Below are positions 1 to 64,000 of a stretch of 64,000 nucleotides of DNA, piece after piece. How positions within the stretch are numbered: position 1 is the stretch's first letter; every line of letters begins with the position of its first letter. This stretch comes from a virus (Duplodnaviria > Caudoviricetes). The stretch lies in the IMG/VR virus record IMGVR_UViG_3300020399_000132, positions 113,420 through 177,419 of that record; one strand, 5' to 3'. Both the position numbers and the translations under genes were made by a program. The notes beneath the pieces were generated by a model that did not search any database, was not told where the DNA came from, and was given only the letters and a program-made list of their open reading frames with translations.

Positions 1-197
1 CTAATAGGCTTATTAACGCATATACGATCGCGCTTCATCATTCGCTCTACATAATTATCTGGTATATCTTCTAACGTCGAACGACGCTGATAGAGAGGTT
101 CTTTAATTCCATAATTACGACCTTTTCGACCTATAATAGGATCAATAGGTTCATCTTCTTCCTGTTCAAAATAACATCCCGCACTAATTTTTATCAT
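1..197 (-). CDS. hypothetical protein, partial (runs off left edge)
   Basis: ATG at 197, open to window edge (MIKISAGCYFEQEEDEPIDPIIGRKGRNYGIKEPLYQRRS...); directly behind a consensus promoter; not in ORF track. Confidence 0.6.
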   Translation of the reverse strand, partial: MIKISAGCYFEQEEDEPIDPIIGRKGRNYGIKEPLYQRRSTLEDIPDNYVERMMKRDRICVNKPI

Positions 198-203
198 AAT
201 TAT

Positions 204-232
204 ATTATAGTATATTTTGATTCAAATGTCAA
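204..232 (-). promoter_or_regulatory. sigma70-type early promoter TTGACA-N17-TATAAT
   Basis: minus-strand TTGACA at 232-227, 17-nt spacer, TATAAT at 209-204; exact consensus. Confidence 0.85.
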
Positions 233-375
233 CTGGTTTATTTTCGTGAATATCATCAAAGTCAGTCTCAAATCTCCTCCGCCAATAGTCCTTACATTCT
301 TGAGAAATCTCTATCATTTTATCGCCACACTCTCGTGTTTCCTTCTCATACTTTTCATCTTCTTCTGTTGTCATT

Positions 376-1287
376 TTAGTTAACCTGTTGTTCCCAACCC
401 TGTTGATCATGATGTTGAGCTAATCTCCATTTAAAATATTCATGGGAGGTGATAGGTGAGTGCTTATCTGGTTCATCTGTAAAATTTTTGATCAATGCAT
501 CTTTACCTGGATCGACAAAGTAAGGCATTGTATAGCGAGATTTTGTATGATCTCTATTAATGACTCTATGATTGGTTGATTTCAACGTATCGTTAGACCA
601 TCTTTGAAACATGTCTGCTACATTCAATACTATAGAGTTTTCTACTATGGGAGCTTCAATCCATTCTCCTGTTTCTCTATCCTCAACCTGAAGACCTCCT
701 ACATCGTCGAATCGCCAGAGTAGTGTAATGGAACCGTAATCTGTATGTTCTCCGCCTCTATAGGTTTGTGGTCCGCGAACTACTCTAGGTGCAACAGCTG
801 GATAATGAATCATTCTCATATTGACAGAGCCGTCTACGTGCTTATCTATTAAATATTTTTTTTTGAGTTTGAACATGCTCTCGAACTTGTCGAAAAACTG
901 ATGAGAGAGTTGTTGAGAGATCTGAAGAATCTGTTGAGCTAACGATTTGAGCTCTGAAATCTCCGTCGGCCAGTACTGCTCTTGCATTCTTGTTGAATCA
1001 ATCCAGTTATAGGACTCTTTCATATCACCTGGTCGACTCTGAATATAACCCATCTCTCCCCAGCCAGCGCGGCACGTTGCTGAGCCTTTTACTCCGCTAT
1101 ATTCGTATTTCTTTTTCGCATCTAATGGTAGTTGGAAGAACTCCTCCATGAGTTGCTTCCAGTCTTGAAATTCTGATAGCCACTCATTATAAACATTGGT
1201 GAAGACAGCGAACCCACAGGTAGTATATGCTCTGTGCATTTCTTCTATGCAAGTTTTACTTCTGAAATCAATTATTGGGATGGCCAT
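376..1287 (-). CDS. 2OG-Fe(II) oxygenase, isopenicillin N synthase/DIOX family
   Basis: IPIIDF N-terminus, GFAVF, HTDYGSITLL (HxD), STNHRV, RYT; likely start MAIPIIDF at 1287. Confidence 0.9.
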   Translation of the reverse strand: MAIPIIDFRSKTCIEEMHRAYTTCGFAVFTNVYNEWLSEFQDWKQLMEEFFQLPLDAKKKYEYSGVKGSATCRAGWGEMGYIQSRPGDMKESYNWIDSTRMQEQYWPTEISELKSLAQQILQISQQLSHQFFDKFESMFKLKKKYLIDKHVDGSVNMRMIHYPAVAPRVVRGPQTYRGGEHTDYGSITLLWRFDDVGGLQVEDRETGEWIEAPIVENSIVLNVADMFQRWSNDTLKSTNHRVINRDHTKSRYTMPYFVDPGKDALIKNFTDEPDKHSPITSHEYFKWRLAQHHDQQGWEQQVN

Positions 1288-1583
1288 TTTTGTTCGAACC
1301 AAGCCTCGTCAGGGAATTTCTTTCCAATCAAAGGGTCATTATTAGTCTTTTTTAACATGTTGATTGTATCTTTTCTTTGATGCTCTGGCAGTTCTTGAAT
1401 CATACGTTTAACTGTGCCCCACTTTTCATTCAATGCATGTCTTTGTAGTATCTGTAGCATTTCGTGCTGCTGAAGATGTTCTGGATGTTTCACCTGACCA
1501 TCTGGATGAGGACTAGTGATATGACCTATTTCCTTATCTGCTAGTCTCTTCTCTGTAGCGTTTTCAAAATTGTATTTGTGCAT
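1272..1583 (-). CDS. hypothetical protein
   Basis: 103-aa ORF tightly packed with neighbours. Confidence 0.6.
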   Translation of the reverse strand: MHKYNFENATEKRLADKEIGHITSPHPDGQVKHPEHLQQHEMLQILQRHALNEKWGTVKRMIQELPEHQRKDTINMLKKTNNDPLIGKKFPDEAWFEQKWPSQ

Positions 1584-1591
1584 AGGTAACT

Positions 1592-1993
1592 CTAAATTGC
1601 TGCTGTTAGACGTTCGACGAACTTTACGTGTTCTTTTGGTCGCTTGCCTTTATATTGAAAAGTATATGTTCGCTTCTCTAAATCATCTAAAACCATCTGT
1701 AACTGCTCTTTACTAAAATCATTTATCTCATCACTCACATCTTCTAAGACATAGTAAATCTCATGTTCAGCTTCATGCAGCCATCCATCAAGAGCTTCCC
1801 GATAGATTATCTTATTACTATTACTCGCAGACATTATAGACATCCGCAACCAATTTTTAATTCTATTAATATTATCGTAAGCATTAAACTCAAATAACCA
1901 ATCATGCATAAAATCGACTTTCTCCTGAACGTCTTTTATACGCTTCGCTCTTACTCTAGCTACCTGCCAACTAATATTCCAATTTGTTTTCAT
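1592..1993 (-). CDS. hypothetical protein (early, probably leaderless)
   Basis: ORF-track start (2029) lies inside the promoter; likely start MKTNWN at 1993. Confidence 0.65.
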   Translation of the reverse strand: MKTNWNISWQVARVRAKRIKDVQEKVDFMHDWLFEFNAYDNINRIKNWLRMSIMSASNSNKIIYREALDGWLHEAEHEIYYVLEDVSDEINDFSKEQLQMVLDDLEKRTYTFQYKGKRPKEHVKFVERLTAAI

Positions 1994-2000
1994 AATATAT

Positions 2001-2029
2001 ATTATACTACAATATAGAAAACAAGTCAA
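2001..2029 (-). promoter_or_regulatory. sigma70-type promoter TTGACT-N17-TATAAT
   Basis: TTGACT 2029-2024, 17-nt spacer, TATAAT 2006-2001. Confidence 0.8.
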
Positions 2030-2036
2030 GTTAATT

Positions 2037-2198
2037 TTACAACATTAACCACACGAGTTCTTCTTTAAACACAATCATAGATATTATCACACTGAATGCG
2101 ATCACTAGAGCAACTCGTGTCTCGAAATCTCCCTGTGGCGACTCGTAATTCATCTCTGAATGTATCGGATATCCCCACTGGTCGTATTCGACTTTCAT
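2037..2198 (-). CDS. small membrane protein (53 aa)
   Basis: MKVEYDQWGYPIHSEMNYESPQGDFETRVALVIAFSVIISMIVFKEELVWLML; ATGA overlap with upstream stop; below ORF-track cutoff. Confidence 0.6.
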   Translation of the reverse strand: MKVEYDQWGYPIHSEMNYESPQGDFETRVALVIAFSVIISMIVFKEELVWLML

Positions 2199-2380
2199 TT
2201 CTTCTTCTTAGTTTTCTTTTTAACAAGACCTTTTGCTTTCTTAGCGGTCTTCTTAACCTTTTTTGCTGTGTCCACAACTTTTTCTGCTGTGTCTACGGCG
2301 CTCTTAGTTTCTTCAATAATCTCTTTATGATTACCCATCAGCGTTTGTGCATGATGCTTCAATTTACTCAAAAATCCCAT
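2195..2380 (-). CDS. small Lys-rich basic protein (histone H1-like tail)
   Basis: KKVKKTAKKAKGLVKKKTKKKK C-terminus; amphipathic GFLSKLK N-terminus. Confidence 0.6.
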   Translation of the reverse strand: MGFLSKLKHHAQTLMGNHKEIIEETKSAVDTAEKVVDTAKKVKKTAKKAKGLVKKKTKKKK

Positions 2381-2433
2381 ATTTACCTTTCATTATGAGT
2401 TTGTTTTTTAACCACCTAGGGCCGGGGTGGCTT

Positions 2434-2952
2434 TCATATTTCGATTCCGGCATCGAACTTTATGTGTTCTACTTCTTTCATCCCTATTCCTTTTATGCGA
2501 TAGGCTTTACCGAAGCCCTTTATATAAGTTCCACGCATAGGAAGAAAACGAAACATCTTAAAGTCATCTAAGGACACTAAAGTATTTATTATATCTCCAA
2601 ATTTTGCAGTAAATCGGGATACCAAATCATCCCAGAGTAAATGACCGGCTCCCATTTCTCTAGTTATTTGTAATGTGTTGCAATAAAAATTAAGGCGTGT
2701 TCTAACATATATTTGTTCACATTGTTCTTCAGACTCAATGAACATCAATGATGTATTACGTTGTGCGAGTAATGCTTCGGTGCGTTTTGAAAGGGTACTT
2801 ACAAGAACGTAAATGTTCTTATTTTCATCTACTATACAAGGCGAGTAACTTATCTCTGGTGTCATTCCACCTCGAAACTCATTCAATGTTGAGATGTAGA
2901 CACTTTTTGCGGCATTCATGAATTCAACGTATTCATCATAAATCTTTTTCAT
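2434..2952 (-). CDS. HugZ/HutZ-like pyridoxamine-5'-phosphate oxidase-fold (heme utilisation) protein
   Basis: SYSPC...IYVLVSTLSKRT...SLMFIESE...RL...DFKMFRFLP...YIKGFGKAY pattern of HutZ/HugZ. Confidence 0.75.
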   Translation of the reverse strand: MKKIYDEYVEFMNAAKSVYISTLNEFRGGMTPEISYSPCIVDENKNIYVLVSTLSKRTEALLAQRNTSLMFIESEEQCEQIYVRTRLNFYCNTLQITREMGAGHLLWDDLVSRFTAKFGDIINTLVSLDDFKMFRFLPMRGTYIKGFGKAYRIKGIGMKEVEHIKFDAGIEI

Positions 2953-2967
2953 AATATATTTTATGTT

Positions 2968-3210
2968 TTATTTTTTTGGTTCGTCTGGAAGGTATCGTCT
3001 ACTCTTTTTAAGGATCCTATCTTTTCTCTTCTTTTTTTCTTTTTGCTTCTCTTTTTCCTTATCTGTTAGAGCTAGCATAGGAGGACTCTCTTGAGTATCT
3101 GAATACGTTGGTCTAACAGCAGCGGCAAATGATGTAGTTGAAAGCTTTTCAGTGGGGTTGAGATGAGGATGAGCTTCGAAGAATGCTCCAAATTCTTTAA
3201 ATGTTTTCAT
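2968..3210 (-). CDS. putative internal head protein
   Basis: N-terminal MKTFKEF matches T4 internal-protein capsid-targeting sequence; basic C-terminus. Confidence 0.6.
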   Translation of the reverse strand: MKTFKEFGAFFEAHPHLNPTEKLSTTSFAAAVRPTYSDTQESPPMLALTDKEKEKQKEKKKRKDRILKKSRRYLPDEPKK

Positions 3211-3225
3211 ATTACATGGACATTT

Positions 3226-3702
3226 CTACTTTAATTTTTTAGGTGGGTGCTTGTGAGTTTGTTCTCTTGTTATTGTAACTTCTGATGCTTCCAGAACCAC
3301 GTTGGATCCAATTTGTGAAGCAGGAGGTGGAATAACTACATATTGTTCTATGTTGCCCCTTTTATCTAAGCTATGGCTAACTACTACTAATTCTTCCTCA
3401 CCCAAACTTGAGTGTCGAACATGAGTAGCTCAATTATGTTCCAGAGCTTTTTCAGAGATTGTGTCTAATTTATCAGCTATCCACGTATAGGGGTCACCAT
3501 CGCGAGCTTTTGCTACTCCGTATGGCATATCTGTCTGCCAGTGATTCATTAATGCATCATATAACTTTGGCAAATCTAGTAAATCTTCTTTACCATCTTT
3601 AAATGCTTTGTAATCTTTAGCATGTGCTTTGAGAATATTTTGGAGTTCTCGATCCATGCGTAATTCTTGTTCATCAATTACATGCTCTATGAATGTCTTC
3701 AT
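3226..3702 (-). CDS. putative internal head protein with in-frame UGA (candidate selenoprotein, 158 aa)
   Basis: MKTFIEH capsid-targeting-like start; TGA at 3432-3430 followed in frame by 67 sense codons to TAG at 3228-3226; SECIS-like hairpin directly after the TGA. Confidence 0.7.
3383..3429 (-). promoter_or_regulatory. candidate bacterial SECIS element
   Basis: GCUACU-CAUG-UUC-GA-CACUCA-[AGUU]-UGGGUG-AG-GAA-GAAUU-AGUAGU; apical loop with G at position 2 followed by U, 21 nt after the UGA. Confidence 0.6.
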
Positions 3703-5984
3703 CCGGTTAATTTCCTTTTCTTATTCCATACTCCGAGAAAACCACCCTTATAATATATGTGTGGTTCTCCACCCTTTTTGAATGACTTCGCTAGGGTCTT
3801 TTCAGCTTTTACAACATCTTTTTTATCTACCCATAGCTTACCATCTTCCCAATAGCTTTTAATACCAGCGTCATCTAATGCCATATTAGCTTGGAGCTTA
3901 TTACTCTCGTCAATTTTCTTTTTAGCTGCTCTATCGAATTTAAATGCTTGATAATCTTTCTTAGCTGCTTGGTAATCTGCGCGTTTCGATTTAAGATTTT
4001 GTCCTGGTGGTTGACTAGTGTCTCCAACCCTTGAAGCGGCTCGATCTGATACAGCTCTTTGTTGCCCAGCTTTCTTTTTAGCTGCTTGTCCTGCGCGTTG
4101 TAACAGGTCTTTCGAAAGTTCGTTAACGGAATTGGTTTTATCGCGGCTTTTAGCAAGAAACAGTTTGTCCCGCGTTTTCTTCTGACTGCCTACCGACCTG
4201 GCCATCATCTCATTTTTACTTGTTACCTTCTCCACTGCTTTCTTAGCTATGTGCTTTATTGCTTTTCTAGCAATGAACGCACCAACTGGTCCGAGTTCCT
4301 TAACCTCAACTTCGTCATAAAAAGTACCTCTGGTAGCTTGCTTTCCTGGATTTCTCCGCTTCTCTCTTCCGACTGTAGTTCTAAACAGACTTTTGGAAAT
4401 TGGACCATCCGGTTGTTTTTCAACTTTTCCACCTTTCTTTTTAAAAGCAGCGATTTTGTCAGCGTAATCGCTTTCTTTTTCATCAATAACATCTTCCTTT
4501 TTAAAAGCTGTATCCCGTTGCTTGACATCGACGGCCGCACTGAATTTTCCGGCTTGTTTCTCTCTCTTTGCTGCCTTTTTGCCTGCTTCGTCAGCACCAA
4601 AAGCATGTCCTTTACCTTTCACTCTCGTCGCCCAATCTTGTGCGTCTCTTTGTGTTGCGGCATCCTTCTTTGCTGCGCCGGCTGCGCGGTTTAATAGTCC
4701 AGTTGAGATTTCATCAACAACTTCTCCTGCTCTTGCCTTTTTAAGCTTAGCTAGAGTTTCTGGAGTGGTAGGAACTGCTCTAGCCTTCTTCCTCATCTCT
4801 GATTCTTTTCTTTTATGATCATACATATCTATGCCGGATGAATCAACTTCATTAACTTTATCTCTTAACTCAGCGAAAGTCTTCTTATTACCTTCAACAT
4901 AACCAGTATACTTATCTTTCTTAGGATTCTGATTTGGGTAACCGTGTTTCTTTACTGATTCTCTCTTCTTTATTGTGCCGACATATTCATCTACCATTTT
5001 TCCATCCTTGTAATGAGCGGCATGTTTATGATCACCGCCGCCTTTACGAATCTTATCTAATTTTTTATCATCCTGATATCTACTTGAACTATAATTTTGA
5101 CCAGTTTTTGTATTTTTAATACTATACTGCGGTCTTTTTAAACTTTTTATTAACTCTAGTGCATTTTTGTCTTCATCAACTTCTACTTCTTCATTTGTCC
5201 GGAATCCAGCTTGTACTGGATTATCTATTGTACCAAAAACATATTGATGCAAATCTTTAGGTACAATCTTTTTGGCTTTTGCTTCCATATCTCTTTGAAC
5301 ATATATTCTGTCTCCAAAATACATAGAGTTACCATACTTTGCTGGTATACCTTTTTTCTTTAAAAGTGCGATTGCTTTCTCAGAATCTTTTTTAATTTCT
5401 GGATGCTTCCTACCTTTAGGATCGGGTTTTGACTTGTCTCTGCTGTCTTCAACAATTTCTACTTCTTCTAATACACGTTTTAAAGTAGTTTTCTCTCTTT
5501 TTGTTAATCCACCAATGCCATCAACCCATGCATCTTTGTCTGCCGTAGAAGTTTTATCGCCCATTTTCATCTTGAATTTTTTAACATAGTCATTCAGATT
5601 TGCTTCATCGATGTAGAACTCTTCTTTAGCAAGTAAAACTGCTATCTTCTTTAGATTTTCTCTTTCTGATTTGCTAAGCATTTTTAATGCTCTATCATTA
5701 GCTATTTTCTCAAGAGATTTGGCATATTCTTTTGTAGATTCATCAACATCTACACCCCTTATCCTGTTAAAAAATTTTTGATACGTTTCTTTATGGGTAA
5801 GGCCTAACTTCTGTAGTCTTTTCTTTTTCTCATCCGTATCTGTTAGCGCTTTGGATCTTATGTCTGGCCGATCAGGCTTCACTTGACCCATAGAATCTGG
5901 TTTACACTGCGACGCCAGAGCAGACGTTTTGGACAATCCAGGAGTGTCGCAAAATGCAGGTCTCTCTTGGAGGTTTTCTGACAT
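3699..5984 (-). CDS. large Lys/Glu-rich putative internal head (ejection) protein
   Basis: 761 aa; recurrent V/I-D/N-E and EEVE junctions resembling gp21 cleavage sites; repeated E(I/L)SxxLLxRAxxAAKK units; near-consensus late promoter AATAAATA at 6028-6021. Confidence 0.6.
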   Translation of the reverse strand: MSENLQERPAFCDTPGLSKTSALASQCKPDSMGQVKPDRPDIRSKALTDTDEKKKRLQKLGLTHKETYQKFFNRIRGVDVDESTKEYAKSLEKIANDRALKMLSKSERENLKKIAVLLAKEEFYIDEANLNDYVKKFKMKMGDKTSTADKDAWVDGIGGLTKREKTTLKRVLEEVEIVEDSRDKSKPDPKGRKHPEIKKDSEKAIALLKKKGIPAKYGNSMYFGDRIYVQRDMEAKAKKIVPKDLHQYVFGTIDNPVQAGFRTNEEVEVDEDKNALELIKSLKRPQYSIKNTKTGQNYSSSRYQDDKKLDKIRKGGGDHKHAAHYKDGKMVDEYVGTIKKRESVKKHGYPNQNPKKDKYTGYVEGNKKTFAELRDKVNEVDSSGIDMYDHKRKESEMRKKARAVPTTPETLAKLKKARAGEVVDEISTGLLNRAAGAAKKDAATQRDAQDWATRVKGKGHAFGADEAGKKAAKREKQAGKFSAAVDVKQRDTAFKKEDVIDEKESDYADKIAAFKKKGGKVEKQPDGPISKSLFRTTVGREKRRNPGKQATRGTFYDEVEVKELGPVGAFIARKAIKHIAKKAVEKVTSKNEMMARSVGSQKKTRDKLFLAKSRDKTNSVNELSKDLLQRAGQAAKKKAGQQRAVSDRAASRVGDTSQPPGQNLKSKRADYQAAKKDYQAFKFDRAAKKKIDESNKLQANMALDDAGIKSYWEDGKLWVDKKDVVKAEKTLAKSFKKGGEPHIYYKGGFLGVWNKKRKLTG

Positions 5985-6033
5985 AGTTTCCTTCTAGAAA
6001 AGTTTATGTTATATCTCTTCTATTTATTATAAT

Positions 6034-6180
6034 TCAGTCCGCAGCACTCATTTGTCGATAATATGAGTGTCGTTTGCGTCCTTTAGAATTCCCTAACCAT
6101 CTGTAGTAGGTACACATCGTACATTTAGGGCTTTTTTTTCGCCAACCTTTTCGCTTCCTCTTGCCCACTTTCTTATTCAA
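6034..6180 (-). CDS. small basic CxxC protein (48 aa, TTG start)
   Basis: MNKKVGKRKRKGWRKKSPKCTMCTYYRWLGNSKGRKRHSYYRQMSAAD; TTGA overlap with upstream stop. Confidence 0.5.
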   Translation of the reverse strand: MNKKVGKRKRKGWRKKSPKCTMCTYYRWLGNSKGRKRHSYYRQMSAAD

Positions 6181-6350
6181 ATCCCCGCCACTGGTTCTTC
6201 TTCGACCAGCAACTGAGGTTCTTCTTGGCGTGCTCTCATTTCTTCTCCGATTCCCTCTCTAAATTTGATTTCTGCTTGTAATTTACCGAGTAAACCCCTC
6301 ATTTCTGAGGTTGACATATTTTTAATATCTATTACGCTCCAGTTTTCCAT
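6177..6350 (-). CDS. hypothetical protein (57 aa)
   Basis: MENWSVIDIKNMSTSEMRGLLGKLQAEIKFREG...; fills gap, AGGA upstream. Confidence 0.55.
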   Translation of the reverse strand: MENWSVIDIKNMSTSEMRGLLGKLQAEIKFREGIGEEMRARQEEPQLLVEEEPVAGI

Positions 6351-6361
6351 TATTATATCCT

Positions 6362-6586
6362 CTAGTCATTTGTTAAAGTTGGCTCGCCTCTATCATAAAA
6401 TTTCCAGCCCATAAAACAAGGCATCTGTTTTCTTTTACCATAAGCTCTATCTGTGTATACTTTGCCACTATCTTCACATACTGCAAAAAAAGGTGTCATT
6501 CCATCTGGCCAATTATTGCTCTTTGATGAACAAGATGTTCCTATTGTTATTAAAAATATTATTGATAATATTAGTTTCCATTTCAT
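6362..6586 (-). CDS. small lipoprotein
   Basis: MKWK + hydrophobic stretch + lipobox-like GTSC. Confidence 0.65.
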   Translation of the reverse strand: MKWKLILSIIFLITIGTSCSSKSNNWPDGMTPFFAVCEDSGKVYTDRAYGKRKQMPCFMGWKFYDRGEPTLTND

Positions 6587-7002
6587 CCGTATATTCCCTC
6601 TTGATAAATTGGGCTCGACTCATGAGCTGAAGTCGATTGAGTTATTGTTTTAATCTCTACTGCCCTATCCAAGAGCATGTGCTCGATCTTAATGGGTTCC
6701 ATCTCCATAAATTCCACTAGAACTTCATTTGAAGAAAATTCTGCACATGAATATACATCACATTGCACTAATGCCGGAGATGTTTCATCCCAGATATGTA
6801 TTGCTATGTGACTTGTTTCTATCATTACTACTGCTGTTATACCACGATTACCTTCCTCGGACACATATGCAGCATATGGGCCCTTGATAATTTTCATCTC
6901 TATTTTGTTTACTAAATTTCGAAGCCATTTTTTAATTTCTTTTTCACCCGTCATCGGGTTATTCACTTCAGCCCTAATAATCAAATGCTTATGTTCAGGC
7001 AT
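6583..7002 (-). CDS. speD: S-adenosylmethionine decarboxylase family proenzyme (pyruvoyl-dependent)
   Basis: HKHLII...GITAVVMIETSHIAIHIWDE...DVYSC; likely start MPEHKH at 7002 after AGGAGAGAGAGG. Confidence 0.85.
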   Translation of the reverse strand: MPEHKHLIIRAEVNNPMTGEKEIKKWLRNLVNKIEMKIIKGPYAAYVSEEGNRGITAVVMIETSHIAIHIWDETSPALVQCDVYSCAEFSSNEVLVEFMEMEPIKIEHMLLDRAVEIKTITQSTSAHESSPIYQEGIYG

Positions 7003-7024
7003 CCTCTCTCTCCTGTTATAAATG

Positions 7025-7063
7025 CTGAGGGCGTGTCGTCGGAACGACACTCCGAGCCCCCAA
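7025..7063 (-). promoter_or_regulatory. GC-rich bulged hairpin in speD leader
   Basis: UUGGGGGC-UCGGA-GUGUCGU-[UCCG]-ACGACAC-GCCCUCAG; 8+7 bp stem including two G-U pairs. Confidence 0.6.
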
Positions 7064-7067
7064 TAAA

Positions 7068-7364
7068 TTAATTACATTTATATAACGTATAACTCCAAGT
7101 AAGTTCTTCTCCGGATTTAATGTCTCTTGAAGCACCGATCCACCAAGTTTTAGGATCCATCAAAAGTTTGAAACAATTAGGATCATCAGAGTGATTACCA
7201 AATCCTCCTAGAGGAGTTCTAATGAATCCGTTTTCAGAGTTTTCATTTGCATGATGGGTAACTCCAATTATTGTGTGTGCTGCAATATTTTCTGTTGCGA
7301 AAAGTCCTAGTCCGGAGACAGGAGATTCTTTAATTGTTATATAGTGGGGTAATGGTTTATACAT
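7068..7364 (-). CDS. SET-domain protein (putative lysine methyltransferase)
   Basis: SPVSGLGLFATENI...GNHSDDPNC...ASRDIKSGEELTWSY; likely start MYKPLP at 7364. Confidence 0.9.
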   Translation of the reverse strand: MYKPLPHYITIKESPVSGLGLFATENIAAHTIIGVTHHANENSENGFIRTPLGGFGNHSDDPNCFKLLMDPKTWWIGASRDIKSGEELTWSYTLYKCN

Positions 7365-7372
7365 ATTATCTT

Positions 7373-7380
7373 TATTTATA
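7373..7380 (-). promoter_or_regulatory. T4-type late promoter TATAAATA
   Basis: exact TATAAATA 8 nt upstream of the SET gene ATG. Confidence 0.7.
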
Positions 7381-7384
7381 TTTC

Positions 7385-7828
7385 TCAATTATAAACTATA
7401 TCTTCTTCCTCTTCCGATTTTTCAATTGGTTTTATATTTTTCCTTTGTATTTCCGCATGGTACTTCATATGTGCTTCGATAAGTTTATCTTCGTTAAAAG
7501 GCTTATCAGATTGTATCTGCTGAGCTATTTCAATTGCATCATCTGGAGAATCAAACCATTCACTTTTCCACGTTCCTTTAGCTACAATTGTTCTAGGGTT
7601 TGTATATACAATTCCAGATTCTTCAGGTGTCCACCAAAGATGTAACATTCCAATAAATCCTATTTCCGGTGGAGCTTCAAATCCTTGTAAAATATGTCTT
7701 ATGCCCATGCTTTGAAGAAATGGAAACTCTGTTGAATTATAAAACTTATAACGAAATTGAGTTTCCATAGCATGTCTCAAATCTTTTCGCATCTTCTCTC
7801 TATTGTTCATTTCGTCAGAGCTACTCAT
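7385..7828 (-). CDS. hypothetical protein
   Basis: ORF track 7385..7855; likely start MSSSDE at 7828 overlapping upstream stop. Confidence 0.6.
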   Translation of the reverse strand: MSSSDEMNNREKMRKDLRHAMETQFRYKFYNSTEFPFLQSMGIRHILQGFEAPPEIGFIGMLHLWWTPEESGIVYTNPRTIVAKGTWKSEWFDSPDDAIEIAQQIQSDKPFNEDKLIEAHMKYHAEIQRKNIKPIEKSEEEEDIVYN

Positions 7829-8615
7829 ATATAAACTCCGATATTTCTTCTCCATCTTTTATATGATATAGATCTTCATGAAACTCTTCTGAGAATTTTG
7901 TATTATAAAAGAAATTAGAAATAATATTATACAAAACTATATGATTTGGATATGATAAATGATTCTTACGTTTACTTTCAATTTCACTGCGAATAATTCC
8001 ATCATGAAATTCATTACCGCATACTTCACGTAATTGGGTATCTACGATTTTAAAGTTTGAGTCATTAAGAGTCGACCAATCATACGGCACGTCTTTAAAT
8101 ACATTCTTTTCCGTTGTTAATACTAACGTTTTCATATTGAGATGTTTTAAAAACAAACATGTATAAAACGCCCACATTTTAATCTCAGGTTTAAAGGTAT
8201 CATATGCGCCTATAACTTTTTCCATATTATTATAGACACTACCTCCAATTTCATAGCCCTCGCCAGCTTCACCCTTTCTACAAAAATCATCTATATTTTC
8301 TCCAGATTTATATGCCCTATACATATCGTCTGCGGCTCCAGCATGTGTTGGTTTGTCAAGAAAAGGAAAAGGTATCCGGGTTCTATCTGTTAATAGAAAT
8401 ATAACTTTATCACCCCGTAAATAACCCTGCCTTGGTAATTTTTCTTGTAATATGCGCAATGACTCATATGTACTTCGACCGCCATTTGAATTAACATCAA
8501 TGGCTTCATGTTTTTTTAATTGATTTTGCCAGCACAGATCGCCGTTATCAAAATCCCAGTTATAGTCTGGTTCTTCATTATAATCACAATAACTATCACC
8601 GTATATTAAATACAT
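7821..8615 (-). CDS. SGNH/GDSL-like hydrolase/acyltransferase, paralogue 4
   Basis: IYGDSY block I, NGGRS block II, C-terminal NHLS; ends EFIYE. Confidence 0.65.
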   Translation of the reverse strand: MYLIYGDSYCDYNEEPDYNWDFDNGDLCWQNQLKKHEAIDVNSNGGRSTYESLRILQEKLPRQGYLRGDKVIFLLTDRTRIPFPFLDKPTHAGAADDMYRAYKSGENIDDFCRKGEAGEGYEIGGSVYNNMEKVIGAYDTFKPEIKMWAFYTCLFLKHLNMKTLVLTTEKNVFKDVPYDWSTLNDSNFKIVDTQLREVCGNEFHDGIIRSEIESKRKNHLSYPNHIVLYNIISNFFYNTKFSEEFHEDLYHIKDGEEISEFIYE

Positions 8616-9717
8616 ACTTATCCTGATCTTTATTAAATATTTCTAAAACCTCGGTGTCGCTTTTAGTTAAGCCTTCTTCGCGAAACATATCAACCATATC
8701 TATGTGTTGTAATTTGTCTAAAGCCTTATAATTATATTCCCTCTTCTCAGAAAGATTCTTACACTTATCTATTAATTCTGACGTAGGTATTTTTAAGATT
8801 TCTTTTATTTGAGTTATAACTGAATTCAATCTTTCCTTGTAAGGTTTATCATCGAATGAATAGTCAAATAATTCATCATATAATTTAAAACCCATATTCT
8901 TAAGAGCTTGATGGATATATCTTGGACCTAAAATAATGAATGGTTTCTTATATAACATAGGTTTATATGCTTTTTCTGTTAATACAGTACCAGCTGAGAT
9001 ACAATAAGCTTCCGTCACGAGATCAATACAACTTTCAATATATTCTAAGGGTACGCTTTCTTCCCGTGATTGCTGTTTCAGTTCCCATTCCTCTAATAAA
9101 TCTTCTCGAGTTCGTTCCTTTAAAGGTTTTTTATTTTTATCTGTCTCGTTTAACTCTGTTAATTCATTTAATAATTCTACTTCACCATCATCTTTAAAAA
9201 ACGAATTAATTTGATCTTCATCTTCAAACGGATAGTATGAATATATAAACCTCTCCTCGCCCTGTAAAGCTCTCAGTAAATCTATTCTGTGAGGTTTTCG
9301 AGTACAATTTAATGATACTACATTATATTTTAAATCTAAATCTAATTCATAAGAACGATTCCTATCTCGCGTATTTCTTAAAAACTGTGGTATACATACT
9401 TCGGGATAGATTATAGGCTTTAAATTACTATCTACTTCGAATCGTTCTATGTTAGAATGTATATTAAAATCACCTGTAATATAATATACGTTTTTGCCTT
9501 TAAAATCTAAAGTTAAAAGATTATATAAAACATAGTCAGTATATTGATATCTATCATCTGATGTTTTTAATGGACTAAACCTATCTGTCTCTCCATCAAA
9601 AAATATCATATTATCATCTAATAACTCATCTAATAGTGCTTGATTTACTTGATGGTTATTACTTTGTCGTATTCCTAAAATAAAAGATGTTCTGTCTCCA
9701 GGAACATAGAATCTCAT
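8596..9717 (-). CDS. glycosyltransferase-like protein (GT10/GT-B-like C-terminal domain), paralogue 4
   Basis: SLNCTRKPHR...DLVTE...LTEKAYKPMLYKKPFIILG...GFKLYDELFDYSFD; likely start MRFYVP at 9717. Confidence 0.6.
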   Translation of the reverse strand: MRFYVPGDRTSFILGIRQSNNHQVNQALLDELLDDNMIFFDGETDRFSPLKTSDDRYQYTDYVLYNLLTLDFKGKNVYYITGDFNIHSNIERFEVDSNLKPIIYPEVCIPQFLRNTRDRNRSYELDLDLKYNVVSLNCTRKPHRIDLLRALQGEERFIYSYYPFEDEDQINSFFKDDGEVELLNELTELNETDKNKKPLKERTREDLLEEWELKQQSREESVPLEYIESCIDLVTEAYCISAGTVLTEKAYKPMLYKKPFIILGPRYIHQALKNMGFKLYDELFDYSFDDKPYKERLNSVITQIKEILKIPTSELIDKCKNLSEKREYNYKALDKLQHIDMVDMFREEGLTKSDTEVLEIFNKDQDKYVFNIR

Positions 9718-10250
9718 AGATAGAATCCAGATATTTGAAGAGTATATTTGTCTTTCAATCCACAATTACCACTTAAATGTAAATGGCTTGGATCCCATAG
9801 ATATCCTTCAGCCGCACTCCAATGGGTGCTTGATTGCCAATCATGATTTTCATCTTGATAATGCATCAGGTGTCCTGGTTCCCAATCTTGCAAATATATA
9901 TTTGCTCTTACTTTGGGTCTAGTATCATTTGGATATTCATTTTTAAATTTAAAAAATGTATCTCTATGTAGAGTAACAGTATTACCTGGTGGCTGAAGTA
10001 TTGTGCTAACTGTAATTACCTCCATCTTTAATTGTTCACCCAATACTTTATAATCTACATCTCCATCATTAAACCATAATTGTTGTATTCTTGTATTATC
10101 TTCGGTATAGGTTTCAGGAAAACCTCCTGCTATTTCATGTAAATCTTTTTGTTCTGCAGTTTGATAGCTGATACAACTACCACGATGTTGGTTATAATCT
10201 GCATCTAAAAATACACTCAAATCATAATCTAATTTAATATCTTCAATCAT
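9714..10250 (-). CDS. cupin/2OG-Fe(II)-type oxygenase (Asp/Pro hydroxylase-like)
   Basis: QPPGNTVTLHRDT (HxD), HLHLSGNCG, TLQISG. Confidence 0.65.
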   Translation of the reverse strand: MIEDIKLDYDLSVFLDADYNQHRGSCISYQTAEQKDLHEIAGGFPETYTEDNTRIQQLWFNDGDVDYKVLGEQLKMEVITVSTILQPPGNTVTLHRDTFFKFKNEYPNDTRPKVRANIYLQDWEPGHLMHYQDENHDWQSSTHWSAAEGYLWDPSHLHLSGNCGLKDKYTLQISGFYL

Positions 10251-11512
10251 GTTATACCTTTCTCTTTATCTATTTGCTTTGTGATCTTAAACACATCGGT
10301 ATATTCTCTACACTCTAATAATTGTTTTTTATTATAATATATTTTGTCCTGAATATCTAGTATTTTTTTATCAAATTCACTTTTATCCATATTTAAAATG
10401 TCTTTCATTTGAGTCATGATTGCTTCATGCCTGTATCTAAATGATTCTATTTCATCAAAACTGTAATCAAATAATTCATCATATAATTTAAACCCTAATT
10501 GTTCAAATATCTTATACCATCCAGTGCACCCAACAACGAGAAATGGCTTACAATGAACCAATGCTTTACATGTCTTATCACTCAAACCAAATGCTCTTAT
10601 ATGATATGTTTCAATAATTAAATCTATCTCCGACTCTAACCACTCCTGCACTGGTAAGAAATCATGATATGCATCTGTGTCGTCTTCAAAACCTTGTGTA
10701 AAAGGCGTTTTAAAATGGATTCGTTTAGTTTGATCAAACCTTTCATTACTCATATTAAATCCACATGATAGATCAACATACTTTGTCTCATCACTTCTAT
10801 TATTAAATTCTATAGCGTCTCCATTCTTTACCCACTTCCAAGAGCTCTTAGGATGCATTCTTTCTACGAATGATGTAAAGAACTCATCAGTTTCGGAGCC
10901 GTCTCTTCCTATGCTATTAACTTCTGTGCAGTTGAATGAATATATGAATCCAGGTATACCTGCTAATTCTCTAAGTGTTAATACTCTAGATATCTTCGGT
11001 TGATTAACCATGCTAATCACCCGATATTTTACAGGGATACCCATATCTTCTACAGGTTGATACAACTCATAAAATTTTCGTAATCTGGAGGCACAGATAT
11101 CTCTAGCACTTGATGGTACTAGAGGATACATAGTAATTCTCATTTTAGGCTTAACTAATTCACACCAATCATTATAGATATGTTCCGCATTTGCATCGCC
11201 ATTAAGATACCATATTTTATTATCGGGATGAGAATAATTATGAATTATCTCTAATACATTATCATACTGATCACCTAATAACGGATGGTATCCTCCTGAT
11301 TCATTAGCATTCCATATCATTATATTTTTATCTGTCTTCTCCTTTAACCTTTCAAGAGAATAATTCCAATGATCAAATCCAGGCGGCTTTGGGACGTCCG
11401 GTGGTGTTAAAAATTCTTCTTTTGATTCGTATGCGCGGCCGTGACTAATGTATAGCCAATTCCCTGATTCGTTTTGCATTGTACTCCAATTTAGGTTGTA
11501 ATCTCTTTTCAA
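10247..11512 (-). CDS. glycosyltransferase-like protein, paralogue 3
   Basis: IDLIIET...LSDKTCKALVHCKPFLVVG...GFKLYDELFDYSFD. Confidence 0.6.
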   Translation of the reverse strand: MKRDYNLNWSTMQNESGNWLYISHGRAYESKEEFLTPPDVPKPPGFDHWNYSLERLKEKTDKNIMIWNANESGGYHPLLGDQYDNVLEIIHNYSHPDNKIWYLNGDANAEHIYNDWCELVKPKMRITMYPLVPSSARDICASRLRKFYELYQPVEDMGIPVKYRVISMVNQPKISRVLTLRELAGIPGFIYSFNCTEVNSIGRDGSETDEFFTSFVERMHPKSSWKWVKNGDAIEFNNRSDETKYVDLSCGFNMSNERFDQTKRIHFKTPFTQGFEDDTDAYHDFLPVQEWLESEIDLIIETYHIRAFGLSDKTCKALVHCKPFLVVGCTGWYKIFEQLGFKLYDELFDYSFDEIESFRYRHEAIMTQMKDILNMDKSEFDKKILDIQDKIYYNKKQLLECREYTDVFKITKQIDKEKGIT

Positions 11513-12518
11513 TTTTTTTTATTTCTTCTTTATCCATATCTAATATCTTATCACATTGTCTCATTATATTTTTCCATCTATCTTCAAATAAGGGGTTAGA
11601 ATCAAAACTGTAATCAAATAATTCATCATATAATTTAAATCCCATTCTTTCAAACTCTCTATACCAATTAGGTCCTCCTATAGTTAAGAATATCTTTTTC
11701 CAGTATAGCGGCTTGCATGATTTATCTGATAGGTAATTTGCTACACATACTTTATTTTCTTGAACTAAATCTATATACGATTGCCACCATTCTTTAGGAG
11801 GAAATATGTCGTGTTGACATGAAGTGCCTATTGCTTCTCGAGGACATTCTTCAGTTAATAATACTCTCTCTCGTGCATTAAAATTTCTAAAACTCAAATC
11901 ACATGGCGCCGGATAATCCGCAGGATATATCATATCTAATGTTTCAATACTATTGCCGTCGTGCCAGTCCCATTTCTTACCTAACCAGGCTTCCGTAGTA
12001 TTTTTCCAATTCTCTCCAATCGCTTCTTCATCGTTTAATAAATGAGTGGGGGTGACTCTGTAAGAATACTTAAACCAAGAATTACCTGTTAAACGTCCTA
12101 GAGTAAGTAATCGAAATATTCTGGGATTATTAACTAATGTAACAATCTTATAGAGCCGTTTATGGGTAGGTGCTTGATACTCACTCCACAAGGAATTCAT
12201 CGTATTCACATACTTTGATATCATAAACCTCCAATTTGGGTTTACTTTTATCTTAAATTCCGGTTTAACTATTTGACACCATCTATCATAATTTTGTTGT
12301 AATAAACTATCGTGATTGGAAAACGTCACATTATTGTCAGGATGTGCAAAATCATGAATAACCTGTAATAATTTGTCGTCTTCTCGCCCATGCAACGGAT
12401 AATAGCCCTGTGCTTCCCACTCGTCTTTAATAACTATAGGTTCATCAATTGGATTAGATATAATTTCTAATTCTGGATACTCTGTTTTTCCTATAGTGGA
12501 CTCTACTTTTATAATCAT
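11445..12518 (-). CDS. glycosyltransferase-like protein, paralogue 2
   Basis: IDLVQE...LSDKSCKPLYWKKIFLTIG...GFKLYDELFDYSFD. Confidence 0.6.
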   Translation of the reverse strand: MIIKVESTIGKTEYPELEIISNPIDEPIVIKDEWEAQGYYPLHGREDDKLLQVIHDFAHPDNNVTFSNHDSLLQQNYDRWCQIVKPEFKIKVNPNWRFMISKYVNTMNSLWSEYQAPTHKRLYKIVTLVNNPRIFRLLTLGRLTGNSWFKYSYRVTPTHLLNDEEAIGENWKNTTEAWLGKKWDWHDGNSIETLDMIYPADYPAPCDLSFRNFNARERVLLTEECPREAIGTSCQHDIFPPKEWWQSYIDLVQENKVCVANYLSDKSCKPLYWKKIFLTIGGPNWYREFERMGFKLYDELFDYSFDSNPLFEDRWKNIMRQCDKILDMDKEEIKKIEKRLQPKLEYNAKRIRELAIH

Positions 12519-13168
12519 AATCCTTTTTCATAATCAATGATATAGCTTTTTATGCTAGGCCTCACATATCGATGATTTATAAATGTTTTCTTTATTATCT
12601 CTTTATTAATTTTGTTTTCATCGTTGACAACAAATTGTATAATTGGAAACTCTGGAAAGGTATCAGCCATAAAAGATTCAGGAATCTTTATTTGTAAATC
12701 AGCAGAAGTAGTTTCAGGAACTCTGGGAGGATAAACGGAAATCACTTCTAAAATTATTCTATCTATTAAGAGATCTTTTACATTATTTAAAAACTCTTTA
12801 AATTCGTGATATTCATCAGACTCAAATAGATGATAAAAGTCTCCATTATTTACATGTATAGTTCTATATTCTCTGTATATATTCCATTCTATAGATGTAT
12901 TAGATCTATCAAAATCAACTGTTAGACATTTTTTTAATATATTAACATAATCATGATTCCTAAAACATCCTTCAAATAGCTTTACATCTACAAAACGAGT
13001 TTGTTCATAATCAATTTCATCAATATTTACTGAGGGTGTTATACTATCATCGTCATAATCTGAACATGAACGATATAATTCTCTGCCAAATACTAAATTA
13101 TCTAGATGCAGCATATTTTGTCTATACAAAAAACCTCTCTGTTCTCCTACCCCACCACATACATTCAC
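12515..13168 (-). CDS. hypothetical protein within biosynthetic cluster
   Basis: 217-aa ORF; true start possibly the internal MLHLDN. Confidence 0.6.
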   Translation of the reverse strand: MNVCGGVGEQRGFLYRQNMLHLDNLVFGRELYRSCSDYDDDSITPSVNIDEIDYEQTRFVDVKLFEGCFRNHDYVNILKKCLTVDFDRSNTSIEWNIYREYRTIHVNNGDFYHLFESDEYHEFKEFLNNVKDLLIDRIILEVISVYPPRVPETTSADLQIKIPESFMADTFPEFPIIQFVVNDENKINKEIIKKTFINHRYVRPSIKSYIIDYEKGL

Positions 13169-14930
13169 GAGCCCACTTTTCTAAATTACCATTATATACT
13201 TCGTAAGGGTCTTTCATCTTATTATACTGAGTATCAACTATTGAATGATTAAACCCATACTCATCTTTTAAATAATCTCCTATTTCTCCATAGAAACGGT
13301 CTTTTTCTTTAGCAATATGTATAGCAGTTGCTTCTTCATATTCCCAATATATATTAGAGGCTCCCGGAACTTTACGCCCCCATGGAATCTCTCTATCAAA
13401 TACCTTCTTTAATAGTCTCATTGTTACTGTATATTCTCTATATAGTAATGACTTATCGTTTTCATTAAACCACTCGAATAATCCATTATAAAACTCTCTC
13501 ATTGATATATTATGATTATTCTTTAATTCTAATGCTAATATTCTAAGCCATCCTAAAAAATGTAGAGATATCATAAACCACTTCCATCCAGAGGCATCTA
13601 AGTATTCATCAAACGTCATATTACTAGAACCGACTACTACAGAATTAGTGTCTTTTAATAATTGGTCTGGAGGATGTTCATGGTGAAAAAATGCAGGTGA
13701 TGTTTGTTTTATTAGTACATTATATTTTCTGCAATATTCAGGATCCCCAAATGGGGTTTGGGGAAGAGCCACCATTATATATATGCCGATGTAATTGTGA
13801 TAATCTATATCATCAATCAATCTAAAGAGACCTTCTTTAAAGCTATGTAGTGATTCCTCTGGTAGTCCAAGAATAGTTTCTATGTAACATGGTACTCCTC
13901 TACTTTTTAAATAATCTATCACCTCTTTTAGATTAGTATTCTCATTAGATCTTTCAATCGCTTTTAATGTATCATCATTCATCGATTGTAGAGCGATTGT
14001 AACACTTTTATTAAGGCCTACCTTCCATAAGTCTTCTGCTATATCAAATAGCCATGCCTTCTTATGCTTCGCCCATGTTATATTAAGTGTATCCGGATAT
14101 CCAGTAGATTTTTTAGTATCAATCAGTAAATCAGATATAATCTTATGATCTTTGAACATGCCAAAATTATTATCAATAAGGTGTAAGTACTCTATCTTTT
14201 TATCAGCTATCCAATCAATCTCTTTTATTAACTTATCATTGTCTTGTCTATGCACTTTGGTCCAGTGCCTATCACCTGTCTCACAAAAAGTACACATATA
14301 TGGACAGCCACGCGATAATTCTACTAAGCCCTCCCATTCATATGGATAATCTTTAATTTCCAGGAGATCATCAAATAACCCATCTAAATATGGGCTTGGT
14401 AGTGTTTTGATGTCTTTTATTCTCTCTCTGTCTCCTCCATTTTGAAATAACGGTGTTGTAATACCCTTGACCATACTGAGGTCTTGCTCGTGTAATAGCG
14501 CTTTAAGGATGTGTTTAAACCCTGTCTCACCTTCATTATGTACTGCCACATCAATGAATGGTTTATCTTTTAAGAACTTTTTACATCTGTTGGGATGTGG
14601 TAAATTTAGCCCGCCGTATATAATTAAACAATTAGGGTTTATCTTTTTTATTTCAGCACATAACCTATCACTCGCGTGCTCATTCCATACAAAATAAGAA
14701 GTAGCTATGATATCACATTCGGCCAACTTTCTAGCCGTAGCTGAATAATCAAAATCGCCATCAAGTACATACACCCAGTCATTAACATCAAAAGAATAAT
14801 TATCAGTAATCTCTTTATCAGTCCTGCAATAACTCCAAATACAACCTGTTGAGTATGGCAACTTAATCTGGTTGGAAAATATATGTGTTAATTCAACAAA
14901 CGCGATGCGCTTAGAAGTCGTATTGTTCAT
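13122..14930 (-). CDS. B12-binding-domain radical SAM enzyme (class B methyltransferase-like)
   Basis: N-terminal cobalamin-binding region (LPYSTG...SYFVWN...IIYGG...NEGE), SRGCPYMCTFC CxxxCxxC, ILGLPEES. Confidence 0.9.
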   Translation of the reverse strand: MNNTTSKRIAFVELTHIFSNQIKLPYSTGCIWSYCRTDKEITDNYSFDVNDWVYVLDGDFDYSATARKLAECDIIATSYFVWNEHASDRLCAEIKKINPNCLIIYGGLNLPHPNRCKKFLKDKPFIDVAVHNEGETGFKHILKALLHEQDLSMVKGITTPLFQNGGDRERIKDIKTLPSPYLDGLFDDLLEIKDYPYEWEGLVELSRGCPYMCTFCETGDRHWTKVHRQDNDKLIKEIDWIADKKIEYLHLIDNNFGMFKDHKIISDLLIDTKKSTGYPDTLNITWAKHKKAWLFDIAEDLWKVGLNKSVTIALQSMNDDTLKAIERSNENTNLKEVIDYLKSRGVPCYIETILGLPEESLHSFKEGLFRLIDDIDYHNYIGIYIMVALPQTPFGDPEYCRKYNVLIKQTSPAFFHHEHPPDQLLKDTNSVVVGSSNMTFDEYLDASGWKWFMISLHFLGWLRILALELKNNHNISMREFYNGLFEWFNENDKSLLYREYTVTMRLLKKVFDREIPWGRKVPGASNIYWEYEEATAIHIAKEKDRFYGEIGDYLKDEYGFNHSIVDTQYNKMKDPYEVYNGNLEKWARECMWWGRRTERFFV

Positions 14931-15966
14931 TTTTACCTTCTCTATGTAAGTCCAATGTCACACAATGAAATCCACCCCCTAATGTTTTAGCATGTCTTAG
15001 GCGCATGGGGATTGAATCAATATTATATTTTTTTAATTCTTTTATTAGTGGCGTTTGACTTTCTTCTACAATAACTACTTTTTCATTAATACTTAAAATA
15101 TTTAGTCCTATTGCGGGTGATGCAATAGCAATGCTAGCGTCAGATGAACCACTGCTGCTTCTAATACCCTGATCTACTATATCTGTAAAGAATATCTTAT
15201 CCCATTTCTTAAATATTTCAGGATAATTATCTTCACTACATCTATGTCCGTTTAATAATACGAGACCTGGTCTTAACGGTATTACTGTGCTGTCAAAATG
15301 TGCTCCTGAATACTGATATGCTAGATGTACATTATATTCTGGAAACATTGATTGAAGCCATTTGCCTCCTTTTTCATTACCGCTATTACTCACCTGATAT
15401 AATAAATCTTTGCCCATTCTTACAACATTTGCGGCGTCAAAAAGAATTTCTTTATTCATTAATGTTGGTTTCGATAAGTCTTCAAAATTAAACGATGCAT
15501 CTAATAATTGAGGTCTAGGAGCTGAGAACCATTTACCGGAACATTGATTCAAAATACGTCTATAGGCGTGCATCTCAAAGTACCGACTACGCATTACATT
15601 GGGAGTTTCAATTAAACAATCATTTAGTACTAAAAATATATCACGCGGGCAATAATTATACCATCCTTGTGCTATCCATTCCGAAGACATTACTCTTCTT
15701 TTGTGATTTGTTTTATCTGGTCTATGAACTTTTATATCCAAACTTGTCAGAACCTTACAAAACAACCCTAAATCTTCATTGGTCTCTTCTATAACTTGTT
15801 TATCATACGATCCAACTAGAGATTTAATTTTATTATCACTCAAATTCGCATACATGAAATTCTTCATGGATAAATCAAACGAAGGTATCCGAGCACCGGT
15901 AGCATCTCCAACGATTACCTCTTTAAGAGGGTCCCATCCGTTACAGGATTGTATAATAGTTTCCAA
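14911..15966 (-). CDS. amidinotransferase (glycine/inosamine-phosphate amidinotransferase, StrB1-like)
   Basis: WDPLKEVIVG, NYCPRD, FDAANV, AHFDST (catalytic His), LGGGFHCVTLDL (catalytic Cys). Confidence 0.9.
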   Translation of the reverse strand: METIIQSCNGWDPLKEVIVGDATGARIPSFDLSMKNFMYANLSDNKIKSLVGSYDKQVIEETNEDLGLFCKVLTSLDIKVHRPDKTNHKRRVMSSEWIAQGWYNYCPRDIFLVLNDCLIETPNVMRSRYFEMHAYRRILNQCSGKWFSAPRPQLLDASFNFEDLSKPTLMNKEILFDAANVVRMGKDLLYQVSNSGNEKGGKWLQSMFPEYNVHLAYQYSGAHFDSTVIPLRPGLVLLNGHRCSEDNYPEIFKKWDKIFFTDIVDQGIRSSSGSSDASIAIASPAIGLNILSINEKVVIVEESQTPLIKELKKYNIDSIPMRLRHAKTLGGGFHCVTLDLHREGKNEQYDF

Positions 15967-16642
15967 TTTTAAATAATTCTTTTTGTGTTTGCCATTTGCC
16001 TCTCTTTCTTACTTTTACATCAGAAAGACTTTCATTATTATATTCACTCCAACCACATGCTTTGAAGTCCATAGAAACTCTAGTATTTTTAGATTTATTA
16101 TGCACGTAGCCACCATGCAACACTTGATCAAACACAACCATTTCTCCATGTTTAGGTGTTTGCATTACATCATCTACAAATATGCCGTTATCCTCATCCA
16201 TATCTGTTAAAGGAATTATAAAATTAGTTTCAAACTCTGGGTGATGAAAAGGAAAATCCATTTCATAATGTATATTAGCTTCTCTATCGTTTATTAGAGT
16301 TGTATCTTCATAAAATTTCCAATCATATCCTGATGGGAATATTTTAATTGATGGTAATTGTTGTATTACCGTATTCTCACCAAACCAAGATTTCACTACA
16401 TCTTTTTGAAACTCCCACCACATAAATCTAAACGCATAGGACTCATGCAATAATACTCTATAGAGTTTTTCAATCAATCCATATTGTGTATCTTCTTCTG
16501 GTAAATGTACTCCGCCTGCAGTATTATAAGTCACTGGTTTAATGTCATGATTCAAATGTATATCTTCAAGTCGACCTAAGCAGTCTTCAAACCATTTTCT
16601 AAAGTTATATTTCTCTATGTCATATTTGATTATCTCAATCAT
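15941..16642 (-). CDS. StrG-like Fe(II)/2OG dioxygenase-fold protein
   Basis: YDIEKYNF, QQLPSIKI, ETNFIIPLT, LHGG...NKSKNTRVSMDFK; likely start MIEIIKY at 16642. Confidence 0.6.
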   Translation of the reverse strand: MIEIIKYDIEKYNFRKWFEDCLGRLEDIHLNHDIKPVTYNTAGGVHLPEEDTQYGLIEKLYRVLLHESYAFRFMWWEFQKDVVKSWFGENTVIQQLPSIKIFPSGYDWKFYEDTTLINDREANIHYEMDFPFHHPEFETNFIIPLTDMDEDNGIFVDDVMQTPKHGEMVVFDQVLHGGYVHNKSKNTRVSMDFKACGWSEYNNESLSDVKVRKRGKWQTQKELFKIGNYYTIL

Positions 16643-17423
16643 ATACAAACTCGTCTTTATTATATGTGCCTTTATACACATTCTTTAAAAATTTAGGAAT
16701 TTCCTTACCGTCTACAAACCCAGCTATTTGTTTGTACATTACCTCATGATTGACATCTGTAAGGTGATTAACTCTAAAATGAAGATCATCGGATATTTTA
16801 TGAATTAACCTTTCTTCTTCTACATATTCATTCCAAACAACTCTCTCTAATCCTTCATCATGGACGTAAAAATATTCATCATTTAATGAATTTTTAATAT
16901 AAGATTCTTCCATACTTAAATGGTATATGAATATTTTACATTTTTGTATTCTTGAAGCTGTATATAATAATGATTCATATTTCCAATTACCATAGACAGT
17001 TTCATCGCGGAATGTATCTACAGCAAAGCGTGCCTTGTCTTTATTTATTTTTATCCATTTATCATATTCAGATTCTAATTCGATACCATCTCCTGCTTTG
17101 TCCGATGATTCTGAATCCGTAATATTTCTTACTATCCTACCATTCCATTGGTGTATTTCGTCGCCGGCTTCTTCAATGTTAAAATATATTCTAGGAGCTC
17201 CTGACACAACAAATACAATTAAATCCTCATGAGTATAACTATGAAGACTCTCATAAAATTTTTTAAATGAATACATCGGCCCTGAACCGGATTTACCATA
17301 ATTTACAGTTTCAGGCCACCTCTTTCTCAATAATCCATACCATGTAATTTCTTGCCACCTGGAGGGATCACTCCAACTAGGATCTGCAAAGCTATCTCCA
17401 TATATCGTTACTCTTTCAATCAT
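16635..17423 (-). CDS. SGNH/GDSL-like protein, paralogue 3
   Basis: IYGDSFADP, NYGKSGSG, NHLT; ends EFVYD. Confidence 0.65.
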   Translation of the reverse strand: MIERVTIYGDSFADPSWSDPSRWQEITWYGLLRKRWPETVNYGKSGSGPMYSFKKFYESLHSYTHEDLIVFVVSGAPRIYFNIEEAGDEIHQWNGRIVRNITDSESSDKAGDGIELESEYDKWIKINKDKARFAVDTFRDETVYGNWKYESLLYTASRIQKCKIFIYHLSMEESYIKNSLNDEYFYVHDEGLERVVWNEYVEEERLIHKISDDLHFRVNHLTDVNHEVMYKQIAGFVDGKEIPKFLKNVYKGTYNKDEFVYD

Positions 17424-18189
17424 ATATAAATCTGTCTGTTGGTTGAACTGGTTCTTCTAACAGATTTTGTTTAAATTCTGGTACCGTGTGAATACCTTGA
17501 ACAAAATTATTAATAATATTATACATTATTTTATGATTAGGTTCAGATAAATGGTTATTTCTTTTATTATCTTCATAAAAAGGTTCACCTGGATTTTTAT
17601 ATTCATTTCTAGATATATCTTGTAAAGCTATAGGATTTATATAAAATAATTTATCATTAAGGCTATCTTTTATATACGAATCATCATAGTTTAAAAAGAA
17701 TATACAAATTTTACATTTATGTATTCTGGATATTGTATAGAGAAATGATTCATTCTTTTTATTACTGTTTATCATCTCTCTTTCAAATGTCTTCATCGTA
17801 TAAGACATATGATCTTTATGAGATTGATGAAAAGATGAATCTAGGACATCATTGCATTTCATTTTTTGATTTTTAAAATCCCAATAAGATTCATGAACTA
17901 ACTGAATATCATTGCGTTCATAGGTTCTATACTCTTTGGGAAGATGATATTGAATTCTTTCTTCTCCAGATAAAATCCATATGACTAAATCTTCTTTATC
18001 AAATTGTTTATATCGTCTATAAAACTCTTTCATACTATAATGAGGCCCAGTACCAGCCATAGCGAAGTTTTTATACTCGTATTGCTTAGCTAACGTTTCA
18101 TACCAAGTCTCATGATCCGGCATATTTTCATGGTCCCAATTTGGATCTGCGTAGCTGTCACCAAATATCCATACTCTTTTAATCGTCAT
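17416..18189 (-). CDS. SGNH/GDSL-like protein, paralogue 2
   Basis: IFGDSYADP, NFAMAGTG, NHLS; ends RFIYD. Confidence 0.65.
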   Translation of the reverse strand: MTIKRVWIFGDSYADPNWDHENMPDHETWYETLAKQYEYKNFAMAGTGPHYSMKEFYRRYKQFDKEDLVIWILSGEERIQYHLPKEYRTYERNDIQLVHESYWDFKNQKMKCNDVLDSSFHQSHKDHMSYTMKTFEREMINSNKKNESFLYTISRIHKCKICIFFLNYDDSYIKDSLNDKLFYINPIALQDISRNEYKNPGEPFYEDNKRNNHLSEPNHKIMYNIINNFVQGIHTVPEFKQNLLEEPVQPTDRFIYD

Positions 18190-18814
18190 ACCACTCCAAA
18201 TTACTAATATCTTTATAATGATTATTATCAGCTATATCTTTATCGTCGAAACCAAAATTAATGCGATCATTAAAATTAAATAATCCTAATTCTGCAGTTT
18301 CTGGGGGCATGTACATATTATACCCAGATGCCATAAGCTTGTCATCTACATACTTTACATCTTTATTTCTGCCCATATAAATCATTGGTCTTGCCCAGTC
18401 AACAAAATCTTTATTATCTGTTAATATCATACCACCTCTAACAGTAGATATTGTTTTTCTATGATGGAAACTAAGACAATAATAAGTATCCGAAAAATAC
18501 ATGTTTTCGGTAAATCTACATGCAGAATCAACAATATCCAGTGATTCTATCGGATAATATCCCTTCCATTTGAAATCTATAAATTTTAATTTATAGCCGG
18601 CATGCTGAAGTGATTGGGGTACACTTATATATGTTTGTTTAGGTAATTCTGCTATGTTATTATATGTTTCAAATGGCTTAATTTTTTTATTCCATAATGC
18701 TGCTATAAAAATTGCATTAGTACAGCTGTCTGTAGCTACTGCATATTTGGAGCCGCCAAATTCTGCAATTGTTTCTTCAAATTCTTTTACTTTGTTCCAC
18801 ATTAAATAACTCAC
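18179..18814 (-). CDS. DegT/DnrJ/EryC1/StrS-family PLP aminotransferase (short form)
   Basis: FEETIAEFGGSKYAVATDSCTNAI, DSAC, SFHHRKTI (PLP Lys), GGMILTD, GYNMYM. Confidence 0.85.
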   Translation of the reverse strand: MSYLMWNKVKEFEETIAEFGGSKYAVATDSCTNAIFIAALWNKKIKPFETYNNIAELPKQTYISVPQSLQHAGYKLKFIDFKWKGYYPIESLDIVDSACRFTENMYFSDTYYCLSFHHRKTISTVRGGMILTDNKDFVDWARPMIYMGRNKDVKYVDDKLMASGYNMYMPPETAELGLFNFNDRINFGFDDKDIADNNHYKDISNLEWYDD

Positions 18815-19679
18815 AATAATGATTATAATTAAATACTATTTTATCTTTAACTGTTTTAATCTTCTTCGTAAATATATCGGGCTCCATTTGCATATAAGGT
18901 TCTATTGAATCGTTTAATCTGTTTAGGCGTCTCCAATTTGGATCAAACACTCCGCCGTCAAAACTATAATCAAATAATTCATCATATAACTCAAAACCAA
19001 GATCTTTTAACTTAGCATGGATTCCTTGACCACCCCAAACTAAGAAAGGTTTTTGAAATACTATAGGTTTCCATGTTTTTTCTGTAATAAAAAGAGAATC
19101 AATGGTTGATTCTAATACCAAATCACAATTAGATTGATAATATTCAAGGGGCACTAATTCTTGAAATCCTCGATGATCGGATTCTATCTCCGTAAGCTTT
19201 ATTATATCAAGATTAGAAAAACCATTTTTACCTTTATATTCTTCTAATGGAGTGTCCGGATGCCATTTATACTCTATTTCATTAACTTTAGAATAAGGAT
19301 TATTAGAATATATAAAATATTTATTAGTATATAATTTATCTAATAATTCATACTTGTGTTCTCTGGGGGCTGAGCATAAGCTAATAAAATTATATTTTAT
19401 AGGACCGTGAAGTACTGGGCGATTATAATATATGTCTCTACTGCGTTGGCTAATTTCTGTTAGGAAGGAGTAAGGATCATAAACTATTTTAAGTTTATCA
19501 TTCTTCAGATTACCATCAGCAGTGTAATACGTTACTTCATTAGGTAAGTCTTCTAAAAACTTGATAATATCTTCTCTGAACACCTCCCATACATCATAGA
19601 CCTCTATGGGGCCTTCAACGTTTAACAAGGGTGTTAGATCTGGATTATTAACTGTTGGTGGGTTAATATAAAATTTCAT
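18777..19679 (-). CDS. glycosyltransferase-like protein, paralogue 1
   Basis: DLVLES...FITEKTWKPIVFQKPFLVWG...GFELYDELFDYSFD. Confidence 0.6.
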   Translation of the reverse strand: MKFYINPPTVNNPDLTPLLNVEGPIEVYDVWEVFREDIIKFLEDLPNEVTYYTADGNLKNDKLKIVYDPYSFLTEISQRSRDIYYNRPVLHGPIKYNFISLCSAPREHKYELLDKLYTNKYFIYSNNPYSKVNEIEYKWHPDTPLEEYKGKNGFSNLDIIKLTEIESDHRGFQELVPLEYYQSNCDLVLESTIDSLFITEKTWKPIVFQKPFLVWGGQGIHAKLKDLGFELYDELFDYSFDGGVFDPNWRRLNRLNDSIEPYMQMEPDIFTKKIKTVKDKIVFNYNHYCELFNVEQSKRI

Positions 19680-20530
19680 TCATATATAAAGTCTACTAAC
19701 TTATTTGGATCCGGATCATGTCGATTTTCACCGGCTTCTACATCACGAATAAAGTGTTCGTGAAACTTGGTAGGCAAATCTGTTTTATTAAAATGGTTTG
19801 TTATTATATTACTTAACACTGTATGATTACGATGTGTAAAATGATTAATCATACCGGCATGATGAATATTTTCATCTGACCATTCTTTTTTTGAATGATC
19901 AAATAAAGGAAATGAATAAAAATGAAATAAATTATCATTAAGACTTGTAAAATCAAATAACTCTTCTTTGTGTACTCTACTAAAAGGATTAGGAGTCATT
20001 CCCCATACACGAAAAACTATCATTGGCCAATTGTTCAACTTAGATAGTGCATGAAGATATGAAACATTCTTTAAGTTTTGATGATCAAATTCATCCCACA
20101 TACTTTCATAAAGAGATGTTATACTAAATTCCTCTTCTGGTGTATAATAATATTCAGCAAGTTCCGGATTTCCTTCACGTTTAGCCATCCAATCTTGATA
20201 TGCTGAAGATGGGTCTATACCACCTTTCCGGTTTCTTTTATCACTAGGGTTTTTTGTACTATCTGTAGTTCCTTCTAGCCAAGTCCAAGGAATTCTATAT
20301 GTACTAGATAATACAAATACGAACTTAGGATTTAATCCAAAACATTCTTGCTCATAATGCCGATGAAATTTTGCTAATGTGCCGGCAGGCCCTTCACCAC
20401 ATTTTCCATGATTATCATGTTCTTCATCTAGATTTTTAGAAAGCATTTGATACCAACGTTCATGGTCGCGCATTCCTAATTTTTCTGCTCGTTCATTTTC
20501 TACAAAACTATCACCATACAAATATATCAT
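19676..20530 (-). CDS. SGNH/GDSL-like protein, paralogue 1
   Basis: likely start MIYLYGDSF at 20530; NHGKCGEG, NHFT; ends DFIYE. Confidence 0.65.
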   Translation of the reverse strand: MIYLYGDSFVENERAEKLGMRDHERWYQMLSKNLDEEHDNHGKCGEGPAGTLAKFHRHYEQECFGLNPKFVFVLSSTYRIPWTWLEGTTDSTKNPSDKRNRKGGIDPSSAYQDWMAKREGNPELAEYYYTPEEEFSITSLYESMWDEFDHQNLKNVSYLHALSKLNNWPMIVFRVWGMTPNPFSRVHKEELFDFTSLNDNLFHFYSFPLFDHSKKEWSDENIHHAGMINHFTHRNHTVLSNIITNHFNKTDLPTKFHEHFIRDVEAGENRHDPDPNKLVDFIYE

Positions 20531-20676
20531 TTTCCCTGACCGCGGTATTTTTTCCAACACTTACGTTTATGTTTGTTCTTCGGTTTGGTATATTTTGACT
20601 TTCCAATGGAAGTTCGTTTCGGTGTTACTTTAATCTTTTTCGTTTGTGTTAATCCGTATGCTGTTCTTTTAGCCAT
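20527..20676 (-). CDS. small basic protein (49 aa) ending KKYRGQGK
   Basis: MAKRTAYGLTQTKKIKVTPKRTSIGKSKYTKPKNKHKRKCWKKYRGQGK; ATGA overlap with next gene. Confidence 0.7.
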   Translation of the reverse strand: MAKRTAYGLTQTKKIKVTPKRTSIGKSKYTKPKNKHKRKCWKKYRGQGK

Positions 20677-20679
20677 TTG

Positions 20680-20973
20680 TTAATCATTTTCTATCTGTTG
20701 AATTGTATCGGGATAAGGCCAGGAATGCTTCTCAACTTCAATCTTGGACTCTGCTTCTTTCTTTTCCCTATGGGCCATCAAATCAAGAATATCTTGTCCT
20801 AACTCGGTAAGATCACTATTGGTTAGATAAGGGAGAAAGCTATTAATAACGCGTGCCATATTCTGATGCGAATATAACATTTCTTTTTTATTAATGTATA
20901 TTTGAATATTTTCTTCACTCATAGGAATTTGATGACATCTTCTCTTGAATATTATAAGCCTTTTTGCCATCAT
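20680..20973 (-). CDS. hypothetical protein
   Basis: ORF track; true start likely the internal MSEENI. Confidence 0.55.
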   Translation of the reverse strand: MMAKRLIIFKRRCHQIPMSEENIQIYINKKEMLYSHQNMARVINSFLPYLTNSDLTELGQDILDLMAHREKKEAESKIEVEKHSWPYPDTIQQIEND

Positions 20974-21541
20974 AATAATATAAAGATTGATGAGGAGACT
21001 CTGTGGGGGTACTGTTACTTTGATAATAAAATTGTCTTATAGCGTATCTAGTGCCGCTTGTTATTTCTGTTACACTATGTGGAGCCGAGTCATTATTTTT
21101 AAACAATACTGACGTATTATGATTCGGCACATGACTCCACATAATATTTTTTCTTTCTTTATCCCAGAGACGAAATTCACCTCCTTTACAGTCCCCAAGA
21201 TATATCATTAAACTGAATGCTCTGTTTAATTTTACTCTATTATTCCAATTAAAATCTATATGAGGATCGAGTTTACATCCTTTAGTCATTTTGGATATAC
21301 CTTCGCCCACGCCTAATGGATCAAATAACAATCCTTCTAGGCCTGTTTCCTCTTCTAAATTTTTAATTGTGCGTTGTGAATGAAGTTGATTATATACTTC
21401 TCTAAGAACAGTATGCTCCTCCCAATCATAATATTCATACATCAAACTATTATTTCTCTCAAAAGTTTTCCAATTTTCAATTCCTTCAAGAGTTTTAAGA
21501 CAGCTTGTCGCTATTTTTTTATCAAGAAAACAAGACTTCAT
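20915..21541 (-). CDS. 2OG-Fe(II) oxygenase (prolyl-hydroxylase-like)
   Basis: LDPHIDFNW (HxD), GGEFRLWD, APHSV, TRYAIRQFYY. Confidence 0.85.
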   Translation of the reverse strand: MKSCFLDKKIATSCLKTLEGIENWKTFERNNSLMYEYYDWEEHTVLREVYNQLHSQRTIKNLEEETGLEGLLFDPLGVGEGISKMTKGCKLDPHIDFNWNNRVKLNRAFSLMIYLGDCKGGEFRLWDKERKNIMWSHVPNHNTSVLFKNNDSAPHSVTEITSGTRYAIRQFYYQSNSTPTESPHQSLYYYDGKKAYNIQEKMSSNSYE

Positions 21542-21761
21542 TATGTTCCATAAGATTGGTTAATAAAGCGGATGAAACAAATTCCGCTTCATCTCTATCC
21601 ACTACTACAAAATCTCCGTCCTCATCTAAAACTACAAAATTACCAGAATCTTTAAAGATTCTAATTTGATATTGTTTAGATTGAGCAAGAAAATCGGTAT
21701 GGGCTTCCATTTCAGGATGTTTCGATATGTTCATCAGACCCTTCAATTTCACTATTTTCAT
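21522..21761 (-). CDS. hypothetical protein
   Basis: ORF track 79 aa; start uncertain. Confidence 0.55.
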   Translation of the reverse strand: MKIVKLKGLMNISKHPEMEAHTDFLAQSKQYQIRIFKDSGNFVVLDEDGDFVVVDRDEAEFVSSALLTNLMEHNEVLFS

Positions 21762-21879
21762 CTACTTTTTCGAGATTAGCTCGTTTTAGACGTTCTATAT
21801 TTTCATCTTTTAAAGGAAAAGGAATTATTTCTGCAGGCCCTTTTAGTTCTTGAATTTTTCTACTTATCCAATCTTTCAT
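21712..21879 (-). CDS. hypothetical protein (55 aa)
   Basis: MKDWISRKIQELKGPAEIIPFPLK...; GGAGG upstream. Confidence 0.55.
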   Translation of the reverse strand: MKDWISRKIQELKGPAEIIPFPLKDENIERLKRANLEKVDENSEIEGSDEHIETS

Positions 21880-21935
21880 AAAGGGCCTCCATGATTCACC
21901 TCAAAGTTATGTTATATTTATTCAAGCAAATCTTT

Positions 21936-23075
21936 CTATCTTTTTGGCGCCGGTAACATATTTGGAGTTTTTCGTGGATATATATCAGCTGCATTAACTG
22001 GTAAAACTTTTAATGTTACCTCTACTTTGTGAAAAACACGTTTTCGTATAATTGTTAATGAAACCTTATCTCCAATATTACATTTTCCTAATTCTTCTGA
22101 AAATTCTAAACCATCATTAATCATCACGCCATTGACTCCAATGATAGTGTCATAAGCTTTCAATCCTTCTGGTACTGTGCCAGGTCGTACCCATAAACCA
22201 AGAGTATTCGGCACATGGGCGGGTTTAATATTAGGATAATCTTTCATTATTTTGTCTTTAGTTTTAGGATTAACTAATCCCATAATCATTATGCCGACTG
22301 CAGGCCTATCAACCCTACCATTTTCTAACATAGATTCTAAAGACTTTTTTACAATATCTCCTCTGACTGCTATGCCAACCCCAGCGTTTTCCATAGTCTT
22401 AGAAATAATCATAGAATTAATCCCTATGATTTCCCCTTTCATATTCAGAAGAGGTCCGCCTGAATTTCCTTTGTTTATTGCAGCATCAGTTTGCAATGAT
22501 TTAATATAAGGATGTCTCATATATCTTTCATTGCTTGAAATAATACCTTTAGTTAAAGTCCAAGCCATTCCCATCGGATGACCAAATGCAAAAACTTCAG
22601 TTCCTGGTGATATATTTTCTATATCATCTGCAAATTTAATATAAGATTTAGGTTTTACATCTGATGTGACCTGAATTAATGCTAAATCTGCAAGCGGATC
22701 TAAACCAATTACATTTACATCATGAAGTTCATAATCATGTTCAGAATAATAAATTAATTTAATATAATTTTGTTGATAAATGCAGTGAAAATTTGTAAGT
22801 ATATGTCCTGAATCAGATACGACAACTCCTGCACATAACCCATTTGATCTGGGATCTGTTTCTGCATCAACATTGGGACTTGTAGAAAGCATAACTATAG
22901 CCTCTTTAGTCCTTTGAAGAATTGATTCGAAGTTGAATGGTTTTTTAACTTCCGCTAAAACTGGTTCATTTGTTTTATTTTCTAATGGGAAGCGTTCTGC
23001 ATATGATGTGCTCCAACCAAATATTAACAATAACAAAGTATAACACATCAAACCCAAAAATTTGAATTTTTTCAT
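21936..23075 (-). CDS. htrA: HtrA/DegP-family serine protease with PDZ-like C-terminus
   Basis: signal peptide; LTNFHC, DLALI, QTDAAINKGNSGGPL catalytic triad motifs. Confidence 0.92.
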   Translation of the reverse strand: MKKFKFLGLMCYTLLLLIFGWSTSYAERFPLENKTNEPVLAEVKKPFNFESILQRTKEAIVMLSTSPNVDAETDPRSNGLCAGVVVSDSGHILTNFHCIYQQNYIKLIYYSEHDYELHDVNVIGLDPLADLALIQVTSDVKPKSYIKFADDIENISPGTEVFAFGHPMGMAWTLTKGIISSNERYMRHPYIKSLQTDAAINKGNSGGPLLNMKGEIIGINSMIISKTMENAGVGIAVRGDIVKKSLESMLENGRVDRPAVGIMIMGLVNPKTKDKIMKDYPNIKPAHVPNTLGLWVRPGTVPEGLKAYDTIIGVNGVMINDGLEFSEELGKCNIGDKVSLTIIRKRVFHKVEVTLKVLPVNAADIYPRKTPNMLPAPKR

Positions 23076-23078
23076 GTA

Positions 23079-23636
23079 CTATCCTTGAAAAATTATTCCC
23101 GGTTCCTCTTTGGATTCTGTCGGTTTTTGGCTTTGTGGCTCTTCGGGCGAATCCTGAGGCACATCTGGGATTATTGTTTTATTATCTTTATCTTCTGTCG
23201 TTTCATTATCTAATGGTATTTCTATTTTAGATTTTGTAAAAAAACTTGGTAAAGTTTCATATTCTTTAACACATTCTAACGCTTTAATCATGAATAAGTC
23301 CCCAGTCCAATTGGGGTTTTGAACTTTTTTAAAATAGTTTTCTAATGTAATTTCTTTTCTAATCTTATCCATTACACAAAAACAATGTTCTACCATTTGT
23401 CTTTGCGCCATTGGATGCATCTGCAGATTTCCAAGAGATGGATTACTCAATACTACCCATCTTATAGTTCCTTGGTAACAAGCATTTATCGTATCATATA
23501 AAAGTTGGGATGACCATTTACCTTCTTCTAATATTTTTGGAAATCCAAAACCAGTCCGCGGCAACGGTTCTTTACCATTAACAAATCCCGCGAAAGATAG
23601 GATTAATACAAACATTAAAATTAAAGAGGTTTTCAT
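23079..23636 (-). CDS. secreted Cys-containing hypothetical protein
   Basis: N-terminal signal peptide; ACYQ...HCFCVMD...EC. Confidence 0.6.
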   Translation of the reverse strand: MKTSLILMFVLILSFAGFVNGKEPLPRTGFGFPKILEEGKWSSQLLYDTINACYQGTIRWVVLSNPSLGNLQMHPMAQRQMVEHCFCVMDKIRKEITLENYFKKVQNPNWTGDLFMIKALECVKEYETLPSFFTKSKIEIPLDNETTEDKDNKTIIPDVPQDSPEEPQSQKPTESKEEPGIIFQG

Positions 23637-23654
23637 ACTTCCATCCTTTATTAT

Positions 23655-24278
23655 TTAGATATCCCTTGGTCCGTGAAATATAATTTGACCATAATCTTTT
23701 GATTGTCTGAATACTCTTCTTCTTACTGGTTCTTTCCCGTTTTTTAATTCTATATAATACATTAAAAATGTATCTGCTTGCATATTTAAACCATTCTGTA
23801 ATTCCATATACTTATAGGTAGCTTTTACAATACCTTCTGCAAATTCTGGTGAGATCATGTATGAAGTAGCGGGCGGAACACCCAAGATCGCAATACCATT
23901 ATCTCTTCTATAATCTTTACCTTTATCTATAAATCTTTCAAACTTAAATTTAAGATCGTAACTATCCACAATTTCTAGATTTTTACGAGCGTCATGTTCA
24001 AAACAAGCAATAGACCTTCCTAATTTAAGACACCTTTTCCATAATTCAAAATGAGTACAAAAACAAGCTTTTTCTGTGTCGTGAATCGGAAGTTTTAATT
24101 TGCGCCCATGCGTTGATACCTTATATTCTTGAAATCGTAATTCAGGAGAAAGTACTTCTGGAGAACGAGCAGGAAACATCTCCAAATCAATATCAAATTC
24201 TTTTTTAAAATGTTTTATACCTTCTTCAAAATATTGTTCGGATATAGGATTTCCCTCAATCAAGTGCATGAAATACAT
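23655..24278 (-). CDS. glycosyltransferase family 25-like
   Basis: EKACFCTHFELWKRC...IACFEHDA...SYMISP. Confidence 0.7.
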   Translation of the reverse strand: MYFMHLIEGNPISEQYFEEGIKHFKKEFDIDLEMFPARSPEVLSPELRFQEYKVSTHGRKLKLPIHDTEKACFCTHFELWKRCLKLGRSIACFEHDARKNLEIVDSYDLKFKFERFIDKGKDYRRDNGIAILGVPPATSYMISPEFAEGIVKATYKYMELQNGLNMQADTFLMYYIELKNGKEPVRRRVFRQSKDYGQIIFHGPRDI

Positions 24279-24289
24279 TATTACATTTT

Positions 24290-24532
24290 TTATCCGACCT
24301 GTTCAGTATAACAATTGGGGCATGTCAACTTAGATTTGTGTTTAGCTGATTCAGCGGGCATATTTTGTGAGAAAGGAAGTTTACACGAATTACATGTAAA
24401 ATGCCTCACGTCGGAGTTTCCAACGGAAAAATCATGTTCTTGTTTTTCTAATACAGGTGTTTTAATATCTGGAGCTCTAAAAATTCCAGTTCCCCGTTGA
24501 CCTGCGCCTTTGTTAGTTACTCTCATTGCCAT
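24290..24532 (-). CDS. zinc-ribbon protein
   Basis: CNSC...CPNC. Confidence 0.65.
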   Translation of the reverse strand: MAMRVTNKGAGQRGTGIFRAPDIKTPVLEKQEHDFSVGNSDVRHFTCNSCKLPFSQNMPAESAKHKSKLTCPNCYTEQVG

Positions 24533-24945
24533 CCTAATTGTTCTTTACCATCTTTAATGTCTTTAAGTGGAGTGAAACTCTCCCCGCACCCACAGACATG
24601 TCCGAATTTGAGACGATTAAATACAAAACCTTGTTCTACTAAATTTCCTATTTTATAATCAACTTCAACGTCACCCATTATATTATTTAGCAACTCATTA
24701 TCAACAACTAAATTCACACCATGCTGTTCAAAAACTAAGTCAGTTGAATCTACATTATCTTCATAATCTAAACTATATTTCCAACCGGAACATCCACCTG
24801 ATTTAGCACCAACTCTTAAATAAGAGTTTTTAAGTCTCTTATTTTGATCAGCAATCATATTTTTAAAAACAGTTGCCGCTTTCTCTGTTATTTTTAGTTC
24901 ACATCCAGCTTGGTTTGTGTCCATCTTCTTGTTCCTCATGTTCAT
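24523..24945 (-). CDS. iscA: A-type Fe-S carrier (IscA/HesB family), copy 2
   Basis: ITEKA, SGGCSGWKY, CGCGESF. Confidence 0.9.
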   Translation of the reverse strand: MNMRNKKMDTNQAGCELKITEKAATVFKNMIADQNKRLKNSYLRVGAKSGGCSGWKYSLDYEDNVDSTDLVFEQHGVNLVVDNELLNNIMGDVEVDYKIGNLVEQGFVFNRLKFGHVCGCGESFTPLKDIKDGKEQLGWQ

Positions 24946-25267
24946 ACATAAATGATGTTCTGCATCCGCAAGAGCCTTTTGCAGAAGGATTATTAAATTT
25001 GAGACCTCGATCGTTTAAATCGTTAGACCAATCTATTTCTGTTCCTTTAATATATAAATGACTCTTTTTATCTACCACGCAAGTGAGACCATGGCTTTCA
25101 AATTCTAGGTCGAATTTAGTTTTTCTACTATCAAAATCTACGGTATAAGTAAAACCCGAACATCCACCGCCTTTTACACCTACTCTACAAAACGTTTCCC
25201 TGTTAACATTTTGTTCGTTCATTATATCTAATATAACTTTCGCGGCGGTCTCTGTGAAACATATCAT
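24899..25267 (-). CDS. iscA: A-type Fe-S carrier (IscA/HesB family), copy 1
   Basis: GGGCSGFTY, FNNPSAKGSCGCRTSF. Confidence 0.92.
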   Translation of the reverse strand: MICFTETAAKVILDIMNEQNVNRETFCRVGVKGGGCSGFTYTVDFDSRKTKFDLEFESHGLTCVVDKKSHLYIKGTEIDWSNDLNDRGLKFNNPSAKGSCGCRTSFMYEHEEQEDGHKPSWM

Positions 25268-26121
25268 GCATTTAATTTAGCGGCGATTGCCATCTCTCTC
25301 TTTTTTTCTTTAGATTTACCTTTAAATTGAGGCGCATCAGAACTTTGAAAATCTTTAACTACATCTCCCATATCCGCATTTTTAACATCTATACCTTCAT
25401 TTGTTTTCTCTTTTTTCTTTTTTAAAGCTTGCGTAGTTGCGGCATGTGCGGCTCCTGCTGCAACACCACCAACAGCCGCTTTTGTAAGAGACCCTGCTGC
25501 TTTTCCAACTGCTTTCTTTGCTAGATAACGAGCACCTATTCCAACAAGAGGTGCAACTATACCTATCTCTTTAATTGTTTCCTCAGCAGTTTCTTCTCCC
25601 TCTTCACTTGACGGACCTTCTTTTGCTAGACGTCGATACATTTTTACCATATTGGGTTTAGTAATTCTTTCAATTGAAACATCTTTCCACACATCTGGCT
25701 TTAATTGACTTCGTAAATCATTTTTGATTGATGATTTTGAAGAACCTTCAATAAAAATAGGAGTTGGTAGACCGGGAATTTTTATTTGCCAGAAAGCTTC
25801 ACTCAATTCTTCATTTTTTGATTCTGCATCATATCCTGGATGACTAACTGTCTTTAAAATTTCTTCTTTTTTCTTCTTTCTCTTTAAAAGATCATCCGCA
25901 GCATCTTCCGCATGCATATGTTTTTTCCAACTATCACCTGTCTTTAAATCATGCCTGGTTTTTACAAGAACGTGATCAGAGGGAGTTTTCGGGTTCCTTA
26001 TCGTTTTTTGCATTTGCCGCAACGAACCTGAATGTGTAACTTTACCCTTTTCAGTACTACCTTGAACTATATGATGATTAAAAATTTCTTCTTCGATATA
26101 ATGATCTATAAATTTTTTCAT
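25264..26121 (-). CDS. putative internal head protein
   Basis: MKKFIDHYIEE capsid-targeting-like start; modular with LSE/IKE/TNE junctions; C-terminal DFQSSDAPQFKGKSKEKKREMAIAAKL. Confidence 0.55.
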   Translation of the reverse strand: MKKFIDHYIEEEIFNHHIVQGSTEKGKVTHSGSLRQMQKTIRNPKTPSDHVLVKTRHDLKTGDSWKKHMHAEDAADDLLKRKKKKEEILKTVSHPGYDAESKNEELSEAFWQIKIPGLPTPIFIEGSSKSSIKNDLRSQLKPDVWKDVSIERITKPNMVKMYRRLAKEGPSSEEGEETAEETIKEIGIVAPLVGIGARYLAKKAVGKAAGSLTKAAVGGVAAGAAHAATTQALKKKKEKTNEGIDVKNADMGDVVKDFQSSDAPQFKGKSKEKKREMAIAAKLNA

Positions 26122-26498
26122 ACTGCCTGCTTCTGTTTATAATCCGCGATTGCCGCTTTAATAGCATCTTCTGCTAGAACGGAACAATGTATTTTAACTG
26201 GTGGAAGTGATAATTCTTCAACAATCTCTACATTATTTAAAGTCATAGCTTCTTCAACGGATCTATCTTTAACCCATTCTGTAGCTAATGACGATGCTGC
26301 TATAGCAGAACCGCACCCAAACGTTTTAAATTTAGCATCAACAATTTTGTTGTCTCTGACTTCAATCTGAAGTTTCATTACATCACCACATTCTGGAGCG
26401 CCTACTAAACCGGTGCCAACATGGATGTCATTTTTATCCAGACTTCCTATATTCTTCGGATTCTCAAAATGGTCTAAAACTTTATCACTATATGCCAT
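26118..26498 (-). CDS. iscU: Fe-S cluster scaffold IscU
   Basis: MAYSDKVLDHFENPKNIG, GAPECGDVMKLQI, FKTFGCGSAIA, LPPVKIHCSVLAEDAIKAA. Confidence 0.97.
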   Translation of the reverse strand: MAYSDKVLDHFENPKNIGSLDKNDIHVGTGLVGAPECGDVMKLQIEVRDNKIVDAKFKTFGCGSAIAASSLATEWVKDRSVEEAMTLNNVEIVEELSLPPVKIHCSVLAEDAIKAAIADYKQKQAV

Positions 26499-26524
26499 AT
26501 ATGCCTTTCATTCTATTTATGAAA

Positions 26525-26926
26525 TTATGCTTCTGGATTATAATTTAATATAGCAGATACAAATGAATGATATACACCAAGGGCTTCAGATCTAGGACTC
26601 GAAACTATTATCACAAACTTTTTATCAATTTCATATCTGCCTAAATTAGCATTAGTAGGAAATGCATTAGGAGCTAATCTTTCAACGTTACGGCCCAAAT
26701 CCACATCCCATTCCATAGCCCACCGAAATTGAACGGCGTCTATTAATTCATATTTATCTCCCAAATCTCTAATTTTTGAGACCACTTCTTCACCTGTAGA
26801 TATTTTGAGCACCTTTACTTCATGATCAAAAACCGCTTTAGATAAGGCTGCATCGTTCACTTCATTCATAACGGAAATCCTTCTTTCACTTTTGTTATTT
26901 GATGGTGGCCACAATGAGGACACCAA
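26525..26926 (-). CDS. T4-like hypothetical protein (Sm-like fold)
   Basis: KVLKISTGEEVVSKI motif; likely start MNEVND. Confidence 0.55.
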   Translation of the reverse strand: MVSSLWPPSNNKSERRISVMNEVNDAALSKAVFDHEVKVLKISTGEEVVSKIRDLGDKYELIDAVQFRWAMEWDVDLGRNVERLAPNAFPTNANLGRYEIDKKFVIIVSSPRSEALGVYHSFVSAILNYNPEA

Positions 26927-27060
26927 AATTTTTCATTATTAGAGAAACTTATATCCTGCTCTAATTTACTAGGAGTAAGAGTATAGCTCCACCATTCTTG
27001 GCAGCTACCGCAGGTAAAATGATATAAAATTTCTATTGTGTATTCGTGTTTGAGCGCCAT
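26866..27060 (-). CDS. zinc-ribbon protein
   Basis: HFTCGSCQEWW...WCPHCG. Confidence 0.65.
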   Translation of the reverse strand: MALKHEYTIEILYHFTCGSCQEWWSYTLTPSKLEQDISFSNNEKFWCPHCGHHQITKVKEGFPL

Positions 27061-27083
27061 AATATATTCGCTTTTAATTTTAT

Positions 27084-27112
27084 ATTATATAATAAAACTT
27101 ATAAAAAATCAA
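27084..27112 (-). promoter_or_regulatory. sigma70-type promoter TTGATT-N17-TATAAT
   Basis: TTGATT 27112-27107, TATAAT 27089-27084. Confidence 0.65.
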
Positions 27113-27115
27113 GCA

Positions 27116-27292
27116 TTATCTACGCTTATCTTGCTGACCGTTTTGATATGCTTCAAAAAGAGCTCTCTCTGCGAATAAAGCAATAGTTTTTTCATGATCC
27201 ATAGGTAATTGAGTCATTACATAGCTCATAAGACTATCCTTAAATCTTCTCTTAGATTTTGGATTTTGTTGTAGTTTTTCTTCGTAAGTCAA
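27116..27292 (-). CDS. hypothetical protein (58 aa, TTG start)
   Basis: open frame MTYEEKLQQNPKSKRRFKDSLMSYVM... filling the gap after rpsU. Confidence 0.5.
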   Translation of the reverse strand: MTYEEKLQQNPKSKRRFKDSLMSYVMTQLPMDHEKTIALFAERALFEAYQNGQQDKRR

Positions 27293-27296
27293 ATGT

Positions 27297-27539
27297 TTAT
27301 CCCCACATTTGTTGTTCTAGCCTTTCGACCTGTTTAATGTCTTTGCGAAAATCTTTTATTCGTTGTCTTTCTGCTTCTTCCCTCTTTAGCCTTTTTGCCA
27401 TAGAAGGTTTAACAAAATATCTTCGTTTTTTCACCTCATTAAGAGTTCCTTCACGAGACACTACTTGTTTTAATTTTTGTAAAGCTTTTATAATATTTCG
27501 CTGGTCTGAATCCTTATGACCAATCTTTATTGAAATCAT
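27297..27539 (-). CDS. rpsU: ribosomal protein bS21
   Basis: NIIKALQKLKQVVSREGTLNEVKKRRYFVKPSMAKRLKREEA. Confidence 0.9.
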   Translation of the reverse strand: MISIKIGHKDSDQRNIIKALQKLKQVVSREGTLNEVKKRRYFVKPSMAKRLKREEAERQRIKDFRKDIKQVERLEQQMWG

Positions 27540-28185
27540 ATTCTTCCATTTCTATCCAATGTTTATCATATATTGATTTTAAATATTCATTATCAACATT
27601 AGTTTTATACCAAGGACCGCCTAAAGTAAAATGAGCGGCACCAATATCTTCCTTATCAGGATAATTTGGTTCATTTACTAACCAATTCCATTCTAAAGGA
27701 ATTGATCCTATATATTTTTCTTCGGGTTCTGCCCACTCCATTTGATGTAAATAACTCATGGGTGAGTGAAATATTTCTTTGCAAGTCAATGAATATTTTT
27801 CTTTATTAAATATCATAAAACTTGACCAATTCTTTCTGGGGTAATTCACATTTTTATGTCGGCCGCCCATTTTGACTTCACCCTTTGAAACATAATTTTC
27901 ATGCTTGCAACAGTATACCATTTTATTTTTATCTAAATCTCTAACTAAACTCAAAGGATTTTTAAAAAATATAAAATCATCATCGACAAACGCTACCCAT
28001 TTATTATCTTCATTATAATCAATTAACGGAACTAAGTATCTTGTTCTGGCAAAAGGATTGTTCGTATTTTTAACATAATAATGGGGAACACTGTGAGTTT
28101 TTACTCCGAATCTTTCTAAAGAAAATCTACATTTCCTATTAACCTGTTCGCGTCCTGGCGTATATCCAACCCAAAAATCTATCAT
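27514..28185 (-). CDS. glycosyltransferase (GT-A, GT8-like)
   Basis: FARTRYLVP, FVDDDFIF (DxD), YPRKNWSSFMIFN, LEWNWLV, HFTLGGPW; likely start MIDFWVGY at 28185. Confidence 0.8.
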   Translation of the reverse strand: MIDFWVGYTPGREQVNRKCRFSLERFGVKTHSVPHYYVKNTNNPFARTRYLVPLIDYNEDNKWVAFVDDDFIFFKNPLSLVRDLDKNKMVYCCKHENYVSKGEVKMGGRHKNVNYPRKNWSSFMIFNKEKYSLTCKEIFHSPMSYLHQMEWAEPEEKYIGSIPLEWNWLVNEPNYPDKEDIGAAHFTLGGPWYKTNVDNEYLKSIYDKHWIEMEEYDFNKDWS

Positions 28186-29618
28186 ACTGCTTCCATTATT
28201 TGATAACACGCATCTTTCCAAAGACTTATATCTTTTGAATCATTCGCTATATTTGTATTATTAATGTGATTGTAGAGTTCATTCATGTATCCTGAAAACC
28301 CTTGTTTTTTAGGCGGGGCAAACTTAAATTCTTTCTTAAATATTTTTACTAATTTTTCTTTTCCTATATCATTTACAAAAGCATCATTATAAAATATAGT
28401 ATGATCTAAAAAAGGATTTCTTGACTCTATACAGCTCATTCCTAATGCCAAATTTGCACCGATAGCTGCACAAGGGAGAAAGGATCTCTGATCCAAATAC
28501 TTATTTGTTTGAGTTACATTATTAACTTTAGAGATTTGTTTTGCTACTTGATGTTTGTATTTAGCATTTAGGATTTTTCCGTCAGCTACTCTAGAATATT
28601 TGGAAAGTTTATTATCTTTATATAAATCATAACCTCCAAATATTTCATCTGCTCCCTCTCCCGTCAACATTACTTTTACATGAGGACTCATTGCTTTACC
28701 CATTATATAATAACCAACATAACTCCATGTATAGGGAATCATATATGATTTTTGAATATATTCTATTGCTGCTTCACACCATTGTTTTTCATCGTTTTTA
28801 ACTTCCACTCTAGGCTCAAATCCATATTTTTTAATATCCGCCGAAGCCCAACATTTATCTTCATTAATTGTCGTTACATAATGATCTAAACTATCTTTAA
28901 AAAGAGCAGATATAACAGAACTATCTACTCCACCCGAAACTATTCCACAATTGACTCGATGACTCGAATATGAACGTTGCATGTTTTTTAACAATTGTAA
29001 TATATTGCCATCATAAACATGTTTCGGTTTAATAACGCGCGATTTAAGAGCTCTACCGCGCATGTTATAAGTGATTATTAAACCTTTGGGAAATAACTTA
29101 ATGTCTTTATAATGTGTTTTATCAAATGTATAATGACGTGTTTGGTGCCAACGTTTGAGGAAGTCTTTATCTAATTTTGTTTTAACTGTTGTGGCAATAG
29201 ATTTTATAGTATTGCTATAAATTAAACAATTTTTATTATAATAGAAAAGAGGTACTTGCCCTATAGGATCTCTAATTAATGTTATAGTTAAATTTTTTTT
29301 GTCATAAACAGAAATTGCATATTGTCCGTTCACTTCATCAAAATTATAATCCTGTCTTCTTATTTTTTCTGCTAACCATTCCGTATCATTAGCAAAACCC
29401 TTTGTAGGAGCGTTATATATTTCACCCACATACGTAAAATAATAATCGCCCGTATCAAATACTTGAGAGCCTGGAAATTTTCCGTTAACGGAAAGAATAC
29501 TTTGATGGAAAAATGAAGAATTAAAAGTAGCAGAAAAACTAATTTCACCTCTTTCATCTATATCACTGAAATCAGTATCAATTAAGGATCTGTCACTTAT
29601 ACCGAAAAAACCACACAT
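28182..29618 (-). CDS. asparagine synthetase B-like glutamine amidotransferase
   Basis: N-terminal MCG, GEIYN, RDPIGQVPLFY, SGGVDSS, TGEGADEIFGGY. Confidence 0.9.
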   Translation of the reverse strand: MCGFFGISDRSLIDTDFSDIDERGEISFSATFNSSFFHQSILSVNGKFPGSQVFDTGDYYFTYVGEIYNAPTKGFANDTEWLAEKIRRQDYNFDEVNGQYAISVYDKKNLTITLIRDPIGQVPLFYYNKNCLIYSNTIKSIATTVKTKLDKDFLKRWHQTRHYTFDKTHYKDIKLFPKGLIITYNMRGRALKSRVIKPKHVYDGNILQLLKNMQRSYSSHRVNCGIVSGGVDSSVISALFKDSLDHYVTTINEDKCWASADIKKYGFEPRVEVKNDEKQWCEAAIEYIQKSYMIPYTWSYVGYYIMGKAMSPHVKVMLTGEGADEIFGGYDLYKDNKLSKYSRVADGKILNAKYKHQVAKQISKVNNVTQTNKYLDQRSFLPCAAIGANLALGMSCIESRNPFLDHTIFYNDAFVNDIGKEKLVKIFKKEFKFAPPKKQGFSGYMNELYNHINNTNIANDSKDISLWKDACYQIMEAV

Positions 29619-29645
29619 AATAACAATAATATTTAAGCTACATCC

Positions 29646-29936
29646 TTATTCGGGCGCCACACCCCAGTGTATATTTTCTAGCCCAGCAGGGGTTAACATG
29701 CCGGTTTTGGTGTCTTGCGTCTTCAATGAAGAGGCAAGATCAGCCGCATTTGCCTTTTTTTGAACGTATAAAGCCACGTCTGCTCGTAAAGCATCTTTTA
29801 TTTCATCCGAGACGGCTTCGTCGAAGACGGTTAGATTATCAATGAATTCCTCCGCTTCTGCATCCGAAGGTGCTCTGCTGCCAAAACTGCTAAGTGCCCT
29901 AATAGCCTCAGTATGAATTTCGTTTTTATCTGCCAT
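29646..29936 (-). CDS. hypothetical protein (possible fibre assembly factor)
   Basis: 96-aa ORF at the end of the fibre operon. Confidence 0.55.
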   Translation of the reverse strand: MADKNEIHTEAIRALSSFGSRAPSDAEAEEFIDNLTVFDEAVSDEIKDALRADVALYVQKKANAADLASSLKTQDTKTGMLTPAGLENIHWGVAPE

Positions 29937-29947
29937 AGGTTATCCTT

Positions 29948-31846
29948 TTATGCTCTAATTAATAGCTGTGTCGCCGAAAGTGCAGTTCCTGCTATAACAG
30001 ATGGTGAACCTGCAGTAGTTGATAAGGTTCCATCCGGCAGTACATAATATGTAGATCCTGTTGTTAAACCTGATTGAGAATCATCAACAGATGAACTAGC
30101 TAATTGAACTGTAGCTGTGGCACCATCCGCATATGCGGCATCAACAATACCTATATAATTATGCGCAGTAAGATTCTGAACTCCTGGTGATCCAAGGGCA
30201 ATGGAAGAAAATTTAGTGTGGTTGCCGGATCCAGTTGCGCGCAAGCCGTTTATCATCAACTTCATTCCAGTTGAATTTACTGCCATGTGCCAAGGAAAAG
30301 CTACTCCCATATTATCATTGTTATAAAAAAGATCAAACCATTGATGAGGATGACATTGGGTAAAAGAACCGGGGGTCGTTATAGTAGTCCCAGTAATATC
30401 AAAAGCTTGAACATACAAATATCCTACCATACCTCCTGACGGCATTTTAGTTGTTCCAGCATAAAATCTGCCTGCTGCAGCACCCACGCCAAATACAATT
30501 TGCCATGGTTGGGTATTAACAGCCGGATAGGACGGATAGGCTCGATATACCGTTCCCCAAGATACAGAAGATCCACTTACTGTTCCAACGACAAACACCG
30601 GATCATTATCATAAGAAGTCCCAGAAAGTGTTTGCTGACCTGAAAAAACGATTTGATTTGCTATACTTGGATTCCATTCGACCCAATGTTCACCTCGACC
30701 GGTTATAGCGCAGGACTGCGTGGACATGTTTATTTCTGATCCCAATGTGATGGAGGTTGAACCATTTGTAGTACAAATATACAAAGAAGGACAAGATTGA
30801 TTACCACTTGCATTATATGGAGGAGAATCATTATTCATCATCCCTGTAACTAAGAATTTATTCGCAGTATTCGGGTCAAATCGTAAACTTCTAACTTGGC
30901 CACCACCATACCACCAATGGGCATCATTCATTTCGAGGGGGTACCCTCCTTGCGGCCAAGCCACACTTCCTTTACTCGGACTAGTTGCATCATCCGCAAC
31001 TACACCGCATATGATTGCAGGCATGCGCCTCGCTTTTTTACCAGTATTGGGACCGCCATAAGCCGTGGACCAATTATCATACTGAAGAGCCCAATGATTA
31101 GTTGATGAAAAATAATCCCAACTAAAACAGAAACTACCTTCATGGGAGCCATAATTGACCCATTCAGCTAGTATCATAGAGGAAACCATAGTTATTGATG
31201 TTCCTGATACAACTCCAAATCTAAGGTAAGCTTTATTGTATGTTCCGTATGCGACTGCAAACAAATTTGGGGTACTAGGATGAAAGTGGATGCAACAAGG
31301 GCTATGGTCACCCTCTCCGTCGATTTGCACCGCAGATCCAAATGATATGGTTGAACCAGACATTGTTCCTATTTTACAATGGAGTGTACCGTTATAAGAA
31401 CCATATCCTACTATAAATTTATCTTCGTCGTTTGGATCCCAAGAAATCCACGGTTTATGCGATGGGGGATCCGGTTTGTTAGCTGATGAGGACGTGCCCT
31501 GAGCTTCCGCTTCTTTACCGCACCTGAGACCAAAAGTTTGATTTTGGTTACCGGGAGTAACATTATCACTCGCTGTACCTGCATCATTAGCTACTTCAAT
31601 TTTTCCATCTGAGCGAATCAGAACTCTATCTCCATTGGATAATGCTCCTTCTGCTACAGCGTCCCAAGTGGAACCGGCTGGAGCAGTAAAAGCCGGATCC
31701 GGAGCTTCAACAGCCCAATTTGTTCCATCACTTGTTAAAAGTGTTCCGTCGGCTCCTGGAGTCGGCAAAATTGGAATATCTGCTCTTGAGAGTCCATCCC
31801 AAATTTTACCGGAGTTTGAACCTACTTTATTAACAATTCCGCTCAT
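29948..31846 (-). CDS. virion fibre/receptor-binding-like protein with one repeated module
   Basis: LTSDGTNW linker; GTxSGxTxxxG repeats; C-terminal NYIGIVDAAYADGATATVQL...GTALSATQLLI. Confidence 0.7.
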   Translation of the reverse strand: MSGIVNKVGSNSGKIWDGLSRADIPILPTPGADGTLLTSDGTNWAVEAPDPAFTAPAGSTWDAVAEGALSNGDRVLIRSDGKIEVANDAGTASDNVTPGNQNQTFGLRCGKEAEAQGTSSSANKPDPPSHKPWISWDPNDEDKFIVGYGSYNGTLHCKIGTMSGSTISFGSAVQIDGEGDHSPCCIHFHPSTPNLFAVAYGTYNKAYLRFGVVSGTSITMVSSMILAEWVNYGSHEGSFCFSWDYFSSTNHWALQYDNWSTAYGGPNTGKKARRMPAIICGVVADDATSPSKGSVAWPQGGYPLEMNDAHWWYGGGQVRSLRFDPNTANKFLVTGMMNNDSPPYNASGNQSCPSLYICTTNGSTSITLGSEINMSTQSCAITGRGEHWVEWNPSIANQIVFSGQQTLSGTSYDNDPVFVVGTVSGSSVSWGTVYRAYPSYPAVNTQPWQIVFGVGAAAGRFYAGTTKMPSGGMVGYLYVQAFDITGTTITTPGSFTQCHPHQWFDLFYNNDNMGVAFPWHMAVNSTGMKLMINGLRATGSGNHTKFSSIALGSPGVQNLTAHNYIGIVDAAYADGATATVQLASSSVDDSQSGLTTGSTYYVLPDGTLSTTAGSPSVIAGTALSATQLLIRA

Positions 31847-31855
31847 TTATGTCTC

Positions 31856-32212
31856 CTATGTCCAATCTTGATCAATATATGAAACTACAACGTCAACATC
31901 GGCACCGCCTGCTCCGTTTGTCACAACACAAAGTGCATCTGTTCCAGATAGGACGAGCCTATCATTATATACGAAGGTTTCATTTGCGCCAAGCGCATTT
32001 TCAGAAAGGATTTCGTAATCTGTTCCGCCTGCATTATCATCAACATACATATCAAATGTTTCTGCCGCGCCGGCCGTTTCACACAATGTAACACTTAATA
32101 TCGTATAGATATGATTTGCAACACCACCCAAAACAACGCTTTCTGAATTAGTAACACCTGCTGTTAATGCTACTTTTAAAACTTCTGTTCCGCTGCCGCT
32201 AGGTATAGCCAT
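31856..32212 (-). CDS. small virion structural protein (fibre-associated)
   Basis: beta-rich 118 aa, resembles 36097..36426 (LVLxxGDxL...DVVVSYI). Confidence 0.6.
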   Translation of the reverse strand: MAIPSGSGTEVLKVALTAGVTNSESVVLGGVANHIYTILSVTLCETAGAAETFDMYVDDNAGGTDYEILSENALGANETFVYNDRLVLSGTDALCVVTNGAGGADVDVVVSYIDQDWT

Positions 32213-32258
32213 TTTTTATTTCTCCTTAAATTTTTTATTAGTCAAAAATCAAATTAAA

Positions 32259-35200
32259 TTATAAAAATAATCCTTGATGTAGTGGTTTCAAAGTCCCGAG
32301 TGCTCTTGCATCTCCGGAAGTCCAATTTGTTCCATCACTTGTTAAAATTTTTCCTGTTGTTCCTGGTAATGGTAATTGCGAACCCACCACGCCTGGACGA
32401 GTGGCAGCAATTAATAATGTTGTTGCTGAAAGTGCTGTGCCAGCGAAAACGGAAGGTGTACCTGGAGTTGTAGCTAAAGACCCATTAGGTTGTATGTAAT
32501 ATGTAGAACCGGTTGTTAGGCCCGATTGAGCGTCATCTACCACTCCAGAAAGTTGAATTGTTGCTGTCGCACCGGATGCATATACACCATCGGAAATTCC
32601 TAAGAAATTATCTGCAGTAAGATTTGTTACTCCTTCTCCTCCGATTGTACCAGTAGTAATTTTAGTATCTCCAGTTGATTCGAGATGGGTCACCATAAAT
32701 TTCTTTCCGGAAGGTGAAACCGCGGCGTGCCAAGGATAAGTTGTAGTATTATCAAGCCAGTTGTGAGCAGCAATTGTTACCGGGGAACCAACCTCCGATA
32801 TAGTAGTACCAGTAATATCAAAAGCTTGGCACACTAGTGGACGTGGATCAGTGCTGTTTCCTGTATAAATGGTTGTTACGCCGTAAAATCTACCTTGCGC
32901 GGCGCCAAGTCCAAAGAAAATATTCCATGGTTGTGCCGTGGAAGTGTTTGAGGCTGTTGGGGTAAACCTAGATCCCCAAGATACTGAAGTTCCACTTACT
33001 GTTCCTACGCACATTGTAGCGGGCTGATATGTCTTACCTGAAAACACGATTTGGTTTGGTATACCAGGATTCCATTCGCAGTAAGCACCGGCATCACTAT
33101 TATCTACACCTTGTCCCACAAGCTGTATTTCTGAACCCATACTAGGATAATTATTTGAATCTAAATTAACTATGCGTAAAGCGTGAGCAATTCCGCCTCC
33201 TCCTGAAGGATAATGATGTACAAAAAAGAATTTCTTGTGAGTATTAGGATCAAATCGTAAAGATTTAATTTGTCCACCGCCCCATTGATAATTACCAGCA
33301 GAGGTAAGCCCTCGTGGCCATGTTGCTGAACCTGGAGTTATACTAACAGCGTCCTGAGTAACTTTACCTGCTCTCAGAACCGCCATTCGATAGTTAGTTG
33401 CACCGGCAAAATCAAACCAACAATCCATGACACAAGCATATTCTCTGTGAGTACCACTTGAATTGCGATCCCAATCAAATGCGAAATTACCTTTTTCGAA
33501 ACGAGGTACACTCGAGCCGTATGAAGCACCCAGATGCATATTAAGAACAGATTTGGCTACAAATCGCTCAGTCGGTGCGTTTTCAATCATTCCAAATTTA
33601 AGTATTGGACTTTTTGTACCGGTATAGTCGGCGCCGTATGCAATTGCTACCAAATCAGCTACATCTGGATGAAAATGTATAGCAACAGGACTACTATCGT
33701 CATCCGTATCGATATCAACTGGAGTACCTAATGATAAAGTTGTACCAGATATTGTTCCTACTACGGCCCTTGGATAACCTGTTCCGAGTGGAGCGTTTTC
33801 GTCTTTATATCCTATGATGAATCTATTCTCGTCAAGTGGATCCCAAGAAATGAACGCTTTCTGCTGTGGTTGTTCTGTTGCACCACTGCCTAGAGCCACT
33901 GTAGGTTCATCCATCCTTCCACCCATCGTTTGCGATTGAGTATCGGAAGTTGGAACATCCAGCGGTGGTGGACTATTGGCAATTAGTTTAGCCGTTCCAT
34001 CTGCTTGAAGAATAACTTTATTTCCATTTGCCAAAGATCCAGATGCAACAATTTGTAAAGTATCGACGGCGTAAGCTAGTGTTGTTGCCGCCGCAATTGC
34101 GTCTGTTTCTGCTTGGTCTGCTTTAGTAGTTGCGTCGGTTGCGGCATTGGTTGTTATGGTAGTATCGGCTGCTGCTCTAGTTGCTGCTTCGGCCGCTATG
34201 GCTGCTGCTGATGTAGTCCTTGACTGTGATTCAACTTTGGAATCAGCAATTAATATTTTCGTTGCAGAAACTGCCGTACCCACTAAAACTTCTGGTGTGG
34301 CCGCAGTTGTAGCTAAAGATCCATCGCTCTGTACATAATATTTGGATCCTATTGTTAAACCTGATTGAGCATCGTCAACGGCGCCGGGAAGTTGAATTGT
34401 TGCTGTTGCTCCATCAGCATATACCCCATCGGAAAGTCCTAAGAAATTATCTGCAGTAAGATTGGTTCCACCTGCACCTACAAACTCAGATAGTGAAAGT
34501 TCATGAAAAGCGGAATGCATTCCCGATGGAAAATACATAGCAATAATTCTGGTTAATCCATCACTGGCTGCACAGAAAGACCGTTGATAATAATTACCAA
34601 TGTTTGGTTCAGTTCCATAGTTGGGATTACTAATGATCACCTGCGCCCATGGAGCAGATATAGTAGTACCAGACCATGAAAAGGCTCGGTGATATATTTG
34701 ATAGTTTTCATATCCAACGGCATAAATTTTGTCGGCATTAAACTCCATTATGAACCAAGGGAATTTAACAGCACCGGTACCCACTGAGGAGACCTCAAAA
34801 GGCTGAGTCGGACCAGCGGAACCGGGAATGTTAGCAACAGTTCCTGAAACAGTAGCTATTTGAAAGTGTGGTCTCGAGGCGCGGTTTGGTGCAACAAATG
34901 ATATTAAGAGAGTATCTGCTACGGCGGAATTCCATAATATGTTAGACATAGTTGCCCTGTCTCCTCCGCCACCGCCATCAATATCATATGGGGAACCAAG
35001 AGTAATAGTGGTTCCTGAAATAGTACCAATAAATAATTGAAGTTTTGAATTTCCCGGGACTGTTTTATCATCCCAGTTTGCATATGCAAACTTACCTGCA
35101 GTATTCGGATCGAATGCAACGGGTCTTTCATAATGTTCCCAAGCAAATTCCTGCGCGGATGTTTGTAGTCCGTACGGCGAGGTTCCTTGGCTCCAATTCT

Positions 35201-36095
35201 GGGGGCTGCCAAAAACGATATTTGTTCCATTATTATCACATGTCCCTGCAACTAGGAAGGTCGGTCTATGACTCATATTCATCATGTCCATCATGCCTGA
35301 GAATGAGAGCAAAAATCGATTTGTAGTTGTATACGCAATATCCCAATCAAAATAACCATACGTTGCTTGCGAATCGTAGTTCATGCCGGTGCCCATATTC
35401 ATAGCAGTTCCGAGATTTACGTTTGCAACAACCGCAGTAATCGATGAACCAGTTGCTAAGTAAGTAGATACTGACCATCCATTCGTTTGCTGTGCCCAAG
35501 CAACCGCGACTAAATTTGGAGTGACAGGATGATATTTTACTTTCGGGCCTTCACTAAAATTATTATTAGGGCTCACTGCAAATGGTGTGCCCATTGATAT
35601 AGTATTGCCACTTAGTGTGCCTACATTAATCATCAACTCATAACCCATACCATTATTTCTGAATAATATTACAAATTTGGTTGGGTCATTCGGATCAAAA
35701 TCAACAGAACAGGAATGGTCTGCCGACCAGGAAGCATGTGCCAAGGTACGGGTGTCAGTGCCCTGTGAAAGTGGTACGTCCAGCGGAGCAACAGGTATAT
35801 CGACTATTTCAACTTTTCCATCTGATCTAAGAATAACTGTTCTTCCATCGGTCAGTGCTCCGGATGCAACAGCTTCCGTTGAACCGCCGCCGCCGCCTGC
35901 TGATACCGCGGAAACCCAATTTGATCCGTCAAATGTTAAAACTTCATCTTGATTACCTACTGGCAGTTCCAGATGTCCAGGATCTTGAGTCTGCCAAGTT
36001 CCGGATCCATCACTTTTTAAAACTTGTCCTGCTGTACCTGGATTTGGGATTCGCGAATCATTTGTAGTTCCTGCAATAGTACCGATATATGGCAT
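32259..36095 (-). CDS. long fibre/receptor-binding-like protein with two repeated modules
   Basis: likely start MPYIG at 36095; GTAGQVLKSDGSG linkers; two modules separated by an Ala-rich coiled coil. Confidence 0.75.
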   Translation of the reverse strand: MPYIGTIAGTTNDSRIPNPGTAGQVLKSDGSGTWQTQDPGHLELPVGNQDEVLTFDGSNWVSAVSAGGGGGSTEAVASGALTDGRTVILRSDGKVEIVDIPVAPLDVPLSQGTDTRTLAHASWSADHSCSVDFDPNDPTKFVILFRNNGMGYELMINVGTLSGNTISMGTPFAVSPNNNFSEGPKVKYHPVTPNLVAVAWAQQTNGWSVSTYLATGSSITAVVANVNLGTAMNMGTGMNYDSQATYGYFDWDIAYTTTNRFLLSFSGMMDMMNMSHRPTFLVAGTCDNNGTNIVFGSPQNWSQGTSPYGLQTSAQEFAWEHYERPVAFDPNTAGKFAYANWDDKTVPGNSKLQLFIGTISGTTITLGSPYDIDGGGGGDRATMSNILWNSAVADTLLISFVAPNRASRPHFQIATVSGTVANIPGSAGPTQPFEVSSVGTGAVKFPWFIMEFNADKIYAVGYENYQIYHRAFSWSGTTISAPWAQVIISNPNYGTEPNIGNYYQRSFCAASDGLTRIIAMYFPSGMHSAFHELSLSEFVGAGGTNLTADNFLGLSDGVYADGATATIQLPGAVDDAQSGLTIGSKYYVQSDGSLATTAATPEVLVGTAVSATKILIADSKVESQSRTTSAAAIAAEAATRAAADTTITTNAATDATTKADQAETDAIAAATTLAYAVDTLQIVASGSLANGNKVILQADGTAKLIANSPPPLDVPTSDTQSQTMGGRMDEPTVALGSGATEQPQQKAFISWDPLDENRFIIGYKDENAPLGTGYPRAVVGTISGTTLSLGTPVDIDTDDDSSPVAIHFHPDVADLVAIAYGADYTGTKSPILKFGMIENAPTERFVAKSVLNMHLGASYGSSVPRFEKGNFAFDWDRNSSGTHREYACVMDCWFDFAGATNYRMAVLRAGKVTQDAVSITPGSATWPRGLTSAGNYQWGGGQIKSLRFDPNTHKKFFFVHHYPSGGGGIAHALRIVNLDSNNYPSMGSEIQLVGQGVDNSDAGAYCEWNPGIPNQIVFSGKTYQPATMCVGTVSGTSVSWGSRFTPTASNTSTAQPWNIFFGLGAAQGRFYGVTTIYTGNSTDPRPLVCQAFDITGTTISEVGSPVTIAAHNWLDNTTTYPWHAAVSPSGKKFMVTHLESTGDTKITTGTIGGEGVTNLTADNFLGISDGVYASGATATIQLSGVVDDAQSGLTTGSTYYIQPNGSLATTPGTPSVFAGTALSATTLLIAATRPGVVGSQLPLPGTTGKILTSDGTNWTSGDARALGTLKPLHQGLFL

Positions 36096-36096
36096 T

Positions 36097-36426
36097 TTAT
36101 GTAATCTCCAAAAAAGACATAAGTACGTCAATACTGGACGCGGTGTCTGATGTTATAACTATTTTATCTCCTGTCATTAAAACTACTTTCTGATCGCCAC
36201 CAATTACTACTAGCGCCGTTTCCGTTGGAATGGGGATGTTTTTAGCTATATTCGTTGTGTTTGACCCATCATTTATCGCAATGGTTGCTTTGATATTAGA
36301 AGCAGTTATATTTGCAAGTGACAAACCTATTACTGTTACTTCAGTGGCGCTCGGAACAGCATTTCCAACATCTGTTGGGGCTGTGCCTACTGCTCTTTCT
36401 GTGCTATTCTTAAAAGTACTTGCCAT
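36097..36426 (-). CDS. small virion structural protein
   Basis: MASTFKN...VIGLSLANI...GDQKVVLMTGDKI...DVLMSFLEIT. Confidence 0.65.
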   Translation of the reverse strand: MASTFKNSTERAVGTAPTDVGNAVPSATEVTVIGLSLANITASNIKATIAINDGSNTTNIAKNIPIPTETALVVIGGDQKVVLMTGDKIVITSDTASSIDVLMSFLEIT

Positions 36427-36439
36427 AATTTATTTATCC

Positions 36440-37039
36440 TTATCCTAGTGCAATTGCCATTGCTATCGCAATTCCTGTGACAAACTGACCTGTGGCGGTG
36501 GCAGTTCCGACAGCTAAATCAGTGGTTTCCCAAAATAAACCAGTAGAATTGGAATACAGCTTATTTGCTGTTACTGTTGGTTTGCTTACGTGGTCTGTTA
36601 TTTTTATAGAAGTTCCGGTAGCAAGTTCTGATACTTTAAGACCCCCTGTTGAATTAGCTGCTAATATTGTAGCTGCACTTGCGGCACTAGTATCGTCAGA
36701 AGAAGTAATCGAGTGTGTATGTGATCCGACAGAGGCGGCATCTGTAGTAATAGCTGTTAATGTATCCGGAGTACCTAACGTAATTGTTTGTGTATCATTT
36801 CCATCCGCACCGCCTGGTCGAACAGATACTTGCATTCCATTGCCGGCAACAACTTCATCTAATCGGCCAGCATCAACCGAAGTTTTCATCTGGGCATGTG
36901 TTCTATAATGGGCTACTCCACTTGGCGACAATGAAAGAATTCTTCCACCGGTTGCTGGAGACCCACCTGAAATATTGGCAAGTTTAAAATCTCCCTCTAC
37001 TTCTATTCCGCCTGCTGCTTTAAATGGTACTGTTGACAT
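36440..37039 (-). CDS. virion structural/fibre protein
   Basis: shares ATGGxIL and TQTITLxTPxTLTxITTDA...HTHxIT segments with 37045..38373; ends IAMAIALG. Confidence 0.6.
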   Translation of the reverse strand: MSTVPFKAAGGIEVEGDFKLANISGGSPATGGRILSLSPSGVAHYRTHAQMKTSVDAGRLDEVVAGNGMQVSVRPGGADGNDTQTITLGTPDTLTAITTDAASVGSHTHSITSSDDTSAASAATILAANSTGGLKVSELATGTSIKITDHVSKPTVTANKLYSNSTGLFWETTDLAVGTATATGQFVTGIAIAMAIALG

Positions 37040-37044
37040 GTCGT

Positions 37045-38373
37045 TTATACGCTATGAAAGGTTGCTTCTACTTTGGCTACTATTTGAACTCCGTCTCCAT
37101 TGAGAACGTTCATTCCTATATGAGTTGCACCTAATGTAGAACCCGAACCATCGGTTGTATCAAAAGTTATTGTTGCAGTAATATCATGACCTAATCCACC
37201 ATATTGATTATTTTCTACTGTTCCGCTTCCACTTTCACAAAATAAATACTTGCGAAATTCAGTTTCATTAGCTCCAGCTTTTAATTTTAAGGCCACTTCT
37301 CCTGCAGACCAACTCGCTATGGGAACTTCAAATAACCATGCATCAGCTGCATTCGCAATAGTAGCTTCTGCTACTAAAGTTCGTGTTATATCTTTTTTAA
37401 ACGTATCGGTCCAAGTAGTTAAATCTCCGCCGATTACTGCTGCTTTCGCAATTCCTAAACCACCGGATGAAAGTAATTGTCCTGATGTATTAGATGTAGC
37501 ATTTACGGTTCCGTCTGCATGTACAACATTAGCAAAAAGAGATAATGCTACTCCTACTCCACCATCAGTTTGAATTGAACCGGTTGTTCCACTTGATGCA
37601 TCTGCTGTACCTTCAACTACTATAGCATCTTGAACTGTTACTGTACCTTGATTCGTATCAGCATAATCCGTAACAGTTATACTACCTGTTGATAATCCAC
37701 CATCAGTAGTTGTAATAAATGCAAATTCATCTTCTGATTCGTCCCATACAAAAGCGACGTTCGCGGAATTACCTCTGTTGATCATAAGACCTTGATCATG
37801 GGTAGGATCAACAAGATCGCCATTTGCGGATAAAGTAATTAAAGGATCACTGACACTTAAATTCGTTGCATTAACATATGTAAGTGCTCCGTCAACGAAT
37901 AAACTTCCATCAATAGCTACATTAGCTGAAAATGTAGCATCTCCGGCTGCTGCGAATTCCTCTACTTTAACTCCACCAGTTGAATTTGCTGATAATATTA
38001 CAGTTGAGGTTGCTCCGCTAGTATCATCAGAATGAGTAATCGCGTGTGTATGAGAATCTGCTGTAACTGCGTCTGTGGTAATGGTCGTTAATGTGGTTGG
38101 AGTATCTAATGTGATCGTTTGTGTATCGGCTCCAACTCCACCACCTTGCTTTGCAGAAACACCAATACCGTCGCCGGCTACTACTGATTCTAATTCACCT
38201 GCATCTATTTCTGCTTTTACTTGTGCGAATGTACGGACATGGACATTAGAACTATTATCTATTTCTAAAATTTTACCGCCGGTTGCGACTGTGCCGTCGG
38301 CAGGAGTATTATTAAGAGTTAAATTCCCGTCAGAAATTAAACCACTTCTTACTCTAAACTGTTTCATTGCCAT
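37045..38373 (-). CDS. virion structural/fibre protein
   Basis: VSDPLITL...GLMINRG...FVWDESEDEF and GGVGVA/GGLGIA repeats typical of T4-like fibre proteins. Confidence 0.65.
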   Translation of the reverse strand: MAMKQFRVRSGLISDGNLTLNNTPADGTVATGGKILEIDNSSNVHVRTFAQVKAEIDAGELESVVAGDGIGVSAKQGGGVGADTQTITLDTPTTLTTITTDAVTADSHTHAITHSDDTSGATSTVILSANSTGGVKVEEFAAAGDATFSANVAIDGSLFVDGALTYVNATNLSVSDPLITLSANGDLVDPTHDQGLMINRGNSANVAFVWDESEDEFAFITTTDGGLSTGSITVTDYADTNQGTVTVQDAIVVEGTADASSGTTGSIQTDGGVGVALSLFANVVHADGTVNATSNTSGQLLSSGGLGIAKAAVIGGDLTTWTDTFKKDITRTLVAEATIANAADAWLFEVPIASWSAGEVALKLKAGANETEFRKYLFCESGSGTVENNQYGGLGHDITATITFDTTDGSGSTLGATHIGMNVLNGDGVQIVAKVEATFHSV

Positions 38374-38404
38374 TGTTAATCTTCCTTAAATGTTCTGCTA
38401 AAGG

Positions 38405-39331
38405 TTAAGGTGCCCATGGAGTTCCGTCATAATTGGTACACACTGTTCGATGAACAGTAACTACTTGTTGATCAGAAGAAGTAGTAACTTTTAATCGAAC
38501 ATCCGTCGCTAATATATCTGCCGCTATACCGGGTTCAATTGAAATCGCACCTAATTCCACTTCCCCATAAATTACATGTTCTGTATCTGTTCCATCATGA
38601 ACTAATGCTACCTCACCGGTCCAATATGCCGTCGTGCCCAAAGTGTAATCTTCACAGGTGACAATGTACTTAGCGGATCTGAATGTATTTATATTAAAAG
38701 TATCTGCAACAACCTCTCCTGCAGTGACGGCAAGTGTTCGTGAAGTGGAAAACATCATGTCAGAATTAACTGTAAAAGTACCCTTAACCTGAAAGTCTTC
38801 AAATTCAAGCATATTTGTATTAACAGCTTTCCATGCGCTCAATGAATCATTATATTGCCACATCATACCATCAGCATATACTGATGCTGCAACGTCTTCT
38901 AATTCTCCGATACCTTTTTGAGAAATATCTAAACTCTCTGGAGTTGTACCGGGACCAGCAACCCACTTTGATGTAGCTTTATCCCAGTTTAAGATATCTC
39001 CGTTTGCGATTCCCTCTATAGTAACATCAGTTAATGCGGATATTTTTAATTGATCTCCAAAAGCTAATAATCTAGTTCCGGTGATAGTGGTAGACCCTAT
39101 CATAACATTAGCACCAAAATCTAAATATTCAACACCATCTTGTTCTGTTATTCCAATTGATTTGGTAGATAATGTAAGAGTATTACCTTGAAGATATAAA
39201 TCACCAAACGGCGCTTCCGTGGTACCCAGTCCGACAGGATTGTTACCGGGTTCCGGAGCTTTAGGCTTTAAGTTGACCGTTAAATTTTCTAAATCAATTA
39301 TACCTAATGATACAGTTGCTTGCTGTTGCAT
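38405..39331 (-). CDS. virion structural protein, paralogue B
   Basis: APFGDLYLQGNTL, LTDV, DTFxINxxRxAKYIV; paralogue of 39353..40336. Confidence 0.65.
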   Translation of the reverse strand: MQQQATVSLGIIDLENLTVNLKPKAPEPGNNPVGLGTTEAPFGDLYLQGNTLTLSTKSIGITEQDGVEYLDFGANVMIGSTTITGTRLLAFGDQLKISALTDVTIEGIANGDILNWDKATSKWVAGPGTTPESLDISQKGIGELEDVAASVYADGMMWQYNDSLSAWKAVNTNMLEFEDFQVKGTFTVNSDMMFSTSRTLAVTAGEVVADTFNINTFRSAKYIVTCEDYTLGTTAYWTGEVALVHDGTDTEHVIYGEVELGAISIEPGIAADILATDVRLKVTTSSDQQVVTVHRTVCTNYDGTPWAP

Positions 39332-39432
39332 TAATTAAATTCCTCAGATGTTCTATAGATAATTATCAAACACTGTTCGATGAACAGTAACTACTTGTTG
39401 ATCAGAAGAAGTAGTAACTTTTAATCGAACAT
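38440..39432. repeat. 63-nt exact direct repeat (38440-38502 and 39370-39432)
   Basis: acactgttcgatgaacagtaactacttgttgatcagaagaagtagtaacttttaatcgaacat at both sites. Confidence 0.9.
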
Positions 39433-40336
39433 TAGAGCCTGTTATATCTGACTCAATTATGGGCATCATTGAAATTATACCTATTTCCACATCGCCATAT
39501 AGAGACAGTCCTGTATTTGTTCCGTCATGAACCAACATTGCTTGGCCCGTCCAATAAGCTTTGTTGTCTGTGGTATAATCTTCGCAGGTGACAATGTACT
39601 TAGCAGTTCTATATATATTTATATCAAAGGTATCTACTACAACTTGCCCGGCTAAAATCTGAATTGTTCGTGAAGCGGAGTATCTTACTGTGCCCGTTGG
39701 GTTCTCAGCGGACGTTCCAGAATTAACTGAAAACGTTTTAGCTTTGGGATAATCTAAATCAAGATCATTCGGATTGAAGCTTGCCCAAGCGTCCGCTGAT
39801 GGACTATATTGCCACATCATACCTTCTGTATAGGTATTGGGTTCAACATCATTTAATTCTGCAATATTTTTTTGAGATAGATCTAAGTCAGCTGGATCAA
39901 GTGAAAAATCCGCATGAATCCACTTAGATGTATCCTGATTCCATTCTAGAACATTTCCATCTTCAATACCAGTTATAGTAACATCGGTTAGTCCAGTTGT
40001 TTTTAATTGATCTTGAAAAGCTAATAATCTAGTACCGGAAATCACAGTTGAACCTATCACAACATTAGACCCAAAATCTAAATATTCCGTGCCGGATTGT
40101 TCCGTTATTCCGATTGATCTAGTTGATATTGTAAGGGTATTACCTTGAAGATATAAATCACCAAAGGGTGCTGTTGTTTCACCTAATGAAGGTGCTTTTT
40201 CGCCGGCGGCAACTGTTTTAGGTTTTAGATTAACAGTTAAATTTTCAAAATCAATATTACCTAAATGAATTATATTATCTTGTGAAGCAATTAAATTGAT
40301 TTCCCCTTGTCGTCCGTCTTCATACAGTAGAGTCAT
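39353..40336 (-). CDS. virion structural protein, paralogue A
   Basis: co-linear paralogue of 38405..39331. Confidence 0.65.
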   Translation of the reverse strand: MTLLYEDGRQGEINLIASQDNIIHLGNIDFENLTVNLKPKTVAAGEKAPSLGETTAPFGDLYLQGNTLTISTRSIGITEQSGTEYLDFGSNVVIGSTVISGTRLLAFQDQLKTTGLTDVTITGIEDGNVLEWNQDTSKWIHADFSLDPADLDLSQKNIAELNDVEPNTYTEGMMWQYSPSADAWASFNPNDLDLDYPKAKTFSVNSGTSAENPTGTVRYSASRTIQILAGQVVVDTFDINIYRTAKYIVTCEDYTTDNKAYWTGQAMLVHDGTNTGLSLYGDVEIGIISMMPIIESDITGSNVRLKVTTSSDQQVVTVHRTVFDNYL

Positions 40337-40338
40337 CT

Positions 40339-40722
40339 TTAACCTTCAAGTAATAGTTTATTGCCGGATTCTAGTAAAGTTGCACCTTTTGGACTTGCGG
40401 TAGGTCTTAATACTAATGTTCCCTCTATTACGCGTCTGGTTATATCAAATTCGGAGTTATGAATAACAATGTCATAATTATAACGGCCGGAAGGAATATC
40501 ATCGGATACGGAACCCAATAATCTTAATTGCACTGCGCCCGTCGTAGGGCTTGTTATAGTAGTGGTAAATTTATATACTTTGTTTGCACCGGTCCACTTT
40601 TGAAAATAAGCTTCAGCCGTATAGCCTGTTAAATCAGTTGAGCCGCCGCTATCATTTTTAACTGTTAATGATAAAGTATAATCAGAACCTTGATCTGCAA
40701 ATATATTTACAATAGATGCCAT
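40339..40722 (-). CDS. T4-like virion structural protein
   Basis: NIFADQGSDY...DLTGYTA...GRYNYDI...RVIEG; late promoter upstream. Confidence 0.7.
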   Translation of the reverse strand: MASIVNIFADQGSDYTLSLTVKNDSGGSTDLTGYTAEAYFQKWTGANKVYKFTTTITSPTTGAVQLRLLGSVSDDIPSGRYNYDIVIHNSEFDITRRVIEGTLVLRPTASPKGATLLESGNKLLLEG

Positions 40723-40741
40723 ATAATTTCTCCTTATACAT

Positions 40742-40749
40742 TATTTATA
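40742..40749 (-). promoter_or_regulatory. T4-type late promoter TATAAATA
   Basis: exact motif heading the fibre operon. Confidence 0.8.
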
Positions 40750-40758
40750 ATACCTCAT

Positions 40759-41526
40759 CTATTCCCAAAAATACTTATTATGAATTTTAAAATTAGAGCA
40801 ATCTCTCTTATGGTTACCTGTAAACATATCATAGTCTAAGGGTAAGTTGGTTGCCTTCATCCAGTCTTCTAAGAATGTATGATTTCTAATAGGAAGTCTA
40901 TTTACACACATTTCTTCGGATATAGCATGACTATATTCTTGTGTTGTTTCCAGACCAACGATCCAATTTCTGCTTGAGACTTCCATTATTTGTAACCTAA
41001 ACTTTTCAAGAGGTATTGAGCTATTATATTGTTTATGTTGCCAATTACCTATTTCAGATGAAAAGCCTGTATAAAAAAAATAACGGTGGGTGTGGTGATT
41101 GAGTGGAGGGGACACTTGTTTATGTAATCTACTGAAGGTGTACTCCAATTGTTTTCGCGCAGTGTTTACAGGGCGTAATTGAGGCTTAAATTTTACTAAT
41201 ACATGTTTTACGTGAGGAATATCATGTGGTTGATATTTATTAATTACTCCGTCGTCTTCTATCCATATGTTAGTCAATTCATAATCACATGCATTTATAA
41301 CCCAATTTCCAGGATCATTCCATGCTTTATCTGCTAAAAAAGTTACATCATCTGGAACATTCATTCTATTGCGATCTGATATATTCCAGGAATAATCAAA
41401 CAAATCTTCTCCTGTTCCAGATCCGTTTTCTTCCATCTCAGAACGTCTAGACCAATATGTATATCGTTCCAGACCTATTCCTCTGGCTGCTATAGAAACA
41501 CCAGGACCGCTAACATAAATTTCCAT
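40759..41526 (-). CDS. hypothetical protein
   Basis: 255-aa ORF immediately after queE. Confidence 0.6.
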   Translation of the reverse strand: MEIYVSGPGVSIAARGIGLERYTYWSRRSEMEENGSGTGEDLFDYSWNISDRNRMNVPDDVTFLADKAWNDPGNWVINACDYELTNIWIEDDGVINKYQPHDIPHVKHVLVKFKPQLRPVNTARKQLEYTFSRLHKQVSPPLNHHTHRYFFYTGFSSEIGNWQHKQYNSSIPLEKFRLQIMEVSSRNWIVGLETTQEYSHAISEEMCVNRLPIRNHTFLEDWMKATNLPLDYDMFTGNHKRDCSNFKIHNKYFWE

Positions 41527-42492
41527 TCATGTGCCCCATTTATTACCAAATAAATCTACATGTAATCTGGGCGAATATTTAAAGCCATGCTTCATTGCCA
41601 TTTCAGCAACATTAAATTTTGTATTTTCTAACATCTCAGCTGTTCCACCAACTGGCATTAAATAAATATCTATATAATCTTCCCACCGAGTGTATTCAAG
41701 TTCTATTTGCTTAATTTCCTCAATATCCTGTTCATCTTGAACCACAAATTTTAAATACAAATGTGAATTTTGCACTTCTTTATACTGATGCCAATTTTCA
41801 GGTTTAATTGCTTTAAAACCCAATTCACCACTTATACTTAATTTTGGACTACATGACCACGTAATATGATGATCATAAAGACTATACTCATGTAACCATT
41901 TAAGAAATTCATCCGTTAAAGCAAATGTACTATTTGTTTCAAATGTAATATTTTTAATATGTCTAAATGAAGGATGACCTAATAAATCTGGCAATTGTTT
42001 CTGCCACATCATTGGTTCACCGCCTGTAATCACCAAATGAATATCCTGTTTATTATCTTCATAATACCATTTTTTATCAGGACAAAGATCTATTAGTTTT
42101 TCAGCTATTACATCAGCCTCTTCAAATGTTGATAGATGCATATATTCTTTTGCCCAGCTTGCAGAACTATCACATCCTATTTTCATTACAGGTAATTCTT
42201 CAATACTCTTGTACTGACTAACATCAAGTTTTTTCCAAGGCATTTCATCTCGTGGAATTAATTGCCCTCTAGGTTGTCCAAATCCAGGACACTCAAAATT
42301 ACACCCAAATAATCTTAAAAATACACTTGGTGTTCCTACAAATCTTCCTTCGCCCTGAATGCTATAAAACATTTCAGAATGTCTAAGTTTTTTCACAGTT
42401 CTTTTCTCTTTTTTTTTCAATTCTCTCTCACCTTTTTGTAATTCTTTTATGACCTCTGGAATTCCTGTTCCATCTTTGTAAACCTTAATCAT
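41527..42492 (-). CDS. queE: 7-carboxy-7-deazaguanine synthase (radical SAM)
   Basis: EMFYSIQGEG, RLFGCNFEC...GCDS, VITGGEPM, FETN, SPKL, SPRLHVDLFGN. Confidence 0.92.
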   Translation of the reverse strand: MIKVYKDGTGIPEVIKELQKGERELKKKEKRTVKKLRHSEMFYSIQGEGRFVGTPSVFLRLFGCNFECPGFGQPRGQLIPRDEMPWKKLDVSQYKSIEELPVMKIGCDSSASWAKEYMHLSTFEEADVIAEKLIDLCPDKKWYYEDNKQDIHLVITGGEPMMWQKQLPDLLGHPSFRHIKNITFETNSTFALTDEFLKWLHEYSLYDHHITWSCSPKLSISGELGFKAIKPENWHQYKEVQNSHLYLKFVVQDEQDIEEIKQIELEYTRWEDYIDIYLMPVGGTAEMLENTKFNVAEMAMKHGFKYSPRLHVDLFGNKWGT

Positions 42493-43004
42493 TATTCATC
42501 TACGTCGAATAAATCTTCATTCCATTCTCTATGACCTTCACGCCATGCCATGTTGCTTTCTGTTTCACGTACTTCTACTCTATAACACCAAAGTCTTTCT
42601 GCTTCGCCCTTTCCCCACATATCAGGAATGAATACTCCATTCATATATTTGTACAACATAGAAGAAAGCCCTTCACATCCAAGTTTTGGTAATACAGTAA
42701 GTTTTGCAATACCACGTTCTTGTAACTGTTTATAAAGATCTATTTCTGGGTCATCTTCTGCTACTAATAATGTATGATCGAATTGCTCATCTAAGAAACT
42801 TTTGAGTTCTCCCAATCCACCATAATCTGCAACCCAATTTCTAACATCCAAATGATCTGTACCAAAAAAGAATCTCATAGTAAAACTGTAACCATGAATA
42901 ACATTACAATGACTATCGGCCTTGTATTGTCTATATGCACATGGAAATTTGTCTACATATTCTTTTGTGCTATTATATTTGTATATTCTTGGCTCTTTAT
43001 TCAT
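42492..43004 (-). CDS. queD: 6-carboxy-5,6,7,8-tetrahydropterin synthase
   Basis: SHCNVIHGY, DYGGL, FDHTLLV, VEVRETESN; likely start MNKEPR at 43004. Confidence 0.88.
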   Translation of the reverse strand: MNKEPRIYKYNSTKEYVDKFPCAYRQYKADSHCNVIHGYSFTMRFFFGTDHLDVRNWVADYGGLGELKSFLDEQFDHTLLVAEDDPEIDLYKQLQERGIAKLTVLPKLGCEGLSSMLYKYMNGVFIPDMWGKGEAERLWCYRVEVRETESNMAWREGHREWNEDLFDVDE

Positions 43005-43095
43005 ATTCCTCCTCCTCTTCTTCAGTCTCATCGAATTCTTCATCGATGTAATTATTAGCCCAGTCTTTATTTCGACGGCGTTCTTTTTTCGACAT
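42997..43095 (-). CDS. small acidic peptide (32 aa)
   Basis: MSKKERRRNKDWANNYIDEEFDETEEEEEEYE. Confidence 0.45.
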   Translation of the reverse strand: MSKKERRRNKDWANNYIDEEFDETEEEEEEYE

Positions 43096-43100
43096 ATTTT

Positions 43101-43673
43101 TTAAAATGTCTTTACTAAAACTCTCTCTTGTTTTTTGTTGTTTAAATGACTTTGCCATAGTGTTGGACTCGATGTTTTTATTTTTTTAAGAAACATTCTT
43201 CGTTTTTTCCTCGCATTTTGTATATAAATTTGGCTCGCTCCATCATAAAAAATTTTTCCCTTTATATGATCCATTTCATGTAAAAAGATACGAGCAGATA
43301 GATCAGAAAAATAACCATTAAGGGGGTTGTTTTCAGCATCCTCCCAAGATGCAGATAAACTCTTAGGTCTACTTATTTTAATATATAATCCGGGATATGT
43401 CAAGCAACCTTCAGTTTCCCAAACAAATTCTTCCGACTCTTCAATAATTTGAGGATTAAATAATACCATGCTATTTCCTTCATGATTCATAGCAAATGCA
43501 CTATATTGATAACCTATCTGATTTGCAGATAATCCTACTCCATCATAGTATTTCATATTTTCTATTAATTCATCCCGAAATTCAATGGGGTCAACCGGAG
43601 GGCTCCAGAAGCTAAATGGAATAGTTTCCTTTTCTAATAATTCATGCCCTTCTGGCACCAAAGGTTTAATCAT
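43101..43673 (-). CDS. def: peptide deformylase
   Basis: GVGLSANQIG, EGCLT, HEMDH. Confidence 0.95.
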   Translation of the reverse strand: MIKPLVPEGHELLEKETIPFSFWSPPVDPIEFRDELIENMKYYDGVGLSANQIGYQYSAFAMNHEGNSMVLFNPQIIEESEEFVWETEGCLTYPGLYIKISRPKSLSASWEDAENNPLNGYFSDLSARIFLHEMDHIKGKIFYDGASQIYIQNARKKRRMFLKKIKTSSPTLWQSHLNNKKQERVLVKTF

Positions 43674-45382
43674 AATATTACACTAAAGTTTTTTCGTTTT
43701 TCAAATTTCATATGGACTCTAAATTTATCATATAAAGTATCCCCCTTATGAGAAATTACAAAAACATTTATAGTTTCTCCCTGTTCATTAACTATCTTCA
43801 TAAATTCATCTGTTCCGTCGCCATCTAAGGAACTATCAAATACTTCATCCAATATTAATAAATTAGTATTAACTGAATTTTTTAATTTAGCAACGGTCCT
43901 CCATGTAAACAATAATGCTAAATCAATACGCATTTTCTCTCCCTCACTAAAAGAATCATACGTAAAATCATCCCTATATCTTGACTTTATCTCTTCATTA
44001 AAGTTCTCATCTAAATTAAAAGATACAAAGAAATTCATTTGAGTTAAATATTTGTTAATCAATTTATTCATGATTGGCAAATATTGTTTTATAATTCTAG
44101 ATTTTATTCCTTCATCTTTTAAAATACTTTTGGCTGTTTCATTTATAAATTTTTCTTCAATTAATTCCTCTGTTTGAACCTTTATTTCCTCAAACTCTTT
44201 CCCATATTCCTTTAATTTCTTTTTTTCATCATTTATATCGCCAGTATCTTGTTCTAAATGATTTATACTTTCTTGTTGTTTTTTAACATATTGATCAATA
44301 ACACTTATGCCATTATTAATTGTTTGTACTGTTGTCTGGTGATCTTGTATGTTTTCTTGAATTGATTGTATTGAAGATAATCGATCTCTGATTGCATTAA
44401 GTTCTTCATCAATTTTATCGATTGCTGTTCTGAATTCTTTAATCTTTTCTTGCTTTTGAATAATTTCTTTGTGTTTGAAGGCGTGGTCGATGTTTTGTTT
44501 ACATGTTGGACAATCATCATTTGTCTCAAAGAAGGAGATATTCTTTTGTTCGGAATCAACATTTCTGAGAATGGAACGTTGATATTCTGTAAGTTTATCA
44601 TGCTTATTATTCACCTGTTTGGCATCAGACACTTCATTTAAAAATTCTTCTACCGATTTATTAATTTCATCAATTTGTTTTATGCGAGAATCTTTTTCAT
44701 CTAAGGATTTTTTAATATCATTTTCATATTTTGAAATAAGAGTTTTAGTTTTACGTTTTAATTGTAATATATAATTCTCTTTTAAATCTATTTTATTTTC
44801 AAGTAAATCTTTAGCTGATTTAGTTTTATCTATTTTTAGTTTATTCTCTATCGCATATGTTTTAAGAATATTATTCATAGAAGAAAATATTTGTATGTCT
44901 AACAAGTCCTCTATAATATCTCTTCTGTCTGATGCTTTCAATTGCATGAAAGGAACAAATGAAGAATTTCCCAAAATTACTATTTGAGTAAATGATTTAT
45001 AATTTAACTTTAATACATTTTTTTCTAAAAATTCTTGAAAATCTCTTACATTAGCATTTTGTTGTAATTGAACACCATCTGTTTCTATTTCAAAGAAATT
45101 TGGCTTAATTCCTCTGCGAACTAAAATATGTTTTTTACCAACTAAAAATTCTACCTCAACAACTGCTTCTCTTTCGTTAACAGAATTTACTAATTGAGGT
45201 TTATTGACATTGCGAAATGGTTTACCAAATAAGCCGAATGTTAAGGCATCAAGCATAGTACTTTTGCCTGCGCCGTTATCTCCAATGATAAGTGTAGTTT
45301 TAGATCTATCCAGATCTATCTGGGTAAAAACGTTGCCGCTACTTAAAAAGTTTTTATAGCGCACAGATTTAAATACTATCAT
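43670..45382 (-). CDS. gp46: recombination endonuclease subunit gp46 (Rad50/SbcC-like ATPase)
   Basis: GDNGAGKST, CPTC hook, FSEGEKMRIDLALLF, LILDEVFD. Confidence 0.96.
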   Translation of the reverse strand: MIVFKSVRYKNFLSSGNVFTQIDLDRSKTTLIIGDNGAGKSTMLDALTFGLFGKPFRNVNKPQLVNSVNEREAVVEVEFLVGKKHILVRRGIKPNFFEIETDGVQLQQNANVRDFQEFLEKNVLKLNYKSFTQIVILGNSSFVPFMQLKASDRRDIIEDLLDIQIFSSMNNILKTYAIENKLKIDKTKSAKDLLENKIDLKENYILQLKRKTKTLISKYENDIKKSLDEKDSRIKQIDEINKSVEEFLNEVSDAKQVNNKHDKLTEYQRSILRNVDSEQKNISFFETNDDCPTCKQNIDHAFKHKEIIQKQEKIKEFRTAIDKIDEELNAIRDRLSSIQSIQENIQDHQTTVQTINNGISVIDQYVKKQQESINHLEQDTGDINDEKKKLKEYGKEFEEIKVQTEELIEEKFINETAKSILKDEGIKSRIIKQYLPIMNKLINKYLTQMNFFVSFNLDENFNEEIKSRYRDDFTYDSFSEGEKMRIDLALLFTWRTVAKLKNSVNTNLLILDEVFDSSLDGDGTDEFMKIVNEQGETINVFVISHKGDTLYDKFRVHMKFEKRKNFSVIL

Positions 45383-45690
45383 TAATTCTCAACTAAAAAT
45401 CTAGGCTTGCTACCATTTTCGAATTGATATTCATTATCTTTTAGCTGATTTTTTAATACTTGAGATACGAGCTGATTTAATGTTATATCGTTTTCATGAG
45501 CCATCAACATCAATTTGAGTAAATCTGGCTCATCTATTTCAACTTCTACATTTTTTGCTTTTAATTTTGTTTCTTTTTCGTGGGATTTATCATCCATAAA
45601 AATTCTCTCTGCTTCTTTCAATGAACAATTATGTTCTCTGGCTATTTCAGGTAAACGCTCACCATAAAACCAATTTGCGTTGTCACTCAT
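45382..45690 (-). CDS. hypothetical protein
   Basis: 102 aa between gp47 and gp46. Confidence 0.6.
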   Translation of the reverse strand: MSDNANWFYGERLPEIAREHNCSLKEAERIFMDDKSHEKETKLKAKNVEVEIDEPDLLKLMLMAHENDITLNQLVSQVLKNQLKDNEYQFENGSKPRFLVEN

Positions 45691-45691
45691 A

Positions 45692-46747
45692 TTACTCTAA
45701 GGTTAAAGATTCATTATATAGGTTTCTCATTAAAATGTCAAGTCTTTTTTTATCTGCAATTGTATCCATTTGATCTATATACGAAGATAAAATAGTCATA
45801 GTATCTTGAGCTTCATCAACGAATGTTTCATCATTATCTAATTCGGCAAAAGATTCAACAACAGTAATATCCCCTACTCCAGATTTATACATTTTATCTA
45901 ATATAACATCAAATAGATATGGATTAGTTTTATTTTCAACAATTATTTTAATATAACAATTTTTCCATTTATCAAAACTTACTCCTTGAACTGTTTCCGT
46001 GGTCCAATCTAAGTCATTATAAAAATACTTATGAAACATTTCATTAGGATTTTCAACAAACGTTAATTCTCTTGTTTCAAAATCAAATATATGAAATCCT
46101 CGTGGATCCTTATAATCCATCCAATTAGTTTGATAGGGGTTTCCGAGATAGTAAATAGTACCGTTATCTGACTTATGATGAAAGTGACCACTGAAAACCA
46201 TGTCAAATTTATCAAATAACTTTCGATCCAATCCTTCAGCACAAAATTGCCCCCTAATCATTTCAAAACCATTTACTTCAAGATGTCCGAACATTAAATC
46301 ACATTTAGTATTATTAATTAATTCAACGGCTCCTCCATAATTTTCCTTACATAACCATGGCATCATTATAAATGTTGAATCACAATATGTTAATTCACAA
46401 GGGTTGCTATAAGTTGTAATATTAGAATATTCTTTTAATAAAAGAGTTGGAGAATTTATTTCATTGGTGGTTTTATAAAATGTATCATGATTGCCGGCTA
46501 ACATATGACATTCTATATCATTTTTCGCCAAGGGATTGAAAAACATATCTTTGGCATCATATAGAGATTTATAATTGACAAACTTTCGTCTATCAAATAC
46601 ATCGCCCATATGTATGAGATTTTTTATATTATGTTTTTTAAGATAAGGAAAGAATATATTTTCGTAAAATTTAGTAAAATAACTAGAAAAAGCTATATTA
46701 TCATTTCTGGCGCCGAAGTGTGTATCCGTAAGTATAGCTGTTTTCAT
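45692..46747 (-). CDS. gp47: recombination endonuclease subunit gp47 (Mre11/SbcD-like)
   Basis: TDTHFG, GDVFDRRK, GNHD, SGHFHH. Confidence 0.96.
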   Translation of the reverse strand: MKTAILTDTHFGARNDNIAFSSYFTKFYENIFFPYLKKHNIKNLIHMGDVFDRRKFVNYKSLYDAKDMFFNPLAKNDIECHMLAGNHDTFYKTTNEINSPTLLLKEYSNITTYSNPCELTYCDSTFIMMPWLCKENYGGAVELINNTKCDLMFGHLEVNGFEMIRGQFCAEGLDRKLFDKFDMVFSGHFHHKSDNGTIYYLGNPYQTNWMDYKDPRGFHIFDFETRELTFVENPNEMFHKYFYNDLDWTTETVQGVSFDKWKNCYIKIIVENKTNPYLFDVILDKMYKSGVGDITVVESFAELDNDETFVDEAQDTMTILSSYIDQMDTIADKKRLDILMRNLYNESLTLE

Positions 46748-47334
46748 GAAGGGGTTTTTGCTTCCACCATATAAGGCACCAATGTATTAGCTACACTTGC
46801 TGCTTGTTTTTTTGATTTTCTTGCTTTTGCTTCTTCAAAATCACCTACAAATTTATACATATTTGCTTTTTGTTCTTCTGTTAAAACTTCAACATTGAAA
46901 TGATGATCATCATGATCGTGTTCTGATAATACAATACTATCAGATAACATGCTATTATTGTGAATGGTTTTATATTTTATATAAAGTTGTTTTTTTTCTT
47001 TTTGGATTCTTCTGATAAATGCAAAATATATAATTTGGGTAAAATAAGAAAATGGATTAGAAGACCTTTCCGGATTAAAATTGTGAGCAGATTGTACACA
47101 ATTTTCTATTCCATCCGATATCATTTCATCTCTAAAAGTATAATTAACAAAATTTGGTCTCAAACTTAATCTTTCCGCAATTTTCATAAAGCATGATCCA
47201 ATATAATCTGGAATAATTGGAACTAGCTCTTCTGGATTTTTTTCCTTTACCTCAGCACAATGATTTTTATAATTAACCATTTCTTCATGAAATTTTTTAT
47301 TATCAACATAATGTATTGATTTCGCTCTGGCCAT
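46744..47334 (-). CDS. gp55: late-transcription sigma factor gp55
   Basis: HYVDNKKF, IAERLSLRPNFVNYTFRDEMISDGIENC, NPFSYFTQIIYFAFIRRIQKEKKQ. Confidence 0.96.
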   Translation of the reverse strand: MARAKSIHYVDNKKFHEEMVNYKNHCAEVKEKNPEELVPIIPDYIGSCFMKIAERLSLRPNFVNYTFRDEMISDGIENCVQSAHNFNPERSSNPFSYFTQIIYFAFIRRIQKEKKQLYIKYKTIHNNSMLSDSIVLSEHDHDDHHFNVEVLTEEQKANMYKFVGDFEEAKARKSKKQAASVANTLVPYMVEAKTPS

Positions 47335-47341
47335 GATTTAC

Positions 47342-48658
47342 CTATTTTTTAGATGACTTAGTTTTCTTTTTAAGTGCTTTACTAATTACCGCTTTTACTG
47401 GTTTCTTTGCTACTTTTTTAGCTGCCTTTTTAGCTACCTTTTTCAACACCTTTGCTTCAGTCGGAGGTTTGAGAATTTCTACTTCCTCTTTAACTGGTTT
47501 TTTTACTGCCTTTGAATCATCTGCATCTTTTTTTTGTGCTTCTCTATATACATTCACAATTTCATCTTGAAAATTATTTGTATCTTTTTCTAAATTTTGC
47601 ATTGATTCTAAAGTTGGATAACTCTTCGCTCTATGATACAATGTAGTTTTTTCCATAGAATCTTGAGCAGCTAATTCATCAATATCAACAGTAGCTATTT
47701 CCGTTGGATCAAATAACTTCATTGTTTTTTGATGAAACTGAACACTCTGAGGAGTATAATTTCTCTCTGGAATCATTTCTGCCGGAGGAAAAACAATTAC
47801 TGTAGGAGTACCTATAAGCTGTGCTAGGTAAGAAAAACCGCCGCGCGATGATATTAGATAAGAACAATTTGAAATCGCAGTAAAGAGCTGTTTAGGGGTC
47901 ATAGTATAGTCAAGATATACTACGGCGCGTTTGGATTTTAAACATGCTTCATTCAAATCATTCCAATACTTATTAACAACTTTTTCATCTCGTGATATCA
48001 TTTTATCACCGATGTTTTCGAAAGAATTTTGTGAAATCAAATCCCAACCAACCGGTGGAGAATATTTGTATATACAAACAGAATCTTTTTTTGGTCTCTT
48101 CCATTGTGACTTAGTAGGATACCATTCCATTTGTGTTGAAAGAGGTGAAAACACATATTGCTCCATATTAATTGGAACATACTTATACCACATATTTCTA
48201 TGAGTTCTATCTATATGAGAAAAAAGGCCTTTACCTTTCAAAGCACTTTTATAAGTTCTTAAAATATTTCCAAATGACCTTCTTATTTTAGTAAATTTAA
48301 TTTCAATATCAGAGCCCCACTCTTTAACCATATATTCGATTTTATCTAAAGTAGTTTCTTTATTATTAAAACCCTTTTTCTCATGTGTATCGTCATATAA
48401 AATTTTTAATCTTATAGGCCTAATCTCATTTAACCATAACCAATAATTCATATTACAAACGATATCCCCATAACCATAATCAGTTATTATGCTAACCATT
48501 TTAGACAGATCAACATTTAGTTCATTTAAAAATACTGAATCTATACTATTATGATGATATAATTCGTGTTCTAATTGATGATATTTTGCCCACCTATTAG
48601 TAGGTAAAAGAATCCTATTCTCATCAAATAAAACTTTTATTGCTGTTTCCTTATCCAT
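47342..48658 (-). CDS. GT-B glycosyltransferase (GT9-like) with Lys/Ala-rich tail
   Basis: GYGDIV, YLISSRGGFSYLAQLIGTPTVIVF; C-terminal KKVAKKAAKKVAKK. Confidence 0.55.
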   Translation of the reverse strand: MDKETAIKVLFDENRILLPTNRWAKYHQLEHELYHHNSIDSVFLNELNVDLSKMVSIITDYGYGDIVCNMNYWLWLNEIRPIRLKILYDDTHEKKGFNNKETTLDKIEYMVKEWGSDIEIKFTKIRRSFGNILRTYKSALKGKGLFSHIDRTHRNMWYKYVPINMEQYVFSPLSTQMEWYPTKSQWKRPKKDSVCIYKYSPPVGWDLISQNSFENIGDKMISRDEKVVNKYWNDLNEACLKSKRAVVYLDYTMTPKQLFTAISNCSYLISSRGGFSYLAQLIGTPTVIVFPPAEMIPERNYTPQSVQFHQKTMKLFDPTEIATVDIDELAAQDSMEKTTLYHRAKSYPTLESMQNLEKDTNNFQDEIVNVYREAQKKDADDSKAVKKPVKEEVEILKPPTEAKVLKKVAKKAAKKVAKKPVKAVISKALKKKTKSSKK

Positions 48659-48671
48659 AACTTTAACCTAT

Positions 48672-48700
48672 ATTATACCCTATTTCTGTAATAATATCAA
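48672..48700 (-). promoter_or_regulatory. sigma70-type promoter TTGATA-N17-TATAAT
   Basis: TTGATA 48700-48695, TATAAT 48677-48672; upstream of the GT-gp55-gp47-gp46 run. Confidence 0.7.
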
Positions 48701-48715
48701 CTGTTAACTTGCCGG

Positions 48716-48744
48716 TTGATTTTTTTGAAAAAATATATTATAAT
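48716..48744 (+). promoter_or_regulatory. divergent plus-strand sigma70-type promoter TTGATT-N17-TATAAT
   Basis: TTGATT 48716-48721, TATAAT 48739-48744; points antisense into uvsW. Confidence 0.45.
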
Positions 48745-48776
48745 AAATATGTTGTCGGCACCGGAGAATATATAAA

Positions 48777-50225
48777 TTACATCCTGATGTGAAACATACT
48801 ATATTTAAATTGTTGTTCATTATATTGAGAAATTCTTTCTTTAAAGTGCTTGAGAGTATAATTGGTATAAGATTTATAAGATAAATCATCAGCTATATCA
48901 AATAATACAGCTTCTGTTTTATTATCACCTTTTCGCAATCCTCTTCCTATCGATTGTAAATTTCTTATTTTAGACTTAGAAGGACTGGCAAAAATGATAT
49001 TATGAAGATTCCTAATATTAATACCAGTAGAAAAAGTTCCGAATGAAGCCACAATAATCGCATCGGTTTCTTTTTCTGTAATTTTTCTAATTTCTTCTCT
49101 GTCTGCTCCATCAACTCCTCCATATACAAAAAATACTTTCCTATTACTCTCTACTTTTTCTTTTATTATATTATATAATATTTTACCATGTTTTTCAACA
49201 AATTGAAACAAAAGTAATGTATTTCCCTTTTGGTCAACTGCTAGATTTCGAATAAATTTATTTCTTTTAGGATGTCTAACGAGATAATCCATTTCATCTT
49301 GATATGAAAACCCTTTACATTCAGCTTTTGATTCATCACTGTAAGTTAGTATGAGAGCTTTAATAGAAAATTCTGAAAGATATCCGGCATCAATTAAATC
49401 TTTTGTTTGGGTTACACTAAAAACTGGTCCAAATAATCCTTCAAGAATTAACTTATGAGTTTGAGTATCATCTAAAGTGCCCGTTGTACCAAATTTGTAT
49501 CTACAATTTTTTAACTTGCTCATTACAGAAGTTAAAGATTTGGCTTTAAATAGATGTGCTTCGTCACCAACCATAAATTCGAATCCTTCGAAATAGCTTT
49601 TAGGTAAATTATATATTGATTGCCAAGTCGATATAACTATTGGTTTATCAGTTTCTTTTTCCTTACCGGCTCTTATAATATGACAATTTTTTTCCACATC
49701 CCAGTCATCGCTATATTCTTGAAAATCTGTATACATTTGTTGTGTTAATGATACAGTTGGTACCACTATGAGACTCCTTGTATTATAATATCTTAATAAT
49801 AAATATATTATAAGAGATTTTCCGGAAGCTGTTGGAGATAAGAGTAAGCACCTATCATTTTGAATACAATGTGTTACAGCTCTTAATTGATAATCTCTAG
49901 GTTCTAGATTTAAAGCGTAGTGTCCATATAACCGAGAGCAATCAGTATCAGTGAAATTATTATTACCGAACGTAAAATTTTTATCAATTTGTAATTCATA
50001 GTCTCCGGTTTCACAGAATTTTTTAACATATTCAGCAAGTCCATAATATAATCTCCCTGTTCTTATATCAAATAGTCTTATTTTGCCGTCCCAAAATCCA
50101 TTTTTGTAGGACGATGTGAATCTAGCATTTGGAACTTCAAATGTAAAATAATCATTTAATTCTGCTGCTTGGCCTCTTTCACAATCTACTAATAAATGAA
50201 CATCATCTATTTTTTTTAATATCAT
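48777..50225 (-). CDS. uvsW: DNA helicase UvsW
   Basis: WDGKIRLF, SPTASGKS, GDEAH, GTFSTGINI, LQSIGRGLR. Confidence 0.97.
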   Translation of the reverse strand: MILKKIDDVHLLVDCERGQAAELNDYFTFEVPNARFTSSYKNGFWDGKIRLFDIRTGRLYYGLAEYVKKFCETGDYELQIDKNFTFGNNNFTDTDCSRLYGHYALNLEPRDYQLRAVTHCIQNDRCLLLSPTASGKSLIIYLLLRYYNTRSLIVVPTVSLTQQMYTDFQEYSDDWDVEKNCHIIRAGKEKETDKPIVISTWQSIYNLPKSYFEGFEFMVGDEAHLFKAKSLTSVMSKLKNCRYKFGTTGTLDDTQTHKLILEGLFGPVFSVTQTKDLIDAGYLSEFSIKALILTYSDESKAECKGFSYQDEMDYLVRHPKRNKFIRNLAVDQKGNTLLLFQFVEKHGKILYNIIKEKVESNRKVFFVYGGVDGADREEIRKITEKETDAIIVASFGTFSTGINIRNLHNIIFASPSKSKIRNLQSIGRGLRKGDNKTEAVLFDIADDLSYKSYTNYTLKHFKERISQYNEQQFKYSMFHIRM

Positions 50226-50665
50226 TGTCCCATTGTAAAGCGTAAAAAGTCAATTGCAGATTTAATATTATATCCTCTAGTATTTAGGGATTTGATAATT
50301 GATTCTAAAAACTCTACTTTTATCTTTTGATATTCCAGTTTTTGATTTGCTTCAATTAAATCATCATCTCCCTGAAGATATGTTTCTATTTTAGGTTCAT
50401 ATCCTTTAATTATTTTAATTTTAAATTGTTCCCATCCATGTTCTTCTAACTCTTCTTCACTCATTTTTCCAGCATACCAGATAGTTTTAAACTTTAGAAG
50501 TTTCTTATTTTCAAAAAATAACTTCTTTTGAGAAAGAGATTCATCGTTATAAATCCCTAAGTATTTACTATGAAGATTGGGGAGTTTTAATAATTCTATA
50601 TCTAATTTGGTATCATCAATCTGACAATCTTTTTGCCACATTGTTTGAATATCACTTAATTTCAT
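50222..50665 (-). CDS. uvsY: recombination mediator UvsY
   Basis: WQKDCQIDDTKLD...PNLHSKYL...RGYNIKSAIDF; synteny. Confidence 0.9.
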   Translation of the reverse strand: MKLSDIQTMWQKDCQIDDTKLDIELLKLPNLHSKYLGIYNDESLSQKKLFFENKKLLKFKTIWYAGKMSEEELEEHGWEQFKIKIIKGYEPKIETYLQGDDDLIEANQKLEYQKIKVEFLESIIKSLNTRGYNIKSAIDFLRFTMGQ

Positions 50666-50671
50666 AATATT

Positions 50672-51196
50672 TTATGTAGGTTCGTTTAGCCTTGTCATTG
50701 TATAATAATTATATTGAAAAACTATATCTGCTGTAGAATATGTTATGTCGGCAGACATTATATCAAACTGAACTGATCCGATAGATTTAGGCCATAAATT
50801 ATAAAAATCGAATCTTAATGAGGGATTTTTTGAACCAGTAAGAATAAATAATTGCCCTGTTGTATCAAGACCAGATTCTTTTCTTTTTTCATAATCTTTA
50901 AATCCAAAAGGTTTTCCTAAACCAATTATCCATTTTTGTATTTCTTCCCAATTTTTTAGATATTCATCAACGATTATTGTTATTGAAAATTCATCAAATG
51001 ATACATTATCACCAGCTACATAATGTTGTTTATGAGGTGTGGGAATAGGAATTTCTGATATTGAAACGCCAGGTAAATTGGCTGTTTGACAGTAAAATTG
51101 AGTTTCAGGCATAGCAGAGCAAAGAAATCTGAAGCCAGTAGGTGAAAGGTAATTTATATTATCTGTACCGCGTACTCCGGTAGATGCTTGTGCCAT
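50672..51196 (-). CDS. gp3: tail tube terminator gp3
   Basis: NYLSPTGFRF...CQTANLPGVS...VDEYLKNW; gp23-gp3-uvsY-uvsW synteny. Confidence 0.85.
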   Translation of the reverse strand: MAQASTGVRGTDNINYLSPTGFRFLCSAMPETQFYCQTANLPGVSISEIPIPTPHKQHYVAGDNVSFDEFSITIIVDEYLKNWEEIQKWIIGLGKPFGFKDYEKRKESGLDTTGQLFILTGSKNPSLRFDFYNLWPKSIGSVQFDIMSADITYSTADIVFQYNYYTMTRLNEPT

Positions 51197-51213
51197 TGAT
51201 ACCTCGTGAGCAT

Positions 51214-51250
51214 AAAAAAAGGGTAAGGAAATCTAAGACCCCTTACCCTT
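51214..51250 (-). terminator. rho-independent terminator after gp23
   Basis: AAGGGTAAGG-(GGTCTTAGATTT)-CCTTACCC followed by a 7-T run. Confidence 0.9.
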
Positions 51251-51257
51251 ATTTATA
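51250..51257 (-). promoter_or_regulatory. T4-type late promoter TATAAATA
   Basis: exact motif abutting the terminator 5' arm, upstream of gp3. Confidence 0.75.
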
Positions 51258-51277
51258 TCACTTAATTTAATACAAGA

Positions 51278-52609
51278 TTACATCAAGTTTGTAACAAGAC
51301 ATCGTCTGTAATAAACATTAGTATTATAAGTGAGTGATCCATCGGAGGATGCTGCAGTTCCAGTGGAGAAAGGATTTGATACCATTCCGTATCGTGTTTT
51401 GAATCCGATCTTTGGCTGAAAATTATTCTCACCAACCGCACGTACCATTTGTAGTGGAACGTATGGGCAATAGAATAATCCGGCATCATATGCGCTAGAA
51501 CCTTTATATCCTAGTACAAACCAATTTGTGTCTTGGATTGTTGCATATGGATCAACATATACTTTATAACGACCATTAAGTGTACCAGCAAATGTTGATT
51601 GTGTGTCATCAACATTCAAGGAATCGTTACCGGAAAGAGCAGGTGTGTAATCAAGTACACCAGCCATTTGCAATGCGGAAGCAACATCCGAAGAAGTCAT
51701 AAGGATATTACCTTTTCCTCTACGTGTGTCGTGCCCGATAGCATTAGCTTCGCGCTCAATCTGGAACATCAGTCCCTTGAATTTTTCAACCATCCAACGA
51801 CCGTTTGAATCAACATCCATATCGAATGTTCCGGCAGTGGCTACGTTGTTCTGGGCACCAGTTTTGGCGTTACCATAAATTGTGCGGATAACTTCGCGGT
51901 TAATCTCTGCCAAAATTTCTGAACTCAAAATATTTGAAAGTTCAGTTTCAGCATCAAGACCATGAATTGCTTTTAGGTCTTGGGCGAGTTCCATTGTGTA
52001 CTCACCTTTGAGTGCGCGTGTTTTCGCTGTAACAGTTACCTTATCGATTGAGAAGGCCATTTCAGCAAAAGCATTTGCAGCCGAATCGCCAAGTGCTTCA
52101 CCAAGTGCCGTAGTCATTCCACGACCAGGTAGATATGCAGTTGAACTTGAAGCGGCAGCCGCTGGGTTACCATTAGCGGTATGTGCAGATGTTGCAGCAG
52201 CGTCACCACCAGAAATTCCAGAATCAGCTTCACTGAAAAGTGCTTCTGAACCAGTTTGACTAGCATAACGGGACTTCATGGCGAAAATTAAGCCAGTCGG
52301 ACCTGTCATAGGTTGAACACCGCAAACATCGTATGCGATTAAGAGAGGCATACTTCTGCGAACCAAGGAAATAAGTACAGGGTCATAACCCTTAATATTT
52401 CCAGCTGTAGTACCCATTCCGGCACCAACCGCGTTCCCAGGAGCGTCCTCAAATAAAATAGTAGATCCGCCTTCTTCCATAATTGATTTTTCCTCATTCT
52501 CTAACAAAACAGCTGTTACTGCTTTCCTATAAGAATCTTTAATAGGAGGAAGATCAGGATGGTCGAGTACGGGACTCCACTTTTCTTGTAAGGTTTCAGA
52601 CAAATACAT
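51278..52609 (-). CDS. gp23: major capsid protein gp23
   Basis: KWSPVLDH, DPVLISLVRR, GVQPMTGPTGLIFAM, ELAQDLKAIHGLDAETEL, GFKTRYG. Confidence 0.98.
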   Translation of the reverse strand: MYLSETLQEKWSPVLDHPDLPPIKDSYRKAVTAVLLENEEKSIMEEGGSTILFEDAPGNAVGAGMGTTAGNIKGYDPVLISLVRRSMPLLIAYDVCGVQPMTGPTGLIFAMKSRYASQTGSEALFSEADSGISGGDAAATSAHTANGNPAAAASSSTAYLPGRGMTTALGEALGDSAANAFAEMAFSIDKVTVTAKTRALKGEYTMELAQDLKAIHGLDAETELSNILSSEILAEINREVIRTIYGNAKTGAQNNVATAGTFDMDVDSNGRWMVEKFKGLMFQIEREANAIGHDTRRGKGNILMTSSDVASALQMAGVLDYTPALSGNDSLNVDDTQSTFAGTLNGRYKVYVDPYATIQDTNWFVLGYKGSSAYDAGLFYCPYVPLQMVRAVGENNFQPKIGFKTRYGMVSNPFSTGTAASSDGSLTYNTNVYYRRCLVTNLM

Positions 52610-52657
52610 TGTTATTCTCCTGTATGTATTTTAGTAAATTTAAATTTAAAAAAAATA

Positions 52658-53959
52658 TTATCTAACATGTCTTGAAATAGCAGACATGTAGTGTTCCATA
52701 CCCGCAGGTACGGCTTCTTTTTCGCTTTCTTCGTCATTATTTTGTGATTCCATATCTTCGACCAAAGCAACCTTCGTATCATCTGAAGGAAAGTAATTTT
52801 CTTTAAGAACTTCAACTTTTTGTTCGTAGTCCTCTGCATTATCAGCTTCAACATTTTCAGCTAATTCTGCCACTTTTTCTTTCTGGGTCTCAGTTAAGTC
52901 TTTCGTCAATGACGATAAAACTTTTTCTTTTTTAACTTTTGTAAGTTCTGACTGAATGTCAACATTTTTACTAACTTGTTCATTCAGTTCTGATTCTAAG
53001 GATTCAACCTTATCGAATAGATCATCGACTACATCAACCTTCTCATCTGGAATTGTAATGTAGTGTTCTGTGAATAGATCTTTTAGTCCAACGAGGAATC
53101 CTTCGGTCAATTCTGAGCGAATTCCTTTTTCGATGGCTAATTTATTATCTTTTACCCATTCTTCGGAAACGTAATTAAGATAATTATCAACTTTTTCTAC
53201 GATTTCTTGGATATAAGAATCAAGTTCTTCAGTTAATCGTTCTTGCATTTGTTCTTCGATTTCTTGTTCTTTACCGATCACAACTTGATTAACTTTGGCT
53301 TGAACCGCTGCTTCAAAAATAGTACTTGCTTTTTCTTTAAAAGCATCAGAAAGATCTTCACCTTCGGTTAACGCATCAATATCATCTTGAACGTCAAGTG
53401 GTTTAGTATCTTCTTCGTCTGTACCTTCTTGAATTGTTAGGGAACTAAGAATAGATTCGTAATGCGCTGCAATCTGATCTTTTTTCAGTTTGCCTAGTCT
53501 TTCATAGACAGCTGCCATCATACCAGATTTAGTTTTTGGCATTTCTTCTTCTTTTACTTTAGTCATTGGTTCGCCTTTATCTGCCATTTTAGCTTTTCCT
53601 TTAACAGGATTACCCATAGCAGTTCCGGAACCTTTAACTTCGGCGGGTGGATCAGCGTTTACAACTTTTTGCTTATCTGGTCCTTCCCCATCTTTTCCAC
53701 CTTTACCAGGTGCTGGTTGATTTTTACTATCCTCTTGAACCTTGCGTGCTTCCTGAACAAGACCTATCTCTTCCAACAACTCATCAGTCTCAGTGGCCGA
53801 TAGCCCCTCATCTTCGCATTTTGATTTAATTTGTTCAACGAGCTCTTCCCTTGCCTCGCCGTCTAATTCTAATGCTTGTTGAGCTAATGTTTCTAGTTCG
53901 TTCACACTATTGGCAAGAGTCTGCTGCTGTTCGGCAGTTTCTTGTTCAGACATTTGCAT
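52658..53959 (-). CDS. gp22: prohead core scaffold gp22
   Basis: LSDAFKEKASTIFEAAV, YLNYVSEEW...AIEKGIRSEL; acidic; N-terminally extended. Confidence 0.92.
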   Translation of the reverse strand: MQMSEQETAEQQQTLANSVNELETLAQQALELDGEAREELVEQIKSKCEDEGLSATETDELLEEIGLVQEARKVQEDSKNQPAPGKGGKDGEGPDKQKVVNADPPAEVKGSGTAMGNPVKGKAKMADKGEPMTKVKEEEMPKTKSGMMAAVYERLGKLKKDQIAAHYESILSSLTIQEGTDEEDTKPLDVQDDIDALTEGEDLSDAFKEKASTIFEAAVQAKVNQVVIGKEQEIEEQMQERLTEELDSYIQEIVEKVDNYLNYVSEEWVKDNKLAIEKGIRSELTEGFLVGLKDLFTEHYITIPDEKVDVVDDLFDKVESLESELNEQVSKNVDIQSELTKVKKEKVLSSLTKDLTETQKEKVAELAENVEADNAEDYEQKVEVLKENYFPSDDTKVALVEDMESQNNDEESEKEAVPAGMEHYMSAISRHVR

Positions 53960-53999
53960 TCTCCTTTAGAATATCTTTTAGAATATTAGTTACTGTTAT

Positions 54000-54007
54000 T
54001 ATTTATA
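54000..54007 (-). promoter_or_regulatory. T4-type late promoter TATAAATA
   Basis: exact motif upstream of gp22. Confidence 0.8.
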
Positions 54008-54010
54008 ACA

Positions 54011-54667
54011 TTAAAGCCTTGACAAAAACTTTTCAAAGGATGAAGTCAAGGCTGATTCATCCGGTTTTACTTTTATAAATTCTTTGACTATAGAGTCTTT
54101 AATATCTTGAACATCTGCTTCTTTTAAAATACCATTATTCCAAATCCATTCTCTGCCTTCCATGATGCCTTCTACGAAGGCCATTGGAGCAGAAGGATCA
54201 GCAACAATGTCTCCAGCTGTTGCAAGATGAAAATCATTTTGTACGATCTGGGAACCACCTAACGATTTTAGTGTTCCCATTCCTCTAGAACTTACTCCTA
54301 ATTTAGCACCTTCATCAATTAAATTTTTGACAATTTTACCATATGGAGTTTCCATAATTTTTGCTTTTCCAATAAAATTTGCACCATCTTGTTTGAGTTC
54401 CTTAACCATATGTGAAACTCTTTCAAGATTTATAGTAGGTCCATCTGGATGACCTAATTCTCCGAATGCTCTGTTGGTATCAATATATTGTTTAGAATAT
54501 CTAGATACTTCGTTTTGCATAGTTTCTAGTGGATAGACTCGTCCGTTTCTATTTTTTTGTTCTGCTTGTAAAAATACACCTTTGATATAGTAATTTTTTT
54601 GATCTGTAGAATTATCCTTTTCTACAAGCATTTCTACGTCTTCCATTAGTTCGCAAATGAGTTTCAT
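54011..54667 (-). CDS. gp21: prohead protease gp21
   Basis: GVFLQAEQKNRNGRVYP, GELGHP, GVSSRGMG, DIVADPSAP. Confidence 0.97.
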   Translation of the reverse strand: MKLICELMEDVEMLVEKDNSTDQKNYYIKGVFLQAEQKNRNGRVYPLETMQNEVSRYSKQYIDTNRAFGELGHPDGPTINLERVSHMVKELKQDGANFIGKAKIMETPYGKIVKNLIDEGAKLGVSSRGMGTLKSLGGSQIVQNDFHLATAGDIVADPSAPMAFVEGIMEGREWIWNNGILKEADVQDIKDSIVKEFIKVKPDESALTSSFEKFLSRL

Positions 54668-54675
54668 TTAATTCC

Positions 54676-54939
54676 TTATCTGATAGCGACTTTGGTTAAT
54701 AGTACACCGGCATTTGCCGCGAAAATCCAATCCGTAGGATCTTTTTCAATAAATGCGTCTGCGCCTCCGGCTAAAACAAAGCTACCTTTTAAAACGCTAC
54801 CTGCAGTTTCTACGGTAACGAGATGATTAGTAGTAGTGTTATTAAATGCTCTAACACACGTTGCAGATTGTACATCGCCGCCTGCGCCGGTTTGTATCTC
54901 GGCCGGTGCTGATGCTCCTAAAGCTTTAATCATTCTCAT
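54676..54939 (-). CDS. small conserved T4-like head-region protein
   Basis: ATCVRAFN...IEKDPTD...KVA; between gp20 and gp21. Confidence 0.65.
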   Translation of the reverse strand: MRMIKALGASAPAEIQTGAGGDVQSATCVRAFNNTTTNHLVTVETAGSVLKGSFVLAGGADAFIEKDPTDWIFAANAGVLLTKVAIR

Positions 54940-54970
54940 TATTAATTATCCTAACTAGTATTGTTATGTT

Positions 54971-54978
54971 TATTTATA
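54971..54978 (-). promoter_or_regulatory. T4-type late promoter TATAAATA
   Basis: exact motif. Confidence 0.75.
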
Positions 54979-54998
54979 CAATTTCTTCGGCTATGATT

Positions 54999-55169
54999 TC
55001 ATTTTTTATTATCAAATAAGTTAGAATTAAAATCTTTTTTTAATTCCTCTATGCGACTCGAGATTTTATTATTTAAAACATCAAATGTCCTGTCACGAGC
55101 CTTATATTCTTTTCCACATAGTATATCGTCAATCATATTTGCTATAGTTTCTCTACCTTTATTTTCCAA
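54999..55169 (-). CDS. gp67-like prohead core protein (56 aa, TTG start)
   Basis: ...NMIDDILCGKEYKARDRTFDVLNNKISSRIEELKKDF; directly after portal. Confidence 0.6.
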   Translation of the reverse strand: MENKGRETIANMIDDILCGKEYKARDRTFDVLNNKISSRIEELKKDFNSNLFDNKK

Positions 55170-56802
55170 CGACTTTCCTTCTAGGTAGGCTGTATAATTT
55201 TCCTCCTGTAAGCATTTCTGGTTTAACTGCTTCCGGTTGACCAGCTTCTGGTGGAGGTGGTGTTACTCCGGGTTGTACATTAATTTGATTACTAGGATCG
55301 GCTACAGGTGGAGCAGGTACTTGTGGTGGCATTTCCTGACCATCCTGTTCTGCTTCTTTAGCCTCATTTTCTATTTCTTTTTCTATTTTCTTTTGTTCAT
55401 CTGGCGTATGTCTTAGAATATTATCTTTAACGTATTGTTTAGATATATATGTTCCTACTAATTCTTCAACATCTCTCATCATATTATATCTATCGGTCTG
55501 TAATTCTTGAGATTTTAATTCTGCGAAATGATTATCTAAGGCATAATTAAATTTTATTGTTTCTCTTAATTTAGTCCATTCAGAAGTATGAATAACATTT
55601 TTAAGAATTAATTGTTTTTCTAGGCATTGATAAAATAAATGTGAAAATCTTATTCTGATTCTATCAATAAATCTTGAAAATTTTAATTCGTCTCTGCTAA
55701 TTTCAGATGCTCTACCTAATACAAAGGGAGTATCGGCTTCTAATCGTGACAAGGGAACATTTAATGATTGATATAATTTCCTTCTGAAATAATCAACATC
55801 GTCCATTTCACCTAGATTTTGACCACCAGGTAAAGTAGTTATTTCTGTTCCTCTTCCTCCTTCTCTCCGAGGAAGCCAATAATCTTCTAACATCGATTGA
55901 TGTCGTCTATCATCTTTTATATCACCTGTAGCAGCATCATAAACTAATTTATTTTTATACCGAGTCATAATATCTTTGAGATATTGTTCGGCTTTCATTT
56001 TAGGTAAATTACCTACATCAATATAAAAAATTCTTCGTTCCGGAGCTCTTGCAATTCTATAAATTACAACAGCATCTTCCAACATTCTTAATTGATTTAA
56101 TCCTTTAATGGCTTTATGCAAATGAGAAATAACATATTTTTTATCTTTAGTCATTACTCCCGAATGAGCCATTATAATAGAATCTGGTGCTACTTTAACT
56201 CCCAGTTGACTAGGAGTCAATAAACCCTTATCATTAAATAGATAATATTCATGAAATTTCGGTAATTTAAAGACACTAGGTGATTGTTTTTGATCCGGTT
56301 TTATTTCTCTAACCTTTTTAATTTTAAGGGCATCTATTAATCTAAGTTCTTTTATTCCTTGTTGAGGTTCTTTGGGGTCAATCATTACATGATAATATAT
56401 CCTACCTTCAATATACCACCTTTTAAAAATATCATATGCTTGATTATTAAAATCTAGCATTTTTAAAATGATATCAAATTCTTCATCGATCCGGTTTTGC
56501 AAACCTTTAGATAAATTCGTTTTTGTTAGATCTAATTGAACTGGATTTCTATTTTGATTTGTGATGATAGCTTCTTGAATGATATTTTCAACAGCCATAT
56601 CACATTCGGGGTGTTCATTCATTTCCCTATATTTCATGATTAAATCCGCTTCAGTTTTAGCAGTTGCTTCTAAATCTAAGTAGGAAGCAAATGCCCCACC
56701 GGCGGAGGTGGCTTCTACAGCCCCTTCTTCATTTTCAGGGAATGCCAGAGCCGGGAGGTCTGGCCTTTTATCTCTCTCAATATTGAATCCAAATAACTTC
56801 AT
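55159..56802 (-). CDS. gp20: portal protein gp20
   Basis: LHKAIKGLNQLRMLEDAVVIYRIARAPERRIFYIDVGNLPK, EDYWLPRREGGRGTEITTLPGGQNLG. Confidence 0.98.
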   Translation of the reverse strand: MKLFGFNIERDKRPDLPALAFPENEEGAVEATSAGGAFASYLDLEATAKTEADLIMKYREMNEHPECDMAVENIIQEAIITNQNRNPVQLDLTKTNLSKGLQNRIDEEFDIILKMLDFNNQAYDIFKRWYIEGRIYYHVMIDPKEPQQGIKELRLIDALKIKKVREIKPDQKQSPSVFKLPKFHEYYLFNDKGLLTPSQLGVKVAPDSIIMAHSGVMTKDKKYVISHLHKAIKGLNQLRMLEDAVVIYRIARAPERRIFYIDVGNLPKMKAEQYLKDIMTRYKNKLVYDAATGDIKDDRRHQSMLEDYWLPRREGGRGTEITTLPGGQNLGEMDDVDYFRRKLYQSLNVPLSRLEADTPFVLGRASEISRDELKFSRFIDRIRIRFSHLFYQCLEKQLILKNVIHTSEWTKLRETIKFNYALDNHFAELKSQELQTDRYNMMRDVEELVGTYISKQYVKDNILRHTPDEQKKIEKEIENEAKEAEQDGQEMPPQVPAPPVADPSNQINVQPGVTPPPPEAGQPEAVKPEMLTGGKLYSLPRRKVVGK

Positions 56803-56826
56803 AATATATTTTTTAATTTAAATTGT

Positions 56827-57384
56827 TTAAGCGCCTGACGCGATTTTGGCTTCTTTGTGAAGATAGTAATCATATTGCCAATCGATTGTAAATTCCTGGA
56901 TTGTATTAACGGTGTCCCAACTTAAATCAATCGCGGACATGTTTGAAGGCCAACAGTTGAGAAACTTCCACTCCTGATCTTTCTCACCATCTTTCTTATA
57001 CATATCTAATGTAATTGTAGCGGTATAATCAGAGCGAGTCTTGAAGAGATCCTTCGTGGCTTTGTTCGATTGCGCGCCACTAAATGATTCAAACCATTCC
57101 ACCATGACCTTATAAATATCCATGGATTCATCATTTACAACAGTCGTAGTTAATGGTGCAAATTCTCTACTTTCTCCTGCAACTTTTACATTTCTACCAA
57201 AATATGGAACTTCAATGGCCGTAAGTGTGGAGCCGGGTACGTTGGCGGCTTTGCACATATATGAAAATGCACCGGAACTCAAGTTTGTTACGGGCTTACC
57301 TTCCACTTTACACATCATTAAATTAGTGCGGGCACCACCTCCGGACATTGATTTGGTAAACGCTGTTACATTAAAATCTGCCAT
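56827..57384 (-). CDS. gp19: tail tube protein gp19, copy 2
   Basis: GGGARTNL, CKAANVPGS, GRNVKVAG, WPSNMSAIDLSWD. Confidence 0.88.
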   Translation of the reverse strand: MADFNVTAFTKSMSGGGARTNLMMCKVEGKPVTNLSSGAFSYMCKAANVPGSTLTAIEVPYFGRNVKVAGESREFAPLTTTVVNDESMDIYKVMVEWFESFSGAQSNKATKDLFKTRSDYTATITLDMYKKDGEKDQEWKFLNCWPSNMSAIDLSWDTVNTIQEFTIDWQYDYYLHKEAKIASGA

Positions 57385-57411
57385 TTTTTTCCTATTTTAT
57401 TTTTTATGGGT

Positions 57412-57969
57412 CTATGTAGGAATTATCCAATAATCATAAGCCCAGGTAACGGAGTATTCCATTATGGCATCATTGGGTTCCCAATTAACATCAATTTGAT
57501 CTAAAGAACTCGGCCAACAATTTTTAAGTTCCCATTTTCCAATTGCAGCGCCCTCTTTTCCACGAGTAGTTATAAGCATACTTCGTGTATATCCCGTGGT
57601 ACCGAGTTTCTTTACAAATTTTGGATCCCTTACATTACCAAAATGAGAATTTAGTTTATGCATCCAACTTTCGATTTTGTTCCGGAGAGCATAACCTTCA
57701 TCATTTAAAACAGTAGTTGTTATATCATCAAATGATCTATTACCTGGTAATTTTACTGCGCGACCCATAAACATAGTGCTTACTATTCCTACGGTGCTGG
57801 GTGGAATTTGGATTCCCTTACATGCATAAGTAAAGTTTTCAGTTCCAGTCTTCGATGTGCTGTCATCTCCCAAAAGAGTAATTTGAGAGTCGAATAAGGA
57901 TGCTCTCGCACCGCCACCGGATAATTTAGATATAAAAGAATCTTGTCCATCGACCTGAAATCCAGCCAT
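57412..57969 (-). CDS. gp19: tail tube protein gp19, copy 1
   Basis: GGGARASLF, GRAVKLPGNRSF, WPSSLDQIDVNW, VTWAYDYW. Confidence 0.88.
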   Translation of the reverse strand: MAGFQVDGQDSFISKLSGGGARASLFDSQITLLGDDSTSKTGTENFTYACKGIQIPPSTVGIVSTMFMGRAVKLPGNRSFDDITTTVLNDEGYALRNKIESWMHKLNSHFGNVRDPKFVKKLGTTGYTRSMLITTRGKEGAAIGKWELKNCWPSSLDQIDVNWEPNDAIMEYSVTWAYDYWIIPT

Positions 57970-58007
57970 TTTAACTTCCTTCGTATATTAATTATTATTT
58001 ATATTGT

Positions 58008-58036
58008 TATTTATACGATATTTTTAATTATTTATA
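58008..58036 (-). promoter_or_regulatory. tandem T4-type late promoters (58008-58015, 58029-58036)
   Basis: two exact TATAAATA upstream of gp19. Confidence 0.7.
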
Positions 58037-60233
58037 CTGCGTTTACAACTTCTTCAAAATCTACACCACTTCTTACAGCAACAAAGTTCAACAATACGAA
58101 GTTAATGCTCTTAGTTGGTTTGACAAAAATACTACCAATAAATTCATTTCGATCAATAACCTCTTGAGTATTATTAGATTCGTCACAAACTACTGCAAAA
58201 TCTGTTATACCCCCTCGTCCCTGAATATCTCTGAGAAAAGGTTCAACTGAAGAAACAAAACTGGATCTGGTAAAATCATCATTGAATTCAAACATTGAAA
58301 ATCTAGCAAAATTTGCAATTGACTTTTCTAATGTAATAAAAAGCCTTCTGACGTTAATTCTATCAAATGCTGATGGTTTAGCTAATAAAGTTTTATCACC
58401 AAATAACAATGTTCCTTGTCCTGCGAAAGAAACAACCGGATTTACACCATTTTTATAAAGTAAATCTCTTTGTGTTTTATTTGGGTTCCATGCTAACCTA
58501 GCAACATTTTTAACTGCACCTCTATTAAATCCCGCTGGTGAGAAGAAAAAATCTCTTTCAACAGTAGTTCGTACAACTAATCCTGCAGTGTCCGGATTCA
58601 ATGGAATATATCTGAAGGTATCGTTATACTTGTCGTATTGGTATTTCCAACCACAATCTATAACTGAATAAGATGAACTCGGCAATAAATTTCTAAAATC
58701 ATTAACCGCATCTACTTCATTTCCTTCATTATTAACAACATCTGATTGTTCCGGTGAAACGAAGACCATACAATCTTTACGCGTTTCTGCAATATTACTA
58801 ATAAGATATGAATTAATAACTGAAGAAACAGCTCCAGATATAATCAAAGACACATCAACATCTTCTGCTGATTTAAATTTATCATATCCCAAAATAATAT
58901 TAGCGTCAGTTAATTCTTGTCCATCTGCACCACCCGTCATACTAGTCGAAAAATTAGTTCTGGATTGTGTATAAGATGGTTTAGAAGCAACATTAGCAGA
59001 TGTGCCCCATGCAGCTGTATTGGGAGCTGTATCAGCACCTGTTCCGTTAGGATGTTTCATCCACCAAATATATTTGGATCGTCTATTAATCGCCTCTTTA
59101 TAATAAAGCGCTTGACCATCTTCGGATTTAGCATCGCTGGCTACTGACAAAGCTGGAAATATTTCAAGAACAGTTCCTTTGACGCCTGTCCACTCTCCGT
59201 CTTCGTCTGTTATTATTACATGAACTTCATCATTATACACCCCTCTGCGAGTTGCAAAATCGGAGGTAGTTGGTGCATAATCAAAATTACCTGCAAATTC
59301 CCATTCCCTCTGAAAATTTACCGAGGTCGTAATCGAGGCTGAACTTGGAGAAATTGCATCGACTAATGTAGCCGATGTATTACTGGTAACAGAAGCTACT
59401 TCGAGAGTTTCTCCAGCAATAGTTACGTTATCTCCAGCCGTTAATTGTATATCAAAATATGTTCCAGTCCCTGTCATTACTTTTCTTGCAGAGTCAGCAA
59501 TTTGAACAGTTCCCATTATTGCTCCGAATGCATCTTGACCTACGGCTTTATAATGAGATGATACAGTTCTTACAAGGCTTGCTCCAACAGATACATCGGT
59601 ATTTTGTGAAGATTGAACTGTCATTCCTGTGTCGGTACCAATTGCTGTTACAAGATAAAAGACAGTACCTATATGAACAACATCACTTACCTGTATTTCT
59701 GATGTGAATGCTGTTGATGTTCCTGTGACTGTTCCTTCTGTTCCAGCAAAAGCTATTGTTACAGTTCCTGTAAGTCCTTCAGCTGCTGTATCGGCACCAC
59801 ATAAAGATACCTTCATTGAATTGCCTAATTCTCCGGCAAATTTAGATGCAAATTCTCCGAAATCATTTGAAGGACCAGATCCTCCATATTCTGAGTAATA
59901 TGTATTATAATAAGATTCATCGCTTTTAATTAAAACTGCGTTTGCTGAATCTGTAGTTGCGTTAAATGCTGATGAATTTGCTACTCGAACAACATTCAAA
60001 TTTTGTCCGTAGGCTAAAAAATTCGCCGCTGAAAAAAAACTTAGATATGTTGAAGAGTCAGGCTTCTGGAAGTTTTCCACCAGTAGATCTTCACTGCTTA
60101 CATTAACAATTTTATCTATAGGTCCCCAGCGAAAAGCCCCAGCAAAAGCACCTGCAGTTGTTCCGGTCTCAGGTACAATGGTAGTTAAATCTATTTCGCG
60201 AGTAACTACTCCTGGACTTACTGTAAATGCCAT
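58032..60233 (-). CDS. gp18: tail sheath protein gp18
   Basis: SPGVVTREIDLT, FRWGP, FSPAGFNRG, GDKTL...FDRINVRRLF. Confidence 0.97.
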   Translation of the reverse strand: MAFTVSPGVVTREIDLTTIVPETGTTAGAFAGAFRWGPIDKIVNVSSEDLLVENFQKPDSSTYLSFFSAANFLAYGQNLNVVRVANSSAFNATTDSANAVLIKSDESYYNTYYSEYGGSGPSNDFGEFASKFAGELGNSMKVSLCGADTAAEGLTGTVTIAFAGTEGTVTGTSTAFTSEIQVSDVVHIGTVFYLVTAIGTDTGMTVQSSQNTDVSVGASLVRTVSSHYKAVGQDAFGAIMGTVQIADSARKVMTGTGTYFDIQLTAGDNVTIAGETLEVASVTSNTSATLVDAISPSSASITTSVNFQREWEFAGNFDYAPTTSDFATRRGVYNDEVHVIITDEDGEWTGVKGTVLEIFPALSVASDAKSEDGQALYYKEAINRRSKYIWWMKHPNGTGADTAPNTAAWGTSANVASKPSYTQSRTNFSTSMTGGADGQELTDANIILGYDKFKSAEDVDVSLIISGAVSSVINSYLISNIAETRKDCMVFVSPEQSDVVNNEGNEVDAVNDFRNLLPSSSYSVIDCGWKYQYDKYNDTFRYIPLNPDTAGLVVRTTVERDFFFSPAGFNRGAVKNVARLAWNPNKTQRDLLYKNGVNPVVSFAGQGTLLFGDKTLLAKPSAFDRINVRRLFITLEKSIANFARFSMFEFNDDFTRSSFVSSVEPFLRDIQGRGGITDFAVVCDESNNTQEVIDRNEFIGSIFVKPTKSINFVLLNFVAVRSGVDFEEVVNAV

Positions 60234-60294
60234 CTTCTTCTCCTGTAAATCGCTGAAAAATTTATTAAGTTCATGTACTATTAGTTACTATGAT

Positions 60295-60302
60295 TATTTA
60301 TA
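60295..60302 (-). promoter_or_regulatory. T4-type late promoter TATAAATA
   Basis: exact motif upstream of gp18. Confidence 0.8.
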
Positions 60303-60314
60303 GAAATCAACTCT

Positions 60315-61967
60315 TCATACACCAAATACATTATGACCAGTTTCTTCTAATGCTCGATCTATTCTTTCTACTGACCATCTTGTTCCCTGATCATCAACAA
60401 TCACTTCCGGTTCAAGGCCATCTTCAATAAAACCGAAGGGTAAGTATGATTCATCTATTTCTTTCATTTTTTCATGATACATTTTTTCTCTTAAATCAAA
60501 ATCTGTTAATTCTTTAAAATATGGCTGATTTGTTAGCCATGCGAAGATCACAAGAGTAATAACTAAATCATCATGATGACCTTCTTCTGCTTCATATGAT
60601 TCTTTTTTAGCTGAGAAAGATGTGAGTTCATATATTATATCATAATCTGTAATTATAAGTTTGTCTTCTTCTATTAAATTTTTTAATGTTGCACATCCTA
60701 GTCGTTTAACTTGTTTTGTAGTTCTTACTCCCCATTGTGCATTTTTTCCAAATCCCCCACCTAATTGCTGCCCGCCGCGACCTTTCCAATTCATCATTAA
60801 CATATTTTCATATTCCATATCCTGATGAAGAATTATCGCGACTTGTTCCCCTATATCATTAACCTCTACTAATACAAATGAGTTATTGTAATGTTTTGCA
60901 GCTTTATGAATAAAATTTGGATATAGCATGGGAGATATTTCATTATCTCTATATTTTGCAACAACCTTATAAGGAAGAGACGTACTGTCTATAACTGTAA
61001 AAGCTGAGTAATCTAATTGTAATCCTTTTGCTGTATCGCATACTATTGTATAAGTATGTTTTTCAATTGGTTGTTCAAATATGTCTAAATTTTCATAGGT
61101 ATGGACTGGTGTTTTAAATGGCATAGATCTTAATTTTGAACCAGATATTAATGTTCTTGTGCTCCCAATAAATTCAGTTTCAAATTCTTGAGAAAATTGT
61201 CTCTCGCTTGTATTGCGAATGGTCTCTTGTTTCCATGCAATATCTCTGCCAGGAATTTCAGACCAATGAACTTCAATGGGTATATAGTTACTTCTTTTTT
61301 CTTCTGAATCCACCCACATTTTATAAAATTGATTTAAACCGAGTGGTGTAGATACTATAAAAACTTTCGTAGTCTGTCCGGAAGAAATAGTAGGATAAAC
61401 CGAAGTGAAAAATTCTTCTGCTAATTCTTTCGGAACGTGTGCGAACTCATCTAGGAAAATAATATTAAAAGATGATCCCCTTACCGCCGAAGATGAAGTA
61501 GCTGCAGCTAATACTTTTGAACCATTCTCTAATTCAATGTTACCTTTATTCCATGCTAATATACCTTGCTGTAACCATATGGGCAAATTTTCATACGATA
61601 ATTTTAATCTATCCAATAATTCTCTAGCTAGGGATCCTTTATTAGCTAGTATACCTACTTGAACATTTTCGTTAAAAAGTATATAATGTAAAAAGAAGGC
61701 TATGATAGTTGTTGATTTTCCTGATTGGCGGGGCATCTTACATATCACAAAACGATTATCATGAAATGTACGAATCATATTTTTTTGAAAAGGATATAGA
61801 TTAAAATCTACTAGTCCATGATCAACATGAATGATTTTTACATATTTTGTGATAAAATAAACTGGATCGCTGTGACATTTAATATATTCAGATAATTGTT
61901 CCTCAGAAAATGAAACTGGAACATTAGATGATTTAAGTTTTGGATTACCTAGGTAAGAAGTGCCCAT
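60315..61967 (-). CDS. gp17: terminase large subunit gp17
   Basis: YLGNPKLK, PRQSGKST, IFLDEFAH, VSTPLG, HHDDLV. Confidence 0.97.
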   Translation of the reverse strand: MGTSYLGNPKLKSSNVPVSFSEEQLSEYIKCHSDPVYFITKYVKIIHVDHGLVDFNLYPFQKNMIRTFHDNRFVICKMPRQSGKSTTIIAFFLHYILFNENVQVGILANKGSLARELLDRLKLSYENLPIWLQQGILAWNKGNIELENGSKVLAAATSSSAVRGSSFNIIFLDEFAHVPKELAEEFFTSVYPTISSGQTTKVFIVSTPLGLNQFYKMWVDSEEKRSNYIPIEVHWSEIPGRDIAWKQETIRNTSERQFSQEFETEFIGSTRTLISGSKLRSMPFKTPVHTYENLDIFEQPIEKHTYTIVCDTAKGLQLDYSAFTVIDSTSLPYKVVAKYRDNEISPMLYPNFIHKAAKHYNNSFVLVEVNDIGEQVAIILHQDMEYENMLMMNWKGRGGQQLGGGFGKNAQWGVRTTKQVKRLGCATLKNLIEEDKLIITDYDIIYELTSFSAKKESYEAEEGHHDDLVITLVIFAWLTNQPYFKELTDFDLREKMYHEKMKEIDESYLPFGFIEDGLEPEVIVDDQGTRWSVERIDRALEETGHNVFGV

Positions 61968-61971
61968 ATCA

Positions 61972-62217
61972 CTAACTCTTTATTATATTTTTCCAATCAA
62001 CGGAATCATATGGAGTATTGGAATGTGGGTCTGTAGTTTTTTTGAAATGTTTTGGATCAATGGAATTAATATAATCTTCATGATTTATTTTGCAATGTTC
62101 ATCGCGAATAAATTTTACTTTTGTTTTACGAACTTCTTTTCTAACTGTTATTCCGTTTGATTCTCTTATTGCACGCCGGACTTTTCTAAAATTCCATACC
62201 CTTATATTATGGGACAT
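61972..62217 (-). CDS. hypothetical basic protein
   Basis: 81-aa ORF. Confidence 0.55.
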   Translation of the reverse strand: MSHNIRVWNFRKVRRAIRESNGITVRKEVRKTKVKFIRDEHCKINHEDYINSIDPKHFKKTTDPHSNTPYDSVDWKNIIKS

Positions 62218-62227
62218 TAATTTCCTT

Positions 62228-62728
62228 TTACCGACCGGATTTCTTATGTACGGTCATATTTTTTCGCGCTTGTTTAATTCGTGCAGGTTCATCTCTTATA
62301 ATCTGCCGTCTCATTGGTTTCATTTTTCTATTAATAATTGCTGCTTTCATTCCCTTCCACATTTTTCTTTTTCTAATTCCAGCTGCCCCTTTTGCTTTCA
62401 TTATATTATGAGGAATGACTTGTCTTTGAGTTCTGGTCCGAGTGGAAGTTTGTATTTTAGTTGCAGTTTTTCTTCTTAATTGAGATCTTTTCTTTTTTAT
62501 TTTGAAGGATGTTCTTTTGTTTCTTATTTTTGCTTGCCGACCCATCTTTCTCATTCGTTGGGTATACTTAGCAGAACTTTCTTTTTCAAGTAAAAAATCT
62601 TCCCCAAGTCCTAAATCTTCTTGTTCAATCCATTCGTAGAAATCAGCCAGCATATTAGCTTCTTCTACTTCCTCAATGAATTCTAATATTTCTTCATCTA
62701 TTGTAGAAAATTCTTCGAATGTTAACAT
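62228..62728 (-). CDS. putative internal head protein (acidic N-terminus, very basic C-terminus)
   Basis: MLTFEEF capsid-targeting-like start, LLE junction followed by Arg/Lys-rich region. Confidence 0.55.
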   Translation of the reverse strand: MLTFEEFSTIDEEILEFIEEVEEANMLADFYEWIEQEDLGLGEDFLLEKESSAKYTQRMRKMGRQAKIRNKRTSFKIKKKRSQLRRKTATKIQTSTRTRTQRQVIPHNIMKAKGAAGIRKRKMWKGMKAAIINRKMKPMRRQIIRDEPARIKQARKNMTVHKKSGR

Positions 62729-62741
62729 AGGGTCCTATCTT

Positions 62742-63029
62742 TTATAAAAAGTGGCCAGCTATTACACTGAGTAATGCTATTATAATTGCGACCGCACTTG
62801 TAATAATAATTCTATTTTGTTTTAAATGTTGTTCAATAAATAAGGCTCTCATATCATCTATGCTTGTTTTAACCTTATCGATTCTTTCATGTATTATTAA
62901 TCTATCTTCTTTAAATGTTTCTTTTAATTCATCATACTTTTCTTCCAACCGCGCATACCTTTCCGCACATAGATCAACATGCGTCTCCAAGCTATCCTTT
63001 TCGGTTTCACTAACTTTTCGACCAGCCAT
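62742..63029 (-). CDS. coiled-coil protein with C-terminal TM helix
   Basis: LETHVDLCAERYARLE...IIITSAVAIIIALLSVI. Confidence 0.6.
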   Translation of the reverse strand: MAGRKVSETEKDSLETHVDLCAERYARLEEKYDELKETFKEDRLIIHERIDKVKTSIDDMRALFIEQHLKQNRIIITSAVAIIIALLSVIAGHFL

Positions 63030-63063
63030 CTCTCCCTAAATCTAAGTTTGCAAATGAATACAA

Positions 63064-63447
63064 TTATTCACTGTTTCCATTTAATGATTTTTCGAACTGT
63101 TCCATCTCTTTGTGTTCCGGATCATCTTTTTCTTTAAACCAGTAGTCCGTGGATTTCCCGAGCACCGCGACATACGCGCCCATCAAAATATTAAGTAAAT
63201 CGCGAGATTCGTCAGGCAGCGTGGCAAAAAACAACAACCATACTAAAATCAAAAATGTTGCAACAACAAACATTGTTATTATAAAACGAGACCAAAAATT
63301 TAATTTTTTGCGTCGTTCAGTTCCCTCATAAATCAAAGCCTTCATCGGATCACCTTCCCATAATTTTTCTTCACTATCATGAATCATTTCATTAGTTGTA
63401 TTTATCTTTCCGTCTCCCCGACGGTCTTTTTTACTAGGTATCGCCAT
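63064..63447 (-). CDS. two-TM membrane protein (holin-like candidate)
   Basis: FIITMFVVATFLILVWLLF and LLNILMGAYVAVLGKSTDYWF; late promoter upstream. Confidence 0.55.
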   Translation of the reverse strand: MAIPSKKDRRGDGKINTTNEMIHDSEEKLWEGDPMKALIYEGTERRKKLNFWSRFIITMFVVATFLILVWLLFFATLPDESRDLLNILMGAYVAVLGKSTDYWFKEKDDPEHKEMEQFEKSLNGNSE

Positions 63448-63468
63448 AATTATCTTTCCTTGTAATTA

Positions 63469-63476
63469 TATTTATA
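63469..63476 (-). promoter_or_regulatory. T4-type late promoter TATAAATA
   Basis: exact motif. Confidence 0.7.
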
Positions 63477-63485
63477 TATTCTTAT

Positions 63486-63806
63486 TTAACTGGGATCAGG
63501 CCCGGTTGCACTTTCACCTCTGACACATCCTAAAGAATTATACCTACTTTGTCTCCATGAATGAGTTTCTTCATTATATCTCATCCATATTTGATTACCA
63601 GTTGAATCACAATTTTGTACATATAGTTTTCCATTTATAGTAAACACTCCTGATTGCATAAAACCTTCAACCTTAGGTAGTGTCTCCATACTTCGTATCC
63701 ATAATGGAGAGTTAGGGGGAGCACAAGAAGTAAGTAAGAAAATAGTAGCTACTGTCAATATTATTTGTATTAAATTAAGGATAATTAAATTTAAAATTGT
63801 TTTCAT
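63486..63806 (-). CDS. lipoprotein
   Basis: hydrophobic leader and lipobox LTSC. Confidence 0.65.
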   Translation of the reverse strand: MKTILNLIILNLIQIILTVATIFLLTSCAPPNSPLWIRSMETLPKVEGFMQSGVFTINGKLYVQNCDSTGNQIWMRYNEETHSWRQSRYNSLGCVRGESATGPDPS

Positions 63807-64000
63807 ATTATCTTTTTAGTAACTTTTTCTTCTTCTATTAACTTAGCCTCGAATTCTCTTAAACGCCTAAAAACACTTATTAATTCAATAATGGTAGGCC
63901 ACGCTTTTAATAGATATTGCATCGATCCTTCTACTCTACCAAATGCTCTTATTATTTGTTGCATTACACCTAGAGTCATTACTCCTGCAACTATTGCTGG
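63803..64000 (-). CDS. sbmA: SbmA/BacA peptide transporter, C-terminal fragment (begins beyond window)
   Basis: PAIVAGVMTLGVMQQIIRAFGRVEGSMQYLLKAWPTIIELISVFRRLREFEAKL matches the SbmA/BacA C-terminus as I recall it; stop at 63805-63803; not in ORF track. Confidence 0.85.
   Translation of the reverse strand, partial: PAIVAGVMTLGVMQQIIRAFGRVEGSMQYLLKAWPTIIELISVFRRLREFEAKLIEEEKVTKKII

Follow-up and report, generated by a model that had tools for sequence, protein, structure and literature searches.

Cells are well known to recode UGA as selenocysteine (Sec), as are a few viruses of animals; the selenoproteins of eukaryotic viruses are represented by the glutathione peroxidase homologues of poxviruses. 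These viral proteins, which are covered by a review of recoding (PMC8310308), are captured host enzymes with a SECIS element in the 3'-UTR. In bacterial genes with a SECIS element inside the ORF, of which E. coli fdhF is the prototype, a single in-frame UGA is found where homologues have Cys, UGA is still a stop elsewhere in the genome, and a hairpin with a small loop and an early G-U is located directly 3' of the UGA in the coding sequence, at a spacing within 16-37 nt (PMC13188914). The criteria for such bacterial elements (bSECIS) are a loop of 3-9 nt with a G in the first two loop positions, an upper stem of 4-16 bp, a distance of 16-37 nt from the UGA and a minimum free energy (MFE) of at most -7.5 kcal/mol (PMC13188914).

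The phage gene described here shares all these features with the bacterial genes, but it is carried by a phage that encodes no Sec machinery and the UGA has a His-rich context instead of a CxxU/UxxC redox motif. Like the genes of eukaryotic viruses it is virus-borne and would rely on the Sec machinery of the host, whereas its domain is phage-specific and its SECIS-like element is of the bacterial type within the ORF. We found no report of a phage-encoded selenoprotein in the searchable literature, and the words phage, virus and viral are absent from a review of the selenoproteome of prokaryotes published in 2026. The family did not match any of the seven families newly described in the GOS selenoproteome of 2008, GOS_A, GOS_B and GOS_C being different proteins.

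Two groups of proteins from T4-like phages are relevant for comparison. The same small domain is found in cyanophage homologues with Cys (PSSM7_192, PHM2_164 and the proteins of P-HM1 and MED4-213, annotated 'possible cytitidyltransferase'), which have in common the motif H-x-C-A-[ST]-x-V-x-H followed by H-[ST]-L, Y-x-V and a C-terminal H-x-H. These cyanophages and the present phage are both marine T4-like myoviruses; the homologues differ in having Cys (TGT/TGC), usually a second Cys 14 residues on, and no conserved hairpin. Proteins IPI-IPIII of T4 resemble the present protein in being small proteins of a T4-like phage with an N-terminus like the T4 capsid-targeting sequence (CTS) and with a gp21-like protease encoded in the same genome, but there is no sequence homology beyond the leader.

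Results

Organization of the locus and use of TGA in the genome

The source genome is a 177,419-bp IMG/VR virus record rated complete, and the window, i.e. the whole stretch of DNA analysed, is its last 64 kb. The genome has a GC content of 33.6% and the genes of a T4-like myovirus (terminase, sheath, portal, scaffold, major head protein, gp46-like nuclease and gp21-like protease), with a major head protein that shares only 64-67% identity with its counterparts from, among others, marine cyanophages and the OM43 phage Melnitz. Translation of window positions 3226-3702 reproduced the arrangement on which the original prediction was built, namely a 90-aa ORF (3702..3430, minus strand) that closes at TGA 3432..3430 and continues in the same frame for 67 sense codons, none of them Met, until TAG 3228..3226. 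The start codon of this ORF (ATG at 3702) shares the sequence ATGA with the TGA stop of the 761-aa gene upstream, for which Pfam and PHROG gave no matches. The extension does fill an otherwise empty gap, as had been claimed, since no other ORF of at least 60 aa was found across the 219-nt stretch 3211-3429. The features of the locus are listed in Table 1.

Table 1. Positions in the window of the gene, its predicted elements and the genes discussed with it.
Feature	Position	Strand	Remarks
Whole gene, predicted to be recoded	3226..3702	minus	158 codons (90 + UGA + 67) and TAG stop
N-terminal 11 residues, MKTFIEHVIDE	3670..3702	minus	resembles the T4 capsid-targeting sequence (CTS)
N-terminal domain, conserved MPYGV-KARDGDP core	3433..3669	minus	widespread phage module
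In-frame UGA, predicted selenocysteine codon	3430..3432	minus	within motif H-N-U-A-T-H-V-R-H
SECIS-like element, 54 nt, extended imperfect hairpin with the UGA at its base	3379..3432	minus	
Apical hairpin	3399..3414	minus	6-bp stem 3414-3409/3404-3399, loop AGUU 3408-3405
C-terminal domain, downstream of UGA, predicted small five-stranded beta-barrel	3229..3429	minus	
Upstream 761-aa gene, translationally coupled (ATGA)	3699..5984	minus	same arrangement in relatives
Downstream 80-aa gene, CTS-like leader (MKTFKEF...)	2968..3210	minus	
T4 gp21-like head maturation protease	54011..54667	minus	phrog_207, E = 9e-78; candidate for cutting off a CTS-like leader

By itself, an open extension of 67 codons is no rarity: at 33.6% GC it is expected by chance for an estimated 0.6% of stops, and two more uncovered extensions of 51-56 codons are present in the same genome. 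The present case stands above chance because of its conservation in relatives and not because of the length of the extension alone.

TGA is an ordinary stop in this genome and genome-wide recoding is absent, which agrees with the original description: in a crude gene set for the 177-kb genome 89/220 ORFs end in TGA, and the coding density is 92% under code 11. A genome-wide reassignment of TGA to sense was ruled out by these stops together with the presence of a single convincing read-through site; no other read-through sites and no further copies of the hairpin motif were found in the genome, leaving locus 3226-3702 alone. The phage encodes tRNAs for Cys (GCA), Val, Tyr and Asn and an odd 108-nt tRNA with a GUU anticodon. 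Neither a tRNA-Sec or suppressor tRNA nor selA, selB or selD was found in the phage genome, and a SelW-like gene was not found. Five larger relatives also had no tRNA-Sec, two sub-threshold matches there being ordinary tRNAs. Furthermore, psbA was found neither in the genome nor in five partial relatives, so the phage is not a typical cyanophage.

Several translation-related genes were observed in addition. The 108-nt tRNA (L023:8138-8245, genome about 87338-87445, outside the window) has an insertion of about 37 nt in the variable region and a GUU (Asn) anticodon; it scored 41.5 bits with the Rfam tRNA model, was missed by ARAGORN and is not a tRNA-Sec. A permuted two-piece tmRNA (L019:6658-7043, genome 6658-7043, outside the window) scored 109 bits with the Rfam model tmRNA_permuted and 61.7 bits with alpha_tmRNA, and phage-encoded permuted tmRNAs have been reported for Melnitz and pelagimyophages. 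The bS21 gene (window 27297-27539, minus strand) has close homologues (76-95% identity), every one of them on a contig of phage size or a short marine contig; one of these, which NCBI labels as a Euryarchaeota MAG, is probably a mis-binned phage contig.

Conservation of the in-frame TGA and of Cys at the same site

When the read-through product was used in tblastn, matches were obtained in the Prochlorococcus phages P-SSM7, P-HM1, P-HM2 and MED4-213, with alignments that cross the stop and have Cys opposite the UGA within H-x-C-A-[ST]-K-V-x-H. A blastn comparison of the locus with cultured phages gave no match, and an IMG/VR scan with the protein gave only three relatives, all with the N-terminal domain only. 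A search of 5.8 billion proteins returned proteins of 90-96 aa that all terminate at the same H-N and one 120-aa protein that starts just past the H-N. Both domains were found fused in an uninterrupted ORF with Cys at the UGA site in a 255-aa protein (P0007). An apparently full-length protein of 179 aa (P0001) has Trp at the site; its contig yields this protein only if TGA is read as Trp, and its DNA therefore carries the TGA too. The depositor's TGA = Trp call on a 993-bp ENA contig (L007:167-706) was an artefact that produced an apparently intact 179-aa protein and hid the UGA.

In the DNA of relatives found through the N-terminal domain, four diverged lineages had TGA at this very codon, and 67-124 conserved codons came after it. 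A degenerate DNA pattern of the motif with TGA at the Cys position was run on IMG/VR, where 19/19 matches were family members, and on marine metagenomes, where family members made up 77 of the 80 listed matches (89 were found). The same in-frame TGA was present in 61/61 distinct members of one clade from IMG/VR and marine metagenomes, and the relatives thus do not stop at the UGA as a clade-level accident. At least seven N-terminal architectures precede the UGA and most members have only a leader of 21-25 aa, in which case a stop at the UGA would leave a conserved orphan domain behind a peptide of just 23 aa.

Cys (TGT/TGC) occupied the site in 52 distinct members of the sister clade, including P-SSM7 and P-HM2. 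The residue aligned with the UGA was Cys in P-SSM7, P-HM2, P0007 and 46 distinct viral loci and neither Trp nor any other residue was seen, which is to be read within the limit that the Cys forms were gathered with a pattern requiring Cys (177 viral loci matched this pattern). Among the sequences found, the homologues thus have Cys and not Trp at the UGA position, and the domain that the original prediction ascribed to marine T4-like phages does exist, in the form HxCAxxVxH. In a tree of 113 distinct domain sequences, one branch (SH-aLRT 99) parts the 61 UGA forms from the 52 Cys forms; given that the tree was a quick search on 66 columns, only this main split is to be trusted. The split implies one switch, with UGA then kept across a deep clade.

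Close relatives (88% identity, L004-L006:3001-3249) have the N-terminal domain only (82 aa) and end at a different TGA, and the conserved continuation is absent after it. This single-domain form indicates that the two domains can exist apart.

Coding constraint across the UGA

Pairwise dN/dS values downstream of the UGA were 0.10-0.36, with dS ranging from 0.24 to more than 1, and the downstream frame is hence conserved under purifying selection as the prediction demanded. At codons -2, -1 and +1 to +6 the amino acids were kept and changes occurred mainly at third positions (e.g. Ala at +1 is encoded in four ways, and the His codons alternate between CAT and CAC). Third-position variation of this kind flanks the UGA, which means that translation passes through it in one frame, and the coding constraint around the UGA excludes a decaying remnant as well as a restart at the invariant TTG nine codons downstream. 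An assembly error is ruled out by the occurrence of the same TGA in dozens of independent assemblies. Overall, the UGA is almost certainly decoded.

Conservation of an RNA hairpin downstream of the UGA

Folding of the 54 nt from the UGA with RNAfold gave an MFE of -15.7 kcal/mol (z = -2.4 against dinucleotide shuffles, 7/200 of which folded as well) and returned the lower, middle and apical stems and the AGUU loop of the predicted structure. The lower stem pairs 3429-3424 with 3388-3383 and is followed by a 3-bp middle stem and the 6-bp apical stem, which starts 15 nt past the UGA. The spacing from UGA to loop is 21 nt, and the G in the second position of the AGUU loop lies 22 nt past the UGA. 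A loop of 4 nt, a stem of 6 bp, a spacing of 21 nt and an MFE of -15.7 kcal/mol are all within the bSECIS ranges. When the distinct sequences were compared, 34/37 UGA forms versus 11/46 Cys forms passed all four bSECIS criteria; given that the 11 Cys forms pass by chance, the bSECIS consensus alone is weak evidence. Even with the threshold relaxed to E ≤ 10, no Rfam family matched the region of the site, an expected outcome given how poorly Rfam covers bacterial SECIS elements.

The apical hairpin was located at the same place in 38/38 distinct 60-nt sequences. Codons +7 to +10 (CCA AGU UUG GGU), which extend from the 3' part of the 5' arm through the loop and over most of the 3' arm, had zero synonymous diversity in 53 distinct main-group sequences, compared with a mean of 0.36 for 36 other codons, only one of which was also 0. 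Ser and Leu have six codons each, and another conserved Leu of these genes is encoded by UUA or CUN and never by UUG. The zero synonymous change in the hairpin codons is a constraint at the RNA level and constitutes the strongest evidence for the element. The hairpin is thus present in all UGA-bearing homologues and frozen at synonymous sites, which is what the original prediction had made its test.

The variation that is seen in the stem keeps the pairing (C or U opposite G). In a subgroup with PQFG/PRFG in the place of P-S-L-G, the 6-bp hairpin is re-formed 1-2 nt further on with the GUU loop kept, and the closing pair has changed once from A-U to G-C, in a compensatory way. In the fixed register 93.9% of apical cells pair, no pair has changed on both sides and covariation was not significant, the signal being missing because the apical stem is conserved rather than co-varying.

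Domains of the predicted protein

Neither half of the product had a match in Pfam or PHROGs, and the same was true of the read-through product as a whole and of ten larger proteins in which the domains occur. A two-domain profile had 1757 representative matches, and most of those listed were to the N-terminal domain, a module (loci L028-L104) that frequently occurs as tandem copies in proteins with lengths of up to 1400 aa. The alignment of the C-terminal domain (A4) had invariant H5, C/U7, A8, H13, G17, H26 and Y37 and a near-invariant H66 in the C-terminal H-x-H. The His two codons before the UGA, the predicted Sec and the downstream domain thus make up a His-rich set of invariant residues, which we take most simply as a putative metal-binding or redox site. 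A second Cys 14 residues later is present in most Cys forms and absent from the UGA clade, so the site would not simply be the same one with Se in place of S.

AlphaFold modelled the C-terminal domain as a small five-stranded beta-barrel (pLDDT 81, pTM 0.65). Fold searches with this model returned generic small beta-barrels only (Foldseek E ≥ 0.14), and a VIA search returned only KOW, SH3 and Tudor folds (Z ≤ 5.5). Given such generic neighbours, no function is drawn for the domain. The cytidyltransferase label of the cyanophage homologues was found to be unsupported, as no such Pfam match was obtained at E ≤ 1 for the read-through product or the P-SSM7 and P-HM2 homologues.

A leader resembling the T4 capsid-targeting sequence

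The CTS of T4 is MKTYQEFIAE (PMC8442874). The leader of the present gene, MKTFIEHVIDE, is CTS-like in that it comprises about 10 aa and ends in hydrophobic-x-Glu, a likeness that is one of resemblance only, and most short-leader members of the UGA clade begin with MKT[FY]xE[FM]. CTS-like starts were found in five ORFs of the genome, i.e. this gene and four more. The other four leaders are MKTFKEF.., MKSFKEFLDE, MKSYKQFLIE and MTTFAELRE, and the genes are located at window 2968-3210 and at genome positions 95331, 67636 and 65869, all on the minus strand; the product of one gene with such a leader is a 462-aa cytidyltransferase-like protein. Together these genes may represent a set of capsid-packaged proteins. 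The original idea of a capsid-targeting leader with release of the domain by gp21 was thereby supported in part, the support coming from the likeness of the leader, the four similar starts and the gp21-like protease. From the leader, packing of the product into the capsid can be put forward as a speculation.

Discussion

On the evidence above, the gene at 3702..3226 (minus strand) probably encodes one 158-residue protein in which the UGA is read as Sec with the help of the host's SelB and tRNA-Sec. The Cys homologues, the conserved frame and the frozen hairpin all agree with the Sec insertion that was originally proposed; we infer both that the residue is Sec and that the host has the machinery. 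According to this model, the stretch of mRNA immediately after the UGA would fold into the hairpin with the AGUU loop while a ribosome occupies the codon, and would act as a bacterial-type SECIS; host SelB with Sec-tRNA(Sec) would bind this hairpin and deliver Sec in competition with RF2. The phage would contribute the message only, with SelA, SelB, SelC and SelD coming from the host; as the phage has neither sel genes nor tRNA-Sec, synthesis and delivery of Sec must then be the host's. The product would consist of the N-terminal module joined to the small beta-barrel, with Sec placed among invariant His residues (H-x-U ... H ... H ... H-x-H). The predicted Sec form is one clade inside a larger Cys-containing family of phage domains, and within this clade the UGA has persisted despite extensive divergence.

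The alternative that survives best is a programmed read-through of the UGA that needs no selenium, in which the hairpin slows termination and the codon is read by a near-cognate tRNA for Trp, Cys or Arg, giving a short product and a minor extended one. All the evidence for translation past the UGA is accommodated just as well, the phage has its own tRNA-Cys(GCA), and Sec machinery would not be needed, which would suit a possible SAR11-like host without selC. However, the short product of the short-leader members would have just 23 aa, and read-through would need to predominate in them; the conserved Cys position predicts Sec and not Trp; the anticodon of the phage tRNA-Cys is the ordinary GCA; and a hairpin at this distance from the UGA with G-U in its small loop is the kind of signal that SelB reads. 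To our knowledge, read-through by a near-cognate tRNA with stimulation from a hairpin is not an established mechanism in bacteria. We therefore consider a selenium-free read-through improbable, if clearly less so than the two explanations that follow.

Synthesis of two products, with termination at the UGA, a restart downstream (e.g. at the invariant TTG) and the conserved RNA as a start region, would account for the invariance of the TTG at codon +9 in 53 sequences and for the separate downstream ORFs given by gene callers (P0006, and the 74-aa ORFs in L008-L014). It is nevertheless very improbable given that codons +1 to +6, which precede the TTG, keep their amino acids and so are translated in frame, that the motif spans the UGA and matches the uninterrupted Cys homologues residue for residue, that no Shine-Dalgarno-like sequence was found before the TTG and that conservation is lacking at the codons close to the UGA that could serve as in-frame starts (GTG, GTT, ATC). 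A nonsense mutation, a pseudogene or an assembly error with a decaying C-terminal remnant, for which the relatives L004-L006 with their N-terminal domain only, their other TGA and no conserved continuation could be cited, can be practically dismissed because 61 distinct sequences, drawn from many independent assemblies, share the identical TGA, the codons beyond it are under purifying selection and the UGA form has a single origin and was retained through a deep clade.

The main risk to the reading of the UGA as Sec comes from the host. The alpha-type permuted tmRNA, the bS21 gene, the low GC content and the lack of psbA recall the pelagimyophage/Melnitz-like phages, a group with such features (PMC9004378). 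According to a 2026 preprint, 135 complete Pelagibacter genomes are without selC, and Sec insertion could thus not work if the host were SAR11; a correct Sec reading would imply a host outside SAR11, even though the phage has pelagimyophage-like features. The abundant low-GC marine lineage Actinomarina has the full Sec machinery (2026 preprint). No host link was obtained through bS21, for which there were no bacterial relatives in genome contigs and all protein matches look phage-borne, or through the TGA pattern in species genomes, where the six matches were all unrelated Alistipes/Rikenellaceae sequence.

A more extended reading is offered only tentatively, and we think it rather unlikely to hold as a whole: a deep clade of marine T4-like phages would pack a selenoprotein with a T4-type CTS leader in the head, trim it with the gp21-like protease and co-inject it with the DNA, so that its His-rich Sec site could serve in metal or redox chemistry early in infection. 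Under the same tentative reading, the UGA form would mark phages with Sec-decoding hosts and provide, for abundant ocean phages that are uncultured, a host clue from sequence only.

The family comprises about 60 natural UGA variants and a sister clade with Cys, and if the UGA is read as Sec it would show that a phage can depend on a dispensable and patchily distributed translation trait of its host. Gene callers systematically split or miss such genes, reporting fragments of 90-96 aa and 74-120 aa or a protein with TGA = W. The predicted Sec site, rich in His and set in a small beta-barrel, differs from the customary CxxU redox motifs and would represent new biochemistry. The Sec trait should restrict the host range of these widespread marine phages, and hence help to predict it.
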